This document shows, one piece after another, positions 1 to 64,000 of a stretch of DNA of 64,000 nucleotides. The stretch is taken from positions 682,001 to 746,000 of the forward strand of contig NC_135823.1 in NCBI RefSeq assembly GCF_964213995.1, read 5' to 3'. The position numbers were made by a program, and so were the translations under genes. Source of the DNA: Mustelus asterias (Eukaryota). Numbering within the stretch: the first letter of the stretch is position 1; every line of letters begins with the position of its first letter. The notes under the pieces were generated by a model that was not told where the DNA came from, searched no databases, and saw only the letters and a program-made list of their open reading frames with translations.

Positions 1-210
1 GTGAATTCCACATTCATTTGACACAGTGTGGTGATCGGCTGTGCGTCACCGCGATGAATAGACAGCATGTCTTCAGACAGTGTTACAGTACACTAATTTA
101 ACAGTGATATGTGCACTATTTCAGCTAAATTTGAATTCATTCGCGGAATGTAAACTTCCTTGGCAAGGACAGAGTGTATTGTTCTTTCGAAGATGATATC
201 CAAAGATTGG

Positions 211-965
211 GGTGGCACAGTGACACAGTGGTTAGCAGTGCTGCCTCACAGCGCCAGGGACCCGGGTTCAATTCGTGGCTGGGGTCACCATCTGTTTGGA
301 GTTTGCACGTTCTCCCCATGTTTGCGTGGGTTTCCTCCAGGTGCTCTGGTTTCCTCACACAGTCCAAACATGTGCAGGTTAGGGGGACCGGCCATGCTAA
401 ATTTCCCCTTAGTGTCAGGGGGACTAGCTGGGGTAAATGCATGGGGTTCCGGGGATAGGGATTGGGTGGGATTGTGTTTGATGCAGATTCGATGGGCCGA
501 ATGACCTCCTTCTGCACGGATGGTGTTTTATGAATCTATGATTGGCAGGTTGAGTAGATTGACCATGTTGAATTGCCCCTTAATGTCCAAAGATGGGCAG
601 GTTAGGTGGATTGGCCATGCAAAATTGCCCCTTAGTGTCCAAAGATGTGCGGGTTAGGTCGACTGGCCAGATTAAATTATCCCTTAGTGACCAAAGATGT
701 GTAGGTTAGGTGGATTGGCTATTCTAAATTGCCCCTTAGTGTCCAAAGATGTGCGGGTTCGGTGAATTGGCCATGCTAAATTGCCCCATCATGTCCAAAG
801 ATGTGCGGGTTCGGTTGTTTGGCCGTGCTAAATTGCCCCTTAGTGTCAGAGGGACGAGCTAGGGTAAATGCATGGAGTCATGAGGATCGGGCCTGCGTGG
901 AATTGTGGCCGGTGCAGACACGATGGGCCGAATGACAGCCTTCTGCTCTGGAGGATTTAATGATT
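211..965 (+). mobile_element. HE1-type V-SINE (CR1-like tail) followed by a SINE-derived 52-bp tandem array and second tail
   Basis: tRNA-like head (A box tgacacagtgg, B box ggttcaattc) and V-SINE core ggagtttgcacgttctcccc...; aaagatg recurs at 589, 641, 693, 745 and 797. Confidence 0.9.
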
Positions 966-1279
966 CTCTGGTGACCCGCCCTTTTAGACCTTGCAGTACA
1001 AATTGTGTTCACTCACAGTTTATGTTCGGGAGGGAGTGAAGGAACCGTGATATATTTCCAAGTCAGAATGCTCTGCAGCTTCGAGGGGCACTTTGACATT
1101 TTGGTGATCCTGTTGATCTGTCCCTGTCGTCTGCGGGAAGAACTCTCAGTGTCAGTATGTGAACTTGCGGGAATTCAGAATATAATCACAGATTTCCTGC
1201 AGTGCAGTGCAACATTTTACCCAGGTCCACATCACCTCAACTTTTCCCCATAGTTGCGTCGATTTACCATGGCTCATCC

Positions 1280-1553
1280 ACCTAACCTACACATCTTTGG
1301 ACAGCAAGGGGCAATTTAGCATGGTCAATCCAACTAACCTGCACATCTTTGAAAACAAAGGGGCAATTTAGCATGGCCAATCCACCTAGCCTGCACACCT
1401 TCGGACTGAGGGGGGAAACTGGAGCACGCAGAGGAAACCCACGCAAACACGGGAGAACGTGCAAACTCCACACAGAAAGTCACCCAGGCTGGAATTGAAG
1501 CCGTGACCCTGGTGCTGTGAGGCAGCACTGCTAAGTACTGTGCCAACATGCCG
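1280..1553 (-). mobile_element. HE1-type SINE with repeated 52-bp unit
   Basis: Reverse complement of head and core. Confidence 0.85.
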
Positions 1554-1709
1554 TAATATAATTGTGTTCAACCTGATTCATTCTGTAAATAGTTTGCACA
1601 TGATTCCTGATGCAAGCTGCCTAATAAAGAGAAGTGAAAATATTGTATGAATTGCACTGAAATTGTGTTGAAATTCTCAGTGAGTTGCGGCTTGAGTATA
1701 GACAATGCA

Positions 1710-2000
1710 AACTGCGGTTCCTCTGAGCGGCAGATGAAATGAATGCGTCTGTTGTGAATCAGAGGAGGTTTCTGCGAATTGTATTCAACCTGAGGAATGC
1801 TTGCAAATAATGACCTTTTTGAAAATAATCCTGTAATACGGCTTAATTGTAAACAAACAGGTTCTCTGTTCAGCTAAATCTATCTTGAATGCCAAACTGC
1901 CTTCTCTCTGCGGTTTAACATTGTGTCTCAGCTTCTGCCCTCTGGAGGCAGTTGGGTAGGTGTAGCGCCTCAACTGTAAAAAAACGAAAAACCACAGTGA
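1710..2000. promoter_or_regulatory. Candidate cis-regulatory module (3 RUNX, ETS/PU.1-like, E-box, forkhead, CTCF-like)
   Basis: TGCGGTT at 1713 and 1909, AACCACA at 1990, TTCCTCT at 1718, CAGATG at 1731, GTAAACA at 1849, and CCTCCAGAGGGCAG on the minus strand at 1935-1948, all in non-repeat sequence. Confidence 0.3.
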
Positions 2001-2829
2001 GCTGCTGTCTCGGACAATTTTCCGCCTCAAGCGTAATGTGGTCGGAATCTCGATCAGCGATTTCTGCTTTGATGTGCTTTGCACACTCCCTGAAAGAGCT
2101 GTGAGCGAGTTGTCTTTCTTAAGGTCATACCACGCAAGCATGGCCCCAGCCAACGCCTCAAACTCTCTCGGCCTGCTGCTAACCCCGCTCTCTGCTGCAA
2201 GATCTGATGATTATTTTCCTTGGCTTTAAAGGTCATAACGTTTTGCGGAGCACTTCAATCACTCTGGGAGGAGCACCCTCTCTGTTTATTTCCGAACCTG
2301 TTGTGCCACTAATTCCTTCCACCAGGGTCTTCACATTAAGATGTATGTATCTCGCCCTGGTCTCCCTTCTCTGTTCCTCCTCATTCTTTTGAACATTCCC
2401 TGGCAGAATAATTGCTACAGAATATTGCAGAGAGGCTGAAGCATTGAATTTGCTGTTTCAATTTTCTAATGGAATGAACTGTCTAATGAGAGTCTCCCAA
2501 AAATGAATGATTTGATCCAACGGCAGGTTCTAAGTGTTTCCGTTCTGTTAGGGTGGTGCATGTTGACCCTTTGCAATAAGTATCACGGAAAACTGTGTTC
2601 TAAACTTGATCCTAATTAGGGCTTTGTTTCACTAAAGCAGCTGATCCTAACGGGATTTCTAACTGGGACATTTGAATAAATGTTCCTCTAATATGCATGA
2701 CTTTAAAATACTAACTAGTTTCTTGTTTCATAACATAGTGAATAGCTCCTACTCCAAATACTTTTAACACAATGTGTTTTGATTTTTAGCATTTGAACTT
2801 TAAGTCTAAGTGTTTGATTCATAGTTTGA

Positions 2830-3110
2830 GAATCCAAAAGAGACAATGCTGGAAACTCTCCACAGGTCTGGCAGCATGTGTAAGGAGAAAAAACGAGCTC
2901 CCGTTTCTAGTCCAGATGACCCTTTGTCAAAGTTCAAAGGCCTGGAGGCTTCGTCAAAGCTAAAAGGCATGCCGGTTAGCTTTGACAGAGGGTCAGCTGG
3001 ACTCGAAACGTCAGCTCTTTTCTCTCCTTACAGATACTGCCAGACCTACTGAGAGTTTCCAGACTTTTCTCATTTGGTTTCACACTCCAGCATCCGCAGT
3101 GATTTCCTTG
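2830..3110. mobile_element. Second Penelope-like pLTR family, palindromic copy
   Basis: Inverted copies of gctggaaa.tctcagcaggtctggcagcatc...gtttcgagtccagatgaccctttgtcaaa. Related single copies at 3668-4110, 26530-26620, 35580-35710, 38512-38630 and 46770-46912. Confidence 0.6.
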
Positions 3111-3186
3111 CATCCATAGTTCAAAAACTGTGTGTTTTGGAGGAAGAAGTGACCTAAGAACTATTGTTCCAACGTAGTCCGTGACG

Positions 3187-3480
3187 GGCAGTACGGTGGC
3201 ACAGTGGTTAGCACTGCTGCCTCACAGTGCCAGGGACCCGGGTTCGACTCACGGCATGTACCACTCTCTGTGTGAAATCTGTACGTTCTCCCCGTGTTAG
3301 CGTGGGTTTCCTCCGGGTGCTCCGGTTTCCTCCCACAGTCAGAAAAGCGTGCTGCTTGGGTGCATTGGCCATGCTAACTTTTACCTCAGTGCACCAGAAC
3401 AGGCGCCGGAGTGTGGCGACTGGGAGATTTTCACAGCAACTTCATTTTAATCTAAGCCTACTCGTGGCACTAATAATAAT
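3187..3480 (+). mobile_element. HE1-related SINE, alternative (non-CR1) tail
   Basis: Head and core, then aacaggcgccggagtgtggcgact...aagcctact.gtg.cactaataa. The same type occurs at 8783-9075(+), 9255-9560(-), 11390-11665(-), 12057-12350(+), 13250-13460(+), 18061-18365(+), 31903-32190(+) and 62760-63020(+). Confidence 0.85.
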
Positions 3481-5639
3481 CTAATCTAATCGAAGAAAAT
3501 ACAATAATCGAACCCCTTTTATAAATTTCATAATTAACAGCCGCATTGCATTTCACACCGTGTCAAAATAAGTTAATCCCGAGCACGCATTCCGATGGGA
3601 CGCATTGGCGTTGTGATATTGTTATGGGGCGAGGAAACCAGAGACCCAGGGGAATGTTCTGGGGATAAAAGCAAAATATTGCGGATGCTGGAATTTGAAA
3701 CAAAAACAGAAAATGCTGGAGAATCTCAGCAGGTCTGACAGCACAGTAGGCGTAGAATAGAGCCAAAGTTTCGTGTGTCGATGTCCCTTCATCAGAGCTA
3801 AGAGCAAGGGGAATTTGCAGAGGTTTATGCGCATGGGGTAGGGAGGAGGGGGTGTGGAATTGGACAATGGTACATGAGGGTACAGAAGGCTGCTAAAGTA
3901 CTAACAGTGCCCATTAAGTGATCAGAATGCGGGATTGGCAGAACAGAGGTACAAATTGTTAAAGGACTACCAGAGGAATGTCGCAGTTGCAGTGAAGGGG
4001 GAAAGGGTGTCGACAAAAGGAGAGCTGGAATGGAGAAGCAGAAAAAATAGAAGTGAAAAAGAGGAATGATAAAATGGATGAATAAGATTAAATGAAATGG
4101 AATAAAATAAATGGAAATGCTCTGGGGACCCGGGTTCGAATCCCACCATGGCAACTGCTGAAATTTGTATTTAATTAAATATCTGAAATTAAAAGCCGAA
4201 TGATGACTATGAAACTGTTGTAAAAACCCATCTCGTTCAGTAATGCCCTTCAGGGAAGGGAATCTGCCATCCTTACACAGTCTGGCCTACATGGGACTTG
4301 AGACCGATAGCAATGTGATTGACTCTTAAATAGCCGAGCAATTGAAGAGCGATTAGGGATGAGCAATAAATTCTGGTCCTGTCATCGATGCCCACATCCA
4401 GCGAATAAAAGAAAAATTATTTGAAATTGTCTACAGTCATTTAAAGTTTATCTGTTACCAGTCAACACTGTCCATCACAGTATTACTTTCACGAGCATAA
4501 AGCAGAAGTAGGCCATTTTGCGGTTCAAGCCTGCACGAGCATTCAATAACATCATAGCTCATGGCCATACTACATTACTCCTTAGTCTCCAAACATGATC
4601 AGGACACTTCCCGCTGTGTCGGAAAAGCAGCCAGCATAATTAGGGACCCCACTTACCCCGGATATAATCTATTCCACCATCTTCCATCGGGAAGGAGATA
4701 CAAAAGTCTCAAGACAGGTACCCACTGACACAAAAACCGCTTCATCCCTGCTGCCATCGGACTTCTGCATGGACCTACCTCACATTAAGTCGAACTTTCT
4801 CTACACTCTAGCTATGACTGTAGCATTGCATTCTGCACTGTTTCCTTTCCTTCTCTATGTACGGTATGTTTTGTCTGTATAGCATGCAAAAAAATAACGC
4901 TTTTCACTTCACACTCACACAAGTGACAATAATAAATCAAATCAAATCAAATCAAATCAAATCCCAATTAACCTCTATCAGTGAATTGCTTAATTGTAGC
5001 AAATATTGACCCCAACCACCGGGGGACCGCTAGCTCACAAGAATATGTCCACAAAGAGGCAACATTGACACTATTGTTCTTTACCCTAAGAGCGACCAAG
5101 ACTGGAAAATCAATTTACATTAGACGTGTTAATTGAAAGTAACTTATTTATCAGCCGCATGTTAAGTGTAATTAATTCGTGAATGATTCAGCTTGACTTG
5201 AAGTATTTTTCTCTTCAGTCAGAATGGTTGTGGATTAATGCCCCGGTTCAGATCGTAGGAAGCTCCAGAATTTTTGGAGAACGTATGAAATTATAGTTAC
5301 TGCTGTGATGCAGGAATACATAGAAACATAGAAACCCTACAGTACAGAAAGAGGCCATTCAGCCCATCGAGTCTGCACCGACCGCAATCCCACCCAGGCC
5401 CTACCCCCATATCCCTACATATTTTACCCCGCTAATCCCTCTAATCTACGCATCCCAGGACACTAAGGGGAAATTTTAGCACGGCCAATCAACCCAACCC
5501 GCATATTTTTGGACTGTGGGACCTTTTACTTTCTGTCAGCATGTTCCAACCAAAGAAATGCGTTAATTCCCTAATGATCTCATATAGGCACCTCAGCTCC
5601 CTTCCTCCGAAAGAGAGTTCAGGGTTTCAATTAATACTA

Positions 5640-6025
5640 ACATGTTGTAGAAATCTACAAGATTATTAGGGGCATGGACAGAGTGGATAGTCAGAAGCTT
5701 TTTCCCATGGTGGAAGAGTCAATTATGAGGGGGCATAGGTTTATGCTGTGAGGGGTAAGGTTTAAAGGAGATCTACAAGGCATGTTTTTTACACAGAGGC
5801 TGGTGGGCGCCTGGAACTCGCTGCCAGGAGAGGTAGTGGAAGCAGATACGATAGTGACTTTTAAGGGGCGTCTGGACAAATACATGAATAGGATGGCAAT
5901 AGAGGGATATGGTCTCCAGAAGGGTAGGGCTTTATGTTCAGAGAGGCAGCATGGTCGGTGCAGGTTTGGGGTGCCGCAGGGCCTGTTTCTGTGCTGTAAT
6001 TTTCTTCGTCATTGTACTTTGTTTT
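5640..6025 (+). mobile_element. CR1 LINE 3' end
   Basis: FFTQRLVGAWNSLP...FKGRLDKYM plus CR1 tail. Confidence 0.85.
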
Positions 6026-6227
6026 TTGTAAGAGAGCCCTGAGTGCATTGGGGCACTTTGCCAGCATTCAGTTGTCAGTCTACTCTCTGCTGTCAATCCT
6101 CTGGACTAGGTTGGAACGATGCAGTCCCTTTAAGAAATGCATTTTAATCATGTTTCTTTGCAGGTTTTTTTCAAGCAGCTCCCAGCATTTTATTGGCACC
6201 GTTTTGTCTGAAGCCAAATTCTCTAAT

Positions 6228-6893
6228 TGTTACTGAACCAATATTATAGATATTATGTTTATTTTTAACCTGACCTAATGCAGTGTCCTGGGGTTTAATG
6301 AATCTTTTGGAATTGCTGGGTGGAGCATGATTGGCAGGTCAGGTGATGCCTGGTGGCAGATTTTATTTTATCACAGTTAAGTCCAAGTTTTTAGTTTTGC
6401 TCTGCATCTTCCAGGGCCTGGTGAGAGAAGGCAGTGTGATTCTGTTTCTATCTCTCTCCAGAGGCTTTTGGAAAGTTCCAGGACTGGGAAGCCTCAGAAA
6501 TTTAATCCAACATTCAGATGGCCAATACACAGCAGGTTAAAAAGCTGGAAACCCAGCATCACGTGGGCACAGTTGCTCTTTCTGCCTTGTCTAGAATGGG
6601 GTCTATGTTTGTGGGATGCTGTTTGACTTGGAATATCACAGATAGCTCGAAGTTAAGATTTATGCTGTATCACATTTGAATATTATGATTGGTAAATGTT
6701 ATGCTAATTATTTTCATTATATTGGAACCATGTTCTTAAATAAAGTTTATTTGATAAAGCTTCCTAGTGGGTCACGTTAATCATTCCTGGAATGAAATAT
6801 CTTATGCTGACCCGTGCCAAATTGAAGTGTGAAAACATTGTATCCAAGGTACCTTCATAAAACACTTTGGAGATTCTGGCCTGGGTCTTAACA
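6228..6893 (+). mobile_element. Possible solo LTR
   Basis: TGTTA...TAACA termini and an internal AATAAA near 6739. No TSD found, and the 5' end is uncertain. Confidence 0.35.
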
Positions 6894-6982
6894 GACACTT
6901 GACTCCAGAAAATTCTTACTTATTTTCAACCCAGAATCGTCTTACGCACCATGCGAACAAAAGATTGCCTTTACAACATATA

Positions 6983-7290
6983 GGGTGGCACATTGGCTCG
7001 CAGTGCTTCCTCACAGCGCCAGGGACCCGGGTTCAATTCCCAGCTTGGGTCATTGTCTGTGTGGAGTTTGCAAATTCTTCCCGTGTCTGCGTGGGCTTCC
7101 TCCAGGTGCTCCAGTTTCCTCACACAGTCCAAAGATGTGCGGGCTAGGTGGATTGACCATTGCTAAATTGCCTCTTAGTGTCAGGGGCTAGCGAGGGTCA
7201 ATACCCGGGGTAATGGGGATAGGACTTGGGTCGGATTGTTGTCACTGCAGACTCAATGGCCTCCTTCTGCACTGTAGGATTTTATAATTT
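6983..7290 (+). mobile_element. HE1-type SINE, CR1-like tail
   Basis: Head, core and gcagactc...ggcctccttctgcactgtagg tail. The same type occurs at 5325-5520(-), 19378-19680(+), 25556-25860(+), 31155-31430(-) and 45455-45783(-). Confidence 0.85.
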
Positions 7291-7574
7291 GTAACTTCTC
7301 AACTCAAAGTTCGCGACTTGAGTCATCAAACACAGCTCCAGTTGAGGGCATGTGATTTGAATCTTGCATGACACGCAGCCTAATTGGAGACGTGAACACT
7401 CTGGATGACAGCTAGCAGAAGACTTCCAAATAACTTCTTGTGAATGCATTCGAGAAATCTATTGCATTTGGCAGTATTTTTATAATTTTGTTCAAACACA
7501 ACATTGATCTTACAAAACAGAAAGAGTTACACAAATCTGTTCTCTTCCACAATAAACCAAATTCCATTATAGGG

Positions 7575-8484
7575 CCATAGAGTCGTACAGGTTTACAGCA
7601 TGTAAAATGCCGCCTTTTTTGTAAAGCCCCTAAGCTATTCCCAATTGCCCACATTTGGCCCATATCCGTCTATACCCATCGTACCCATGTAACTATCTAA
7701 ATGCTTTTAAAAATATACAATTGTACCCGCCTCTACTACTACCACTGGCAGCTTGTTCCAGGCGCTCACCACCTCTGTCTGAAAAACATGTCCCTTGGAC
7801 ACTTTTGTATCTCTCCCCTCTCACCTTCAACCTATGCCCTCTAGTTTTGCACTCCCCTACCTTTGGGAAAGGATATTGACTGTCTAGCTGATCTGTGCCC
7901 CTCATTATTTTACAGACCTCTATAAGATCAACCCTCAGCCTCCTACGCTCCAGAGAAAAAAGTCCCAGTCTATCCAGCCTCTGCTTATAACTTAATCCAT
8001 CAAGTCCCGGAGGATTCCTAGTAAATCTTTTCTGCACTCTTTCTAGTTTAATAATATCATTTCTATAAGATGGTGACCAGAATTGTACACAGTATTCCAA
8101 GTGTGGCCTTACCAATGTCTTGTACAACTTCAACAAGACGTCCCAACTCCTGTATTCAATGCTCTGACCGATGAAACCAAGCATGCCAAATGCCATCTTC
8201 ACCATTCTGTCCACCTGTGACTCCATTTTCAAGGAGCTATGAACATGTACCCCAAAATCTCTTTGTTCTGTAACTGTCCCCAATGCCCTGCCACGAACTG
8301 AGTAAGTCCTGCCCAGGTTCAATCTATCAAAATGCATCACCTCGCATTTCTCTAAATTAAACTCCATCTGCCATTTCTCAGCCCACCTGCCCAATTGATC
8401 AAGATCCCGTTGCAATTGAAGATAACTTTCTTCACTGTCCACTATACCACCCGTCTTCGTGTCGTCTGCAAACGTACTAACCAC
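7575..8484 (-). mobile_element. CR1 LINE 3' fragment
   Basis: ORF 7693..8484 (FADDTK, WQMEFN, RPHLEYCVQFWSP). Confidence 0.9.
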
Positions 8485-10457
8485 GCTTCAGTATTCTCAT
8501 CCAAGAATTCTCATTCTTATGCCACATTGTTCATGTGGAATAGTTTATCCACATCGGTAAGCTTCATTGTTGAAATATTCCCCAGGACCTTATTTGGTGA
8601 TGTTCGTAAATTGAGGAATAATTACAGGAATATTTTCCTGACATTTTCTTGTTAAATTCAATGACACTTGTAAAGGAGATTTAGGTACGAACTGATAGTC
8701 GCCATTCATGCCCGGATTTTAGAGTAACAAAATTAAATTAATTGATTCTGCCAGTCACCATTGACTTTTAACTCAGTTGATCGGGTGGTATGGTAGCACA
8801 GTGGATAGCACTGCTGCCTCACGGGACCTGGGTTCAATTCCCGGCTTGGGGACACTCTCTGTTTGGAGTCTGCATGTTTTCCCTGTGCCTGCGTGGATGT
8901 CCTCTGGGTGCTCCAGTTTCACCCAAGAGTCCAAAGGCGTGCCGGTTGGTTTCATTGGCCATGCTATATTCTCCCTCAGTATACCCAAACAGGCGACGGA
9001 GTCTGGCAACTGGGGGATTTTCACAGTAACTTCCTTGCAGTGTCAATGTAAGCCTACTGGTGACTAATAAATACACTTTATCTATATTACTGCTGAGTAA
9101 GAAAATGAGTGCCTTCATTTGAGAATGGCAATCATGGATGTAGGCCTACGTGTGACGAATAAATAAAGTTTAACTTTACTGTAATGTGCGTGTAAAGTGA
9201 AGCCACATGTACACAACCCATTTTCCCTTCGTTCAACAATTAAAGCTTCCAAGTTTAGTTTTTCTGTTAGTGTCACAAGTCGGGTTGCATTAACACTGTA
9301 ATGAAGTTACTGTGAAAATCTCACTCGTCGTCACACTCCGGCCCCTGTTCATGACACTGATGGAGAATTTAGCATGGCCAATGCACCTAACCAGCACATC
9401 TTTCAGACTGTGCGAGGAAACCGGAACACCCGGAGGAAACCCACGCAGACACGGGGAGAATGAACAAACTTCACACAGACAATCACCTAAGCCAGGAATC
9501 AAACCCGGATCCTTGGCACTGTCAGGCAGCGGTGCTAACCCCTGCGCCACCGTGCCGCTCCCTGGTCAATGAGATGTGGAATTCATTCCCTGGCCTTCGA
9601 AAAATTCCGTCCTCATTTTCCAATTTAAGATTCTCCTTAAGACACACCTCTTTGAAATAGCTTTTCATCACCCTTGTAAATATATTTTTGTGCCGTTTGG
9701 GTTAAGACGTTGATATTGTTCTGCGTCTTCAGCATTGCAAGTCAATCGATGCAAATCTTTGTCGTGGGACACAAGCAATCATCCAGGCGTTCTCAATCTG
9801 CCGTTACGATCCAAGAGCCAAAGAGCCGGGAGACATGTGCTCGGAATAATCCTTATCGTTCACTTTAAAGCAAACAATTGACGACTAGAAATAGCTAAAT
9901 GACGTTTATTTTACACTCATCTTAAATAAGCTAAGTATGCCCAGTCCTATCAGAATAATCCGAATTATACTCACAAATTGTTGTAACTAACAACCACAGC
10001 ATGATACCAACAGTCAGCACATTAATTGGTGGTACAATTAACGCACAAACAAACATCCTTCATCAACACGTTCAAATGGCGATTTGAAGATTTGAAAAGG
10101 ATTTGACATCACGAATGAATGGCAGACGTCCCTCCCCATCATGGGGGCGTGACCGGGATTTGACAAAGAGCAGCGACCAGACACCGAGTGGCAAGATGTG
10201 ACTGAGGGTAGGAGAGACGTGCTCTAGAGTTAGAGCGGCACCGTGCCGCCAAGAGTGGGAGCAGCGGCAGCCACAGTCTCTGTCACAGGGTCCATCCTGA
10301 ACAATTCGTAATTTTTCTGGAAGTATTGATCTCCTGTGGAAATAATGAAAAAAATCTCTTTGGAACCAGACAACAGATGGCATTTCAAACGATTGGATCT
10401 TATTCGAGGGCACGGTGTGTCTGGGTAAGTTGCTCTTTTGGAGAATCGGTGCAGGTA

Positions 10458-11050
10458 GGGCGGCACCGTCGCACAGTGCCTCACAGCGCCAGGGATCGGG
10501 TTGGGGTCCTGGTTTGGGTCACTGTTTGTGTTGAGTTTGCACGTTCTCCCCGTTTGTGCATGAGTTTCCTCTGGTGTTCCGGTTTCATCGCATGCTAAAT
10601 TGCTCCTTTGTGTCCCAAGATGTGCAAGTTAGGTGTAGTGGCCTTGCTAAATTGCCCCTTAATTTCCATAATGTGCATGCTAGTAGAGTCGCCATATTAA
10701 ATTGTCCCTTATCGCCCAATGGTATACAGTTTAGATGGTTTGGCAAATCTAAATTGCCCCTTAGTGCCCCAAGATATGTAGGTTAGGTGGATTCGCCATG
10801 CTAAATCGATCCTTAGTGTCCAAAGATATGCAGTTTAGGTGAGTTCGCCATGCTAAATTGCCCCTTAGTGTCCACAGATGTGCCAGGTAGATGGATTGGC
10901 CATGCTAAATTGCCAATTGTTGTCCAGAGAGGTGTTGGTTGGCTGGATTAGCTATGGTAAATGCAATGAGGATAGATGCTTTTTCGAAGATCCAGTGCAG
11001 ACTCGATTGGCCACATGGCCTCCTTCTGCACAGTGGGGATTCTATGGCAC
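10458..11050 (+). mobile_element. HE1-type SINE with ~6-7 internal 52-bp tandem units
   Basis: Repeated ccaaagatgtgcaggttaggtggattggccatgctaaattgccccttagtgt units at 10590-10930; similar arrays at 15280-15830 and 22665-22910. Confidence 0.85.
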
Positions 11051-12934
11051 TTTGGCCTTCTCTGCTGCATGGGCCTCTGTGTAGAGAATCCCAAAGATTC
11101 ACAACCCTCCGACTGAACAGATTTCTCCCGCCTCAATCTTTATTTGGAGACTATCAATCCGTGTTCCAGAATCTCTACAAAGGGGCAGAGAAAGCCGATC
11201 AACATTTACCCTGAACGCCCAGCCAGTATCTTGTATATTTTCATGAGATTACCACATTCTATTCTGTACCCCAGGGAATATGCACTCAACCCACTCAACG
11301 ACGGAGAGGCCTCAAAGGCATAAATCTTTCTCTTATAGTACAGCAACCGCGCAATAACTCCTGACAATCAAAATCATCGTGAATACTTTAAGTTTATTAT
11401 TAGTCAGAAGTACAAGAACACTGCAATGAAGTGACTGTGAAAATCCCCTATTGACACACTCCGGCGCCAGTTTGGATACACAGAGGGAGAATTTAGCACG
11501 GCCAAAGCATCTAACCAGCGTGTTTTTCGGACTGTGGGAGGAAACCCACGCAGACACGGGGAGAATGTGCAGACTCCGCACAGACAGTGACCCAAGCCGG
11601 AAATCGAACCAGGGAACCTCGCGCTGTCAGGCAGCAGTGCTAACCACTGTGCCACCGTGCCACCCTAAAGCCGGCTTTTGGAATCGAAATTAATACATGT
11701 TTGGAAAACGACAATTTCCGATGTGATGGACAGAGATGAAGGGGTGAGCACTTTCAGGGAGATAGCATGCAGGCCAGATGGAGCAGATAATTTCAGAATA
11801 CAAGGTTAATAGTCCACTTTCCAGTTGACATAACTTTGATAACATGTGACACACGTCAATCAAACGCCCCCTGCAAACGCAGCAGAGCTCAATTATGAAT
11901 TAAAGTTATTTCCCCCACCATGTGTTAATTCAAGGATGTGTTTCCCAGCAAAACTCCTAGGCTACTCAAAGCTTCTTCAAAAGTTTGAGACCGTGAGCAT
12001 GCAGGCAAAAAAACATGAGCAAGAAAAGACATTGGGTTCACTGACCCCAATCTAACGGGCGGCACGGTGGCACATTGGTTAGCACTGCCGCCTCACAGCG
12101 CCAGCGACCTCGGTTGATTCTCCGTCACTGTCTGTGGGGAATTTGCACATTCTTCCTGTGTCTGCGTGGGTTTCCTCTGGGTGCTCCTGTTTCCTCCCAC
12201 AGTGCAAAGATGTGCTGGTTAGGTGCGTTGGCCATGTTAAACTCTACCTCAGTGGTCCTGAACAGACACCGGAGTGTGGCGATTAGGGGATTTCCATAGT
12301 AACTTCATTGCAATGTGAATGTACGCCGACTTGTGACGAATAAATAAACTTTCAGTCAGATCATGCCTGACCTTATACTCCAGTTTCATTCTGCCACACT
12401 ATCCCCATATACGTTTTTTTGCTTCGTATCCAAAATCTATGATTCTTATTGTTCGATATACTGAGCATCGAAAGATCACTTGGACAGAGAATACCAAAGA
12501 TTTATTACCTTCGAAGTGAAGACATTTCTCCTCCTCTCATTCTAATATGAGTGTCTTTACCCTGAGGCTGTGTCGCCGTGTGACACATTTTCCAGCGAAT
12601 AGGATCAATCTCTTTAGTATCTGGCATGTCACCATCCTTCAACATCTTGTGTTTCAATTAGTTCACCTCTCATTCTTCTGTCCTACAACAAATATAGGTA
12701 TTGTTTTCTCAGCCTCTCATCACAGGACAACCCTATCGTTCAAGCATCCAATCCAAAGGACAATAACTGTACCACCTCTACACCAAGTGCATGTGGAATG
12801 CAAAACTGGACATATCATTGCAGAAATGATCGCATAGTACCCTGTACAATTGGACTAATACATCTTCAATATTGTACATCAAGCCACCGCTTCTTGAATT
12901 CCTAATTATTTGCTGCATCGGGATGCGAATTCAG

Positions 12935-13250
12935 AGTCATAGAGTCATGGAGGTTTACAGTATGTAAGCAGGCCCTTCCGCCCAACGTGTCCATGCTGCC
13001 CAGTTTTTACCATGAAGCCAGTCCCAATTGCCCAGGTTTGGGCCCATGTCCCTCTGTACCCAGCCTACCCATGTAACTGAATGGATTTTAAAAGATAAAA
13101 TGGTACCCGACTCTACTACTACTTCTGGCAGGTCGTTCCAAGCACTGACTACCCTCTGTGTGAAAATCTTGCATCTCTGGACCCTTTTGTATCTCTCCCC
13201 TCTCACCTTAAACCTATGTCCTCTAGTTTTACACACCCCTGCCTTTGGGA
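12935..13250 (-). mobile_element. CR1 LINE 3' end
   Basis: TRGHRFKV...FTQRVVSAWNDLP. Confidence 0.8.
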
Positions 13251-13689
13251 ATCTGCACATTCTCCCCGTTTCTGCATGGGTTTCTTCCGGGTGCTCCGGT
13301 TTTCTACCACAGTCCGAAAGGCGCGGTAGTTAGGTGCATTGACGATGCTCAATTCTCCCTCAGTGTATGCGAACAGACGGCAGAGTGAGGCAACTGGGGA
13401 ATTTTCACTGTAATTTCATTGCATTGTGAATGTAAGCCAACTTGCGACACGAATAAATAAAATTAAAATGCTTCTTTATGTCTACTCCTTCTGTATCTCA
13501 CATAGTTTTATATATCTTAATCAACCACCTGCCCCCCCCCCCCACCCCACCCCGAACCCAGTCTCGTCTGCTCGAAGGGAAACAACGACAGTCTATACAA
13601 TCGTTCTTCATTTCTAAACATCTCCAGCCCGAGAAACATCCCGGTAAACCTCCTCTGCAGCAGTGCTAAACAATACCGTTGTGCTGGGA

Positions 13690-15000
13690 TGTAGGGAAAC
13701 ACTTTTGCACCCAGGAAATGGTGGGAGTCTGGAACTTACTGTCTGAGAGCGTGGCAGAGAGAGACCCCTTACAACATTTAAGAACTATTTAGATGTGCAC
13801 TTGTGATGTCAAGGCATACAAGGCTTTAGACCAATTGACTGCTCCTTGATTGGCAGAGGAATATTGTACAAAAGATGGGGTATCATGATGAAATAGTAGA
13901 AGACACTGGTGAGACCACAACTGGACCTTTGCGTGCAGTTTTGGCCATTACATTACAGGAAGGACATCATTGTCCAGAGAGAGCGCAGAGTACATTCACA
14001 AGAATGTTGCCAGAGCTGGAGAATTGTAGCAACGAGGAGGGATTGGAGAGGTTGGGTTTGTTTTCCATGGAACAGAGAAGGTTCAGGGGTGACAACATTA
14101 AGGTACACAAAATTCTGAGGGGTAGAGATAGAGTGGAGGGGAACAACCTGTTTCCCTTGGCAGAGCGATCAAAAACCAGAGGTCATAGATTCAAGATAAG
14201 TGGCAGGAACTGTGGAGGGGTTATGAGGAAAACTTTATTTTATGCAGAGGACGGTGGGTGTCTGGAATTCGCTGCCCGAGTTGGTGAAAGAGGGAGAGAC
14301 CCTCAACTCTGATTAAAATAAAGCAACTGGAGCTGCACCATAACTGCTGCAAGCTACGGGCTATGGGCCGGGTGAACAAAGGTGGGATTAGAATGGGCAC
14401 CTAGATGTCTTGGACCGGCATGGCCAAGATGAACCACATGCCTCCTTCTGCGCTGTATCATTTCTATGGCAATATCATTTTAGTCTGCACTGCATTTCTT
14501 TCAAAAAATTATTTCAGTTTTGCGGTATCCACATTTACTTACCGAGATTCATGTCCTGGGAGATTTAAGAAATGCAGCAGAAAGAGAGAGCCCAGGTAAA
14601 CATTGGCCTGTAAGTGTAATATAAGGTGTGAAATTGTCTGATCTGTCGTTATGCGTAATGTGAATATTGACATCGGCAAAATGAATACACCTGAAATATT
14701 GTGTGCAGTTTTGATCTCCTTTTCTGAGGAAGGATATTCTTGCTCTTGAGGGAGTGCAGCGATGGTTTACCAGGCGGATTCCGGGGATGGCGGGAGAGAT
14801 TGACTAAGTCAGGATTGTTTTCGCTGGAGTTCAGATGAATGAAGGGGGATCTCACAGAGACTTATAAAATTCTAACAGGACGAGACAGGGTCGATGCAAG
14901 GAGGATGTTCCCAATGGTTGGGGAGTCCAGAACCAGGGGTCACAGTCTCAGAATTCGAGGTAGACCATTAAGGCAGAGGTGAAGAGGCATTTCTGTCATT
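13690..15000 (+). mobile_element. Cluster of degraded CR1 3' fragments
   Basis: RPQLDLCVQFWP, RLGLFSMEQRR and TRGHRFK motifs at 13870-14470; further pieces at 13690-13830 and 14690-15000. Confidence 0.75.
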
Positions 15001-15417
15001 GTTAAATAGAAGTGTTTATCAGTATAAAGGATATCTTTGTGGGTGTGCTGGCTTTGTAGATGCGCAGATAAATAAATAGTATTACTCTCCTTAACTCTTA
15101 TGGCCAGCAGCTTATTTAAAGTGAATGACGTAATATTAAATTAAGTACAACAAATCACGTTACTTTTTTCGTTTCGAATTTAGAACCTTGTCTGTTTCTG
15201 TGTAGTGTCGCCATTTGTAATTTCTGCAAAAATGACCAATACATATTTGTAGAAAAGAGCAAAATATCGACAGGGTTCGGCAATGTAAAATTGTCCCTTT
15301 GTATCCAAAGGTGTGCTCAATCGATGGATTGGCCATGCTGATTTGCCCCTTCGTGTCTAAAGTGTGTAGGTTAGCTGGATTGGCCGAGCTAAATTGCCCC
15401 TGAGTGTCCAAAGATGT

Positions 15418-15627
15418 TTAACAACACCAGGTTAAAGTCCAACAGGTTTTTTTGGCAGCAAAAGCCACACAAGCTTTCGAAGCTCCAAGCCCCTTCTTCA
15501 GGCGAGTGAGAGCAGCTCCGAAAGCTTGTGTGGCTTTTTCTACCAAATAAACCTGTTGGACTTTAACCAGGTGTTGTTAAACGTCTTACTGTGATGACCC
15601 CAGTCCAACGCCGGCATCTCCACATCA
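15418..15627 (+). mobile_element. Penelope-derived fold-back mini-insertion
   Basis: Inverted arms of about 65 bp; 13-bp TSD tgtccaaagatgt (15405-15417 / 15628-15640). Confidence 0.85.
15468..15504 (-). ncRNA. Minimal type I hammerhead ribozyme motif in Penelope pLTR
   Basis: Minus strand CGC-CUGAAGA-A-GGGGC(UUGGA)GCUUC-GAAA-GC-UU-GUG: intact CUGANGA/GAAA core, stem II, palindromic AAGCUU stem III. Confidence 0.6.
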
Positions 15628-17104
15628 TGTCCAAAGATGTGCAGGTAAAGTAGATTGGACATGCTAAATTGCCCTTAATGCCCCAAGATGTGCAGGTTAG
15701 GTGGATTGGCCATGTCAAATTGCCCTTAAGGTATCAAGATGTGCAGGTAAGGTGGATTGGCCATGTCAAATTGCCCTTAAGGTATCAAGATGTGCAGGTA
15801 AGGTGGATTGGTCATGCTAAATTGCCCCTTGGTTTCAGGAGGACGAGAAGGGTAACTATGTGAAGTCACGGCAATAGGGCCCTGAGTGGGATTTCTGGCG
15901 GTGCAGGCTCGCTGGGCTGAACGACCCCCTCCTGCATTGTAGGAGTTTTATGATTTTATCAGTCATCTTATCAAGTTATCCGTTGTCTGTTTTCGGGATC
16001 CGATTTTGCGTAAATCTGAATCTCTTACATTGCAAAGGTAACTGCAGTTCCAAAGACACACCATAGGCTGCAAAGAGCCTTGGGGTATTATCTGTTCGGG
16101 ACAGGCTCCACATTAAGCAAGCCGACTGCAATCTCACTGAAATAATGTCGGCTGTGCCCTGGTGCAACCCATGCAAAGCAAAGAGGCAGCACTAACTGCT
16201 CACACATCAGCCTTTCAAAGGATGGCCTCCGCCTGGCTTTGATTTCATATTTTTCTAACACAATTGCATACAAAGCACAGCACAGATTGGTACCATTCGG
16301 CCCACTCGCAGCAGTTAATGCTCCAGACGTGCCTCATTCTCTCTTTCTATCACCCCATCAACATATCCTTCTCGCCCTTTCTCTCCTTCGTGTCTATCCA
16401 ACTCCCGAGTTAAAATACATTTTTGTCATTCGTCACGAGCAGAGGTGAGGAGCAAAATGGGGCATCGAATGCCATAACCAGATTTTAATGTTGCGATTTT
16501 TAAAAAATTGGGCACTTTTTAACTTGAGTGATTTGATTTATTATTGTCACATATATTAGTATATGGCGAAAAATTGGCCTACCTTGCATTAAGTTGATCT
16601 TTCTCGACACCCTAGCTATGACTGTAAAACTGCATTCTGCACTCTCTCCTTTCCTTCTCTATGAACGGTAAACTTTGTCTGTATAGTGTGCAAGAAACAA
16701 TACTTTTCACTGCATCCCAATACAGGTGACAATAATAAATCAAATCTATGTACTCTATGAACGGTATGCTTTGTCTGTACAGCGCGCAGGAAATAATACT
16801 TTTTAATCTATGCTAATACATGTGACAATAATAAATCAAATCAAATGAAATCAAAAGCACTCCCTGTGGTAGCGAGTTCCATATTCTGCCCATTCCTCCA
16901 AAATACATTTTTGTCCTGAATTCCCTATTGGCGGCTATCTCATCTTGCAATATTTTGAAATTCTACTCCTACTTTGTTGAACCATTTCATAATTGCAACT
17001 TCTCGATGGGTCAGCCCTCAATTTTCAATTGTTTTAGAGAAAAAGTGCTCCAATCTGTTCAAGCTTCACTGACAGTTACACATTCTCTCTTCTGTTATAA
17101 TGTT

Positions 17105-18020
17105 AACACAAAGATAAGTGGAAAAGTGAATCCTGTGGAGGGCGTAGAAGGTCTGCAGAGATATTTGAACAGGCTGAGTGAGTGGGCGAGGATCTGGCAG
17201 ATGGAGTATAACGTTGACAAATGCGAGGTTATACACATTGGAGGAAATAATAGCAAATTGGATTATTTAAATGGAAAACAATTACAACATGCTACTGTGC
17301 AAAGGGACCTGGGGGTCCTTGTGCATGAGATGCAATAACCCAGTCTGCAGTTGCAACAGGTGATCAAGAAGGCAAATGGGGTGTTGGCCTATATCGCAAG
17401 GGGGATAGAATATAAAACAGAGATGTCTTGCTGCATCTGTATAGGGCATTGGTGAGGCCGCAGCTGGAAAACTGTGTGCAGTACTGGTCCCCTTATTTGC
17501 GGAAGGTTATTTTGGCCTTGGAGGGAGTGCAGAGACGGTTCACCAGGTTGATACCAGAGATGAGGGGTGTTGATTATGAGGAGAGACTGAACAGATTGGG
17601 TTTCTACTCGTTGGAATTTAGAAGGCTGAGGGGGGATCTTATAGAGACCTATAAGATAATGAAGGGGCTGGATAGGGTATCGGTGGAGAGATTCTTTCCA
17701 CTTAGAAAGGAAGCTAGAACTGGAGGGAACAGCCTCAAAATAAAGGGGGGTCAGTTTCGGACAGAGTTGAGGAGGAACTTCTTCTCTCAGAGGGTGGTGA
17801 ATCTCTGGAATTCTCTGCCCACTGAAGTGGTGGAGGCTTCCTCATTGAATATGTTTAAATCACGGATAGATGGATTCCTGATCGGTAAGGGAATTAGGAG
17901 TTATAGGGATCAGGCGGGTAAGTGGAACTGATCCACTTCAGGTCAGCCATGATCTCATTGAATGGCGGGGCAGGCTCGAGGGGCGAGATGGCCTACTCCT
18001 GCTCCTATTTCTTATGTTCT
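17105..18020 (+). mobile_element. CR1 LINE 3' fragment
   Basis: WQMEYNVDKC, RPQLENCVQYWSP, tail tcttatgttctta. Same subfamily as 39187-39873. Confidence 0.9.
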
Positions 18021-18494
18021 TATTAACTGCACCTTTTCTGTTCCCTGTCAATCCTTGCTGGGGCAGCCCGGTGGCACCATGGTTAGCACTGCTGCCTCCC
18101 AGCGCCAAGGAACGGGGTTCGGTTCCCGGCTTGGTTCACCGTCTGTGCAGAATCTGCACGTTTTTCCCGTGTCTGCCTGGGTTTCCTCTAGGTGTTCCGG
18201 TTTCCTCCCACAGTCCGAAAGATATGCTGTTTACTTGGATTGGCCGTGCTAAAATCTCACTCAGTCTACCCGAACAGGCGGCAGAATGTGGCGACGAGGG
18301 GTTTTTCACAGTAACTTCATTGCAATGTTAATGTGAGCTGACTTGTGCCTGATAAATGAACTTTAGCATACTTTTCTCAGATTAGGAAGAATCGTGCTCT
18401 GGACGCAAAATCTGGCCTAACTGATGTGAGTAAGATAGATGAGGTATTTTGTCGAACATGTCGAATGGTCGCAGGCACCTAGACCTGTAGTAAA

Positions 18495-18507
18495 CAGGAA
18501 AACCGCA
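18495..18507 (+). promoter_or_regulatory. Adjacent ETS (CAGGAA) and RUNX (AACCGCA) sites in the putative promoter of the VJ-C1 gene
   Basis: caggaa-aaccgca lies about 165 bp upstream of the leader ATG. Motif match only. Confidence 0.4.
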
Positions 18508-18668
18508 GAGAGATCTCGACCTCGGTTCTATTTTCCAACACCAGTCATGTTTTAATTCATATGCACAGTGCGCACATTTCACACGTCCCTCACACAGAGA
18601 GAACAAGAGCGAGTTCTCAGTGAGATTCGGAACGGGGGATCAGAGTCTCACCTTTTGGGTCAAGGACA

Positions 18669-18711
18669 ATGAGTTTCCTCAGGATCTGTACATTGTTCCA
18701 CCTCTTCCAGG
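18669..18711 (+). CDS. Exon 1: signal peptide (leader) exon
   Basis: acaATG (A at -3) encodes MSFLRICTLFHLFQ followed by G|gtgaga, a phase-1 donor. Splicing to 20805 gives ...FQVTVS-QATLSQ, the typical split leader of Ig/TCR V genes. Confidence 0.78.
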
Positions 18712-21700
18712 GTGAGATGTCCTCATTATATTCAGATAAAGTGGAGGAGGATTTGGACAGAACGAAGAGGCAGAAATTGTTTTCATTGGCAGGAGTGCCG
18801 GGAACAAAGGGAACATGGATACAAGAATTTGGTAAAAGTACAAGAGAGGGAGATGAGGGGACTTTTTTCTTACCTGTCCGAATTGCTGTGATCTGGAGGG
18901 CTTTGCCTGAAAGGGCGGTGGAAGCAGATTCAAGAGGAACTTCCAAAAGGGTTTAATTGGAACTTTCAAAATGGGGGAACTGGTTACATAATTGAAGGGG
19001 AAAAATTTAGTAATATTAGCTAAATCTTTCAAAGACTCAAAGCCGACTCGAAGGGCCGAAAGGTCTCCCTCTTGATTCTGCGGTACTATACGATGTGAGT
19101 TAGCGTGTAAGTTTAACATAACAACGAAACAAATATTGCTGTGAAAATGGGAAGTCGATTAATAACAATGATTAGAAAGGAATTAATCTTAATTGCCATT
19201 TCTCCTGAGATATGACGTGTGAGTGGGCTCCGTTAACAATATTGGCCACTTTGGAGAAGAAACAATTTCAAGTAGAACTTCAGAGTGTGTTACAAGCTTT
19301 TGGCGAAAAAAGCGCCCAAAGTCAGCGGAGGAGAAGAAGAAATGAAGCAATGACAGAAAATGCTGGAACATCTCAGCGGCACACTAGTTAGCACTGCTGC
19401 CTCTCACCATCCGGCCCTGGGTTCGATTCCCGGCTTGGGTTACTGCCTGTGTGGAGTTTGCAATTTCTTGCCGTGTCTGCGAGAGTTCCCTCTGGGTGCT
19501 CCTGTTTCTTCCCACAAGCACAAAAATGTGCGGGTTAGGTTCATTGGCTGTGCTAAATTGCCCCATCGTGTCAGGGGGTCAGCAGGGTAAATAAGTGGGA
19601 TTATGGTGATTGTGATCAGTGCAGACTCGATGGGCCATTCGGCCTCTTTCTGCACTGTAGGGGCTCGACGATTCTAGGCCAGAGAGCATGAAGCTCTGTC
19701 GGAGGGTAATCCACATTCGGAGTGTTGGGTCTATTCTCTCTCCACACATACTCTCAGACCGAGAATCATACAGTCCTGAACGAGGCCATTTGGCCCATCG
19801 AGTCTGCACTTATCACAATTCCCATAACCCAACAGAGATTTTCCAGCATTTTCTGTTTTTGGTTCAGATTCCAGCATCCTCAGTCAGTTGGTGTCATATA
19901 AGGAGAGAGTGGGATGTAAACAATAGTTGAGAAATGTAGTTTCACTGTAGCTCTTCATGTGATTAACATTACACAGATCACACGCGAATCCTGCCCAGTA
20001 TTCAAATCAGATTTACTGGTGAATGGATTCGCATTGTACCTTTCGAAAGTGAGGAGGAAAATGGGGCAATTGACCGCCATAGTTAGAGGGATTTAAAAGT
20101 GCGATTTTAATTTTGAATCAGGCATTTTTTAAAATTTCATTTGATTCATTATTGTCACATGTATTAGCATACAGTGGAAAGTATTGTTTCCAACGCATTA
20201 TATAGAAAAAGCATACCATTCATAGAGAAGGAAAGGAGAGAGTGGAGAATATCGTGTTACCATCTTCGCTGGGGTGTAGAAAAAGATCAGTTTAATGCCA
20301 GGTCGGTCCATTCAAAAGTCTGATGGCAGCAGTGAAGAAGCTATTCTTGAGTCGGTTGGTACGTGACCTCAGACTTTTGTATCGTTTTCCGGACAGAGGA
20401 ATGCGGAAGAGAGAATGTCCGGGTTGCGTTGCGTCATTGGTTATGCTGGCTGCTTTTCCTGACTCGGTTAAAGTCCAACAGGGTTATTTGGTAGCAAAAG
20501 CCACACAAGCTTTCGGAGCTCTCAGCCTCGGGGCTTAGAGCTCCGAAAGCTTGTGTGGCTTTTGCTACCAAATAAACCTGTTGGACTTTAACCTGGTGTT
20601 GTTAAACCTCTTACTGTGTTTACCCCAGTCCAACGCCGGCATCTCCACATCATGCTTTTCCTGAGGCAGCGGGAAGTGTCGATGGAGTCAATAGATGGGA
20701 GGCTGGTTTGATTATTTACTCCCAATCGGCGTATTATGTTCGGGGGCTGTCTTCAGGGAATGTTCCATAACCTGAGGTGACTGTTCTCTCTCTCTCTCTC
20801 CCAGTTACAGTGTCTCAGGCCACCTTGTCCCAGTCTCCGCCGGTTCAGACCCTCCCTGCCGGGAGTCCTGTTAATCTCAGTTGTCGTATCCAGGGTCAAG
20901 CTGCTAGCTATGTCCACTGGTACAGACAGAGGGAGAGAAACGACATGGATTTGGTTTACACAGCGTTCCAGAACAGTCGAACTGAGGGGAGGTTTTCCAG
21001 CGAGATTTCTGAAAAAGCGGGCATTTGTTCACTAATCATTGCGGATTCCCAGAAAAATGATTCTGGGATGTATTACTGTGCAATCCCCAATTATCAAAAC
21101 ATGGTGCAAATATTTGGAAACGGCTCCAAGTTAGTGATCACAGGTAAATTCAATTATCATTCCATTGCAGTGGATATCTCAAAGCAATCAAAGTGTCCTG
21201 TTCAACCGGTTAATGGGTTCTCTGTTTCATTTGTCGGATTTAGCCGGTTCTCCCACCATATTCCTCCTCACCCCGCCGCTGGATGAGATTCCTGCCATGG
21301 AAAGAGTCCCGTTGTTGTGTTTGGTCAGAGGCGTGTCTCCCGATTCCTTTGCCGTGCGCTGGAATGTTTCGGGGCGGGATACCGAGGGACAGTCCGATTC
21401 GGGGACGCTGGAGCCGGACGGGACCTACACCATCAGGAGTTACATCAGCCTCTCGGTGGAAACTTGGCGAAGTGGCACTCACTGTACTTATGCCGTTCAG
21501 GTCAACTCCGGTGAAAGTATTCTCATTGAAAGTGTCTCATCTCAGAGAGGTAGCTATTCACAATGATCTTTTCTCAAGCCCTTTAACGTTAACGGGACAC
21601 TTCACGAAGAACAGTCCAACTTTGGAAATTAGCAATGTCTCTGCGGGTATCTCCATGGAGGTCCAATTCATCGCTGTCCTATCACGGCCCTTCCAATCGT

Positions 21701-24700
21701 TCAGAGTTTCGATTTCTGGCTCTTTAACGCTTTTTCGTTGCCGTAGAGAGCCGTGGATGTTCAATCACTGAAGCACATTTGTGAAAACGGATAGATTAAA
21801 GGGTAAGGGGAAAGGGTGGGAAAGTTAAGTTTATGTACACGGTTACCCATGGTGTTATTGAAAGGCAGAGTAGACAGGACAGGCCGAATGGCCTCTTTCC
21901 CTCCCCCACTTCTTGTGTCTGCCGAAGACACCGTTACATTTCTGAAGCTCAGGGACCACTCGGTCGGTGTTTCAAATTGAAATGTGTGATTATACCCTCT
22001 GTGTTGCACTTCATCTCAGCACGGTGGGGAACCATTTATTTATCCCTTCGTCTCTCTCTACTTCAATCCCTTTCAATTGCACCGTGCTACACGTTATCTG
22101 CGCAATGGCACATTAGCATTGCTGCCTCACTGCTCCAGTGACCCGGGTTCAATTCCGGCTTTGGGTGACTGTGTGTGTGGAGTTTGCATGTTCTCCCCGT
22201 CTCAGCGCGGGTTTCCTTCAGGTATTGCGGATTCCTCCCACACTCCAAAGGTATTCGTGGAAGTGGAAATGACTAGGGTTGGGAAGCATTTTCCGATCGG
22301 GGCCATTGTGATCTCCTGGACTCGTTTCGATCGCCTCAGGGGGTCGGAGAGGAATTTCCCAGATTTTTTTTTTCCCCATATTGGCCCTGGGGTTTTTCAC
22401 TCTGGGTTTTCGCCTCTCCCTGGAGATCACATGGTCTGGAATGGGGGGGTGGGGGTAAGTTAATAGGTTGTAATGAACAAAGCATCGTAGCTGTGAGGGA
22501 CAGCTCGGTGGATAGGATATTGGTATGTAGATAGGCTGGAAAATTGGGCGGGGATCCTGGATTCAGGATTCAATCCTGGACCAGGGAGCGGCGCGGGCTT
22601 GGAGGGCCGAAGGGCCTGTTCCTGTGCTGTATTGTTCTTTGTTCTTCTTTGTTCTTTGTTCTTTGTATGCAGGTTACGTGGATTGGCCGTGCTAACTTGC
22701 CCCTTAGTATGCAAAGATGTGCGGGTTAAGTGGATTGGCCACGCTAACATTCCTCTTAGTGTCCAAAGAGGTGCAGGTTATGTGGATTAGCCATGCTAAA
22801 ATACCCTTTAGTGTCCAAGGACATGCAGGTTATGTGGATTGGCCATGCTCAATTGACGCTTAGTGTCCAAAGATGTGTGGGTTAGGTTAATTAACCATGC
22901 TAAATTGTCAGGGTAAATACTTGGGCTCGCGTGGTTGGGCCCTGGGTGGCACTGATGTTGTGCTTGCTCGATGGGCCGAATAGACTTAGAACAAACAAAG
23001 AACAAAGAACAATACAGCACAGGAACAGGCCCTTCGGCCCTCCAAGCCCGCGCCGCTCCCTGATCCAAACTAGACCATTTTTTCGTATCCCTCCATTCCC
23101 ACTCCGTTCATGTGGCTATCTAGATAAGTCTTAAACGTTCCCAGTGTGTCCGCCTCCACCACCTTGGCCGGCAGGGCATTCCAGACCCCCACCACCCTCT
23201 GTGTAAAAAACGTCCTTCTGATATCCGTGTTAAACCTCCCCCCCCCTCACCTTGAACCTATGACCCCTCGTAAACGTCACCACCGACCTGCGAAGAAGCT
23301 TTCCACCGTTCACCCTATCTATGCCTTTCATAATTTTATACACCTCTATTAGGTCGCCCCTCATCCTCCGTCTTTCCAATGAGAACAACCCCAGTTTACC
23401 CAATGTCTCCTCATAACTAAGCCCCTCCATGCCAGGCAACATCCTGGTAAACCTCCTCTACACTCTCTCTATAGCCTCCGCGTCCTTCTGGTAGTGTTGC
23501 GACCAGAACTGGGCACATTATTCCAAATGCGGCCGAACCAACGTTCTATACAACCTCAACATCTGACCCCAACTTTTATACTCTATGCCCCGTCCTATAA
23601 AGGTCAGCATGCCATATGCCTTCTTCACTACGCTCTCCACCTGTGCCTTCACATTCAAGGATCTGTGGACTTGGACACCCAGGTCCCTCTGCGTATCTAC
23701 ACCCTTTATGGTTCTGCCATTTATCGTTTAGCTCCCCCTTACGTTAGTTCTACCAAAATGCATCACTTCGCATTCGTCTGGATTGAACTCCATCTGCCAT
23801 TTCTTTGCCCAAATTTCCAGCCTATATATATCCTTCTGTAGCCGCTGACAATGTTCCTCACTATCTGCAAGTCCAGCCATTTTCGTGTCGTCCGCAAACT
23901 TACTGATCACCCCAGTTACACCTTCTTCCAGATCGTTTATATAAATCACAAACAGCAGAGGTCCCAATACAGAGCCCGGCGGAACACCACTAGTCACAGG
24001 CATCCAGCCGGAAAAAGACCCTTCCACTACCACCCTCTGTCTTCTGTGACCAAGCCAGTTCTCCACCCATCTAGCCACCTCCCCCTTTATCCCATGAAAT
24101 CCAATCTTTTGCACCAACCTACCATGAGGTGTGTACTGTAGGGATTTTATGATCTGTCCAGTTGTTAATCTTCCCAAGTTAACCTCCCCTCCCTCCGCTT
24201 CTCTCTCTCAATCCTCCTTTTTACCCTTGTGTAGCTTTTCGGTCAGTCTGTCCGAAGACCCTGATTGCAACTCTTTCACTCTCACTCTACCTTCAGCTAT
24301 TTATCTCCCTCTCTCTCCCTCCCTGCCTCTGTCTCTCCCTCTACTTATTGTTTAACTAGTATTCCCCAGCGTTCCATCTTTACTTTTTTTATGCTAGTTA
24401 CATGGTGCTCCAAGTAAGTGTCTACCCATCTCTCTCTGCATTATCTACTTTGTTCTCTTCTTTTCTCTCTTTCTCGAAACCTCTCTCAATGTTTCATCAT
24501 TGGAAATCGAGCTAAATAATTCTGTGTAAGTTATCTGCTCTGCCTATCTCTCCATCTCTAGTCCCGTTTGAACAGTGATCCATCAGATTGCTGCTCTAAT
24601 TTTCAATCATTTATTCTTTCAATATATCTGGGGAATTTTTTCATGAGGTGGAGATGCCGGCGTTGGACTAGGGTAAACACAATAAGAAGTCTAACAACAC

Positions 24701-27700
24701 CAGGTTAAAGTCCAACAGGTTTATTTGGGAGCAAAAGCCACTAGCTTTCGGAACAGGCTGTCCCTTCGCCAGGTGGGTGGGAGTTCTGATCACAAACAGG
24801 GCACAAATACACAACCTCAATTTACATGAATAATGATTGGAATGTGACTCTTTACAGCTAATCAAGTCTTAAAGGTACAGACAATGTGAGTGGAGGGAGC
24901 ATTAAACACAGGTTACAAAGATCTGTATTGTCTCCAGACAGGACAGCTCGTGAGATTTTGCACATCCAGGCAGGTTGTGGGGGTTACAGATAGTGACATG
25001 AACCCAATATCCCGGTTGAGGCCGTCCTCATGTGTGCGGCACCTGGCTATCAGTATCTTCTCAGCGACTCTGCGCTGTCGTGTGTCGTGAAGGCCCTCTT
25101 GGAGAACGCTTACCCGGAGATCAGAGGCTGAATGCCCGTGACCACTGAAGTGCTCCCCAACAGGAAGAGAACAGTCTTGCCTGGAGATTGTCGAGAGGTG
25201 TGCATCCGTTTTCCTCGCGTCTGCATGGTTTCCCCAGTGTACCATGCTTTGGGAGGCATGCCTCCCGAGGCATGGCACATTGGGGAAACCATGCAGGCGC
25301 TGCGACAACGGATGAATGAACACCGCTCGACAGCTGTAAACCTCCACGAATCTTTGATTCTATCTTGTGCTTTATTTCTCTGTTGTTTCAACTGTGCTTT
25401 GTAACATCTTGGTTCTTACTCCTCCCTGAATCTTTCACTCTCTCCCTCTTTCTCTTTGTGTGCCTTGTTCAAAAAGTGCTCAGTCCCTCTGTCACTGTCT
25501 GTCCCTTCCTCCCCCTGTGTCCTGTTGGAAAAGTCCTATTTAAAGTCTCTCGATTGGGCAGAGCGGTGGCACAGTCGCGAGCACTGACGCCTCACCGTGT
25601 CAGGTGCCAGTGTTCAATTCCGGCCTCCGATCACTGTCTGTGGAGTTTGCACATTCTCCCCGTGACTGCGTGGGTTTCCTCCGGGTGATTCGGTTGCCTC
25701 CCACAGTCCAAAGATTTGTTCGTTGATTGGCCATTCTAAATTGACCAGAGTGCCAGGGGGATAAGCAGGATAAGTACGTGGGTTTACGTGGATAGCGTGG
25801 GATTGTTGTCAGTGCGGACTCGATGAGCCGAATGGTCTACTTCTGCACTGTGGGATTCAATGACGACTCTCACCCTGAATCTTTCACTCTCTCTCTCTTT
25901 CTCTATGTGCGCCCCATTCAAAAAGTGCTCAGTCTCTCTGTCACTATCTCGCTCGAGCTCTCCCTGTGTCCTATTGGAAAAATGCTACTCTAATACATGA
26001 TGGGAAAGTATGCAAAACGTTTTGCCATTTTCCGGTCAAATTGGAGAGACAGATTTGACAAAATCCTTCGCTTGTTTGATTATTTCCACAATCGATTTTC
26101 TTTGAGTGAAAGTTTAATTCTTTTTGCAGATTCTCCCTCCCCGACCACCTGTCATTTACTGTTTCCTGGGGGTTTGTCGGCCGCGGCGCTTCTCCTTCTA
26201 GGATTGGTTCTTGTGGCCGGAAGAAGGATCTGCAGGAACCGGCAGAAAGGTAGCGATTGTTGCGGGATGCTGTTACTCCGCGGCGCTCTCAATCCACTCA
26301 TTTATCACTGAATTATTGACACTTCTGAGCGGGTTCGGTGTGAAATGTAGCCATTTTAAATTTCAGTATAAATTACTCTTTCTAACAGGAACCGCGAACA
26401 GTGATGACGAGCTGACAGAATCCAGGGAACACAAACAGAATAAAGAGGTGAATGAATGGAATTATTGTGGCTATCCCACACGGATACTTTTCATTAATTT
26501 TTTTATCCAGGTTTTAAAATTCATAAAGAACACAGAAAGTTCTAGAAAATCTCAACAAGCCTGGAGGCATCCAGGGACAGAGAAAGTTTCGAGGGAGTCT
26601 GACATTTCATCAGAGCTAGTTCTGTTTTCGTTCATTCGTGGGACATTTGATTTTATTTGATTTATTATTGTCACATGTATTAGCATACAGTGAAAACTAT
26701 TGGTTCTTGAACGCTATACAGACAAAGCATACCATTCATAGAGAAGAAAAGGAGAGACTGCAGAATGCAATGTTACAGTCATAGCTAGGCTGTGGAGAAA
26801 GATCAACTGAATGCGAGGTATGTCCATTCAAATGTCTGATGGCAGCAGGGAAGAAGCTGTTCTTGAATCGGTTGGGACATGACCTCAGACCTTTGTACTT
26901 TTCTTCCTGATGGAAGGAGTTGGAAGAGAATATGTCCAGGGTGCATGTGGTCCGTGATTATATTGGTTGCTTTTCCGAGGCGGTAGGAAGTGCAGACAGT
27001 GTCAATGGATGGGAGGCTGCGTTGACTGATGGACTGGACTCTGTTCACAACCCTTTGTTGTTTCTTGCGTTCTTGGACAGAGCAGGAGCCATACCAAGCT
27101 TACTCACTTTGAAAGCAAAAATAAGAAGGCAGATTACTCGCTGAATGGTTCTAACTTGGGAGAGAGGAGTGTGCAGCAGGACGTGGGTGCCTTTTTTCAC
27201 CAGTCCATGAAGTTAATACAGATACAGCACGGGGTAAACAAGGCAAATTGCATGTTGGCCCTCATGGCGAGAGGTTTCGATTACAGGAGCAGGGATGTGT
27301 TGTTGCAATTATACAGGGCCTTGGTGAGGCCACCCCGAGCGTATTATGTGCACTTTTAGTCTCGTTTTCTGAGGAAGGATGTTCTTGCTCTCGCGAGAGT
27401 GCAGCGAAGTTTTACCAGGCTGATTCCTGGGATGGCAGGACTGATGTATGAGCAGATGTTGACTAGGTTACGATTCTTTTCGCTGGCGTTCAGACGAATG
27501 AGGGGGAATCTCATAGAGACTTATACAATTCTAATAGGACTAGACACAGTAGACTAGACACCGTGATCTCCCGATGGTGGGAGAGTCCCGAACTAGGGAT
27601 CAGTCTGAGGATTCGGGGTAGACCATTTAGGACGGTGATGAGGAGAAATATCTTCACCCAAAGAGTGGTGAGCCTGTGGAATTCATTACCACAAGAAGTA

Positions 27701-28505
27701 GTTGATGTCAAAATATTGAATGTATTCAAGAGGTGGCTAGAGATAGCACTTGGGGCGAATGGGATCAAAGGTTATGGGGAGAAAGCACGATTAGGTGATT
27801 GAGTTGGAAGATCAGCCATGATCGTGATCAATGGTTGAGCAGGCTCGAAGGGCTCAATTGTTTTCTCCTTGCTCCTAACTTCTATAGAAACATAGAAGCA
27901 TAGAAAACCTTGTTCCTATGTTATGTGTAAAAGCAGCCAGCATAATCAATGACCCCTCGCATGCTAGACATACTCTCTTCTTCCATCGGGAAAAATATAC
28001 ATAAGTCTGAGTTCACGTACCAACCGACCCAAGAACAGCTTCTTCCCTGCTTGAATGGACCTACATTTAATTAAGCTGGCCTTTCTCTACATCGCTAGCT
28101 ATGATTGTAACACTGTAACCTACACCCATCGCTTTCCTTCTCTATGAAACAAAACTTTTCACTGCAATACATGTGACAATAATCAATCAAATCAAAACAC
28201 TTCACATAACACGGGGCTGAATTCTGGAATACTCACCACCAAAAAGCTATACAGAGCAGTGGACAATTGAAACTCTCAAAATTGAGAGGGGTAGATTTAC
28301 GTTAGTGACTGGATTGAGGATTATTCAATGTTGGTGGATGTATGTGAGTTGAGCTGCTAGTAGTCATGAACAGATTGAATAGAGTGGAGGGCCTCAATGG
28401 CCTCACCTATCCCTATAATAATGGTGTGGATTACACGAACAGATCACTTTTTATCCACAGACACTTTACGCTCGCCTAGCCTTCAATGAGGATCCAACAC
28501 TCTAA
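18669..28505 (+). CDS. Non-rearranging VJ-C1-TM-ITSM/ITIM immunoglobulin-superfamily receptor (PRARP/VJ-C1-like); join(18669..18711,20805..21143,21244..21549,26130..26249,26389..26447,28461..28505), 303 aa
   Basis: Six exons joined by GT-AG introns of phases 1,1,1,1,0 give one uninterrupted frame (912 nt including TAA): MSFLRICTLFHLFQ|VTVSQATLSQSPP...YYCAIPNYQNMVQIFGNGSKLVIT|AGSPTIFLL...VSSQR|DSPSPTTCHLLFPGGLSAAALLLLGLVLVAGRRICRNRQK|GTANSDDELTESREHKQNKE|TLYARLAFNEDPTL*. Four N-glycosylation sequons (NLS, NDS, NGS, NVS). The family assignment is inferred from architecture only. Confidence 0.85.
20135..20710 (-). mobile_element. Rex1-type LINE 3' fragment (intron 1), interrupted by Penelope fold-back element
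   Basis: Same 3' region and tail as the other Rex1-type copies (also at 4605-4962 +, 16575-16855 +, 26650-27100 -, 27925-28197 +). Confidence 0.8.
20463..20652 (+). mobile_element. Penelope-derived fold-back mini-insertion
   Basis: Inverted arms; 12-bp TSD tgcttttcctga (20451-20462 / 20653-20664). Confidence 0.85.
20805..21143 (+). CDS. Exon 2: germline-joined V-J Ig domain
   Basis: Acceptor (ct)n-cccag at 20804. V-set hallmarks: LSQSP, VNLSC (Cys 20882), WYRQ, GRFS, D-SG-YYC (Cys 21077), then the J motif FGNGSKLVIT in the same exon. Donor ACAG|gtaaat. No RSS between V and J. Confidence 0.95.
21244..21549 (+). CDS. Exon 3: C1-set Ig domain
   Basis: Follows a 100-bp intron (tttag|CC). PTIFLLTPP, LLCLVRGVSP, VRWNVSG, DGTYTIRSYISL and TWRSG are typical C1 motifs. 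Phase-1 donor AGAG|gtagct. Confidence 0.92.
22251..22664 (+). mobile_element. Non-coding element with CR1-type 3' tail inserted into an HE1 SINE
   Basis: The last ~85 bp match the CR1 tail at 49388-49460. The body is unrelated to that CR1 and contains long self-complementary arms. Confidence 0.65.
22988..24130 (-). mobile_element. CR1 LINE 3' fragment inserted in an HE1 SINE tail (intron 3 of VJ-C1 gene)
   Basis: RT motifs in ORF 23728..24177; tail near-identical to the 47868-49460 copy. Confidence 0.9.
24643..25335 (-). mobile_element. Penelope-like element 3' part (GIY-YIG C-terminus + pLTR) with 5' fold-back
   Basis: WYTGETMQT, LPVGEHFSGHGH, GLNRDIG on the minus strand; hairpin centred on gggaggcatgcctccc (25251-25266). 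Confidence 0.85.
26130..26249 (+). CDS. Exon 4: connecting peptide with Cys, transmembrane helix and basic stop-transfer segment
   Basis: Acceptor tctttttgcag|AT (phase 1). Encodes DSPSPTTCHLLFPGGLSAAALLLLGLVLVAG-RRICRNRQK. Donor AAAG|gtagcg. Confidence 0.85.
26389..26447 (+). CDS. Exon 5: cytoplasmic segment
   Basis: Acceptor ctctttctaacag|GA, donor GAG|gtgaat. Encodes the hydrophilic GTANSDDELTESREHKQNKE; phase 1 in, phase 0 out. Confidence 0.75.
27120..27890 (+). mobile_element. CR1 LINE 3' fragment (intron 5 of VJ-C1 gene)
   Basis: LLQLYRALVRP and FTQRVVSLWNSLP motifs. Confidence 0.85.
28461..28505 (+). CDS. Exon 6: terminal coding exon with TxYxxL tyrosine motif
   Basis: Acceptor ctttttatccacag|ACA (phase 0) encodes TLYARLAFNEDPTL-TAA. 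It lies at the start of the first long non-repeat stretch after exon 5. Confidence 0.78.
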   Translation, partial: TLYARLAFNEDPTL

Positions 28506-29369
28506 CTCGAGAGAAAGGAGAGAGAGAGAACGCATTGTGTGCTTCCTGGATGTGTTGCGTTGCAGAAACATTCATCTTGGAGCACGGGAAATTCGGAAAG
28601 TGAAACGGGTGCAAATTCGGGCGGATTAGCGTCTCAATTTTATAATGGCGCCCAAAGTGGAAAATGAATCTTCTCTTAATGACCGCCATTCTAAGACGGA
28701 ATGTCGCCTAAAATGCAATTTCACCTCTTCATGCTTCTACCTTCTCATATGGGTTTTACAATTCTATTCTGCATTTTCTACCATAATTGTGAAAGAAATA
28801 GTTCAAATGTATCTGTGTCCCAGTCACCAAAATATTGAAACAGAGTTTGAAAACCAACTTCGTGTGTGATTTCAGTTTCCTTTCGGTTCCAGAACAAATG
28901 TGTTTCCATTGGCTCTTGAGCTAATTCATAGAGACGTTTTTCGAGTGAATGTGTGTGCGTTGGAGGTAGGGTTAAAGCCTGACAAGGCATATTTGCAACT
29001 TTGGATTTCGGCTGCATGAATATGCAATATGCCAAATTAAATGTGTGTTCCCAGTCTTAACTGGATGTACCTTGGTATTAGACACTGTTATATTTAATCC
29101 TGAAAGAACATTAGCTGTAATCCATGTTCCTGTCTGATAACACGGGTAAGTGGATGTGATAGACACGAAGCTGGGAACTCTGACCATTTCCAGCATAAAA
29201 AGAGCCATTCTGCCCGTGAAATCAGCGCCATTCGTTCCAACCGGCAATTCCGTCTAAACTCCCGGCTTTCTCCCAATGTCCCTGACAACTATTCCCCTTT
29301 CACCACAACACCCTTTCAATCTTATTTCCCCCCCCCCCCCCCTTAATTCTCAGTAAATGGTCGTACTTG

Positions 29370-29712
29370 GATACGGAGGCGATGGTCCAGTGGTTTATCG
29401 CTGGACTCATAATCTAATAAAGTTAGCTAATGCGACCAGGATTCGTATCCCACCACGGCAGATGATAAAATTTGGATTTAATAAAAAAAACTCTGGAATT
29501 AAGAATCTACTGATGACCATTGGCGATTGTCGAAAAATAACACCTGGTTCACTAATATCACTAAAATCTGCCGTCCTTACCCGTCTGGCCTACATGTGAC
29601 TCCAGAGCCACAGCAATGTGGTTGATTCTCAACTGCATTCCAAGGGCAACTAGGGATGGGCAACAAATGCTGGCCAGCCAGCGACGCCCATGTCCAACGG
29701 ATGAATAAATAA
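29370..29712 (+). mobile_element. tRNA-derived SINE, SacSINE1-like
   Basis: B box ggattcgtatcc; core aaatctgccgtccttacccgtctggcctacatgtgactcc; tail tagggatgggcaacaaatgctggcc...atgaataaa. Related copies at 4120-4415(+) and 31470-31600(-). The family name is from recall. Confidence 0.6.
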
Positions 29713-30077
29713 AATCCATGCAGGTTGAAGCATAACGCATTGGCTTTAACTACAAGATGTTTGCTGGTGAACGTCAATTCTTCAGTCACGTTGGAAGATT
29801 AGGCAAATAAGTTAGTAAATTTCGGATGATTTTTAAATGAGATGGTGCGACCTGTTCCCATGATATTTTTAATACCATGACTATGGAGAATCTGTAATGT
29901 CGTGCGATGGATACTTGGGCCATTGTTAATTTCTGAAGGAATATAGGAACTCGGACAATTTCTGGCATAGACGCAGAGACACATTTTCAAATTAACACCG
30001 CTTTACACTGGTCCAAAAGAATCATTCTGCACAGAAATTTCGAAGGGTATTTGAAGCCATGTGCTACATTATGGAGA

Positions 30078-30650
30078 ATCATAGAATCACAGAGCGCAGA
30101 AGAGGCCTTTCGGTCCATCGTGTTTACATCGAGACCTGAACCCCCACCTAATTCCATCTACCACCACTTGGCCCATAGCCTTCAATGTTGCAATATGTCA
30201 AGTGCTCATCCAGATAATTCTTAAAGGATGTGAGGCAACCCGCCTCTACCACCCTCCCAGTCAGCGCATTCCAAACCCTCACCACCCTCTGGGTGACAAA
30301 ACCTTTCCTCACATCCCCCTAAACCATCTGCCTCTCACCTGGACCTATGTCCCCTCGTGACTGACCTTTCAACTCAGGAGAACAGTTGCTCCTTATCCAC
30401 TCTCTCTCTGCTCCTCGTAATTTTGTACACCTCCACCAGGTCACTGCTCAGTCTTCTCTGCTCCAACGAAAATGACCCAACCCTATCCAACCTCTCTTCA
30501 TAACTTGAATGTTCCATCCCAGGCAGAATCCTGGTGAATCTCCTTTGCACCTCTTCCAGTGCATTCACATCTTCCGATACTTCGCCAAACAGAACTGCAC
30601 ACTGTAATCCAGCTGTGGCATCACCAATGTTCCAGAGGACATCAACATGT
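30078..30650 (-). mobile_element. CR1 LINE 3' fragment
   Basis: ALEEVQRRFTRILPG...SYEERL. Confidence 0.8.
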
Positions 30651-32544
30651 CTTCCTTGGTTTTGAAGGGAATGGATGAGATGGGAAAAGTTCTTGTGTTC
30701 AAGACAGTTCATTCACCCCATGAGGTTTTGAACATGCCATCCACCAGGACAATTGTTTCTTCAGGAATGCAGGGGTTCCATTCAATTATCCCCAAATCAC
30801 TCTACCCAGAGAGCCATTCGCAATGCCGATCACTTCCTGTGTGAAATGTTCCTGGCATCAGTTCTGAATTTAGCTTGGAACATGTTACACTGTTGTATCC
30901 AAAAGAGCACTGGGGCAGGTGGAGTCCATTCAGACACTCGGTAAGTTTGGCCTCTCTTCAGTAATCTGGATCTTAACTCCTTCCACGCTGTCCCATACAA
31001 TAAACCTCCATCGCATTACTGGACAACATCTGAGTTCTGATAGTTTTCAATGAACCTCCTCCTCAGCACCCCACCCCCCGCAGCCTCAACAGTTATTGGA
31101 GGGTCGGAGTTCCAGATGATCCCACTACTTTGTTTTCGGAAGTATGAACAGGTCAACGTTCATGGAATCCCTGCACAAGGAGGCCATTGAGCCAGCACCC
31201 ATAACAGTCCAACCCAGGCCCTATGCCTGTAACAATACGTATTTATTTGCTAATCTACTCACAGGAAGGAGGGATTTAGAATGGCCAATCAACCGAACCC
31301 GCACATTTTAGGACTGTGGGAAGAAACTGGAGCACCCGGAGGAAATCCACGCAGACATGGGAAAAGTGTACCAACTCGACAGAGACAGTGCCCGAGTCCA
31401 GAATCGAACCCGGGTCCCTGGCGCTAACCATGGTAATAGGGAGATTCTTCATGCCAGGTATTTTAAAAATTAAATTCAAATTTCACCATCTGCCGTGGCG
31501 GGATTCGAACCCGGGTACCCAGAACATTGGCTAAGTTTCTGGATTAAGTCTCGTGATAATGCCACGAGGTCATTGCTTCCCCAACGTGGTAGGCGTTTAA
31601 TATGATGGATAACTACCAGCCTGGAGCAGATTGTCCATGCTCCATTGAGTAAGAGGATAATTATGCCACAGAGAGATCGACAGGGAAACAGCCACTGGGT
31701 GAAACAATAACTGAAACGTTCACTCCTCTTTCGAGATATCTTCGATCTGACACTTTCTGGTTGGAAACAGAATAAATAAACAGATATTCCGAAAGAATTC
31801 AACGCAACACACGGTATTCGGCTGCTACCCCCTGTGCTCATGTGAATGACGCAACCGGTAGTGCTCTTGAGTTCAGCAATTTATCCACGCTGCCCAAGAA
31901 AGGGCTGCACGGTGGCACAGTGGTTAGCACTGCTGCCGCACAACGCCAGATTCGATTCCCGGCTTGGGTCACTGTCTGTGTGAAGTCTGCACGTTCTCCC
32001 TTGTCTACGTGGGTTTCCTTCGGGTCCTCCAGTTTCCTCCGCAGTCCAAAAGATGCACAGGTTAGATGAATGGGCCACACTAAGTTTTCCCTCAGTGTAC
32101 CTGAACAGGCGCCAGAATGTGGTGACATGGGGATTTTCACTGTAACTTAATTGCAGTGTTAATGTAAGCCTACTTGTGAGTAATAAATACATAAATACAT
32201 TTTGCCTTTCCTCCACCGCTTGAAACTTTCTGAAACGCCCAGTTAAGCATAAGCTGTGAGATGTTTCTCTTTGCGGGCTGAGATGTGAGTGGGCTCTTGA
32301 ACTATGAACAGGAAACGCTGAGACAAAATAAACACAGCGCTGAATTTTCCAGTTCTTAACCACTGCACGTCGTGTCGCAAAACGTGCATTTCCACCATGT
32401 TTTCCGGTTTCCGGGGGCTCAGTCCTGAGTTACAGAAAGGAAAGCTGGTTTGTGTATGGCAGCGAAAAAAACACGTGATCCCAGCCAATCCGCTCCTCAC
32501 GACCCTGGACACTTCCTTGAAGGTTTGGGCCATCCTCAACTTAA

Positions 32545-35410
32545 AACATGGAACCGTACAGCACAGTACAGGCCCGTCGGCCCTCGATCCTGTGCCGAGC
32601 TTTGTCCGAAACCAAGATCAAGATATCCCACTCCCTATCATTCTCGTGTGCTCCATGTGCCTATCCAATAACAGCTTAAAATTTCCTAAAGTGTCCGACT
32701 CTACTATCACAGCAGGCAGTCGATTCCGCACCCCAACCACTCTCTGAGTAAAGAACCTAATCGGACATCCCTCCTATATCTCCCACCATGAACCTTATAG
32801 TTATGGCCCCTCGTAACAGCTACATTCACCCGAGGAAATAGTCTCTGAACGTCCACTCTATCTATCCCCCTTACCATCTTATAAACCTCTATTAAGTCGC
32901 CTCTCATCCTCCTCCGCTCCAAAGAGAAAAGCCCTAGCTCCCTCAACCTTTCCTCATCAGATCTACCCTCCAAACCAGGCAGCATCCTGGTAAATCTCCT
33001 CTGCACTCTCTCCAATGCTTCCACATCCCTCTTATCGTGAGGTGACCAGAACTGCACACAATATTCCAAATGTGGTCTCACCAAGGTCCTGTACAGTTGT
33101 AGCATAACCCCACGGCTCTACAACTCCAACCCCCTGTTAATAAACGCTAACACACTACAGGCCTTCTTCAGGGCACTATCCACTTGAGTGGCAACCTTCA
33201 GAGATCTGTGGATATGAACCCCAAGATCTCTCTCTTCCTCCACATTCCTCAGAACCCTGCTGTTTACCCTGTAATTCGCATTCAAATTTGTCCTAACAAA
33301 ATGAATCACCTCGCACTTATCAGTGTTAAACTCCATCTGCCATCTTTTGGCCCAGCTCGGCATCCTATCAATGTCTCTTTGCAGCCTACAACAGCCCTAC
33401 ACCTCATCCACTACTCCACCAATCTTGGTGTCATCAGCACATTTACTGACCCACCCTTCAGCCCCTTCCTCCAAGTCATTGATACAACTCACAAATAGCA
33501 CAGGACCCAGCACTGATCCCTGTGGTACACCGCTGATAACTGGTCTCCAGCCTGAAAATTTTGCATCCACCACCACCCTCTGTCTTCTATGCGATAGCCA
33601 GTTACTTATCCAATGGGCTAAATTGCCCTCTTTCCCATACCTCCTTACTTTCTTAATGAGCCTACCATGGGGAAACCTATCAAACGCCTTACTAAAATCC
33701 ATGTATACGACATCAACTTCTCTACCTTCATCTAAACACTGAGTGAACGCCTCAAATAATTCAGTCAAATTTGCGAGGCAAGACTTACCCTTCACGAATC
33801 CGTGCTGACTCTCACGGATTGAGCTGCATCTTTCCAAATGGTCATAAATCCTATCCCTCAGGACCTTTTCCATTCACTTACCGACCACCGAAGTAAGACT
33901 AACCGGTCTATAATTACCAGGGTCATTCCTATTTCCTTTCTTGAACAGAGGAACAAAATTCGCCACTCACCAGTCATCTGGTACTAACCCCGTGGACAGT
34001 GAGGACCCAAAGATCAAAGCCAAAGGTTCTGCAATCTCATCCCTTGCCTCCCAAAGAATCCTAGGATATATCCCATCTGGCCCAGGGGACTTATCGACCC
34101 TCAGGTTTTTCAAAATTGCTCATACATCTTCCCTCAGAACATCTACCTCCTCCAGCCTATCAGCCTGTATCCCATTCTCATCCTCAAAAACATGGTGCCT
34201 CTCCTTGGTGAACACTGAATGAAAGTATTCATTCATCGCCTCTTCGATCTCTTCTGACTCCATGCACAAGTTCCCACCACTATCCTTGACCGGCCCTAAC
34301 CTCACCCTGGTCATTCTTTTATTTCTCACATAAGAGTAAAAAGCCTTGGGGTTTTCCTTGATCCAACCCGCTCAGGACTTCTCCTGCCCCCTCCTCGCTC
34401 TCCTCAGCCCTTTTTTAGCTCATTCCTTGCTACCTTGTTACCCTCAAGCGACCCAACTGAACCTTGTTTTCTCATCCTTACGTGCGCTTCCTTTTTCCTC
34501 GTGAGAAGACATTCAACCTCTTTTGTGAACCATGGTTCCCTCACTCGGCCATTTCCCCCCTGCCATACAGGGACGTGCCTGTCAAGGTCACGCAGTATTT
34601 GTTCCTTGAACAAGCTCAACTTTTCTTTTGTGCCTTTCCCTGACAGTTTCTGTTCTCATCTTATGCTCCCTAATTCTTGCCTAATCGCATCATAATTACC
34701 CCTCCCCCAATTATAAACCGTGGCCTGCCGTAAAGTCCTATCATTCTCCATTCCAATAATGAAAGACACCGAATTATGGCCACTATCTCCAAAGTGCTCT
34801 CCCACAAACAAATCTAACATTCGGCCCGGTTCATTACCCAGTACCAAGTCCAATGTGGCCCCACCTCCTGTCGGCCCATCCACATATTGTGTCAGGAAAC
34901 CCTCCTGCACACACTCTACAAAAACTGCCCCATCCGAACTATTCGACCTATAAAGGTTCCAATCAATGTTTGGAAAGTTAAAGTCACCCATGACAATTAC
35001 CCTGTGACCTCCACACCTATCCATAATCTGCTTTGCAATTTCTTCCTCCACATCTCTATTACTATTTGGGGGCCTATAGAAAACCTCCAACAACGTGACC
35101 ACTCCTTTCCTATTTCTAACTTCAGCCCATATCACCTCAGTCGGCAGATCCCCCTCGAACTACCTTTCAGCAGCCGTTAAACTATCCTTGATTAACAAGG
35201 CTACTCCTCCACCTCTTTTACCACCTTCCATTCTCTTACCGAAACATAACCCCGGCACCTCCAACAACCATTTCTGTCCCTGTTCTAACCATGTCTCCGT
35301 AATGGCCACAACTTCGCAGTCCCAAGTACCAATCCACTCTCCAAGTTCACCTACCTTATTCCGGATGCTCCTTGCATTGAAGTAGACACACTTAAACCCA
35401 CCTTCCCGTC
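32545..35410 (-). mobile_element. 5'-truncated CR1 LINE (endonuclease + RT), frameshifted
   Basis: ORF fragments [56 protein letters not shown]. Confidence 0.92.
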
Positions 35411-35789
35411 TGCATTAGAGTGGTACGTTTGGACGGTTAGCACCACTGAGATAGCAGGCAGTTGCTCCAGTGTATACTTTGTATAACTGAACTTCTTGAT
35501 TTCATTTCATTTATTATTATCACATGTATTGGATATTGTGAAAACTATTGCTTCTTGCGTATTATACAGACCAGGCATAAAAGCAAATTACTGCGGATTC
35601 TGAAATCTGAAACCAAAAGAGAAAATGCTGGAAAATCTCAGCAGGTCTGGCAGCACCTGTCAGGAGAGACGAGAGCTGATGTTTCGAGTCCAGATGACCC
35701 TTTGTCAAAATAACGCATGTTATACACTCAACAAACAACCAAATAATCTTAAGCAAAGTTGTTTCCGGTAAAACCGCGTCCAATGAAAT

Positions 35790-36760
35790 TCTGAGAGTGC
35801 CCAGCAGAGAGTGTGGATCTGTAAATGTGTATATGTCTGTTTCTGACATCATCCAATAGCGGGAAGAGTGGTAAAGTTGTGTGTGGGTTTGAGAGAGAGA
35901 GAGAGGATGAGGGACAGAGCGATAAATTCTGGATGTCTCTACCTCTGTGTCGGTGTGTGTGTGTGTGATTCTGACAGTACCCAGCAGAGGGTAGATTGCC
36001 AAATGTGTGTGTACTTGTATGTGTGTATGGGAGAGAGAGAGAAAGAGAGAAATTCTGGCTATCTGTGTGTCTGCGTGGGTGTGTGATTCTGACATTATCC
36101 AGCAAAGGGTAGATTGGTAAAAGTGTGTGCATGTGTGTTTGCGAAGGGAGAGAGAGTATCAAAATTATGTGTGTGTGTGTGTGAGAGAGAAATTCTGGCA
36201 ATCTGTGTGTCTGTGTGCGTGGGAGGGAGGGGGGTGCATGGGGGGGGGAGAGGGGGGGTGCGGCCGGTGTGTGGGGGGGGGGAGGGGGGGTGCGGCCGGT
36301 GTGTGGGGGGGGGGGAGGGGAGGGTGCGGCCGGTGTGGGGGGGGGGGGTGGTGTCATTCCGACATTATACAGCAGAAGGTAGATTGGTAAAGGGTGTGTG
36401 TGNNNNNNNNNNNNNNNNNNNNNNNNNNNNNNNNNNNNNNNNNNNNNNNNNNNNNNNNNNNNNNNNNNNNNNNNNNNNNNNNNNNNNNNNNNNNNNNNNN
36501 NNNNNNNNNNNNNNNNNNNNNNNNNNNNNNCAGCATTGGGTAGATTGGTAAAGTTGCATGTCCGTGTGTGAGTGTGTGTGTGTGACAGAGAGAGAGAGAG
36601 CGAGAAAGATTGAGTCAGTGTGTGTGTGTGTGTGTGTGTGTGCGTTTGTGTGTGTGTGTGCGGGTGTATGTGAGAGAGAAAGAGAGATTCTGGCTGTGTG
36701 TGCGTCTGTGTAAGTGTGTGTGAGAGAGGCATAGAGATTCTGGCTGTGTGCGTCTATGTG
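35790..36760. repeat. Complex (GT)n/(GA)n minisatellite with G-run units, spanning an assembly gap (N 36403-36530)
   Basis: Recurrent gattctgacattatccagcagagggtagattggtaaag units about 115-125 bp apart; three gggtgcggccggtgtg(g)n units. Confidence 0.85.
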
Positions 36761-36764
36761 TTGA

Positions 36765-38310
36765 TGTGGTGTATTATTGTCACATGTATTAATATTGTTT
36801 CTTGTGCGCTATGCAGACAAAGGACACTATACAGAGTGAAGGAAGGGAGATGGTGTAGAGTGTAGTGTTACGGTCATAGCTAGGGTGTAGAGAAAGATCA
36901 ACTTAGAGCAAGATAAATCCATTCAAAAATCAGAAAGCAGCAGGGAAGAAGCTGTTCTTGAGTCGGTTGGTACGTGACCTCAGACTTTTGTATCTTGTTC
37001 TCGATGAAAGAAAGTGGAAGAGAGAATGTCCATGTTGGTGTGGGTTCTTAATTTTGCTGGCTGCTTTGCTGAGACTGTGGGGAGTGTATACAGAATCAAT
37101 GGATGGGAGGTTGGTTTGCGGGATGGATTGGGGTACATTCACGACGTTTTTTTAATTTCCTGCGGTCTTGGGCAGAGCAGGAGCCATACCAAGCTGTGAT
37201 GCAACCAGACTGAATGTGTTCTGTGGAGTATCTGCAAACTTTGGTGAGAGTCGCAGCTGACATGCCAAATTTTCTTAGTCTTCTGAGAAATAAGAGGCGT
37301 TGGTGGGATTTCTTAACTATAGTGTCAGCATATAGGGTCCAGGACAGGTTGTTGGTGATCTGGACACACAAACAAAATTGGAGCTTTCGACCATTTCAAC
37401 ATCGTCCCAGTTGATGTAGACAGGGGCATGTTCTCCACTACACTTTCTGAAGTCGACGACAATCTCTTTCATTTAGTTGACATTGAGGGAGAGATTATTG
37501 TCGTTGATAATCACCAGATTATCGATCGCATTCCTAGACTCAGTCTCGTCATTGCTTGAGATCGGACCAGCTACGGTGGTATCGTCAGTAAATTTCAAAA
37601 TCGAGTTAGAAGGTAATTTGGTCACACAGCCCTCTGTGTATAAGGAGTATAGAAGGGGCTGAGGGCACAGCCTTGTCGGGCACCAGTGTTGAGAATGATC
37701 ATGGCGTAAGTGTTGTTGACTATCCTTACTGGTTGTGGTCTGTAGGTGAGGAAGTTCAGGATCCAGTCGCAGAGGGAGGAGCCGAGGCTCAGGCCACTGA
37801 GTTTGGAGATGAGTTTTATAGGAATAATGGTGTTGATGGCTGAGCTGTCGTCAATGAATAGGAGTCCGCCATAGTTCCCTTTGGCATCAAGGCGTTCCAG
37901 GGTTGAGTGCAGGGCCAGGGAGATGGCCTCTGCTGTGGACCCGTTGCTGTGGTAGGCAAACTGTAGTGGATCCAGGTATTCCGAGAGGCTGGAATTGATT
38001 CGTGCCCCGACGAGCCTTTCGAAGCACTTCATTTTGATGGATGTCAGAGCCACAGGATGATAGTCATTAAGGCAAATTGTTTTTTTTTTTTGGTACCGGG
38101 ATGATGGTTGTCTTCTTGAAGCAGATAGGAACTTCAGATTGTTGTAAAGAGACATTGAAGATGTCTGCAGATATCGCCGCCAGCTGATCTGCACAGGATC
38201 TGAGTGCTCGTCCGCGTATCCCCTGCAGGCCAGTCGCTTTCCGTGGGTTGACCTCCGAGAAGGCTGCTCTGACATCTACAATTGTGACATCTGCCATAGT
38301 ACTTGACAGG
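36765..38310 (-). mobile_element. Rex1/Babar-type LINE, 5'-truncated
   Basis: [68 protein letters not shown] are characteristic Rex1-clade RT motifs. Confidence 0.85.
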
Positions 38311-38649
38311 GCTTTGTAGCCATGAACCCCACGGCTGAATTTGATCAAATTGAGATAACTAACAAGTATAGAGTTAATAAAATGGCTGCGGTTGCGGTTT
38401 CAGCTGGAAATGCCAACAGGATGATTCTCAAAACACGATTGGCAAATAAGGCAACGCTGCAGATTCCGTGAGCCGAGGAGATTGTAAAGTCAGTTGCAAT
38501 AAATTGGCTGAAGGCAAATTACTGCGGATGCTGGAATCTAAAATTAAAACAGAAAATGCTGGAAAACCTCAGCTTCCCTGACAGCATCAGTGGAGAGAGA
38601 ATAGAGCTAACGTTTCGTGTTTGGATGACACAATTCGAGAACGCTTGTG

Positions 38650-39100
38650 TGGGACTCCACTATTTCACCCCAAGCTGAATTATGAATTCTATCATTCCGT
38701 GGTCACTACTCCCTCGAGGATCCTTAACTATGAGATCATCAATTAATCCCTTCACATTGCGCAATACCAAATCAAGAGTCGCCTGCTCCCGGGTTGGTTC
38801 CACAACATACTGTTCCAAGAAACAATTTCGCATTCAAAAAACTCTGCCTCCAGGCTACCCTTGGCAATTTGATTTTTCCAATCTCTGTGCATATTAAAAT
38901 CACCCATGATTATTACCACACTTGTCTTACAAGCATGCAGTATTTCCCAGTTTATACTGTGCCCCACTGCGGAACTGCTGCTTTGGGACCAACAGATGAC
39001 TCCTACCAAGTATTTCTTCCCTTTGCTATTTCTTAATTATATGCAGACTAATTGCACATTCTGATCTCCCGGTCCTGTGTCATTTCTCATTACAACACTG
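38650..39100 (-). mobile_element. CR1 endonuclease-region fragment
   Basis: IIMGDFNMH motif in ORF 38752..39009. Confidence 0.7.
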
Positions 39101-39186
39101 ATCCCTTTAATCGAGTGGTGTGACTGCCTCCTGAAACAAAGGGTGGTTCAGAGTCTGGAGCTCACTGCTTGAATGTTTGGTGGAGG

Positions 39187-39873
39187 AAAAGCCCAGTCTG
39201 CAGGTACAACAGGTGATCAAGAAGGCAAATGGGATGTTGGCCTATATCGCGAGGGGGATAGAATATAAAAGCAGGGATGTCTTGATGCACCTGTACAGGG
39301 CATTGGTGAGGCCGCAGCTGGAATACTGTGTGCAGTATTGGTCCCCTTATATGAGGAAGGATATATTGGCATTGGAGGGAGTGCAGAGAAGGTTCACCAG
39401 GTTGATACCGGAGATGAGGGGTTTGGATTATGAGGAGAGGCTGAGGAGATTGGGTTTGTACTCGTTGGAGTTCAGAAGGATGAGGGGGGATCTTATGGAG
39501 ACTTATAAGATAATGCGGGGGCTGGATAGGGTGAAGGCGGAGAGATTCTTTCCACTTTGTAAGGAAGTTAAAACTAGAGGACACAGCCTCAAAATAAAGG
39601 GGGTTCGGTTTAAGACAGAGTTGAGGAGGAACTTCTTCTCCCAGAGGGTGGTGAATCTCTGGAATTCTCTGCCCACTGAGGTGGTGGAGGCTACCTCGCT
39701 GAATATGTTTAAAGCGCGGATGGATGGATTCCTGATCGGTAAGGGAATTAGGGTTATGGGGATCAGGCGGGTAAGTGGTACTGATCCACGTCAGATCAGC
39801 CATGATCTTATTGAATGGCGGGGCAGGCTCGAGGGGCTAGATGGCCTACTCCTGCTCCTATTTCTTATGTTCT
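39187..39873 (+). mobile_element. CR1 LINE 3' fragment
   Basis: ORF 39177..39875 is the CR1 ORF2 C-terminus. Confidence 0.9.
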
Positions 39874-40717
39874 AAGAACGTTTAAGAAGTACTTTGATGT
39901 CCACTTGCAATGTCAAGGCGTACACGACTATGGGCTAAGTGCTGCAAATGGTAATAGAATAGTTAGGTGATTTTTCTTTGTCCGGTTGAAGGGCCTTTCC
40001 TGTGCTATTTACATATAAGACTCTCCGAGAACGTGTTCTTTAAGACTGATGCTTGCTGAGAAATGCATGCCCGTTTTCCCACCCCCTTAAATCCCAAATG
40101 AAAGGAAAGCCCTTTTACCTGCATCGTGTCCCGGGTGTATTATTCCTCCTTCTCCCACTGAGGCTCTGAATCTTATCTTCCAGTAACTGCTCTTGCTCGG
40201 GAAGGTCTTCAAGCTGTAGTGTGCAGTCTGACTCTTACAGAGATCACGTTGTAGACTGCTGTACAATACAGGGTGGTTAAAATTAGAAACGCAATCATCA
40301 ATAAATATCTTGTGATCTTATATTCACCATGAAACAGCCAAATGAATTATTTTAACTCAAACACCATTTCATTAGTAACTCTATTTTCTCTTTTCTTTCA
40401 CCACAGAGTTGGATGGCTTGGGAGTCATGTTATATTTTATTTTGCCATAAATGCGATCTCCACTCGCAAGTTGAATACGTATCGCTCGGCCCTGATTGCC
40501 TCTTGAAATGGTAGTGGTGAGCTGTATATTAGAGCCGCTGATGTCCCTGTGGTGTATGTACAGCCACACTGCTGTTAGGGAGGGTGTACAAAAATTGTCT
40601 CCCAGCGACAGTGAAGGAAGGGTGATATATTTCCAAATAAGGATGGTTTGAGACTTGGAGGGAAATCTCCAAGTGCTGGCTTTCCCTCATGTCTGCTGTC
40701 CTTGTCCATCTAGTTAA

Positions 40718-43700
40718 TAAAGAACAAAGAACAAAGAACAGTACAGCACAGGAAACAGGCCCTTCGGCCCTCTAAGCCTGTGCTGCTCATTGGTCAAACT
40801 AGACCATTCGTTCGTATCCCTCCAGTCCGAGACTGCTCATGTGACTATCCAGGTAAGTCTTAAACGATGCCAGCGTGTCTGCCTCCACCATCATACTTGG
40901 CAGCGCATTCCAGGTCCCCACCACTCTCTGTGTAAAAAACGTCCCTCTGATATCTGAGTTATACCTCGCCCCTCTCACCTTGAGCCCGTGACCCCTCGTG
41001 ATCGTCACCTCTGACCTGGGAAAAAGCTTTCCACTGTTCACCCTATCTATACCCTTCATAATTTTCTACACCTCTATTAGATCTCCCCTCATTCTCCGTC
41101 TTTCCAGGGAGAACAAGCCCAGTTTACCCAATCTCTCCTCATAGCTAAGACCCTCCATACCAGGCAACATCCTGGTAAACTTTCTCTGCACTCTGTCTAA
41201 AGCCTCCACGTCCTTCTGGTCGTACGGGGAACATAACTGGATGCAGTACTCCAAATGTGGCCTACCCAGCGTTCTATACAGCTGCAACATCAGACTCCAG
41301 CTTTTATACTCTATACCCTGTCCTATGAAGGCAAGCATACCATACGCCTTCTTCACCACCTTCTCCACCTGTGCTGCCACCTTCAAGGATTTGTGGACTT
41401 GCACACCAAGGTCCCTCTGTGTGTCTATACTCTTGATGGCTCTGCTATTTATTGTATAACTCCCCCCTACATTAGTTCTGCCAAAATGCATTACTTCGCA
41501 TTTATCTGGATTAAATTCCATCTGCCATTTCTCCGCCCAATTTTCCAGCCTATCTGTATCCTGCTGTATTGTCCGACAATGTTCATCGCTATGCACAAGT
41601 CCAGCCATCTTCGTGTCATCCACAAACTTGCTGATAACACCAGGTACACCTTCTTCCAAATCAGTTATATATATCACAAATAGCAGAGGTCCCAGTACAG
41701 AGCCCTGCAGAACACCACTGGTCACAGACCTCCAGCTGGAAAAAGACCCTTCAACTGCTCCCCTCTGTCTCCGGTGGCCAAGCCAGTTCTCTTCCCATCT
41801 AGACACCTCTCCTTGTATCCCATGAGCCTTAACCTTCTTAACCAACCTGCCATGAGGGACTTTGTCAAATGCCTTACTGAAATCCATACAGATGACATCC
41901 ACGGCCCTTCCTTCGTCAACCGTTTTTGTCACTTCCTGAAAAAACTCCACCAAATTTGTAAGGCACGACCTCCCTCTTACAAAACCATGCTGTCTGTCAC
42001 TAATGAGATTGTTCCGTTCTAAATGCGCATACATCCTGTCTCTAAGAATCCTCTCCAACAACTTCCCTACCACGGATGTCAAGCTCACTGGCTGATAAAT
42101 ACCCGGGTTATCCCTGCTACCCAAATAACGGTACCACATTCGCTATCCTCCAATCCTCAGGGACCTCCAATGAAGAGACAAAGATTTCCGTCAGAGGCCC
42201 AGCAATTACATCTCCTGTCTCCCCGAGCAGTCAAGGATAGATGCCATCAGGCCCTGGGGATTTGTCAGTTTTAATGTTACCTAAAAAACCTCACACTTCC
42301 TCCCTTGTAATGGAGATTCTCTCTAACGGGTCAGCACCTCCCTCTGAGACACTCCTAGTCAACAAGTCCCTCTCCTTTGTGAATACCGATGCAAAGTATT
42401 CATTTAGGATCTCCCCTATTCCCTTGGGTTCTGAGCATAATTCCCCTCCTTTGTCTCTGAGAGGTCCGACTTTTTCCCTGACAACTCTTTTGTTCCTAAC
42501 AAATGAATAAAATGCCTCAGGATTCTCCTTCATCCTGTCTGTCAAGAGCATTTCGTGTCCTCTTTTTGCCCTTCTAACTCCCCGTTTGAGTTCTTTCCTA
42601 CTCTCTCTTTATTCCTCCAGAGCTGCATCTGTTTTCAGTTGCCTGGACCTAATGTACGCCTCTCTTTCCTTTGTGATCAGATCCTCAATTTATCTGGTAA
42701 TCCACGGCTCTCGAATCCTACCTTTCCTATCCTTCCTTTTTACAGGCACATGCATGTCCTGCAGCCTTATCAACTGTTCCTTAAAAGACTCCCACATGCC
42801 AGACGTGGACTTACCCCCGGCCAGCCTCTCCCAATCAACGGCCACCAATTCCTGTCTAATCCGGCTCTAGTTAGCCTTCCCCCAATTTAGCACCCTCCCC
42901 TTAGAACAACACTCATCCTTGTCCATTAGTATCCTAAAGTTAACAGAGTTGTGGTCACTAATTGCACATGTTCGCCTACCGAAACATTGACGACCTGACC
43001 GGGCTCATTTCCCAGAACTAGATCCAGTATAGCCCCCTCTCTATTTGGGCTATCGACATACTGTTCCAACGAACCTTCCAGTAACGCACTTTACAAATTC
43101 CTCCCCGTCCAGACCCCCAGCCCTAAGCACTTTCCAGTCTATACCAGGGAAATTGAAGACTCCCACTACAACAACCCTATTTTTTCCTGCACATATCCAG
43201 AATCTCCTGACATATCCGTTCCTCCAATTCCCGTGGGATGTTGGGTGGCCTGTAGTATACCCCCAGCATAGTGTTTGCACCTTTCCTGTTTCTGAGCTCC
43301 ACCCACAGCGACTAATTACATGACCGTCTAAATTGTCCACCCTCTGCACCGCTGTAATATGCTCCCTAACTAATATCGCTACTCCCACACCTTTTTTAGC
43401 CCCTCCTCTGTCTCGCCTAAAACACTGATACCCTGGAATATTCAGCTGCCAGTCCTGTCCTTCTTCTAACCATGTCTCAGTCACGACAACCACATCCAAA
43501 TTCTGCGTAGGCATTAAGGCCCTAAGTTCATCTGTCTTACCCGTCACGCTCCTCGCATTGAAGCAGATGCACTCCAGACCGCCAGGCCCACTCAGGTCTA
43601 CCTGCTCAAGAATGCTCTTCTTCTTATCGAGTATTGCCCTGGACCTCAGCTGCACCCCAGCCTCAGTACTTACTGACCTACTGTTTTGAGCCCCTCCCCC

Positions 43701-45080
43701 CCACCACACTAGTTTAAACCCTGCCGAAACACTAGCAAAACTCCAAGCCAGGATATTTGTGCCCTTCCAGTTAAGTTGTAAACCATCCTTTCTGTAGAGG
43801 TGCTATCCTCTCTTGAAGACTTCCCAATGATCTATGAATTTGAACCCCTCCCTCTTGCACCAGTCATTTAGCTACGTGTTCAATTGTAGGGTCTTCCTGT
43901 TCCTGGCCTCACTCGCACTAGGCACTGGGAGCAGTCCAGAGATTGCTACCCTAGAGGCCTTATTTTTTAGCCTACCACCCATCTCCCTGAATTGCTCTCG
44001 TATGACCCCCCTGCTCTTTCTACCTACGTCATTTTCACCAATGTGTACAATTACATCTGTTTGATTACCTTCCCTTTTTAATCTGCTTCTTACCCTCTCG
44101 GATACATCCAGTACCCGGCACTAGGGAGGCAGACTAGTATACTGGAGTCTCGTTCGCGCCCGCAGAACCGCCTGTCCGTGCCTCTAGCCCTCACATCCCC
44201 CACCACTATTTCTCTCCTAAACCCCTTCTTTCCCTTCTGGGTCTCTGAGCCTGTCTCTGTGCAGGCGATCTGGTCCTCGTGGCTTACTCCTGGAGGGTCA
44301 TCCCCCTCCACAGAATCCAAAACAATATACCTATTTTGGAGGGCAACCACAGGGGAAACCACAGCTCCAACCACAGCTCCAGCTCCCTCACACGGTCCCT
44401 CAGGAGTTGCAGGTCCATGCATCTGGTGCAGATATGGACCTCCGGGAGGCAAGTCGTCTCCAGGAACACCCAAATCCCACACCGAATGCAGCAAACTGGC
44501 CACTCACTCATACCTGCCATTTCCTTTATAGTTTTGGAAAAAAACCCAAAAAAGGCAACAACCGTCCTTGCCTCCGCCTGTGTTCGCCGAAGCCCTGTGG
44601 GCCAAAGCCCTTATAGCTCTCACTCTGCATCCTGCTCACTCCAGTGCCCGCTAACGACGCTGCCCGCTGGATAGTGTGGCCTACCTTTTATACTTTGCGC
44701 GCTTAAAAAAAACCCGTCCCAGAGTCCTGAGCGGCCCAATTCGGTTTTCAGTTTAAAATTGAAAAAACTACTCGAAAAATAAAGGCAGAAAACACACTAA
44801 ACAAATGAATAAATCGCTCACCGGCCCTCCTGCCACAAATCACTCCCTCTCTGCTTGCTCCAGTGGAGCAATGAGGGTGATCCTCCCAGGTAACTGACTT
44901 TTAAAGTGAAAAAAACCCCTTCCCAGACTCCTTAGCAGCCCACTTCCGGTTTTCAGTTTAAAATTAAGAAAATAAAAAACTGGTCGAGAAATGAAGGCAA
45001 AAAACACACTACATAAATAAATAAATCTCTCACCAGCACTCCTGCCACATATCACTCCCTCTCTGCTTGCTCCAGTGGAA
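40718..45080 (-). mobile_element. Near-full-length CR1 LINE (ORF1 zinc-finger/esterase type, ORF2 APE endonuclease + RT), decayed, with tandemly duplicated 5' UTR unit
   Basis: ORF1 CIRCGIW...CTRC and IVVGD; endonuclease NARS, VTETWL; [41 protein letters not shown]; (TTCTTTG)n tail at 40718-40740; 5' UTR unit repeated at about 44700-44870 and 44905-45080. Confidence 0.92.
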
Positions 45081-47867
45081 CAAAGAAGGACAAGGGTAGC
45101 AGAAGTGTGAAAATTGTTGTCAGTGCGTACAAATTGCTGCAGTGCATCTTGAAGATGGCGCACACGGCTGCCCCTATGCGTTGTGAAGCAGGGAGTGAAT
45201 GTGTATTGAATGGGTAGCAATCAAGTGGGTCTGCTTTGTCCAGGATGGTGGACTATCCTTGCAGAATAATTGTTTATTTTTCTGTTGGACTCCGCCCTCC
45301 CGCAAAGTTTGGGAATTGCAGGCTCAATCTTGTATGAAACTGTCTTCCCACGAACAGATCCGCTGGATCAACACATTGTTGTTGTGTCCGTTGTTCTCTC
45401 GTAATCGAGCAAAAAATGTGCCAGTTTAGTTTCCAAAGCATGCCACCAGTTAACATAGAAACATAGAAACCCTACAGTGCAGAAGGAGGCCATTCGGCCC
45501 ATCGAGTCTGCACCGACCACAATCCCACCCAGGCCCTACCCTCACATATTTACCCGCTAATCCCTCTAACTACACATCTCAGGGACAATTTTTAACCTGG
45601 CCAATCAACCTAACCCGCACATCTTTGGACTGTGGGAGGAAACCGGAGCACCCGGAGGAAACCCACGCAGACACGAGGAGAATGTGCAAACTCCACACAG
45701 ACAGTGACCCGAGCCGGGAATCGAACCCAGGACCCTGGCGCTGTGAAGCAGCAGTGCTAACCACTGTGCTACCGTGCCGCCCCAGTTGCTTTGTCATACC
45801 ATCACTGAAGGCTTGCAATGTCAGCCCTTTGGTCGAAAAGTGATCAGGTGCAGTTAAGACATTTTGGTAATCTTTGGAGAACATGCATTTCATGAAATCA
45901 GCGCTCGCAAAGTCCAAGCCGTTGTGGTACACCGCGATCCTAGTATTCCATATACACTGGCACTTTGGCATAATTTATAGATCATGGCCTGCGAAGTACT
46001 GTCGCCCATTCGGTGCAACTCCATCCCCTTTAAATATGAGTACACCATGATGAAAAACAAGGAACAAATAAATATCCACATGCACCTATGGCCTGCCACA
46101 GGGCACTCTGAGATGTGTAGAAGGCCAAGCGATGGGGGTTTTGATCTTCTGGCACCGATCATATTGGTTCACCAAATGTGATCACAAAATCAGGAAGGGA
46201 CGCCAGACATAACTCCAAGCCAGCATGCTATTTCGAATACTCTCGTGGGTCCCTTATTTAGTTGCATTAATTTGCAGGCCCTCCTGGGGGCGGAAAGAAA
46301 TAATCGGACCCCCAAGGAGTGACCCCGTCCTCAGCACGAAGTAAGTTTCCTTAATGAGGTACGGTTTCATTTCTTCAGAGGATGGTTCTTGGAATCCACT
46401 GTGTAGGATCATGTGACTAATTTTAGATAAGATCGCATCATTTGTGACTACCCTTTAATTTGCAGTCCTGACACTGGCAAGGTCTCCAAAATGTTTAGAG
46501 TCATCATATCGCCTTCAAATGTTGGTAAGTGAGCCAGGGTCTTGGCAACGAGAGGCTATCCAGGTTCCAGCCCACTGTTCCTGAAAATATTAGTAGGCTT
46601 TCAATACATCCGGAAAATGAAATGGGGCTGGTGGTGGGTGGAGATGGAGAGTGGAATTGCCTTATCCACTTGAAGAGGCCGAATAGGTATTTACGTTTGC
46701 TACCTATTTAAATAAAACATCGTGGACCTGTTGAAAGAAACTCTGGGCCCCAAATATAACCGTCAACCCCAGCTCTGTCGAAGGGTCATCCAGACTCGTC
46801 AGCTCTGAAACGTTGGCTCGATTGTCCCTGCACTGATGCTGTCAGACATGCCGAAACTTTCCAGCATTTTCTGTTTTTATTTCAGATTCCAAGATCCGCA
46901 GTAATTTGCTTTCAGCCAATTTATTAGAACAGGCTTTACAGCTCTCCTCGGCTCATGGAATCTGCAGACTAGGCTTCTTTTCCCATCATTTCTGTTGCGA
47001 GATTTCATGTTGTTGACCATTTGCAGCTGAAATCGCAACCGCAGCCATTTTCTTAATTGCAGAGTTGTCAATTTTCTCAGCTTGCTCAGATTCAGCCGTG
47101 GGGTCCATGGCCACAAAGCCCTATCAAATACCATGGCAGATGTCACCATTGTAGATGCCAGAGCAGCCTTCTCGAAAGTCAAACTACGGAAAGCGATTGT
47201 CCCGGATGGGATCCCCAGATGAGCCCTTCCCTCGTCAGCCATTCTAGTCACTTCTTCAAAAACCTCCACCAGGTTAGTGAGGCATACCTCCCTCTCACGG
47301 AACCACGTTGACTATCGTTAATGAGTTTATTCCTTTCTAAATGCGCATAGGTCCTATCTCTAAGAATCCTCTCCAACAACTTCCCGACCACGGACGTCAA
47401 GCTCTCCGGCCTATAATTCCCCGGGTTATCCTTCCTACACTTCTGTACTCAATGAATAGGAGTCTGGCATAGGTGTTCTTGTTATCTAGGTGTTCCAGGG
47501 TTGAATGCATGGCCAGGGAATGGAGTCTGCTGTGGACCCGTTGCGGCGGTGGGCGAACTGTAGTGGAACCAGGCAGTCCTGGAGGCTGGATTTGATTCGT
47601 CCATGAAAAGCCTTTCAAAGCACATCATAATGATGGATGTCAGACCATCGTCATTGAGGCACGCTGCTTGGCTTTTCTTTGGCACTGGGATGATGGTAGT
47701 TTTCTGGAAGCAGATAGGGATCTCAGATTGTTGTAAAGACAGATTCAAGATGTCTGTGAATACCCCCGCCAGCTGATCCGCGCGGACTCCATTCCCTGGC
47801 CATGCATTCAACCCTGGAACACCTAGATAACAAGAACACCTATACCCGACTCCTATTCATTGAGTAT

Positions 47868-49460
47868 AGAAGGGTAGGAAGGATAACCCGGGAATTATAG
47901 GCCGGTGAGTTGACATCCGTCGTCGGGACGTTGTTGGAGAGGATCCTTAGAGATAGGATGTATGCGCATTTAGAAAGGAATAAACTCAATAACGATAGTC
48001 AACATGCTTTTCTGAGAGGGAGGTCATGCCTCACTAACCTGGTGGAGTTTTTGAAGAAGTGACTAGAATGGCTGACGAGGGAAGGGCCGTGGATGTCGTC
48101 TACATGGACTTTAGTAAAGCGTTTGACAAAGCATGGTAGTTTGGTGCAAAAGGTTGGATCTCATGGGATAAAGGGGGAGGTGGCTAGATGGGTGGAGAAC
48201 TGGCTTGGTCACAGAATAAGAAGTCTCACAACTCCAGGTTAAAGTCCAACAGGTTTATTTGGTAGCAAATACCATAAGCTTTCGGAGCGCTGCTCCTTCA
48301 TCATTGTATTTGCTGCCAAATAAACCTGTTGGACGTTAACCTGGTGTTGTGAGACTTCTTACTGTGTTCAACCCAGTCCAACGCCGGCAGCTCCACATCT
48401 TGGTCACAGAAGACAGAGGGTGGTAGTGGAAGGGTCTTTTTCCGGCTGGATGCCTGTGACTAGTGGTGTTCCACAGGGCTCTGTGTTGGGACCTCTGCTG
48501 TTTGTGATTTATATAAACGATCTGGAAGAAGGTGTAACTGGGGTGATCAGTAAGTTTGCGGACGACACGAAAATGGCTGGACTTGCAGATAGTGAGGAAC
48601 ATTGTCAGAGGCTACAGAAGGATATAGATAGGCTGGAAATTTGGGCAAAGACATGGCAGATGGAGTTCAATCCAGATGAATGCGAAGTGATGCAAATTGG
48701 TAGAACTAACGTGGGGGGAGCTAAACGATAAATGGCAGAACCATAAAGGGTGTAGATACGCAGAGGGACATGGGTGTGCAGGTCCACAGATCCTTGAAGG
48801 TGACGTCACAGGTGGAGAAGGTAGTGAAGAAGGCATATGGCATGCTGGCCTTTATAGGACGGGACATAGAGTAATAAAAGTTGGGGTCTGATGTTGCACA
48901 TCTATAGAACGCTGGTTCGGCCGCATTTGGAATACTGCGCCCAGTTCTGGTCGACACACGACCAGAAGGACGTGGAGGCTTTAGAGCGAGTGCAGAGGAT
49001 GTTTACCAGGATGTTACCTGGTATGGAAGGGCTTAGTTATGAGGAGAGATTGGATAAACTGGGGTTGTTCTCACTGGAAAGATGGAGGATGAGGGGCGAC
49101 CTAATAGAGGTGTATAAAATTATGAAAGGCATAGATAGGGTAAACAGTGGGAAGCTTTTTCCCAGGTCGGTGGTGACGTTTACGAGGGGTCATAGGTTCA
49201 ATGTGAGGGGGCGGGAGGTTTAACACGGATATTAGAAGGACGTATTTTACACAGAGCGTGGTGGGGGCCTGGAATGCGCTGCCGGGCAATGTGGTGGAGG
49301 CGGACACACTGGGAACGTTTAAGACTTATCCAGATAGCCACATTAACGGAGTGGGAATGGAGGGATACAAAAGAATGGTCTAGTTGTGACCAGGGAGCGG
49401 CGCGGGCTTGGAGAGCCGAAGGGCCTGTTCCTGTGCTGTATTGTTCTTTGTTCTTTGTTC
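47868..49460 (+). mobile_element. CR1 LINE 3' part nested inside a Rex1-type LINE
   Basis: RT motifs [10 protein letters not shown] and KFADD; tail gtattgttctttgttctttgttc; the Rex1-type sequence resumes at about 49461. Confidence 0.9.
48217..48398 (+). mobile_element. Penelope-derived fold-back mini-insertion inside CR1
   Basis: Inverted arms; TSD cttggtcacagaa (48204-48216 / 48399-48411). Confidence 0.85.
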
Positions 49461-50629
49461 TCAGCCTTTACTGCAACGGAACTCATCTCCAAATTCCATA
49501 GCCTGGGCCTCAGCTCTCCCTCTGCGACTGGATCCTGAACTTTTTAGCCCACAGACCACAATCAGTAAGAATAGTCAACAACACTTCCTCGACGATCATC
49601 CTCAGCAACGGTGCCCCACAAGGCTGTCTTCTCAGCCCCCTACTATACTCCTTGTACACCTATGACTGTGTGGCCAAATTCCCCTCCAACTCGATTTTCA
49701 AGTTTACTGACGACAGCACCATAGTGGGTCGGATCTCAAACGATGACGAGACAGTCTACAGGAATGAAATAGATAATCTGGTGAACTGGTCCGACGACAA
49801 TAACCTCTCCCTGAATGTCTACTGAACGAAGGAGATTGTCATCGACTTCAGGAAGCGTAGTGGAGAATACGCCTCTCTCTGAATCAAAGGGGACGAATTA
49901 GAAATGGTCGAAAGCTTCACGTTTTCGGGTGCCAGATCACCAGCAGGCTTTCCTGGTCCCCACATGCTGACACTATAGTTAAGAAAGCCCACAAACGCCT
50001 CTCCTTTCTCAGAATGCGAAGGAAATTTGGCATGTCAGCCAGGACTCTCACCAAATTTTACAGGTAATCCATAGAAAGCATTCTTTCTGTTTGTATCACA
50101 GCTTGGTATGGCTCCTGCTCTGCCCAAGATCGCAGGAAACTACAAAAGGTGGTGAACGTAGCCCAATCCATCACGCAAACCAGACTTCCGTCCATTGACT
50201 CTGCCTACACTTCCCGCTGCCTCGGCAAAGCAGCCAGCATAATTAAGGACCCCACGCAGCCCGGACATTCTTTCTTCCATCTTCTTCCGTCGGTAAAAAA
50301 GGTACAAAAGTCTGTTGTCACGTGCCAACCGACTCCAGAACTGCTTCTTCCCTGCTGCCGCCAGACTTTTGAAGCTTGCATTAAGTTGATATTTCTCTAC
50401 ACCCTAGCTATGACAGCAACACTGCACTCCATAATCTGTCGTTTCCTTTTTGTGAATGGTATTATTTGTCTACGTAGAAACAATACTTTTCTCTGTATAC
50501 TAATATATGTGGCAATAATAAATGAAATCAAATTAAATCAAATCATATTGAGCCAATGGGAAAACTCTGAACTGGTTGGAGTCATACCTGGCACAAACAA
50601 AGATGGCTGATGCTGATTAGAAAAGAACT

Positions 50630-51688
50630 GCAGAACCATAGAAAAGTACAGCTCAGAAACAGGCCTTTTGGCCCTTCTTGTCTGTGCCGAACCATTTTTT
50701 GCCCAGTCCCACTGACCTGGACTTGGACCATAATCCCTCCACACCCCTCTCATCTATGAACCCGTCCAAGTTTTCTCAAATGTTAAAAGTGACCCCGCAT
50801 TCCACACTCAGCTCATTCCACACTCCCACCACTCTCTGCGTGTAGAAGCCTCCCCTAATATTCCCTTTAAACTTTTCTCCTTTCACCCTTAACCCATGCC
50901 CTCTGGTTTGTTTCTCCCCGAGCCTCAGCGGAAAACGCCTGCTTGCATTCACTCTATCTATACCCATCAAAATCTGATACACCTCTATCAAATCTCCCCT
51001 CAATCTTCTACGCTCCAGGGAATAAAGTCCCAACCTATTCAATCTCTCTCTGTAACTCAGCTTCTCAAGTCCCGGCAACATCCTTGTGAAAATTCTCTGC
51101 ACTCTTTCAACCTTATTTACATCCTTCCTGTAACTAGGTGACCAAAACTGTACACAATACTCCAAATTCGGCCTCACCAATGCCCTGTACAACCTTACCA
51201 TAACACTCCAACTTTTATACTCGATACTCCGATTTATAAAGGCCAATGTACCAAAGGCACTCTTTACGACCCGATCCACCTGTGACGTCACTTTTAGGGA
51301 ATTCTGTACCTGTATTCCCAGATCCCTCTGTTCAGCTGCACTCTTCAGAGTCCTACCATTTACCCTGTACGTTCGACTTTGGTTTGTCCTTACAATGTGC
51401 AATATCTCACACTTGTCTGCGTTAAATTCCATTTGCCATTTTTTAGCCCATTTTTCTAGTTGGCCCAAATCCCTCTGCAAGCTTTGAAAACCTTCTTCAC
51501 TGTCCACTACACCTCCAATCTTTGTATCATCAGCAAACTTGCTGATTCAATTTACCACATTATCATCCAGATCATTGATATAGATGACAAACAACAATGG
51601 ACCCAACACCAATCCCTGCGGCACACCACTAATCACAGGCCTCCACTCAGAGAAGGAATCCTCCACAACCACTCGCTGGCTTCTTCCA
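50630..51688 (-). mobile_element. CR1 LINE 3' fragment
   Basis: ORF 50776..51507 (WQMEFN, RPNLEYCVQFWSP, LERRRLRGDLIE). Confidence 0.9.
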
Positions 51689-51689
51689 T

Positions 51690-52213
51690 TGATGTGGAGA
51701 TGCCGGCGTTGGCTCCTCCGGAGCCTTCAACATGTCATTGATGAAGACGAACATCTCGCCAAGGCCATCCCCACACCCCCACTTCTTGTCTTCAAACAAC
51801 CACGCAACCTCAAGCAGACCATTGTCCGCAGCAAACTACCCAGCCTTCAGGAGATCAGTGACCACGACACCACACAACACTGCCACAGCAACCTCTGCAA
51901 GACGTGCCGGATCATCTCACGTGAGAACACCATCTACCAGGTAGGTACCAACTCTTGCAACTCGGCCAACATTGTCTACCTGATACGCTGCAGGAAAGGA
52001 TGTCCCGAGTCATGGTACATTGGGGAAACCATGCAGTCGCTATGACAACGGATGAATGAACACCGCTCGACTACCACCAGGCAAGACTGTTCTCTGCCTG
52101 TGGGGGAGCACTTCAGCAGCTACGGGCATTCAGCCTTGGATCTTCAGGTAAGCGTTCCCCAAGGCAGCCTTCACGACACACGACAGCGCAGAGTCGCTGA
52201 GCAGAAACTGATA
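51690..52213 (+). mobile_element. Penelope-like element fragment encoding GIY-YIG endonuclease
   Basis: KQPRNLKQTIVRSKL, C..C zinc motif, NIVYLIRC...WYIGETMQSL*QRMNEH, PVGEHF. Starts with an inverted copy of the element end (tgatgtggagatgccggcgttgg). Confidence 0.85.
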
Positions 52214-52399
52214 GGAATTTGAAGGAAAAGCCTTCTGAGGAGAAGCCAGCTTAACAAATATATAGTATAAGCGGTGGTACGGAGGGATCTGATCACCCCT
52301 TACAGGTATCACCGGACTCCGATAAGAGCGACCTAGGAGGGGGAGACCGAGAAAGGAGAATAGAAGACTCTAGGTGGTGAGTATACCCTTATCAGTGTT

Positions 52400-53705
52400 A
52401 TAGCGGGACAAGGACAGTTGGGACCCCCTGGGTCCCTAATAAACGAATATATGATTAAGAGGGACAAACTCATGAAACAGATGATAAAAGGGGAATGGGA
52501 TTTAGACTACCCACTGGACCAACAACGAAAATGGTTGGAAAAGGAAAGGAAAAACAGAACTAAGAAAGTTGGAGTTCTCTTTGTTCACCAATTGGCTGGA
52601 TTAATTGAACACGTTTCAGTCTCGGGTAAGAAATGGGCTATGACAAAGAAAAAATTCAAATTTTGGAAGCACGCAATAGAGAATTAGAAAAGAGAAACCA
52701 ACTTTTAGGGGACCCCGGCTGGGGACCCTTGCCTCCCTATGGGCTGGCCGTACAATCCACAGCACCAGTGGGAGACCCCGGTGAGGAAGAGGTCCATGAT
52801 CTCGCTCCCATACCTCGGGCCGGGACATTGCAGAATCCCACTGCACGATACCAACCTTTTACCCCAGGAAAAAGACAGCAAGTTCTAACATCCTGGGAAA
52901 GCTCCAGCCCCGGATCAACAATAGCAAATTTTGGGCAGAACTGGACACCCTTTGGGTTGGACACCAGTTACATTTGGGGGATGTACACCAGTTGGTACGG
53001 GCTGCTAGCCCCCAGGATAAGTGGAGACTAATGGGTGATGGGACAGGTCAAGCTGACGCCGAATGACCTAGGTTCGATTACCGAGGCGGGAGGTGGACGT
53101 AAGCGACAGCGACAAACGCCGAGATCGAGGAAATGATTGAACCATTTAATCGGTTTAAGGCGGAACTCCAACGGGCCTTGGACAACGCACCAACCAATTG
53201 GTCTATAATCGCCAATATTAAACAGCATAGGAGTGAGGGAGCCTCCGAATTTGGGGAGCAACTCTTTAGACGATACCAAGAATGTTCGGGCATACCCAAA
53301 GCTGCCCGAAAAGATAGAGACTTTTTACAAGCATTTAAAGATGGGCTGTCGTCAGCTCACCACAAAATCCTTAAAATGGGAGTTCTCAATAACCAGACTT
53401 ATGATAAATTAGTTGAATGGGCATCTGGAATTAGAGATGGACCAGATGAGCAATCATACCCACGAATAAAACAGGAATTTTTTTTTGCAAACAATGGAGA
53501 AGCTAAACCAAGGGGTGCGTGCCATAATTGGGAGAAACTGGGTCACTTCATCAAAAGCTGTTGAGCTCCAAAGAGGGGTAGTGGGAAGGCTCCGACCTGT
53601 CTGTTTTGCAATAAGGTTGGTCACACTGAGGCCACCCGTTGGAGCAAGCACGGCAGACCGAGGCAACTTCCCCTTCCACCTTCCCCCGTGGAGGAAGGGA
53701 ACTGA
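52400..53705 (+). pseudogene. gag: ERV gag (disrupted) with two CCHC zinc knuckles
   Basis: Probable ATG>ATA start at 52400. Capsid-like segment IKQHRSEGASEFGEQL...FLQAFKDGL. Knuckles CHNWEKLGHFIKSC and CLFCNKVGHTEATR, each with one mutated ligand. Ends at TGA 53703-53705. Confidence 0.85.
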
Positions 53706-56700
53706 CGGGAGGCAGCCCCCGCAAGCCTGGGTAGAAAGGACGGTAGAATCTTCGTGTCTGCACTAGTAGGGGGCAGACCATGCGAAATGCTGGTGGTCAC
53801 GGGAGCCTCCATGTCCATCACTGACCTACCCTTGCCCACCACGAATAAAATGATTGATATAAGGGGTGTGAAGGGAAAGAAGACCCCTGCCTACTGAAGT
53901 GCAACCACCCTCGTAGAAATTAACAACTTGTATATACCTAAGCGATTTTATGTATGTAAAAATAATGAAGGAGCCTTTATGGGAAATGACCTGATGAAGG
54001 AATACGAAGTCTTAATACATTGCGGGAAAGGCGTATTGATTTGGCCCCGCCCCGGTGGGAGAAAAGACAGTGTAGGAACATATGTAAACCATTTAGGAAC
54101 CATCCATGCAGCATCTGCAACTGGACGCAACTGGCGGTGAGAAGGTAATGGATTTGGCGCCATCTGCGCCTCTATCCCCGAGGTATGGGCAGAAACGAAA
54201 CTCGATACTGGATTAGTTAAAATTCCCCCTACAATAGTGGAAGGACCAGAACATCACCCACATCGACAATACCCGATTAAGCCCAAGGCCAAAAAGGCAG
54301 TCGAAGAAATTGTAAAGGGATTGGTAAAAAGGGGGATCCTACGGGAGACCACTAGTACCACCAACTCCCCCACCTGGCCGGTGCCTAAACCGGACGGGAG
54401 TTATAGATTAACCATTGAATATGCCGCTTTAAATGAAGTGACCCCCAAGCTACACCCTATCGTAGCTAGCCCCTCCACCATTTTAAACGGGTTGTCACCA
54501 TCCCATGGAATCTTTACGGTATTAGACATAGCCAATGGATTTTGGTTCATTCCCCTGGAACTTAATTCACAGGATAAATATGCATTTACCGTAGGCGATA
54601 AACAGTACACATGGACTGGGCTCCCACAAGGCTTCCAGAACAGCCCGGCTATATTTCACCGGGTAATGATTAAGATATTAGCACAAGTCGAGGTCCCACG
54701 GGGTAGCACAATTCTGCAGAATGTAGATGACATCTTAATAGCCTCCGAAACTAGAGCAGATCACCAGACGGCACTATACTCAGTCCTGAAACACTTAGAA
54801 GAACAGGGACTAAAGGCGAGCCCCAGGAAGGCCCAAATAGGGAAAACGAAGGTTTTATATTTGTGACACCTGATATCCCAGGGGACCAAAGAAATGCCTT
54901 TGGAAAGGAAAACAGGCATATAGCAACTGCCAAGACCAGTAACCGTCCGAGGGGTAAGAAAGGTTTTGGGGTGATTTAATTACAACCGCAACTTTATACT
55001 GGAATTCGCAAGGATAGCCGAACCAATACAAAGGCGAGTTAAAGGGGAGAAGCCCGCTCTAGAAGTTATAGAATGGGGATCAGAACAGAAAAGGGCATAT
55101 AGTAAACTAAAAGTAGAACTAATGAAGGCTCCAGAACTTGGACTGCCTGACGCTCGTAAAGATTTTCATATCTATTGTAATAACGAAGGGGGGTTTTATT
55201 CGGCAGTAGTCACACAGGTCCATGGGGACAAGCAGCGACCCGTGGGTTATTATTCCACAGCGGAGGGCCCCGTAGTAGCCGGATTACCCAGATGCATAGC
55301 TACACTGGATTGCGAGGCATGGGCAATAAATGTCAGTGAGCCCATCATAATGACGGGGAATATTGTTTTACACACCAAACATACCTTGGTGGAAATATTG
55401 AACACAGGAAAATTGCGGCCTGTCTCAAATATGAGAAGGGCGAATTGGGAGGCAGTGCTTCTCCCACCCACTAAGTCCATCACGACTGTACGAGACATGG
55501 GAATGAACCCCGCAGAAGGAATGCTAGGTGAAGGGTCCCCCCACTCATGTGGGGACGGAGACGAAGAGGTAGAGGAGAGGAGAATAAACGATGAGCCCCT
55601 GGAAGTACCAGATTTGGTCCTGTTTGTGGATGGATCACGGAAATATTTAGAAGGGTCACCACGACAGGATGGGCGGTCGTAAATGCGGATGTAAAAATTG
55701 TTCAAACAGGAAGGATAGAGGGAAGCATGTCACTGCAAGTGGCGGAACTTCACTCAGGCTTTTACCGAGGCGGCGGGGAAAAGGGTCAACATTCACACCG
55801 ATAGCAGATATGCGTTCGGAATTGTACACGACTATATGACCGTTTGCGGGAGAAGCGGATTCGTCACTACGGGAGGCACTCCAATGAAACATGGCCAAAT
55901 AATAACAACTTTATTGAAAGCCAGCGAGCTCCCACCGGAAGCAGCGGTATTGAATGTAAAGGCACATCAAAGTGAACCAGACAAACAAAGTCCTGAGTGG
56001 CATATCTTTAAGGGAAACCAGGCAGCCGACAAAGCGCACAATCCGCTTTGGAAACGGGGGAGGTGCAGGCCTTGCCGGCCGTCTCGGCTAAAACCGAATC
56101 CCCGATAGACATCTCACAGCTGCATGCTGACACCCCTGACGAAGAACGTGTGAGGTGGAAAGCTCAAGGAGCTACACCTGATGGAAGGGGTGTATGGAGA
56201 TTAAATGATAAAGTTCTAGCCCCAGAATGTATCCAGCATACTTTGATGCAGTTACATCATGGGCAGTCGCATGTGGGAAGGGATGCCTTGCTGACCAGTA
56301 TAGGGAAGGAATGGTGGTGGAAAGGAATGGGACGGGACATTGCCCGATATTGTCACCGGTGCATAACCTGTGCACATTATAACCCTGGAAGACCCGTAAA
56401 AATCGAGATGGGGCATCAGCCTCGCCCCAAGTGTCCCTGGGAACACCTGCAAATTGACTTTTCAGGACCTCTTCCTCAGTCACACGGGAGAACCTACTGC
56501 TTGGTAATAATTGATCAATTCACCAGATGGGAAAAAGCATTCCCGACGAAAAATTGTTCTGCCACTACAGTGGCTAGAAGTTTACCTGAGGAAGTTATCC
56601 CAAGGTGGGCGGGGGGGGGGGGGGGGGGTGCGGTGCCTTTGCAAATAGACTCCGATCAATGCACACACTTTACGGAGAAGGGAGTAAAGACCATTTGTCA

Positions 56701-57304
56701 ACTGCTGGGGATAAAACAGAAATTTCACATACCCTACCACTCTCAAAGCTCAGGAATGGTGGAACGTATGAATAGGACACTTAAGACTTCCAAATCGAAG
56801 GCCATGCAGGAATCAGGAAAGAGATAGACAGAAGTATTACCCGCCATATTAATGAAACTCAGGGCCACCACAAATAGGACCATTGGGCTGACACTATATG
56901 AACTAATGACCGGAAGGGCTGTGCAGTTGCCCGAGTCCATCATTACTAGAGGGGCAGATGTCGGCCCATTACGGGACAGGATTAGATGATATGTGTTAGA
57001 GTTAAGCTCCCAATTAAAAGATATGCGGAAAATAGTACGGGACAAACAAATAGTGGTAGATGAGCACAATAAACTGGAACAGACCCCGGAGGTACCCCCG
57101 GTGGGCAGCAAGGTTATGGTAAAAACACTACCCGGAAAACGTGGATTTGCCCCCAAATGAAATGGCCCTTATGAGGTCATTATCAGTGGAGACAATTGTG
57201 CCAGCATATATATGCAAGGTCGGGGTGTCTGGAAGCATTGGACTCAGTTAAAAGAATACACTAATTACCGCAACAATACAGTTAAAAGGGGAGTGAAGGG
57301 TTAA
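53706..57304 (+). pseudogene. pol: ERV pro-pol (protease, RT, RNase H, integrase), disrupted
   Basis: MLVVTGAS (DTGA mutated); RT motifs QYPI, NSPTWPVPKPDGSYRL, LDIANGF, LPQGFQNSP, QNVDDILIA (YVDD mutated); RNase H LFVDGS and HTDSRYAF; integrase HHCC, WEHLQIDF, SDQCTHF, SSGMVERMNRTLK; C-terminal GPY motif. Confidence 0.92.
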
Positions 57305-58326
57305 AAGAAAACAAACAGGTTGTAAGTTTTTTTCTCTCTCTCTCGAGAGATGTAATTGCGATCGAGAGCATCATGTGGTGGAATAGGGTATAGCAGAACA
57401 ATGCGAGTTTAGTAAATTATTTTCCCCAGTAAAGTTTACGATAGGGGCATCGGACTGAGATTTGAGGGATGTAAGAAAAGTAGCATCACATTACATCTGA
57501 AAGGTTGTAAGGAGAGTTAACCAAAGGCACACAGTAGATTCGACCTTGTATCTGCCTGTGTTGGTTACAACCCTGGCATGTGACCTTAATGGGGAAAGCG
57601 ATGTCTTTTTATAGAATTAGCGAGCTGCAGCCAGTGCAAAGTGTTGTTTGATTCGCACCAAGCCAACTGAAGGGTCTGTTTATTTCTTCAGAATAAACTC
57701 GACTGATCTAAAGTAAATATGCCATTCTTTAAGCATTGTTTTCGAAATAACGGTTATTTTAGAGAAAGGAGGGAGAGGGAGAGAGAGCAGCCAAAAACCA
57801 GCGCTGAGATTGAACAATTCGAGACATAGCCTGGATCGAACTAACTGAACATCGATCTGTTTCTACAGCATAATTAAATAATTAGATATTATTATGACAT
57901 ACAAGCAGTCTCCAGCTACATCAACAATTTGCTTTTGTGGCCATGAGAAAGTTTGTTTACCTGACGTTGTACTATCAGAGAATGCAGCTAAGTTTCTAGG
58001 TTGGACACCGAATTCCAAGCTGATGTGGCCAAATTAGCTTAATTTAACTTAAAGCATAGCACAATTAATTACATTGGGCAAAAATACTTTGAATGAAATC
58101 TTTGCACTGGCGAAAGCCATACAGACATCGGGAAAGGTATATGGAAATATTGAAAAATATATGCTGGAATTAATTGGAAAAATATGTGATAAACTCCAAT
58201 TGTCGATATAAACAAACAACGACTGACCTCCAAGCAAGCTGAACGGGTTCGCGGAATGTTGCGCGTGGGCGATATAGCCTTTGGTTCATTGTATAACGGT
58301 CGCGCAGGATATTAGTAAGTGAACAG

Positions 58327-59687
58327 ATGCTTCTCATGCTGATACTCACGGCCCTCGCCCTGTTAGCCACAGCGGGAATGTATAAATTGAATTATAAGGA
58401 GTTAGGGATGAAGCACAGTGATCATCTTTGCAACGATGACTCTGTCTATTGTATGAACACCTTTGTGTATATGTCTTATCTGTATGCATCACAATCGAAT
58501 CTGAGCAAGTGCTGGGTCTGTTCACACATTCCGATGCACGGAGGAAAGGGAGGAATTCCTTTATTCCCTGTCCCTTTTTCAGCTATTCTAACAATAGAAT
58601 GGGTTTTAAATCAGAATGGATCCCAGGGAGGAACAAGGAAACTGCCATTTAAAACCCAATCGGATACCACTATGCAGGGTATCAGCAACAGTGAGGTTGT
58701 CTCAAGATTAGGGGGCGGAGGGTGCACTTTATCGACCTTTAAGAAACATTACCAACCCAACTATGACAGATCAGATTCCCCACCCTACTTCATTGTGAAA
58801 AATCAACAAAGGGGAGCTATCTGCCTGACAAGAAATGGAACCATACCTGTTGGCCGTAGCAACTGTACACAGCAGATTGATATCACTGATGATGCTGAGG
58901 CCATGATAGAGGTCACAATCCAGTGCCCCATCGCCACTGTCCCGGTTAGCCTCTCCTCCGCTTATATAAGCGCGATGACTGCATATAACAGTATCTATTT
59001 TGTCTGTGGAAACAATGCCTATGCGTGGCTTCCCTGGAATTGGATAGGATCGTGGTATTTGGCATATGTGGTGCCTTATATTCACCATTACACTGACTTA
59101 CGGGACCACCCCGCGATACACCTGCATAGGGCTAAGCCAGCCATTAGTGAGACACAACGGTTCTTTATGATAGCCTACCCATTTTTTGGGACGGCAAAGG
59201 CAGCACAGGAACTGATGCAGATGGCCTCAACCCGAGAAAAATTGCAAATGAGACTAAAAATGTGTTCGAGGAGGTGAGCACGGGGCCGTCTCTGAAATAT
59301 CAGCAGAGGTCGTAGCTATTCGGATTGTGGCGTTACAGAACCGATTAGCACTCGATTATGTGCGACCCTCCCAAGGAGGAACATGTGCCAAAGTTGGCTC
59401 CGAATGCTGTACGTATATTCCCGATGCTTCATATTAAACACGTGGCGAAAACAATGCAGGATGGAGAGAACCAATATCACGATTATAACCCTCCGGGCTG
59501 GCTGGGGCAATGGTTTGGGTTGTGGGGTGCATACGTGATGCATGGGTTGATTGTATTAATTGCAATCGTAATTACTTGCTGTGTTTGTATGGCATTATTG
59601 AACACCTGTCGCAAAACAGTAACAGCGCAAATGATGACGGTCGCAAGTGTACAGGCGGAGGGACAGACCTCCCGACGAAGAAGCTAG
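58327..59687 (+). pseudogene. env: ERV env, gamma-type, frameshifted in TM subunit
   Basis: Signal peptide MLLMLILTALALLATAG; SU CWVC motif; furin site degraded to RAKP. In a shifted frame (about 59320-59425): immunosuppressive domain VALQNRLALDY and CX6CC (CAKVGSECC). Membrane anchor GLIVLIAIVITCCVCMALL. Confidence 0.9.
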
Positions 59688-59769
59688 GCCCATTCCCCGA
59701 TAACATGTGGTTCTCAGTTGGTCATAGGTGCCATGTTTGGACCTGGCATCCGACCAAAAGGGGGGGAAA

Positions 59770-60448
59770 TGAAGACGGGAATGGGTTAATGAACTTTGTA
59801 ACGCTTAATCATTTAGGCTCACCTTTGTAATACTTAAGAGATTCGTGAGGGGTACTGTAGAATTCATTGTTTTCGTTAAAATTCATTGTTTTCGTGCATC
59901 AAGACCAGGTAAGAGGAACAAATAGCTTATGGTATTCAAGAATGCAGCAAACTCACCTCAAATAAGCTAAGCTAGACACCATTTTTGTACCTTTGTTTAA
60001 CACGATGGAATTGACATGCGTGCCTTCTGTGATCGTATAACCATAGATTCATATATATTCATCGTATGTTATTCATCTTACACTGATATGAAGTATTATC
60101 AAAACTCCTATCCCTTGTATGTATATCAGTTAACTTGTTTGTGCAAAACCTGTGATGTTGTTTCAAGGCTATAAAGGACGAACGATCATGGCCTTGGAGA
60201 TTGAACAAACTACGCAGAGGAAGAAACTGCCGATGCAACAAAAATCTCACTGTGAACAATGACAGACATCTTAGAAAATTGCAATGTAATAGGGGCAGGA
60301 ACCGGGATGTATAAAACTCTGTTCTTACTTGTGTTCGAGGAGAAGGCTGGGCGTCCACTGTTCGGAACCTCACTTCTCCCACAATTGTGAAAATAAACCT
60401 GCACTTTGATACTTTAATAGGGTCAGAGGTTTTTCGTTACCTATAACA
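59770..60448 (+). mobile_element. ERV 3' LTR
   Basis: Begins TG directly after the PPT. U3 direct repeat aattcattgttttcgt occurs twice. TATAAAA at 60310, AATAAA at 60392. The end at ...ATAACA is inferred because there is no 5' LTR to compare. Confidence 0.75.
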
Positions 60449-61026
60449 TTTTAGCGAAATGCTTTCTTTGAGTGAGGTGCTGCATTAAATTCTGTGTTGG
60501 AATAATTTTCTTTCGATTTGCCTGGTTCCAGATATTCGATTTGTTGAATTTTGCAATATATGATCACCCATGTCCCACTTAGTGAATGTCCACATTTAAA
60601 GAGACTGCTACATCGAAGAGTGCAGCGGTAGAACCCTGAGGGAAAGATATGGTAACAATTGGATCTCAGTTAAGGTATTTTCATAGTCGAGTTACAGATA
60701 TCATTGAAATATCCTGAGATCGCGCGATGGGGCTGATGGTGTCTGAGGGGACAGAAAATGTCCTGTTATTATCGGTTGATCAAAATGACCAACGCAGTCC
60801 AGTCTTTGGAAAGTGGTCATTCACTCTGCAAACATCCATTTTCTCTCTATGACTTCCATTTGAAATCTGTTTGTTCATTTTCTTCAGACAAATAAAACGA
60901 TATTGCAACATCACTATCGCTATTCCACGGGGTATCAACTGAATGTTTTAGTAACATCTGACGTCAGTGTTTAAAACAGAGACTCTGTCAGCCGCACAAA
61001 GAGACACAGTCTTGTCACTCAAAACA

Positions 61027-61090
61027 ATGGAACCAGTTCGAATGGCTGAGAAAATATTCGACCCAATGCTTGCAGTTATTGCTGTACCCG
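61027..61090 (+). CDS. Probable first coding exon of a GPR139/GPR142-like class A GPCR (remainder not found in window)
   Basis: MEPVRMAEKIFDPMLAVIAVP-G|gtaagt with a perfect phase-1 donor. It resembles, from recall, the short exon 1 (..EKIYYPILAVIGVP|) of the GPR139-like genes expanded in cartilaginous fishes. Upstream are a perfect CRE TGACGTCA (60959) and TTTAAAA (60970). Confidence 0.5.
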
Positions 61091-61577
61091 GTAAGTGACT
61101 ATAACCAGTGAATTTGTGGAAATATCTGTGTGAACGGCTCTCTAATTTTAAACTGCGAGTGGAAGTGTTCCATGCTGATTTCGCAGTCACCTAATCCACG
61201 GCACCATTCACTGAACACAAATGTCTTGAAATATCTGTGTAGTTTCCATCCCTTCCTTCAACTGAAAATCAATCTCTTTATGTAACTCACGGGCTCTCTG
61301 GTCAGTGAAGTTATTGTATTTATTTGAATCTTGTATATTGTTAGAATAGACCTCAGTGAAGGCAATGTCTTCAAGGCAATGGAGGGTTTTAGTGTGAATT
61401 AGAATAAAGTCATACCGAGAGTGGATCAACAACACTCAGTATGAGTGCAATATCCCACTCCAATTCCACTCCAGTGGAATATCTGACGCATTGAAATATT
61501 GTATTGAATGCGATTCTCTTACCACAGTGAAATATCTGATGCAAGTATCCATCTACTACTCGGAGTGTCTGTGGTAT

Positions 61578-62245
61578 TTTGATTTGATTTGGTTTGATTT
61601 GATTTGATTTATTATTGTCACATGTACTGGGATACAATGAAATATTTTTTTTCTTATGCGCTATACACAAAGCATACCGTTCCGAGAGAATGAAACGAGA
61701 GCGTGCAGGATGTAATGTTACAGTCAGAGACAGGGTGTAGAGAAAGATCAATTGAATGCATGGTAAGCCCATTCAAAAGTCTTATGGCTGCAGGGAAGAA
61801 GCTGTTCATGAGTCGGTTGGGACTTGACATCAGACTTTTGTATCTTTTTCCCGACGGGAGAAGGTGGAATAGAGAATGTCCGGGGTGCGTGAGGTCTTTA
61901 GTTATGCTGCTGCTTTGCCGAAGCAGCGGGAAAGTTCAATGGATGAGAGGCTGGATTGCGTGAAGTAATGAGCTACATTCACGACCTTTTGTAGTTTCTT
62001 GCGGTCTTGGACAGAGCAGGAGCCATACCAAGCCGTGATACAAACAGAAAGAATTATTTCTATGGTGCATCTGTAAAAGTTGTTGGGAGTCTTAGCTGAC
62101 ATACCACATTTTCTTCGTCTTCTGAGAAAGTAGAGGCGTTGGTGCACCTTCTTAACTACAGTGTCGGCAAGGAGGGACCAGGGCAGGTTGTTGGTGATCT
62201 GGACACATAAACACTTGAAGCTCTCGATCGTTTCTACTTCTATAT
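61578..62245 (-). mobile_element. Rex1-type LINE 3' fragment
   Basis: HQRLYFLRR...FYRCTIE.ILSVCITAWYGSC; (TTTGA)n tail. Confidence 0.85.
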
Positions 62246-62409
62246 TGTGCTTGGGCGAGGAACTGGAATGAAATAAGTTGCCTCTTTTATGAAATATGTC
62301 TCTTGTTGCTCAATGACCCCTTCATTCCACGAAGGTAACTCTGTTTTTAGCATTGAGAGCGATTGAAAACAGGAAGCGTTGAAGATACTTGGCATTGGAA
62401 ATATTTCAC

Positions 62410-62750
62410 ATTGTCCCGATTGTCAGGCAGTGACTAATGGGGTATCACAAGGATCTGTGCTGGGACCCCAACTGTTCACATTATATTAGTGACCTGTAAG
62501 AGGGAATTTACTGCATCATCTCCAAGTTTGCAGATGATGCAAAGTTGGTTGGGACGTTGAGTTGCGAGGAGGATGCAGTGACGCTTCAGTGCGATTTGGA
62601 TTGGCTGAGTGTATGGGCATCTGCACGGCAGGTGCCGTATAATGTGGCAAAATGTGAGGCTGCCCACTTCAGCAGGAATAATAGGAAGGCAGATTATTAT
62701 TTGAATGGGTGTAAATTGAGCGAGATCTTAGTACCCTTGTGCATCAATCA
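62410..62750 (+). mobile_element. Degraded CR1 RT fragment
   Basis: QGSVLGP and KFADD-like motifs at DNA level. Confidence 0.7.
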
Positions 62751-63369
62751 CTGAACACGGGGCGGCACGGTAGCACAATGGTTAGCAGTGCTTCTTCACA
62801 GAGCCAGGGACCCGGATTCAATTCGTGGCTTGGGTCATTGTCCGTGTGGAGTTTCCACGTTCTCCCCGTGTCTGCGTGGGTTTCCTCCGTTGCTCCAGTT
62901 TCCTCCCACATTCTGAAAGACGTGCTGGTTTGTTCCATTGATCCGAACAGGCGCCGGAGTGTGGCGACAAGGGGAATTTCACAATAACTCCATTGCAGTG
63001 TTAATGTCAGCTTTACGGGTACAGTAGGCAATAATCTCTGATATCTCTTCTTTCCATTGAACTGCTCCTACAGAAACAAATAATGAATAACTGTCATACA
63101 GCATTCTAATGGATTTTGGGATACAATTTTCAGTACTTTTTGTTCGATTTTTCATGGACTTTTTGAACCGCGTTGCTACTTTAGGCGATTTGTGAAGCTA
63201 TTCACTCGAATCCCAAATATTCCTCGAAACCATTCAGACAATAGTTTTGCAAGGAGTGATTGGGAGACTGGTGGTCTCATCAAAAAGCAGTACCTGACAC
63301 TTAATCCGTCCGGAAATCAATTTAAAATTAACATACCCACCTTGCAAGATTGTAATTTGTTATTGATGT

Positions 63370-64000
63370 GAGAATGTCTACTCCTGGTACGAGTGCGATC
63401 TGTAGTCCGTCTGAATCTGCAGTGAGTCTATTCCTGTCAACTGAACCCTCATAATGTCCAATGCTGGAATGGGAATATTACTGGGTGCAGTTTGCCCAAG
63501 ATTGTTTCAAAACGTGGAGATGATTTATTCCTGGGAATCGTGTGACATGGGAATGTTCAGAACATGAGGATTGTATGTTCCTGGCGAGAGAGTGGCGCAT
63601 GAATGGCGGAAATTGAAGAAGGACTAATCCTGGAAAGAGTTAGACCCTAAACCAGGAGTATGTATGTTCTCGATAATTGTGCGCAAAACTGAGATTACAG
63701 AGGGTCTATTCCTGGGAGCTACATGACCTGGAGTCTGAATGAGGCGTAACAGAATGTATTCCTTGGAAGAATGATTGCAGGGAATGTTTGAAAACCAGAG
63801 GTGATCTGTTCCCTGAGAATAGTCTGCCCTGGAAAGGTCTCACACAGTCGAGCGTCCATTCTTGGGATATGTGTATAGAGGAGGTTGTCAAAATCTAGAG
63901 AGGATCTATGCCTGCGAGATTTCTGTTCAAGAGATTGTGTTTATTTTGTGTGAATCAATTCCTTGGAAGAGCGTCCAAACAGAAGTGCTGAAAGCTTGCG
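63370..64000. repeat. Highly diverged tandem array with ~50-bp period and conserved TCTATTCCTGGGA-like core
   Basis: Core anchors at 63382, 63432, 63479, 63529, 63579, 63628, 63668, 63710, 63760, 63810, 63860, 63910 and 63960. Confidence 0.75.

What the first reader, a model, noticed from the sequence alone, without database searches (positions are those of the whole stretch)
26130..28505. Signalling end: stalk cysteine, uncharged TM and a single TLYARL ITSM/ITIM-type motif
Seen: Cys at 26150 just before the TM. The TM (LLFPGGLSAAALLLLGLVLVAG) lacks Lys, Arg and Asp. There is a juxtamembrane RRICR, and the tail ends KE-TLYARL-AFNEDPTL. Established: TCR chains need charged TM residues to pair with CD3, TxYxx(V/I/L) motifs recruit SHP-2 or SAP-type SH2 proteins (as in PD-1 and SLAM), and stalk cysteines form inter-chain disulfides. 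Inference: a disulfide-linked homo- or heterodimeric inhibitory/switch receptor with a TCR-like ectodomain that signals without CD3.
Basis: partly seen in the sequence, partly recalled or inferred. Interest (0 to 1): 0.7.

Follow-up and report, generated by a model that had tools for sequence, protein, structure and literature searches.

The report
Shark germline VJ-C1 inhibitory receptor chain
This shark gene encodes a never-rearranged, T-cell-receptor-shaped surface protein, one of about 50 copies of two ancient chain types, whose conserved stalk cysteine and tail tyrosine likely make it a disulfide-linked immune brake (probably the PRARP family first found in chicken), although this copy has lost a key structural cysteine.

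Summary
Observation confirmed. 26130-28505 holds exons 4-6 of a six-exon shark gene: leader, single-exon VJ, C1, stalk Cys plus uncharged TM, and two tail exons ending in TLYARL. The 303-aa model equals RefSeq XP_078095901.1. The stalk Cys (27 of 28 aligned relatives) and the Tyr (26 of 28) are conserved from sharks to reptiles.

The gene lies in a cluster of at least 25 'A' and 24 'B' copies. A and B are separate lineages reaching from sharks to reptiles (A also to birds), usually on one contig; both have a stalk Cys, a neutral TM and one tyrosine motif. This fits PRARP (Fu 2019; paper not held, recalled), but orthology to the chicken genes was not tested.

Likely mechanism: a CD3-independent disulfide dimer (A/B or A/A) whose two tyrosines together engage SHP-1/2. 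Caveats: TLYARL fits neither strict ITIM nor strict ITSM; RefSeq also models an exon-5-skipped, tyrosine-less isoform; and only this copy, of 24 with open V and C1, lacks the second C1 cysteine, so it may be crippled. The scan noted what looks like this family before in another shark (e1-9982905). New member of a known kind; moderate interest.

The parts
18669..18711 (+). Exon 1: ATG and signal peptide, phase-1 donor (split leader as in antigen receptors)
   Evidence: matches the N-terminus of RefSeq P0215/P0001
20805..21143 (+). Exon 2: single-exon V domain with joined J motif (FGNG); no heptamer inside; extra Cys89
   Evidence: Pfam V-set E 3.4e-16; exact heptamer scan of 18000-29000 found sites only at 18564 and 25846
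21244..21549 (+). Exon 3: C1-set domain; F strand reads C-T-Y where relatives have C-x-C (codon 21489-21491), so the canonical second Cys is missing
   Evidence: Pfam C1-set E 7.9e-8; Cys at this column in 27 of 28 rows of A2 and 26 of 26 of A3
26130..26249 (+). Exon 4: stalk with Cys237 (26150-26152), uncharged TM, juxtamembrane RRICR with Cys264
   Evidence: stalk Cys in 27 of 28 rows; juxtamembrane Cys in 18 of 28
26389..26447 (+). Exon 5: cytoplasmic spacer; skipping it shifts the frame of exon 6 and removes the tyrosine
   Evidence: the skip product equals RefSeq isoform X2, P0001
28461..28505 (+). Exon 6 coding part: TLYARL (Tyr292) and stop; first AATAAA at 29416

Best explanation
The gene encodes the 'A' chain of a two-chain family of germline-joined VJ-C1 receptors (probably shark PRARP) that likely forms a disulfide-linked dimer and likely damps immune-cell activation by recruiting SHP-1/SHP-2 without CD3. 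Shown: exon structure, single-exon VJ, C1, stalk Cys, neutral TM, one conserved tyrosine motif, a cluster of at least 25 A and 24 B copies, and A and B lineages shared with bony vertebrates. Inferred: (1) the stalk Cys links two chains, A to B as in TCR alpha/beta, or A to A; (2) the two V domains form a site for an unknown ligand; (3) a Src-family kinase phosphorylates the tail Tyr; (4) because each chain has only one motif, the dimer supplies the two phosphotyrosines that a tandem-SH2 phosphatase needs (an A/B pair would combine T-x-Y-A-x-L with the B motif (I/P)-L-Y-A-S-L, a split version of the ITIM+ITSM tandem of PD-1/BTLA); (5) skipping exon 5 would give a non-signalling decoy chain.
For: Gene model identical to RefSeq X1. 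In 28 aligned A-type relatives: stalk Cys 27, Tyr 26, Ala at pY+1 24, Leu/Val at pY+3 24, Thr at pY-2 18; stalk Cys in 25 of 26 B-type rows. Of 90 TM-bearing relatives: 88 stalk Cys, 1 charged TM core, 75 with YxxV/I/L. Census of 49 loci: 25 A and 24 B, interleaved; V and C1 both open in 10 A and 14 B. V+C1 tree of 55 rows: shark A joins sturgeon/tetrapod A-like rows (92/85), shark B joins paddlefish/lungfish/tetrapod B-like rows (94/81). A- and B-type proteins share a contig of identical length in 10 of 12 species compared by eye, including a 128-kb alligator scaffold. CDR-like loops of A copies show dN/dS 1.08 (7 copies) to 1.28 (5 copies) against 0.47-0.55 in framework and 0.62 in C1. Literature: SHP-2 can bridge single ITSMs on two PD-1 molecules (PMC7078208, abstract); Ala at pY+1 of an ITIM favours SHP1 recruitment (PMC8631942, abstract); SHP binding sites are described as conserved across jawed vertebrates, and SHP-2L as present in sharks (PMC12151841, passages). 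Recalled, not seen: chicken PRARP1/2 form disulfide-linked homo- or heterodimers and carry an ITIM/ITSM.
Against: This copy lacks the F-strand Cys of C1, alone among the 24 copies with open V and C1, so it may misfold. 15 of 25 A loci and 10 of 24 B loci have a broken or missing V or C1 exon. TLYARL matches neither strict consensus (PMC12151841 section 21). Both cross-species tree joins are under the tool's starred threshold, and in the C1-only tree shark A does not join tetrapod A. A and B proteins lay on different contigs in 2 of the 12 species (small-spotted catshark, bamboo shark). The dN/dS pairs are not independent, loop borders were set by eye and no significance test was run. The bird A-type proteins inspected mostly show no tail tyrosine motif in their models. 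No chicken PRARP sequence was available for comparison.
Confidence: 0.6

Rival explanations
1. The family works as described, but this particular copy is crippled or decaying: loss of the C1 disulfide destabilises it and it is retained or degraded.
For: C-T-Y instead of C-x-C, unique among 24 open copies; the other four loci lacking that Cys have broken exons. More than half of the A loci are broken.
Against: All six exons are open with intact splice sites; RefSeq models two isoforms. Cys208, two residues upstream, remains and might allow a shifted disulfide (speculation). The AlphaFold model folds C1 with block pLDDT mostly 78-93, but that is alignment-driven and insensitive to one substitution. 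An assembly error or rare allele at 21490 was not excluded.
Confidence: 0.25
2. The tail is a true SLAM-type switch motif: SAP (SH2D1A) binds it and turns the receptor activating in SAP-positive T cells, inhibitory elsewhere.
For: Thr at pY-2 and a hydrophobic residue at pY-1, which PMC12151841 (section 21) names as needed for SH2D1A binding to CD150; an sh2d1a-like gene is expressed in a bamboo shark T-cell subset (PMC11372145, passage).
Against: pY+3 is Leu, not Val/Ile; pY-2 is S, D, M, V, L or E in 9 of 28 rows; reptile A chains mostly have Glu/Asp at pY-1, so a SAP site would not be conserved.
Confidence: 0.15
3. It belongs not to PRARP but to another VJ-C1 or VJ-I inhibitory family (SIRP-like, NITR-like) or to an unnamed one.
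For: PRARP sequences were not seen; a third related lineage exists in gar, sturgeon and lungfish; no searchable paper describes a shark cluster.
Against: Relatives were found in bony fish, amphibians, reptiles and birds, with no mammal among the named hits listed, and bird members lack a C1 Pfam hit, as recalled for PRARP. One C1 and one tyrosine, unlike SIRP-alpha (V-C1-C1, four tyrosines; recalled); second domain is C1, unlike NITR (I-type; recalled).
Confidence: 0.2
4. It is a germline-joined or retroposed TCR or Ig light chain.
For: V resembles TCR alpha/delta V; the whole ectodomain model matches lambda light chains best; shark IgL genes can be germline-joined (recalled).
Against: Introns are present; no heptamer in the V exon; neutral TM and 40-residue tail; family C1 domains are separated from all 21 Ig-type C rows (97/98); V hits outside the family drop from E 1e-16 or better to 1e-8 or worse.
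Confidence: 0.02

Closest known systems
PRARP1/PRARP2 (Fu et al. 2019, J Immunol 202:1992; citation seen in PMC10751288, paper not held, content recalled)
   Same: Non-rearranging VJ-joined IgSF gene pair; V-C1 outside birds; one ITIM/ITSM-type motif; disulfide-linked homo/heterodimer; present in fish, amphibians, reptiles and birds.
   Different: Chicken has two genes, this shark about 50 loci in birth-and-death flux; I do not recall sharks in that paper's abstract; PMC10751288 lists PRARP among VJ genes in the MHC, whereas here all 140 MHC class I exon hits are on C8 and the cluster is on C23. Sequence orthology untested.
Xenopus VJC1 genes (Ohta et al. 2019, PMC6761025; not held, recalled)
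   Same: Non-rearranging VJ-C1 architecture; a Xenopus relative groups with the B lineage.
   Different: Could not check which described gene that relative is.
UrIg and UrIg2 (PMC12227049, sections read)
   Same: Elasmobranch single-exon VJ plus C1, split leader, disulfide-linked homodimer.
   Different: 3 to 9 C1 domains, liver/gill expression, MHC or IgH/TCR-alpha-delta linkage; likely UrIg-type C exons group with Ig C, not with this family (their identity was judged by likeness only).
TCR alpha/delta chain
   Same: V-J-C1-stalk Cys-TM layout; V most like TCR alpha/delta V in PDB.
   Different: No rearrangement, no charged TM residues, own tyrosine tail, C1 matches Ig C better.
PD-1 / BTLA / SLAM-type tails
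   Same: T-x-Y-A-x-hydrophobic motif; Ala at pY+1.
   Different: One motif per chain instead of an ITIM+ITSM tandem; V-C1 ectodomain with stalk Cys.

Membership tests
PRARP | Single-exon, non-rearranging VJ domain with J motif | tested here: met
   one exon 20805-21143, FGNG, no heptamer in or next to it
PRARP | V-C1 ectodomain (C1 degenerate in birds) | tested here: met
   C1-set hit; bird relatives lack PF07654. This copy lacks the second C1 Cys.
PRARP | ITIM- or ITSM-like tail motif | tested here: met
   TLYARL; Tyr in 26 of 28 rows; a near match to both consensus definitions, a strict match to neither
PRARP | Occurs as a linked pair of two gene types | tested here: met
   A and B interleaved on C23; same contig in 10 of 12 species compared
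PRARP | Sequence orthology/synteny with chicken PRARP1/2 | not testable with these tools
   Paper not held; no hit carried the name; flanking genes not identified
PRARP | Disulfide-linked homo- or heterodimer; expression in B and T cells | not testable with these tools
   Only the conserved stalk Cys is shown; cell type unknown
T-cell receptor chain | RAG-split V and J with RSS | tested here: not met
T-cell receptor chain | Charged TM residues for CD3 assembly, short tail | tested here: not met
Ig light chain | C domain inside the Ig C clade, no TM | tested here: not met
UrIg/UrIg2 | Three or more C1 domains | tested here: not met
   one C1 exon
SIRP | V-C1-C1 with paired ITIM/ITSM tandems (recalled) | tested here: not met
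   one C1, one tyrosine; no SIRP sequence was placed in the trees
Strict ITSM | TxYxx(V/I) | tested here: not met
   Leu at +3; definition from PMC12151841 section 21
Strict ITIM | (S/I/V/L)xYxx(I/V/L) | tested here: not met
   Thr at -2 here; met by paralogues with SVYARL and by ray/reptile B chains

The most novel reading that the evidence does not exclude
A and B form an obligate germline heterodimer, a non-rearranging two-chain receptor built like TCR alpha/beta and kept as a linked pair from sharks to reptiles, with an ITIM and an ITSM-like motif split between its chains. In sharks about 8-10 A and 14 B chains would combine into a germline repertoire on lymphocytes, with exon-5 skipping and rare TM-arginine, tail-less B copies as decoy or activating forms. 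It would be a living model of the two-chain receptor that preceded RAG invasion and a candidate shark NK/T inhibitory receptor system.
Probability: 0.25. Interest if true: 0.75.

Novelty: new member of a known kind. Interest (0 to 1): 0.45.

Why it matters
Non-rearranging VJ-C1 genes are the sought-after relatives of the gene that the RAG transposon split (PMC12227049, introduction). Most described ones are single chains. A linked two-chain family that is about 450 million years old (recalled date), expanded to about 50 loci in a shark and mislabelled in RefSeq as Ig chains gives a direct way to test whether heterodimeric V-C1 pairing predates rearrangement, and a candidate inhibitory receptor family for shark lymphocytes. 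The signalling end alone is an ordinary inhibitory-receptor design.

Tried and rejected
Complex prediction of A (this gene, residues 19-240) with a B chain (P0013): no answer, scores 0.25 and 0.27 under the 0.34 mark, controls not folded, alignments not used; no evidence either way.

Sequencing runs: no RNA holder listed. Laying four runs on 18400-29600 was swamped by repeats and showed no exon joints among the rows listed; it did not settle the base at 21490.

Papers not held: Fu 2019, Ohta 2019, Flajnik 2023. Nine searches for a description of this family or its accessions or its signalling context gave only passing mentions of PRARP in PMC10751288 and PMC11599192; most subscription papers are outside the library. 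Six terms each in the supplements of PMC12227049 and PMC10751288 gave no hit.

Synteny: MHC class I on C8 only; class II beta and Wbp11 searches found nothing and are uninformative; Not3 on C21 and GFO_IDH_MocA hits on C21, C2 and C4, none on C23; a Rho-GDI gene at C23:45 Mb is too far away to help; eight 10-kb flanking tiles held no family exons and were not searched for other genes. Synteny stays open.

Cell type: the three bamboo shark family members I could identify by ID had no row in the held, truncated marker table of PMC11372145; Supplementary Data 3-9 were not held and may bear on this. A first script used two wrong exon ends and was corrected. Three rows were dropped before the V+C tree and 15 before the C1 tree (partial, fused or redundant).
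Full report
Observation. The interval holds the last three exons of a six-exon gene on the + strand: leader 18669-18711, VJ 20805-21143, C1 21244-21549, stalk and TM 26130-26249, tail 26389-26447 and 28461-28505. All junctions are AG/GT and in frame, giving 303 aa. The model is identical to RefSeq XP_078095901.1 of the shark Mustelus asterias, labelled 'Ig heavy chain Mem5-like'. Of 59 acceptor-like sites downstream of exon 5, four gave a frame with such a motif and only 28461 has it at the exon start. Twelve paralogous terminal exons differ mostly at third codon positions (16/16/44) and 11 keep the Tyr. One contig of a probably-RNA run from another organism shows the end of exon 5 directly before exon 6; with 17 loose letters it is below the tool's bar for a bridge and counts as a weak hint.

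Ectodomain. The V exon is a Pfam V-set domain with its J motif in the same exon and no heptamer; its best PDB matches are mostly TCR alpha/delta V domains. The second domain is C1-set and a paralogue's C1 matches Ig constant domains and UrIg2 best (several scores are raised by multi-domain targets). The AlphaFold model (mean pLDDT 76.9) matches lambda light chains and a TCR chain at TM about 0.5. In a C1 tree of 59 rows, all 21 Ig-type C rows form one branch apart from the family (97/98); TCR C domains were not included. 'Antigen-receptor-like' is therefore right; 'TCR-like' holds for the V only.

The family. The window lies at C23:682001-746000. The C1 exon finds a cluster at C23:0.08-1.71 Mb and 3.08-3.27 Mb, with outliers on C73. 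Of 49 loci examined, 25 are type A (this gene) and 24 a second type B, interleaved; V and C1 are both open in 10 A and 14 B (lower bounds, as the search scores only the best candidates). B chains have a degenerate J, an extra Cys pair in V, a stalk Cys, a neutral TM and a PLYASL/ILYASL tail followed by basic residues. Relatives occur in sharks, rays, sturgeon, paddlefish, gar, lungfish, coelacanth, caecilian, Xenopus, turtles, lizards, crocodilians and birds; no mammal appeared among the named hits listed. In the V+C1 tree shark A joins bony-vertebrate A-like proteins (92/85) and shark B joins B-like ones (94/81), with a third lineage in gar, sturgeon and lungfish. These supports are moderate, and the C1-only tree does not resolve the joins. 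A and B proteins share a contig of the same length in 10 of 12 species compared by eye (8 of 10 elasmobranchs, an alligator, a sea turtle; other turtles not tallied); catshark and bamboo shark were the exceptions.

Conservation of the signalling end. In 28 A-type rows: stalk Cys 27, Tyr 26, Ala at +1 24, Leu or Val at +3 24, Thr at -2 18. In 26 B-type rows: stalk Cys 25. Among 90 fetched relatives in which my pattern found a TM, 88 have a stalk Cys, 1 a charged TM core and 75 a YxxV/I/L tail (this set is rich in turtles and not independent). A juxtamembrane Cys, a possible palmitoylation site (inference), is in 18 of 28. The CDR-like loops of A copies evolve at dN/dS about 1.1-1.3 against about 0.5 in framework (no significance test).

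Results against a simple reading. First, TLYARL is neither a strict ITIM nor a strict ITSM (definitions in PMC12151841 section 21). Second, RefSeq also models isoform X2, which skips exon 5, shifts frame and has no tyrosine; I could not check its RNA support. Third, this copy has C-T-Y where the family has C-x-C in the C1 F strand, so the canonical disulfide partner is gone; it is the only such case among 24 copies with open V and C1. Fourth, 25 of 49 loci have a broken or missing V or C1 exon, so decay of copies is common here.

Mechanism. Shown: the anatomy, conservation and pairing above. Inferred: a disulfide-linked dimer through Cys237, most simply with a B chain; no CD3, DAP12 or FcR-gamma association, since the TM is neutral (established rule, recalled); tail phosphorylation and recruitment of a tandem-SH2 phosphatase. 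One motif per chain is enough if two chains cooperate, as reported for PD-1 (PMC7078208, abstract); Ala at pY+1 favours SHP1 in ITIMs (PMC8631942, abstract); the SHP binding sites are described as conserved across jawed vertebrates (PMC12151841, passages). An A/B dimer would place an ITSM-like and an ITIM-like motif side by side. A SAP switch remains possible because pY-1 is hydrophobic and an sh2d1a-like gene is expressed in shark T cells (PMC11372145, passage), but +3 is Leu and reptile A chains have acidic pY-1. Ligand and cell type are unknown. Confidence in the family-level mechanism 0.6; chance that this copy is crippled about 0.25.

Comparison with what is known. The closest family is PRARP (Fu et al. 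2019): a non-rearranging VJ(-C1) gene pair with an ITIM/ITSM and disulfide-linked homo/heterodimers in birds, reptiles, amphibians and bony fish. That description is recalled; the paper was not held and I saw only its citation and passing mentions (PMC10751288, PMC11599192, passages). Four testable features are met; sequence orthology, synteny, dimerisation and expression are untested. One mismatch: PMC10751288 lists PRARP among VJ genes in the MHC, while here all 140 MHC class I hits are on C8. It is not a TCR, an Ig light chain, UrIg (PMC12227049, parts 1 and 3 of 8 and passages read) or SIRP by architecture. I found no description of the shark cluster or of the A/B lineages in the searches listed under Tried and rejected, but the three most relevant papers could not be read and may cover them. 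An earlier unreviewed note of this scan on another shark genome (e1-9982905) reports what looks like the same family and the same candidate name; I had reached that reading before seeing it, and it is not independent evidence.

Verdict. New member of a known kind, interest 0.45. The boldest reading not excluded is an obligate germline A/B heterodimer with a combinatorial repertoire (probability 0.25, interest 0.75).

Noticed in passing
L061 and L057 (G000:C23, about 1.596-1.607 Mb): An Ig light-chain V exon ending in a heptamer-like CACAG and a matching IgL-type C exon lie inside the A/B cluster; no J segment was found by my pattern. A rearranging-type light-chain gene among non-rearranging VJ-C1 genes.
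   Followed up: partly
L036 (G000:C23, about 0.90-0.91 Mb); similar L039 (about 1.14-1.15 Mb): B copy with open V and C1, two arginines in the TM and stop codons in the terminal exon including the Tyr codon: a candidate activating or decoy chain, or a pseudogene. L039 has one TM arginine and Tyr to Cys, but its V is disrupted. No leader exon hit was found for L036.
   Followed up: partly
PMC11372145 Supplementary Data 2 (bamboo shark): Two adjacent gene IDs, LOC122542912 ('Ig kappa light chain-like') and LOC122542911 ('Ig lambda-1 light chain-like'), are the third and fourth T-cell markers (75% of T cells against 5-6% of other cells). RefSeq gives B and A members such names in other sharks, but I could not get the sequences, so their identity is unknown.
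   Followed up: partly
window 21483-21491 and family C1 domains: The family often has Cys two residues before the F-strand Cys (C-x-C; 20 of 28 A rows, 19 of 26 B rows), where Ig C domains have Tyr/Phe. The partner of the extra Cys is unexplained.
   Followed up: partly
window 52630-59535 (+): Endogenous retrovirus in pieces: RT, RNase H and integrase ORFs, followed by an ORF of 326 aa with no Pfam hit that sits where env would be.
   Followed up: partly
G000:C23:670382 and 639949 (L013, L056), just upstream of the window: Nearest neighbours are a broken A-type and a broken B-type copy.
   Followed up: yes
P0097 (Rhinatrema bivittatum XP_029437407.1): A caecilian A-type member is annotated 'programmed cell death protein 1' although it has the V-C1 single-tyrosine layout; probably a mislabel.
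   Followed up: no
window 22668-22903: Tandem array of 4.5 copies of a 52-bp unit in intron 3, within SINE/LINE-rich sequence.
   Followed up: no
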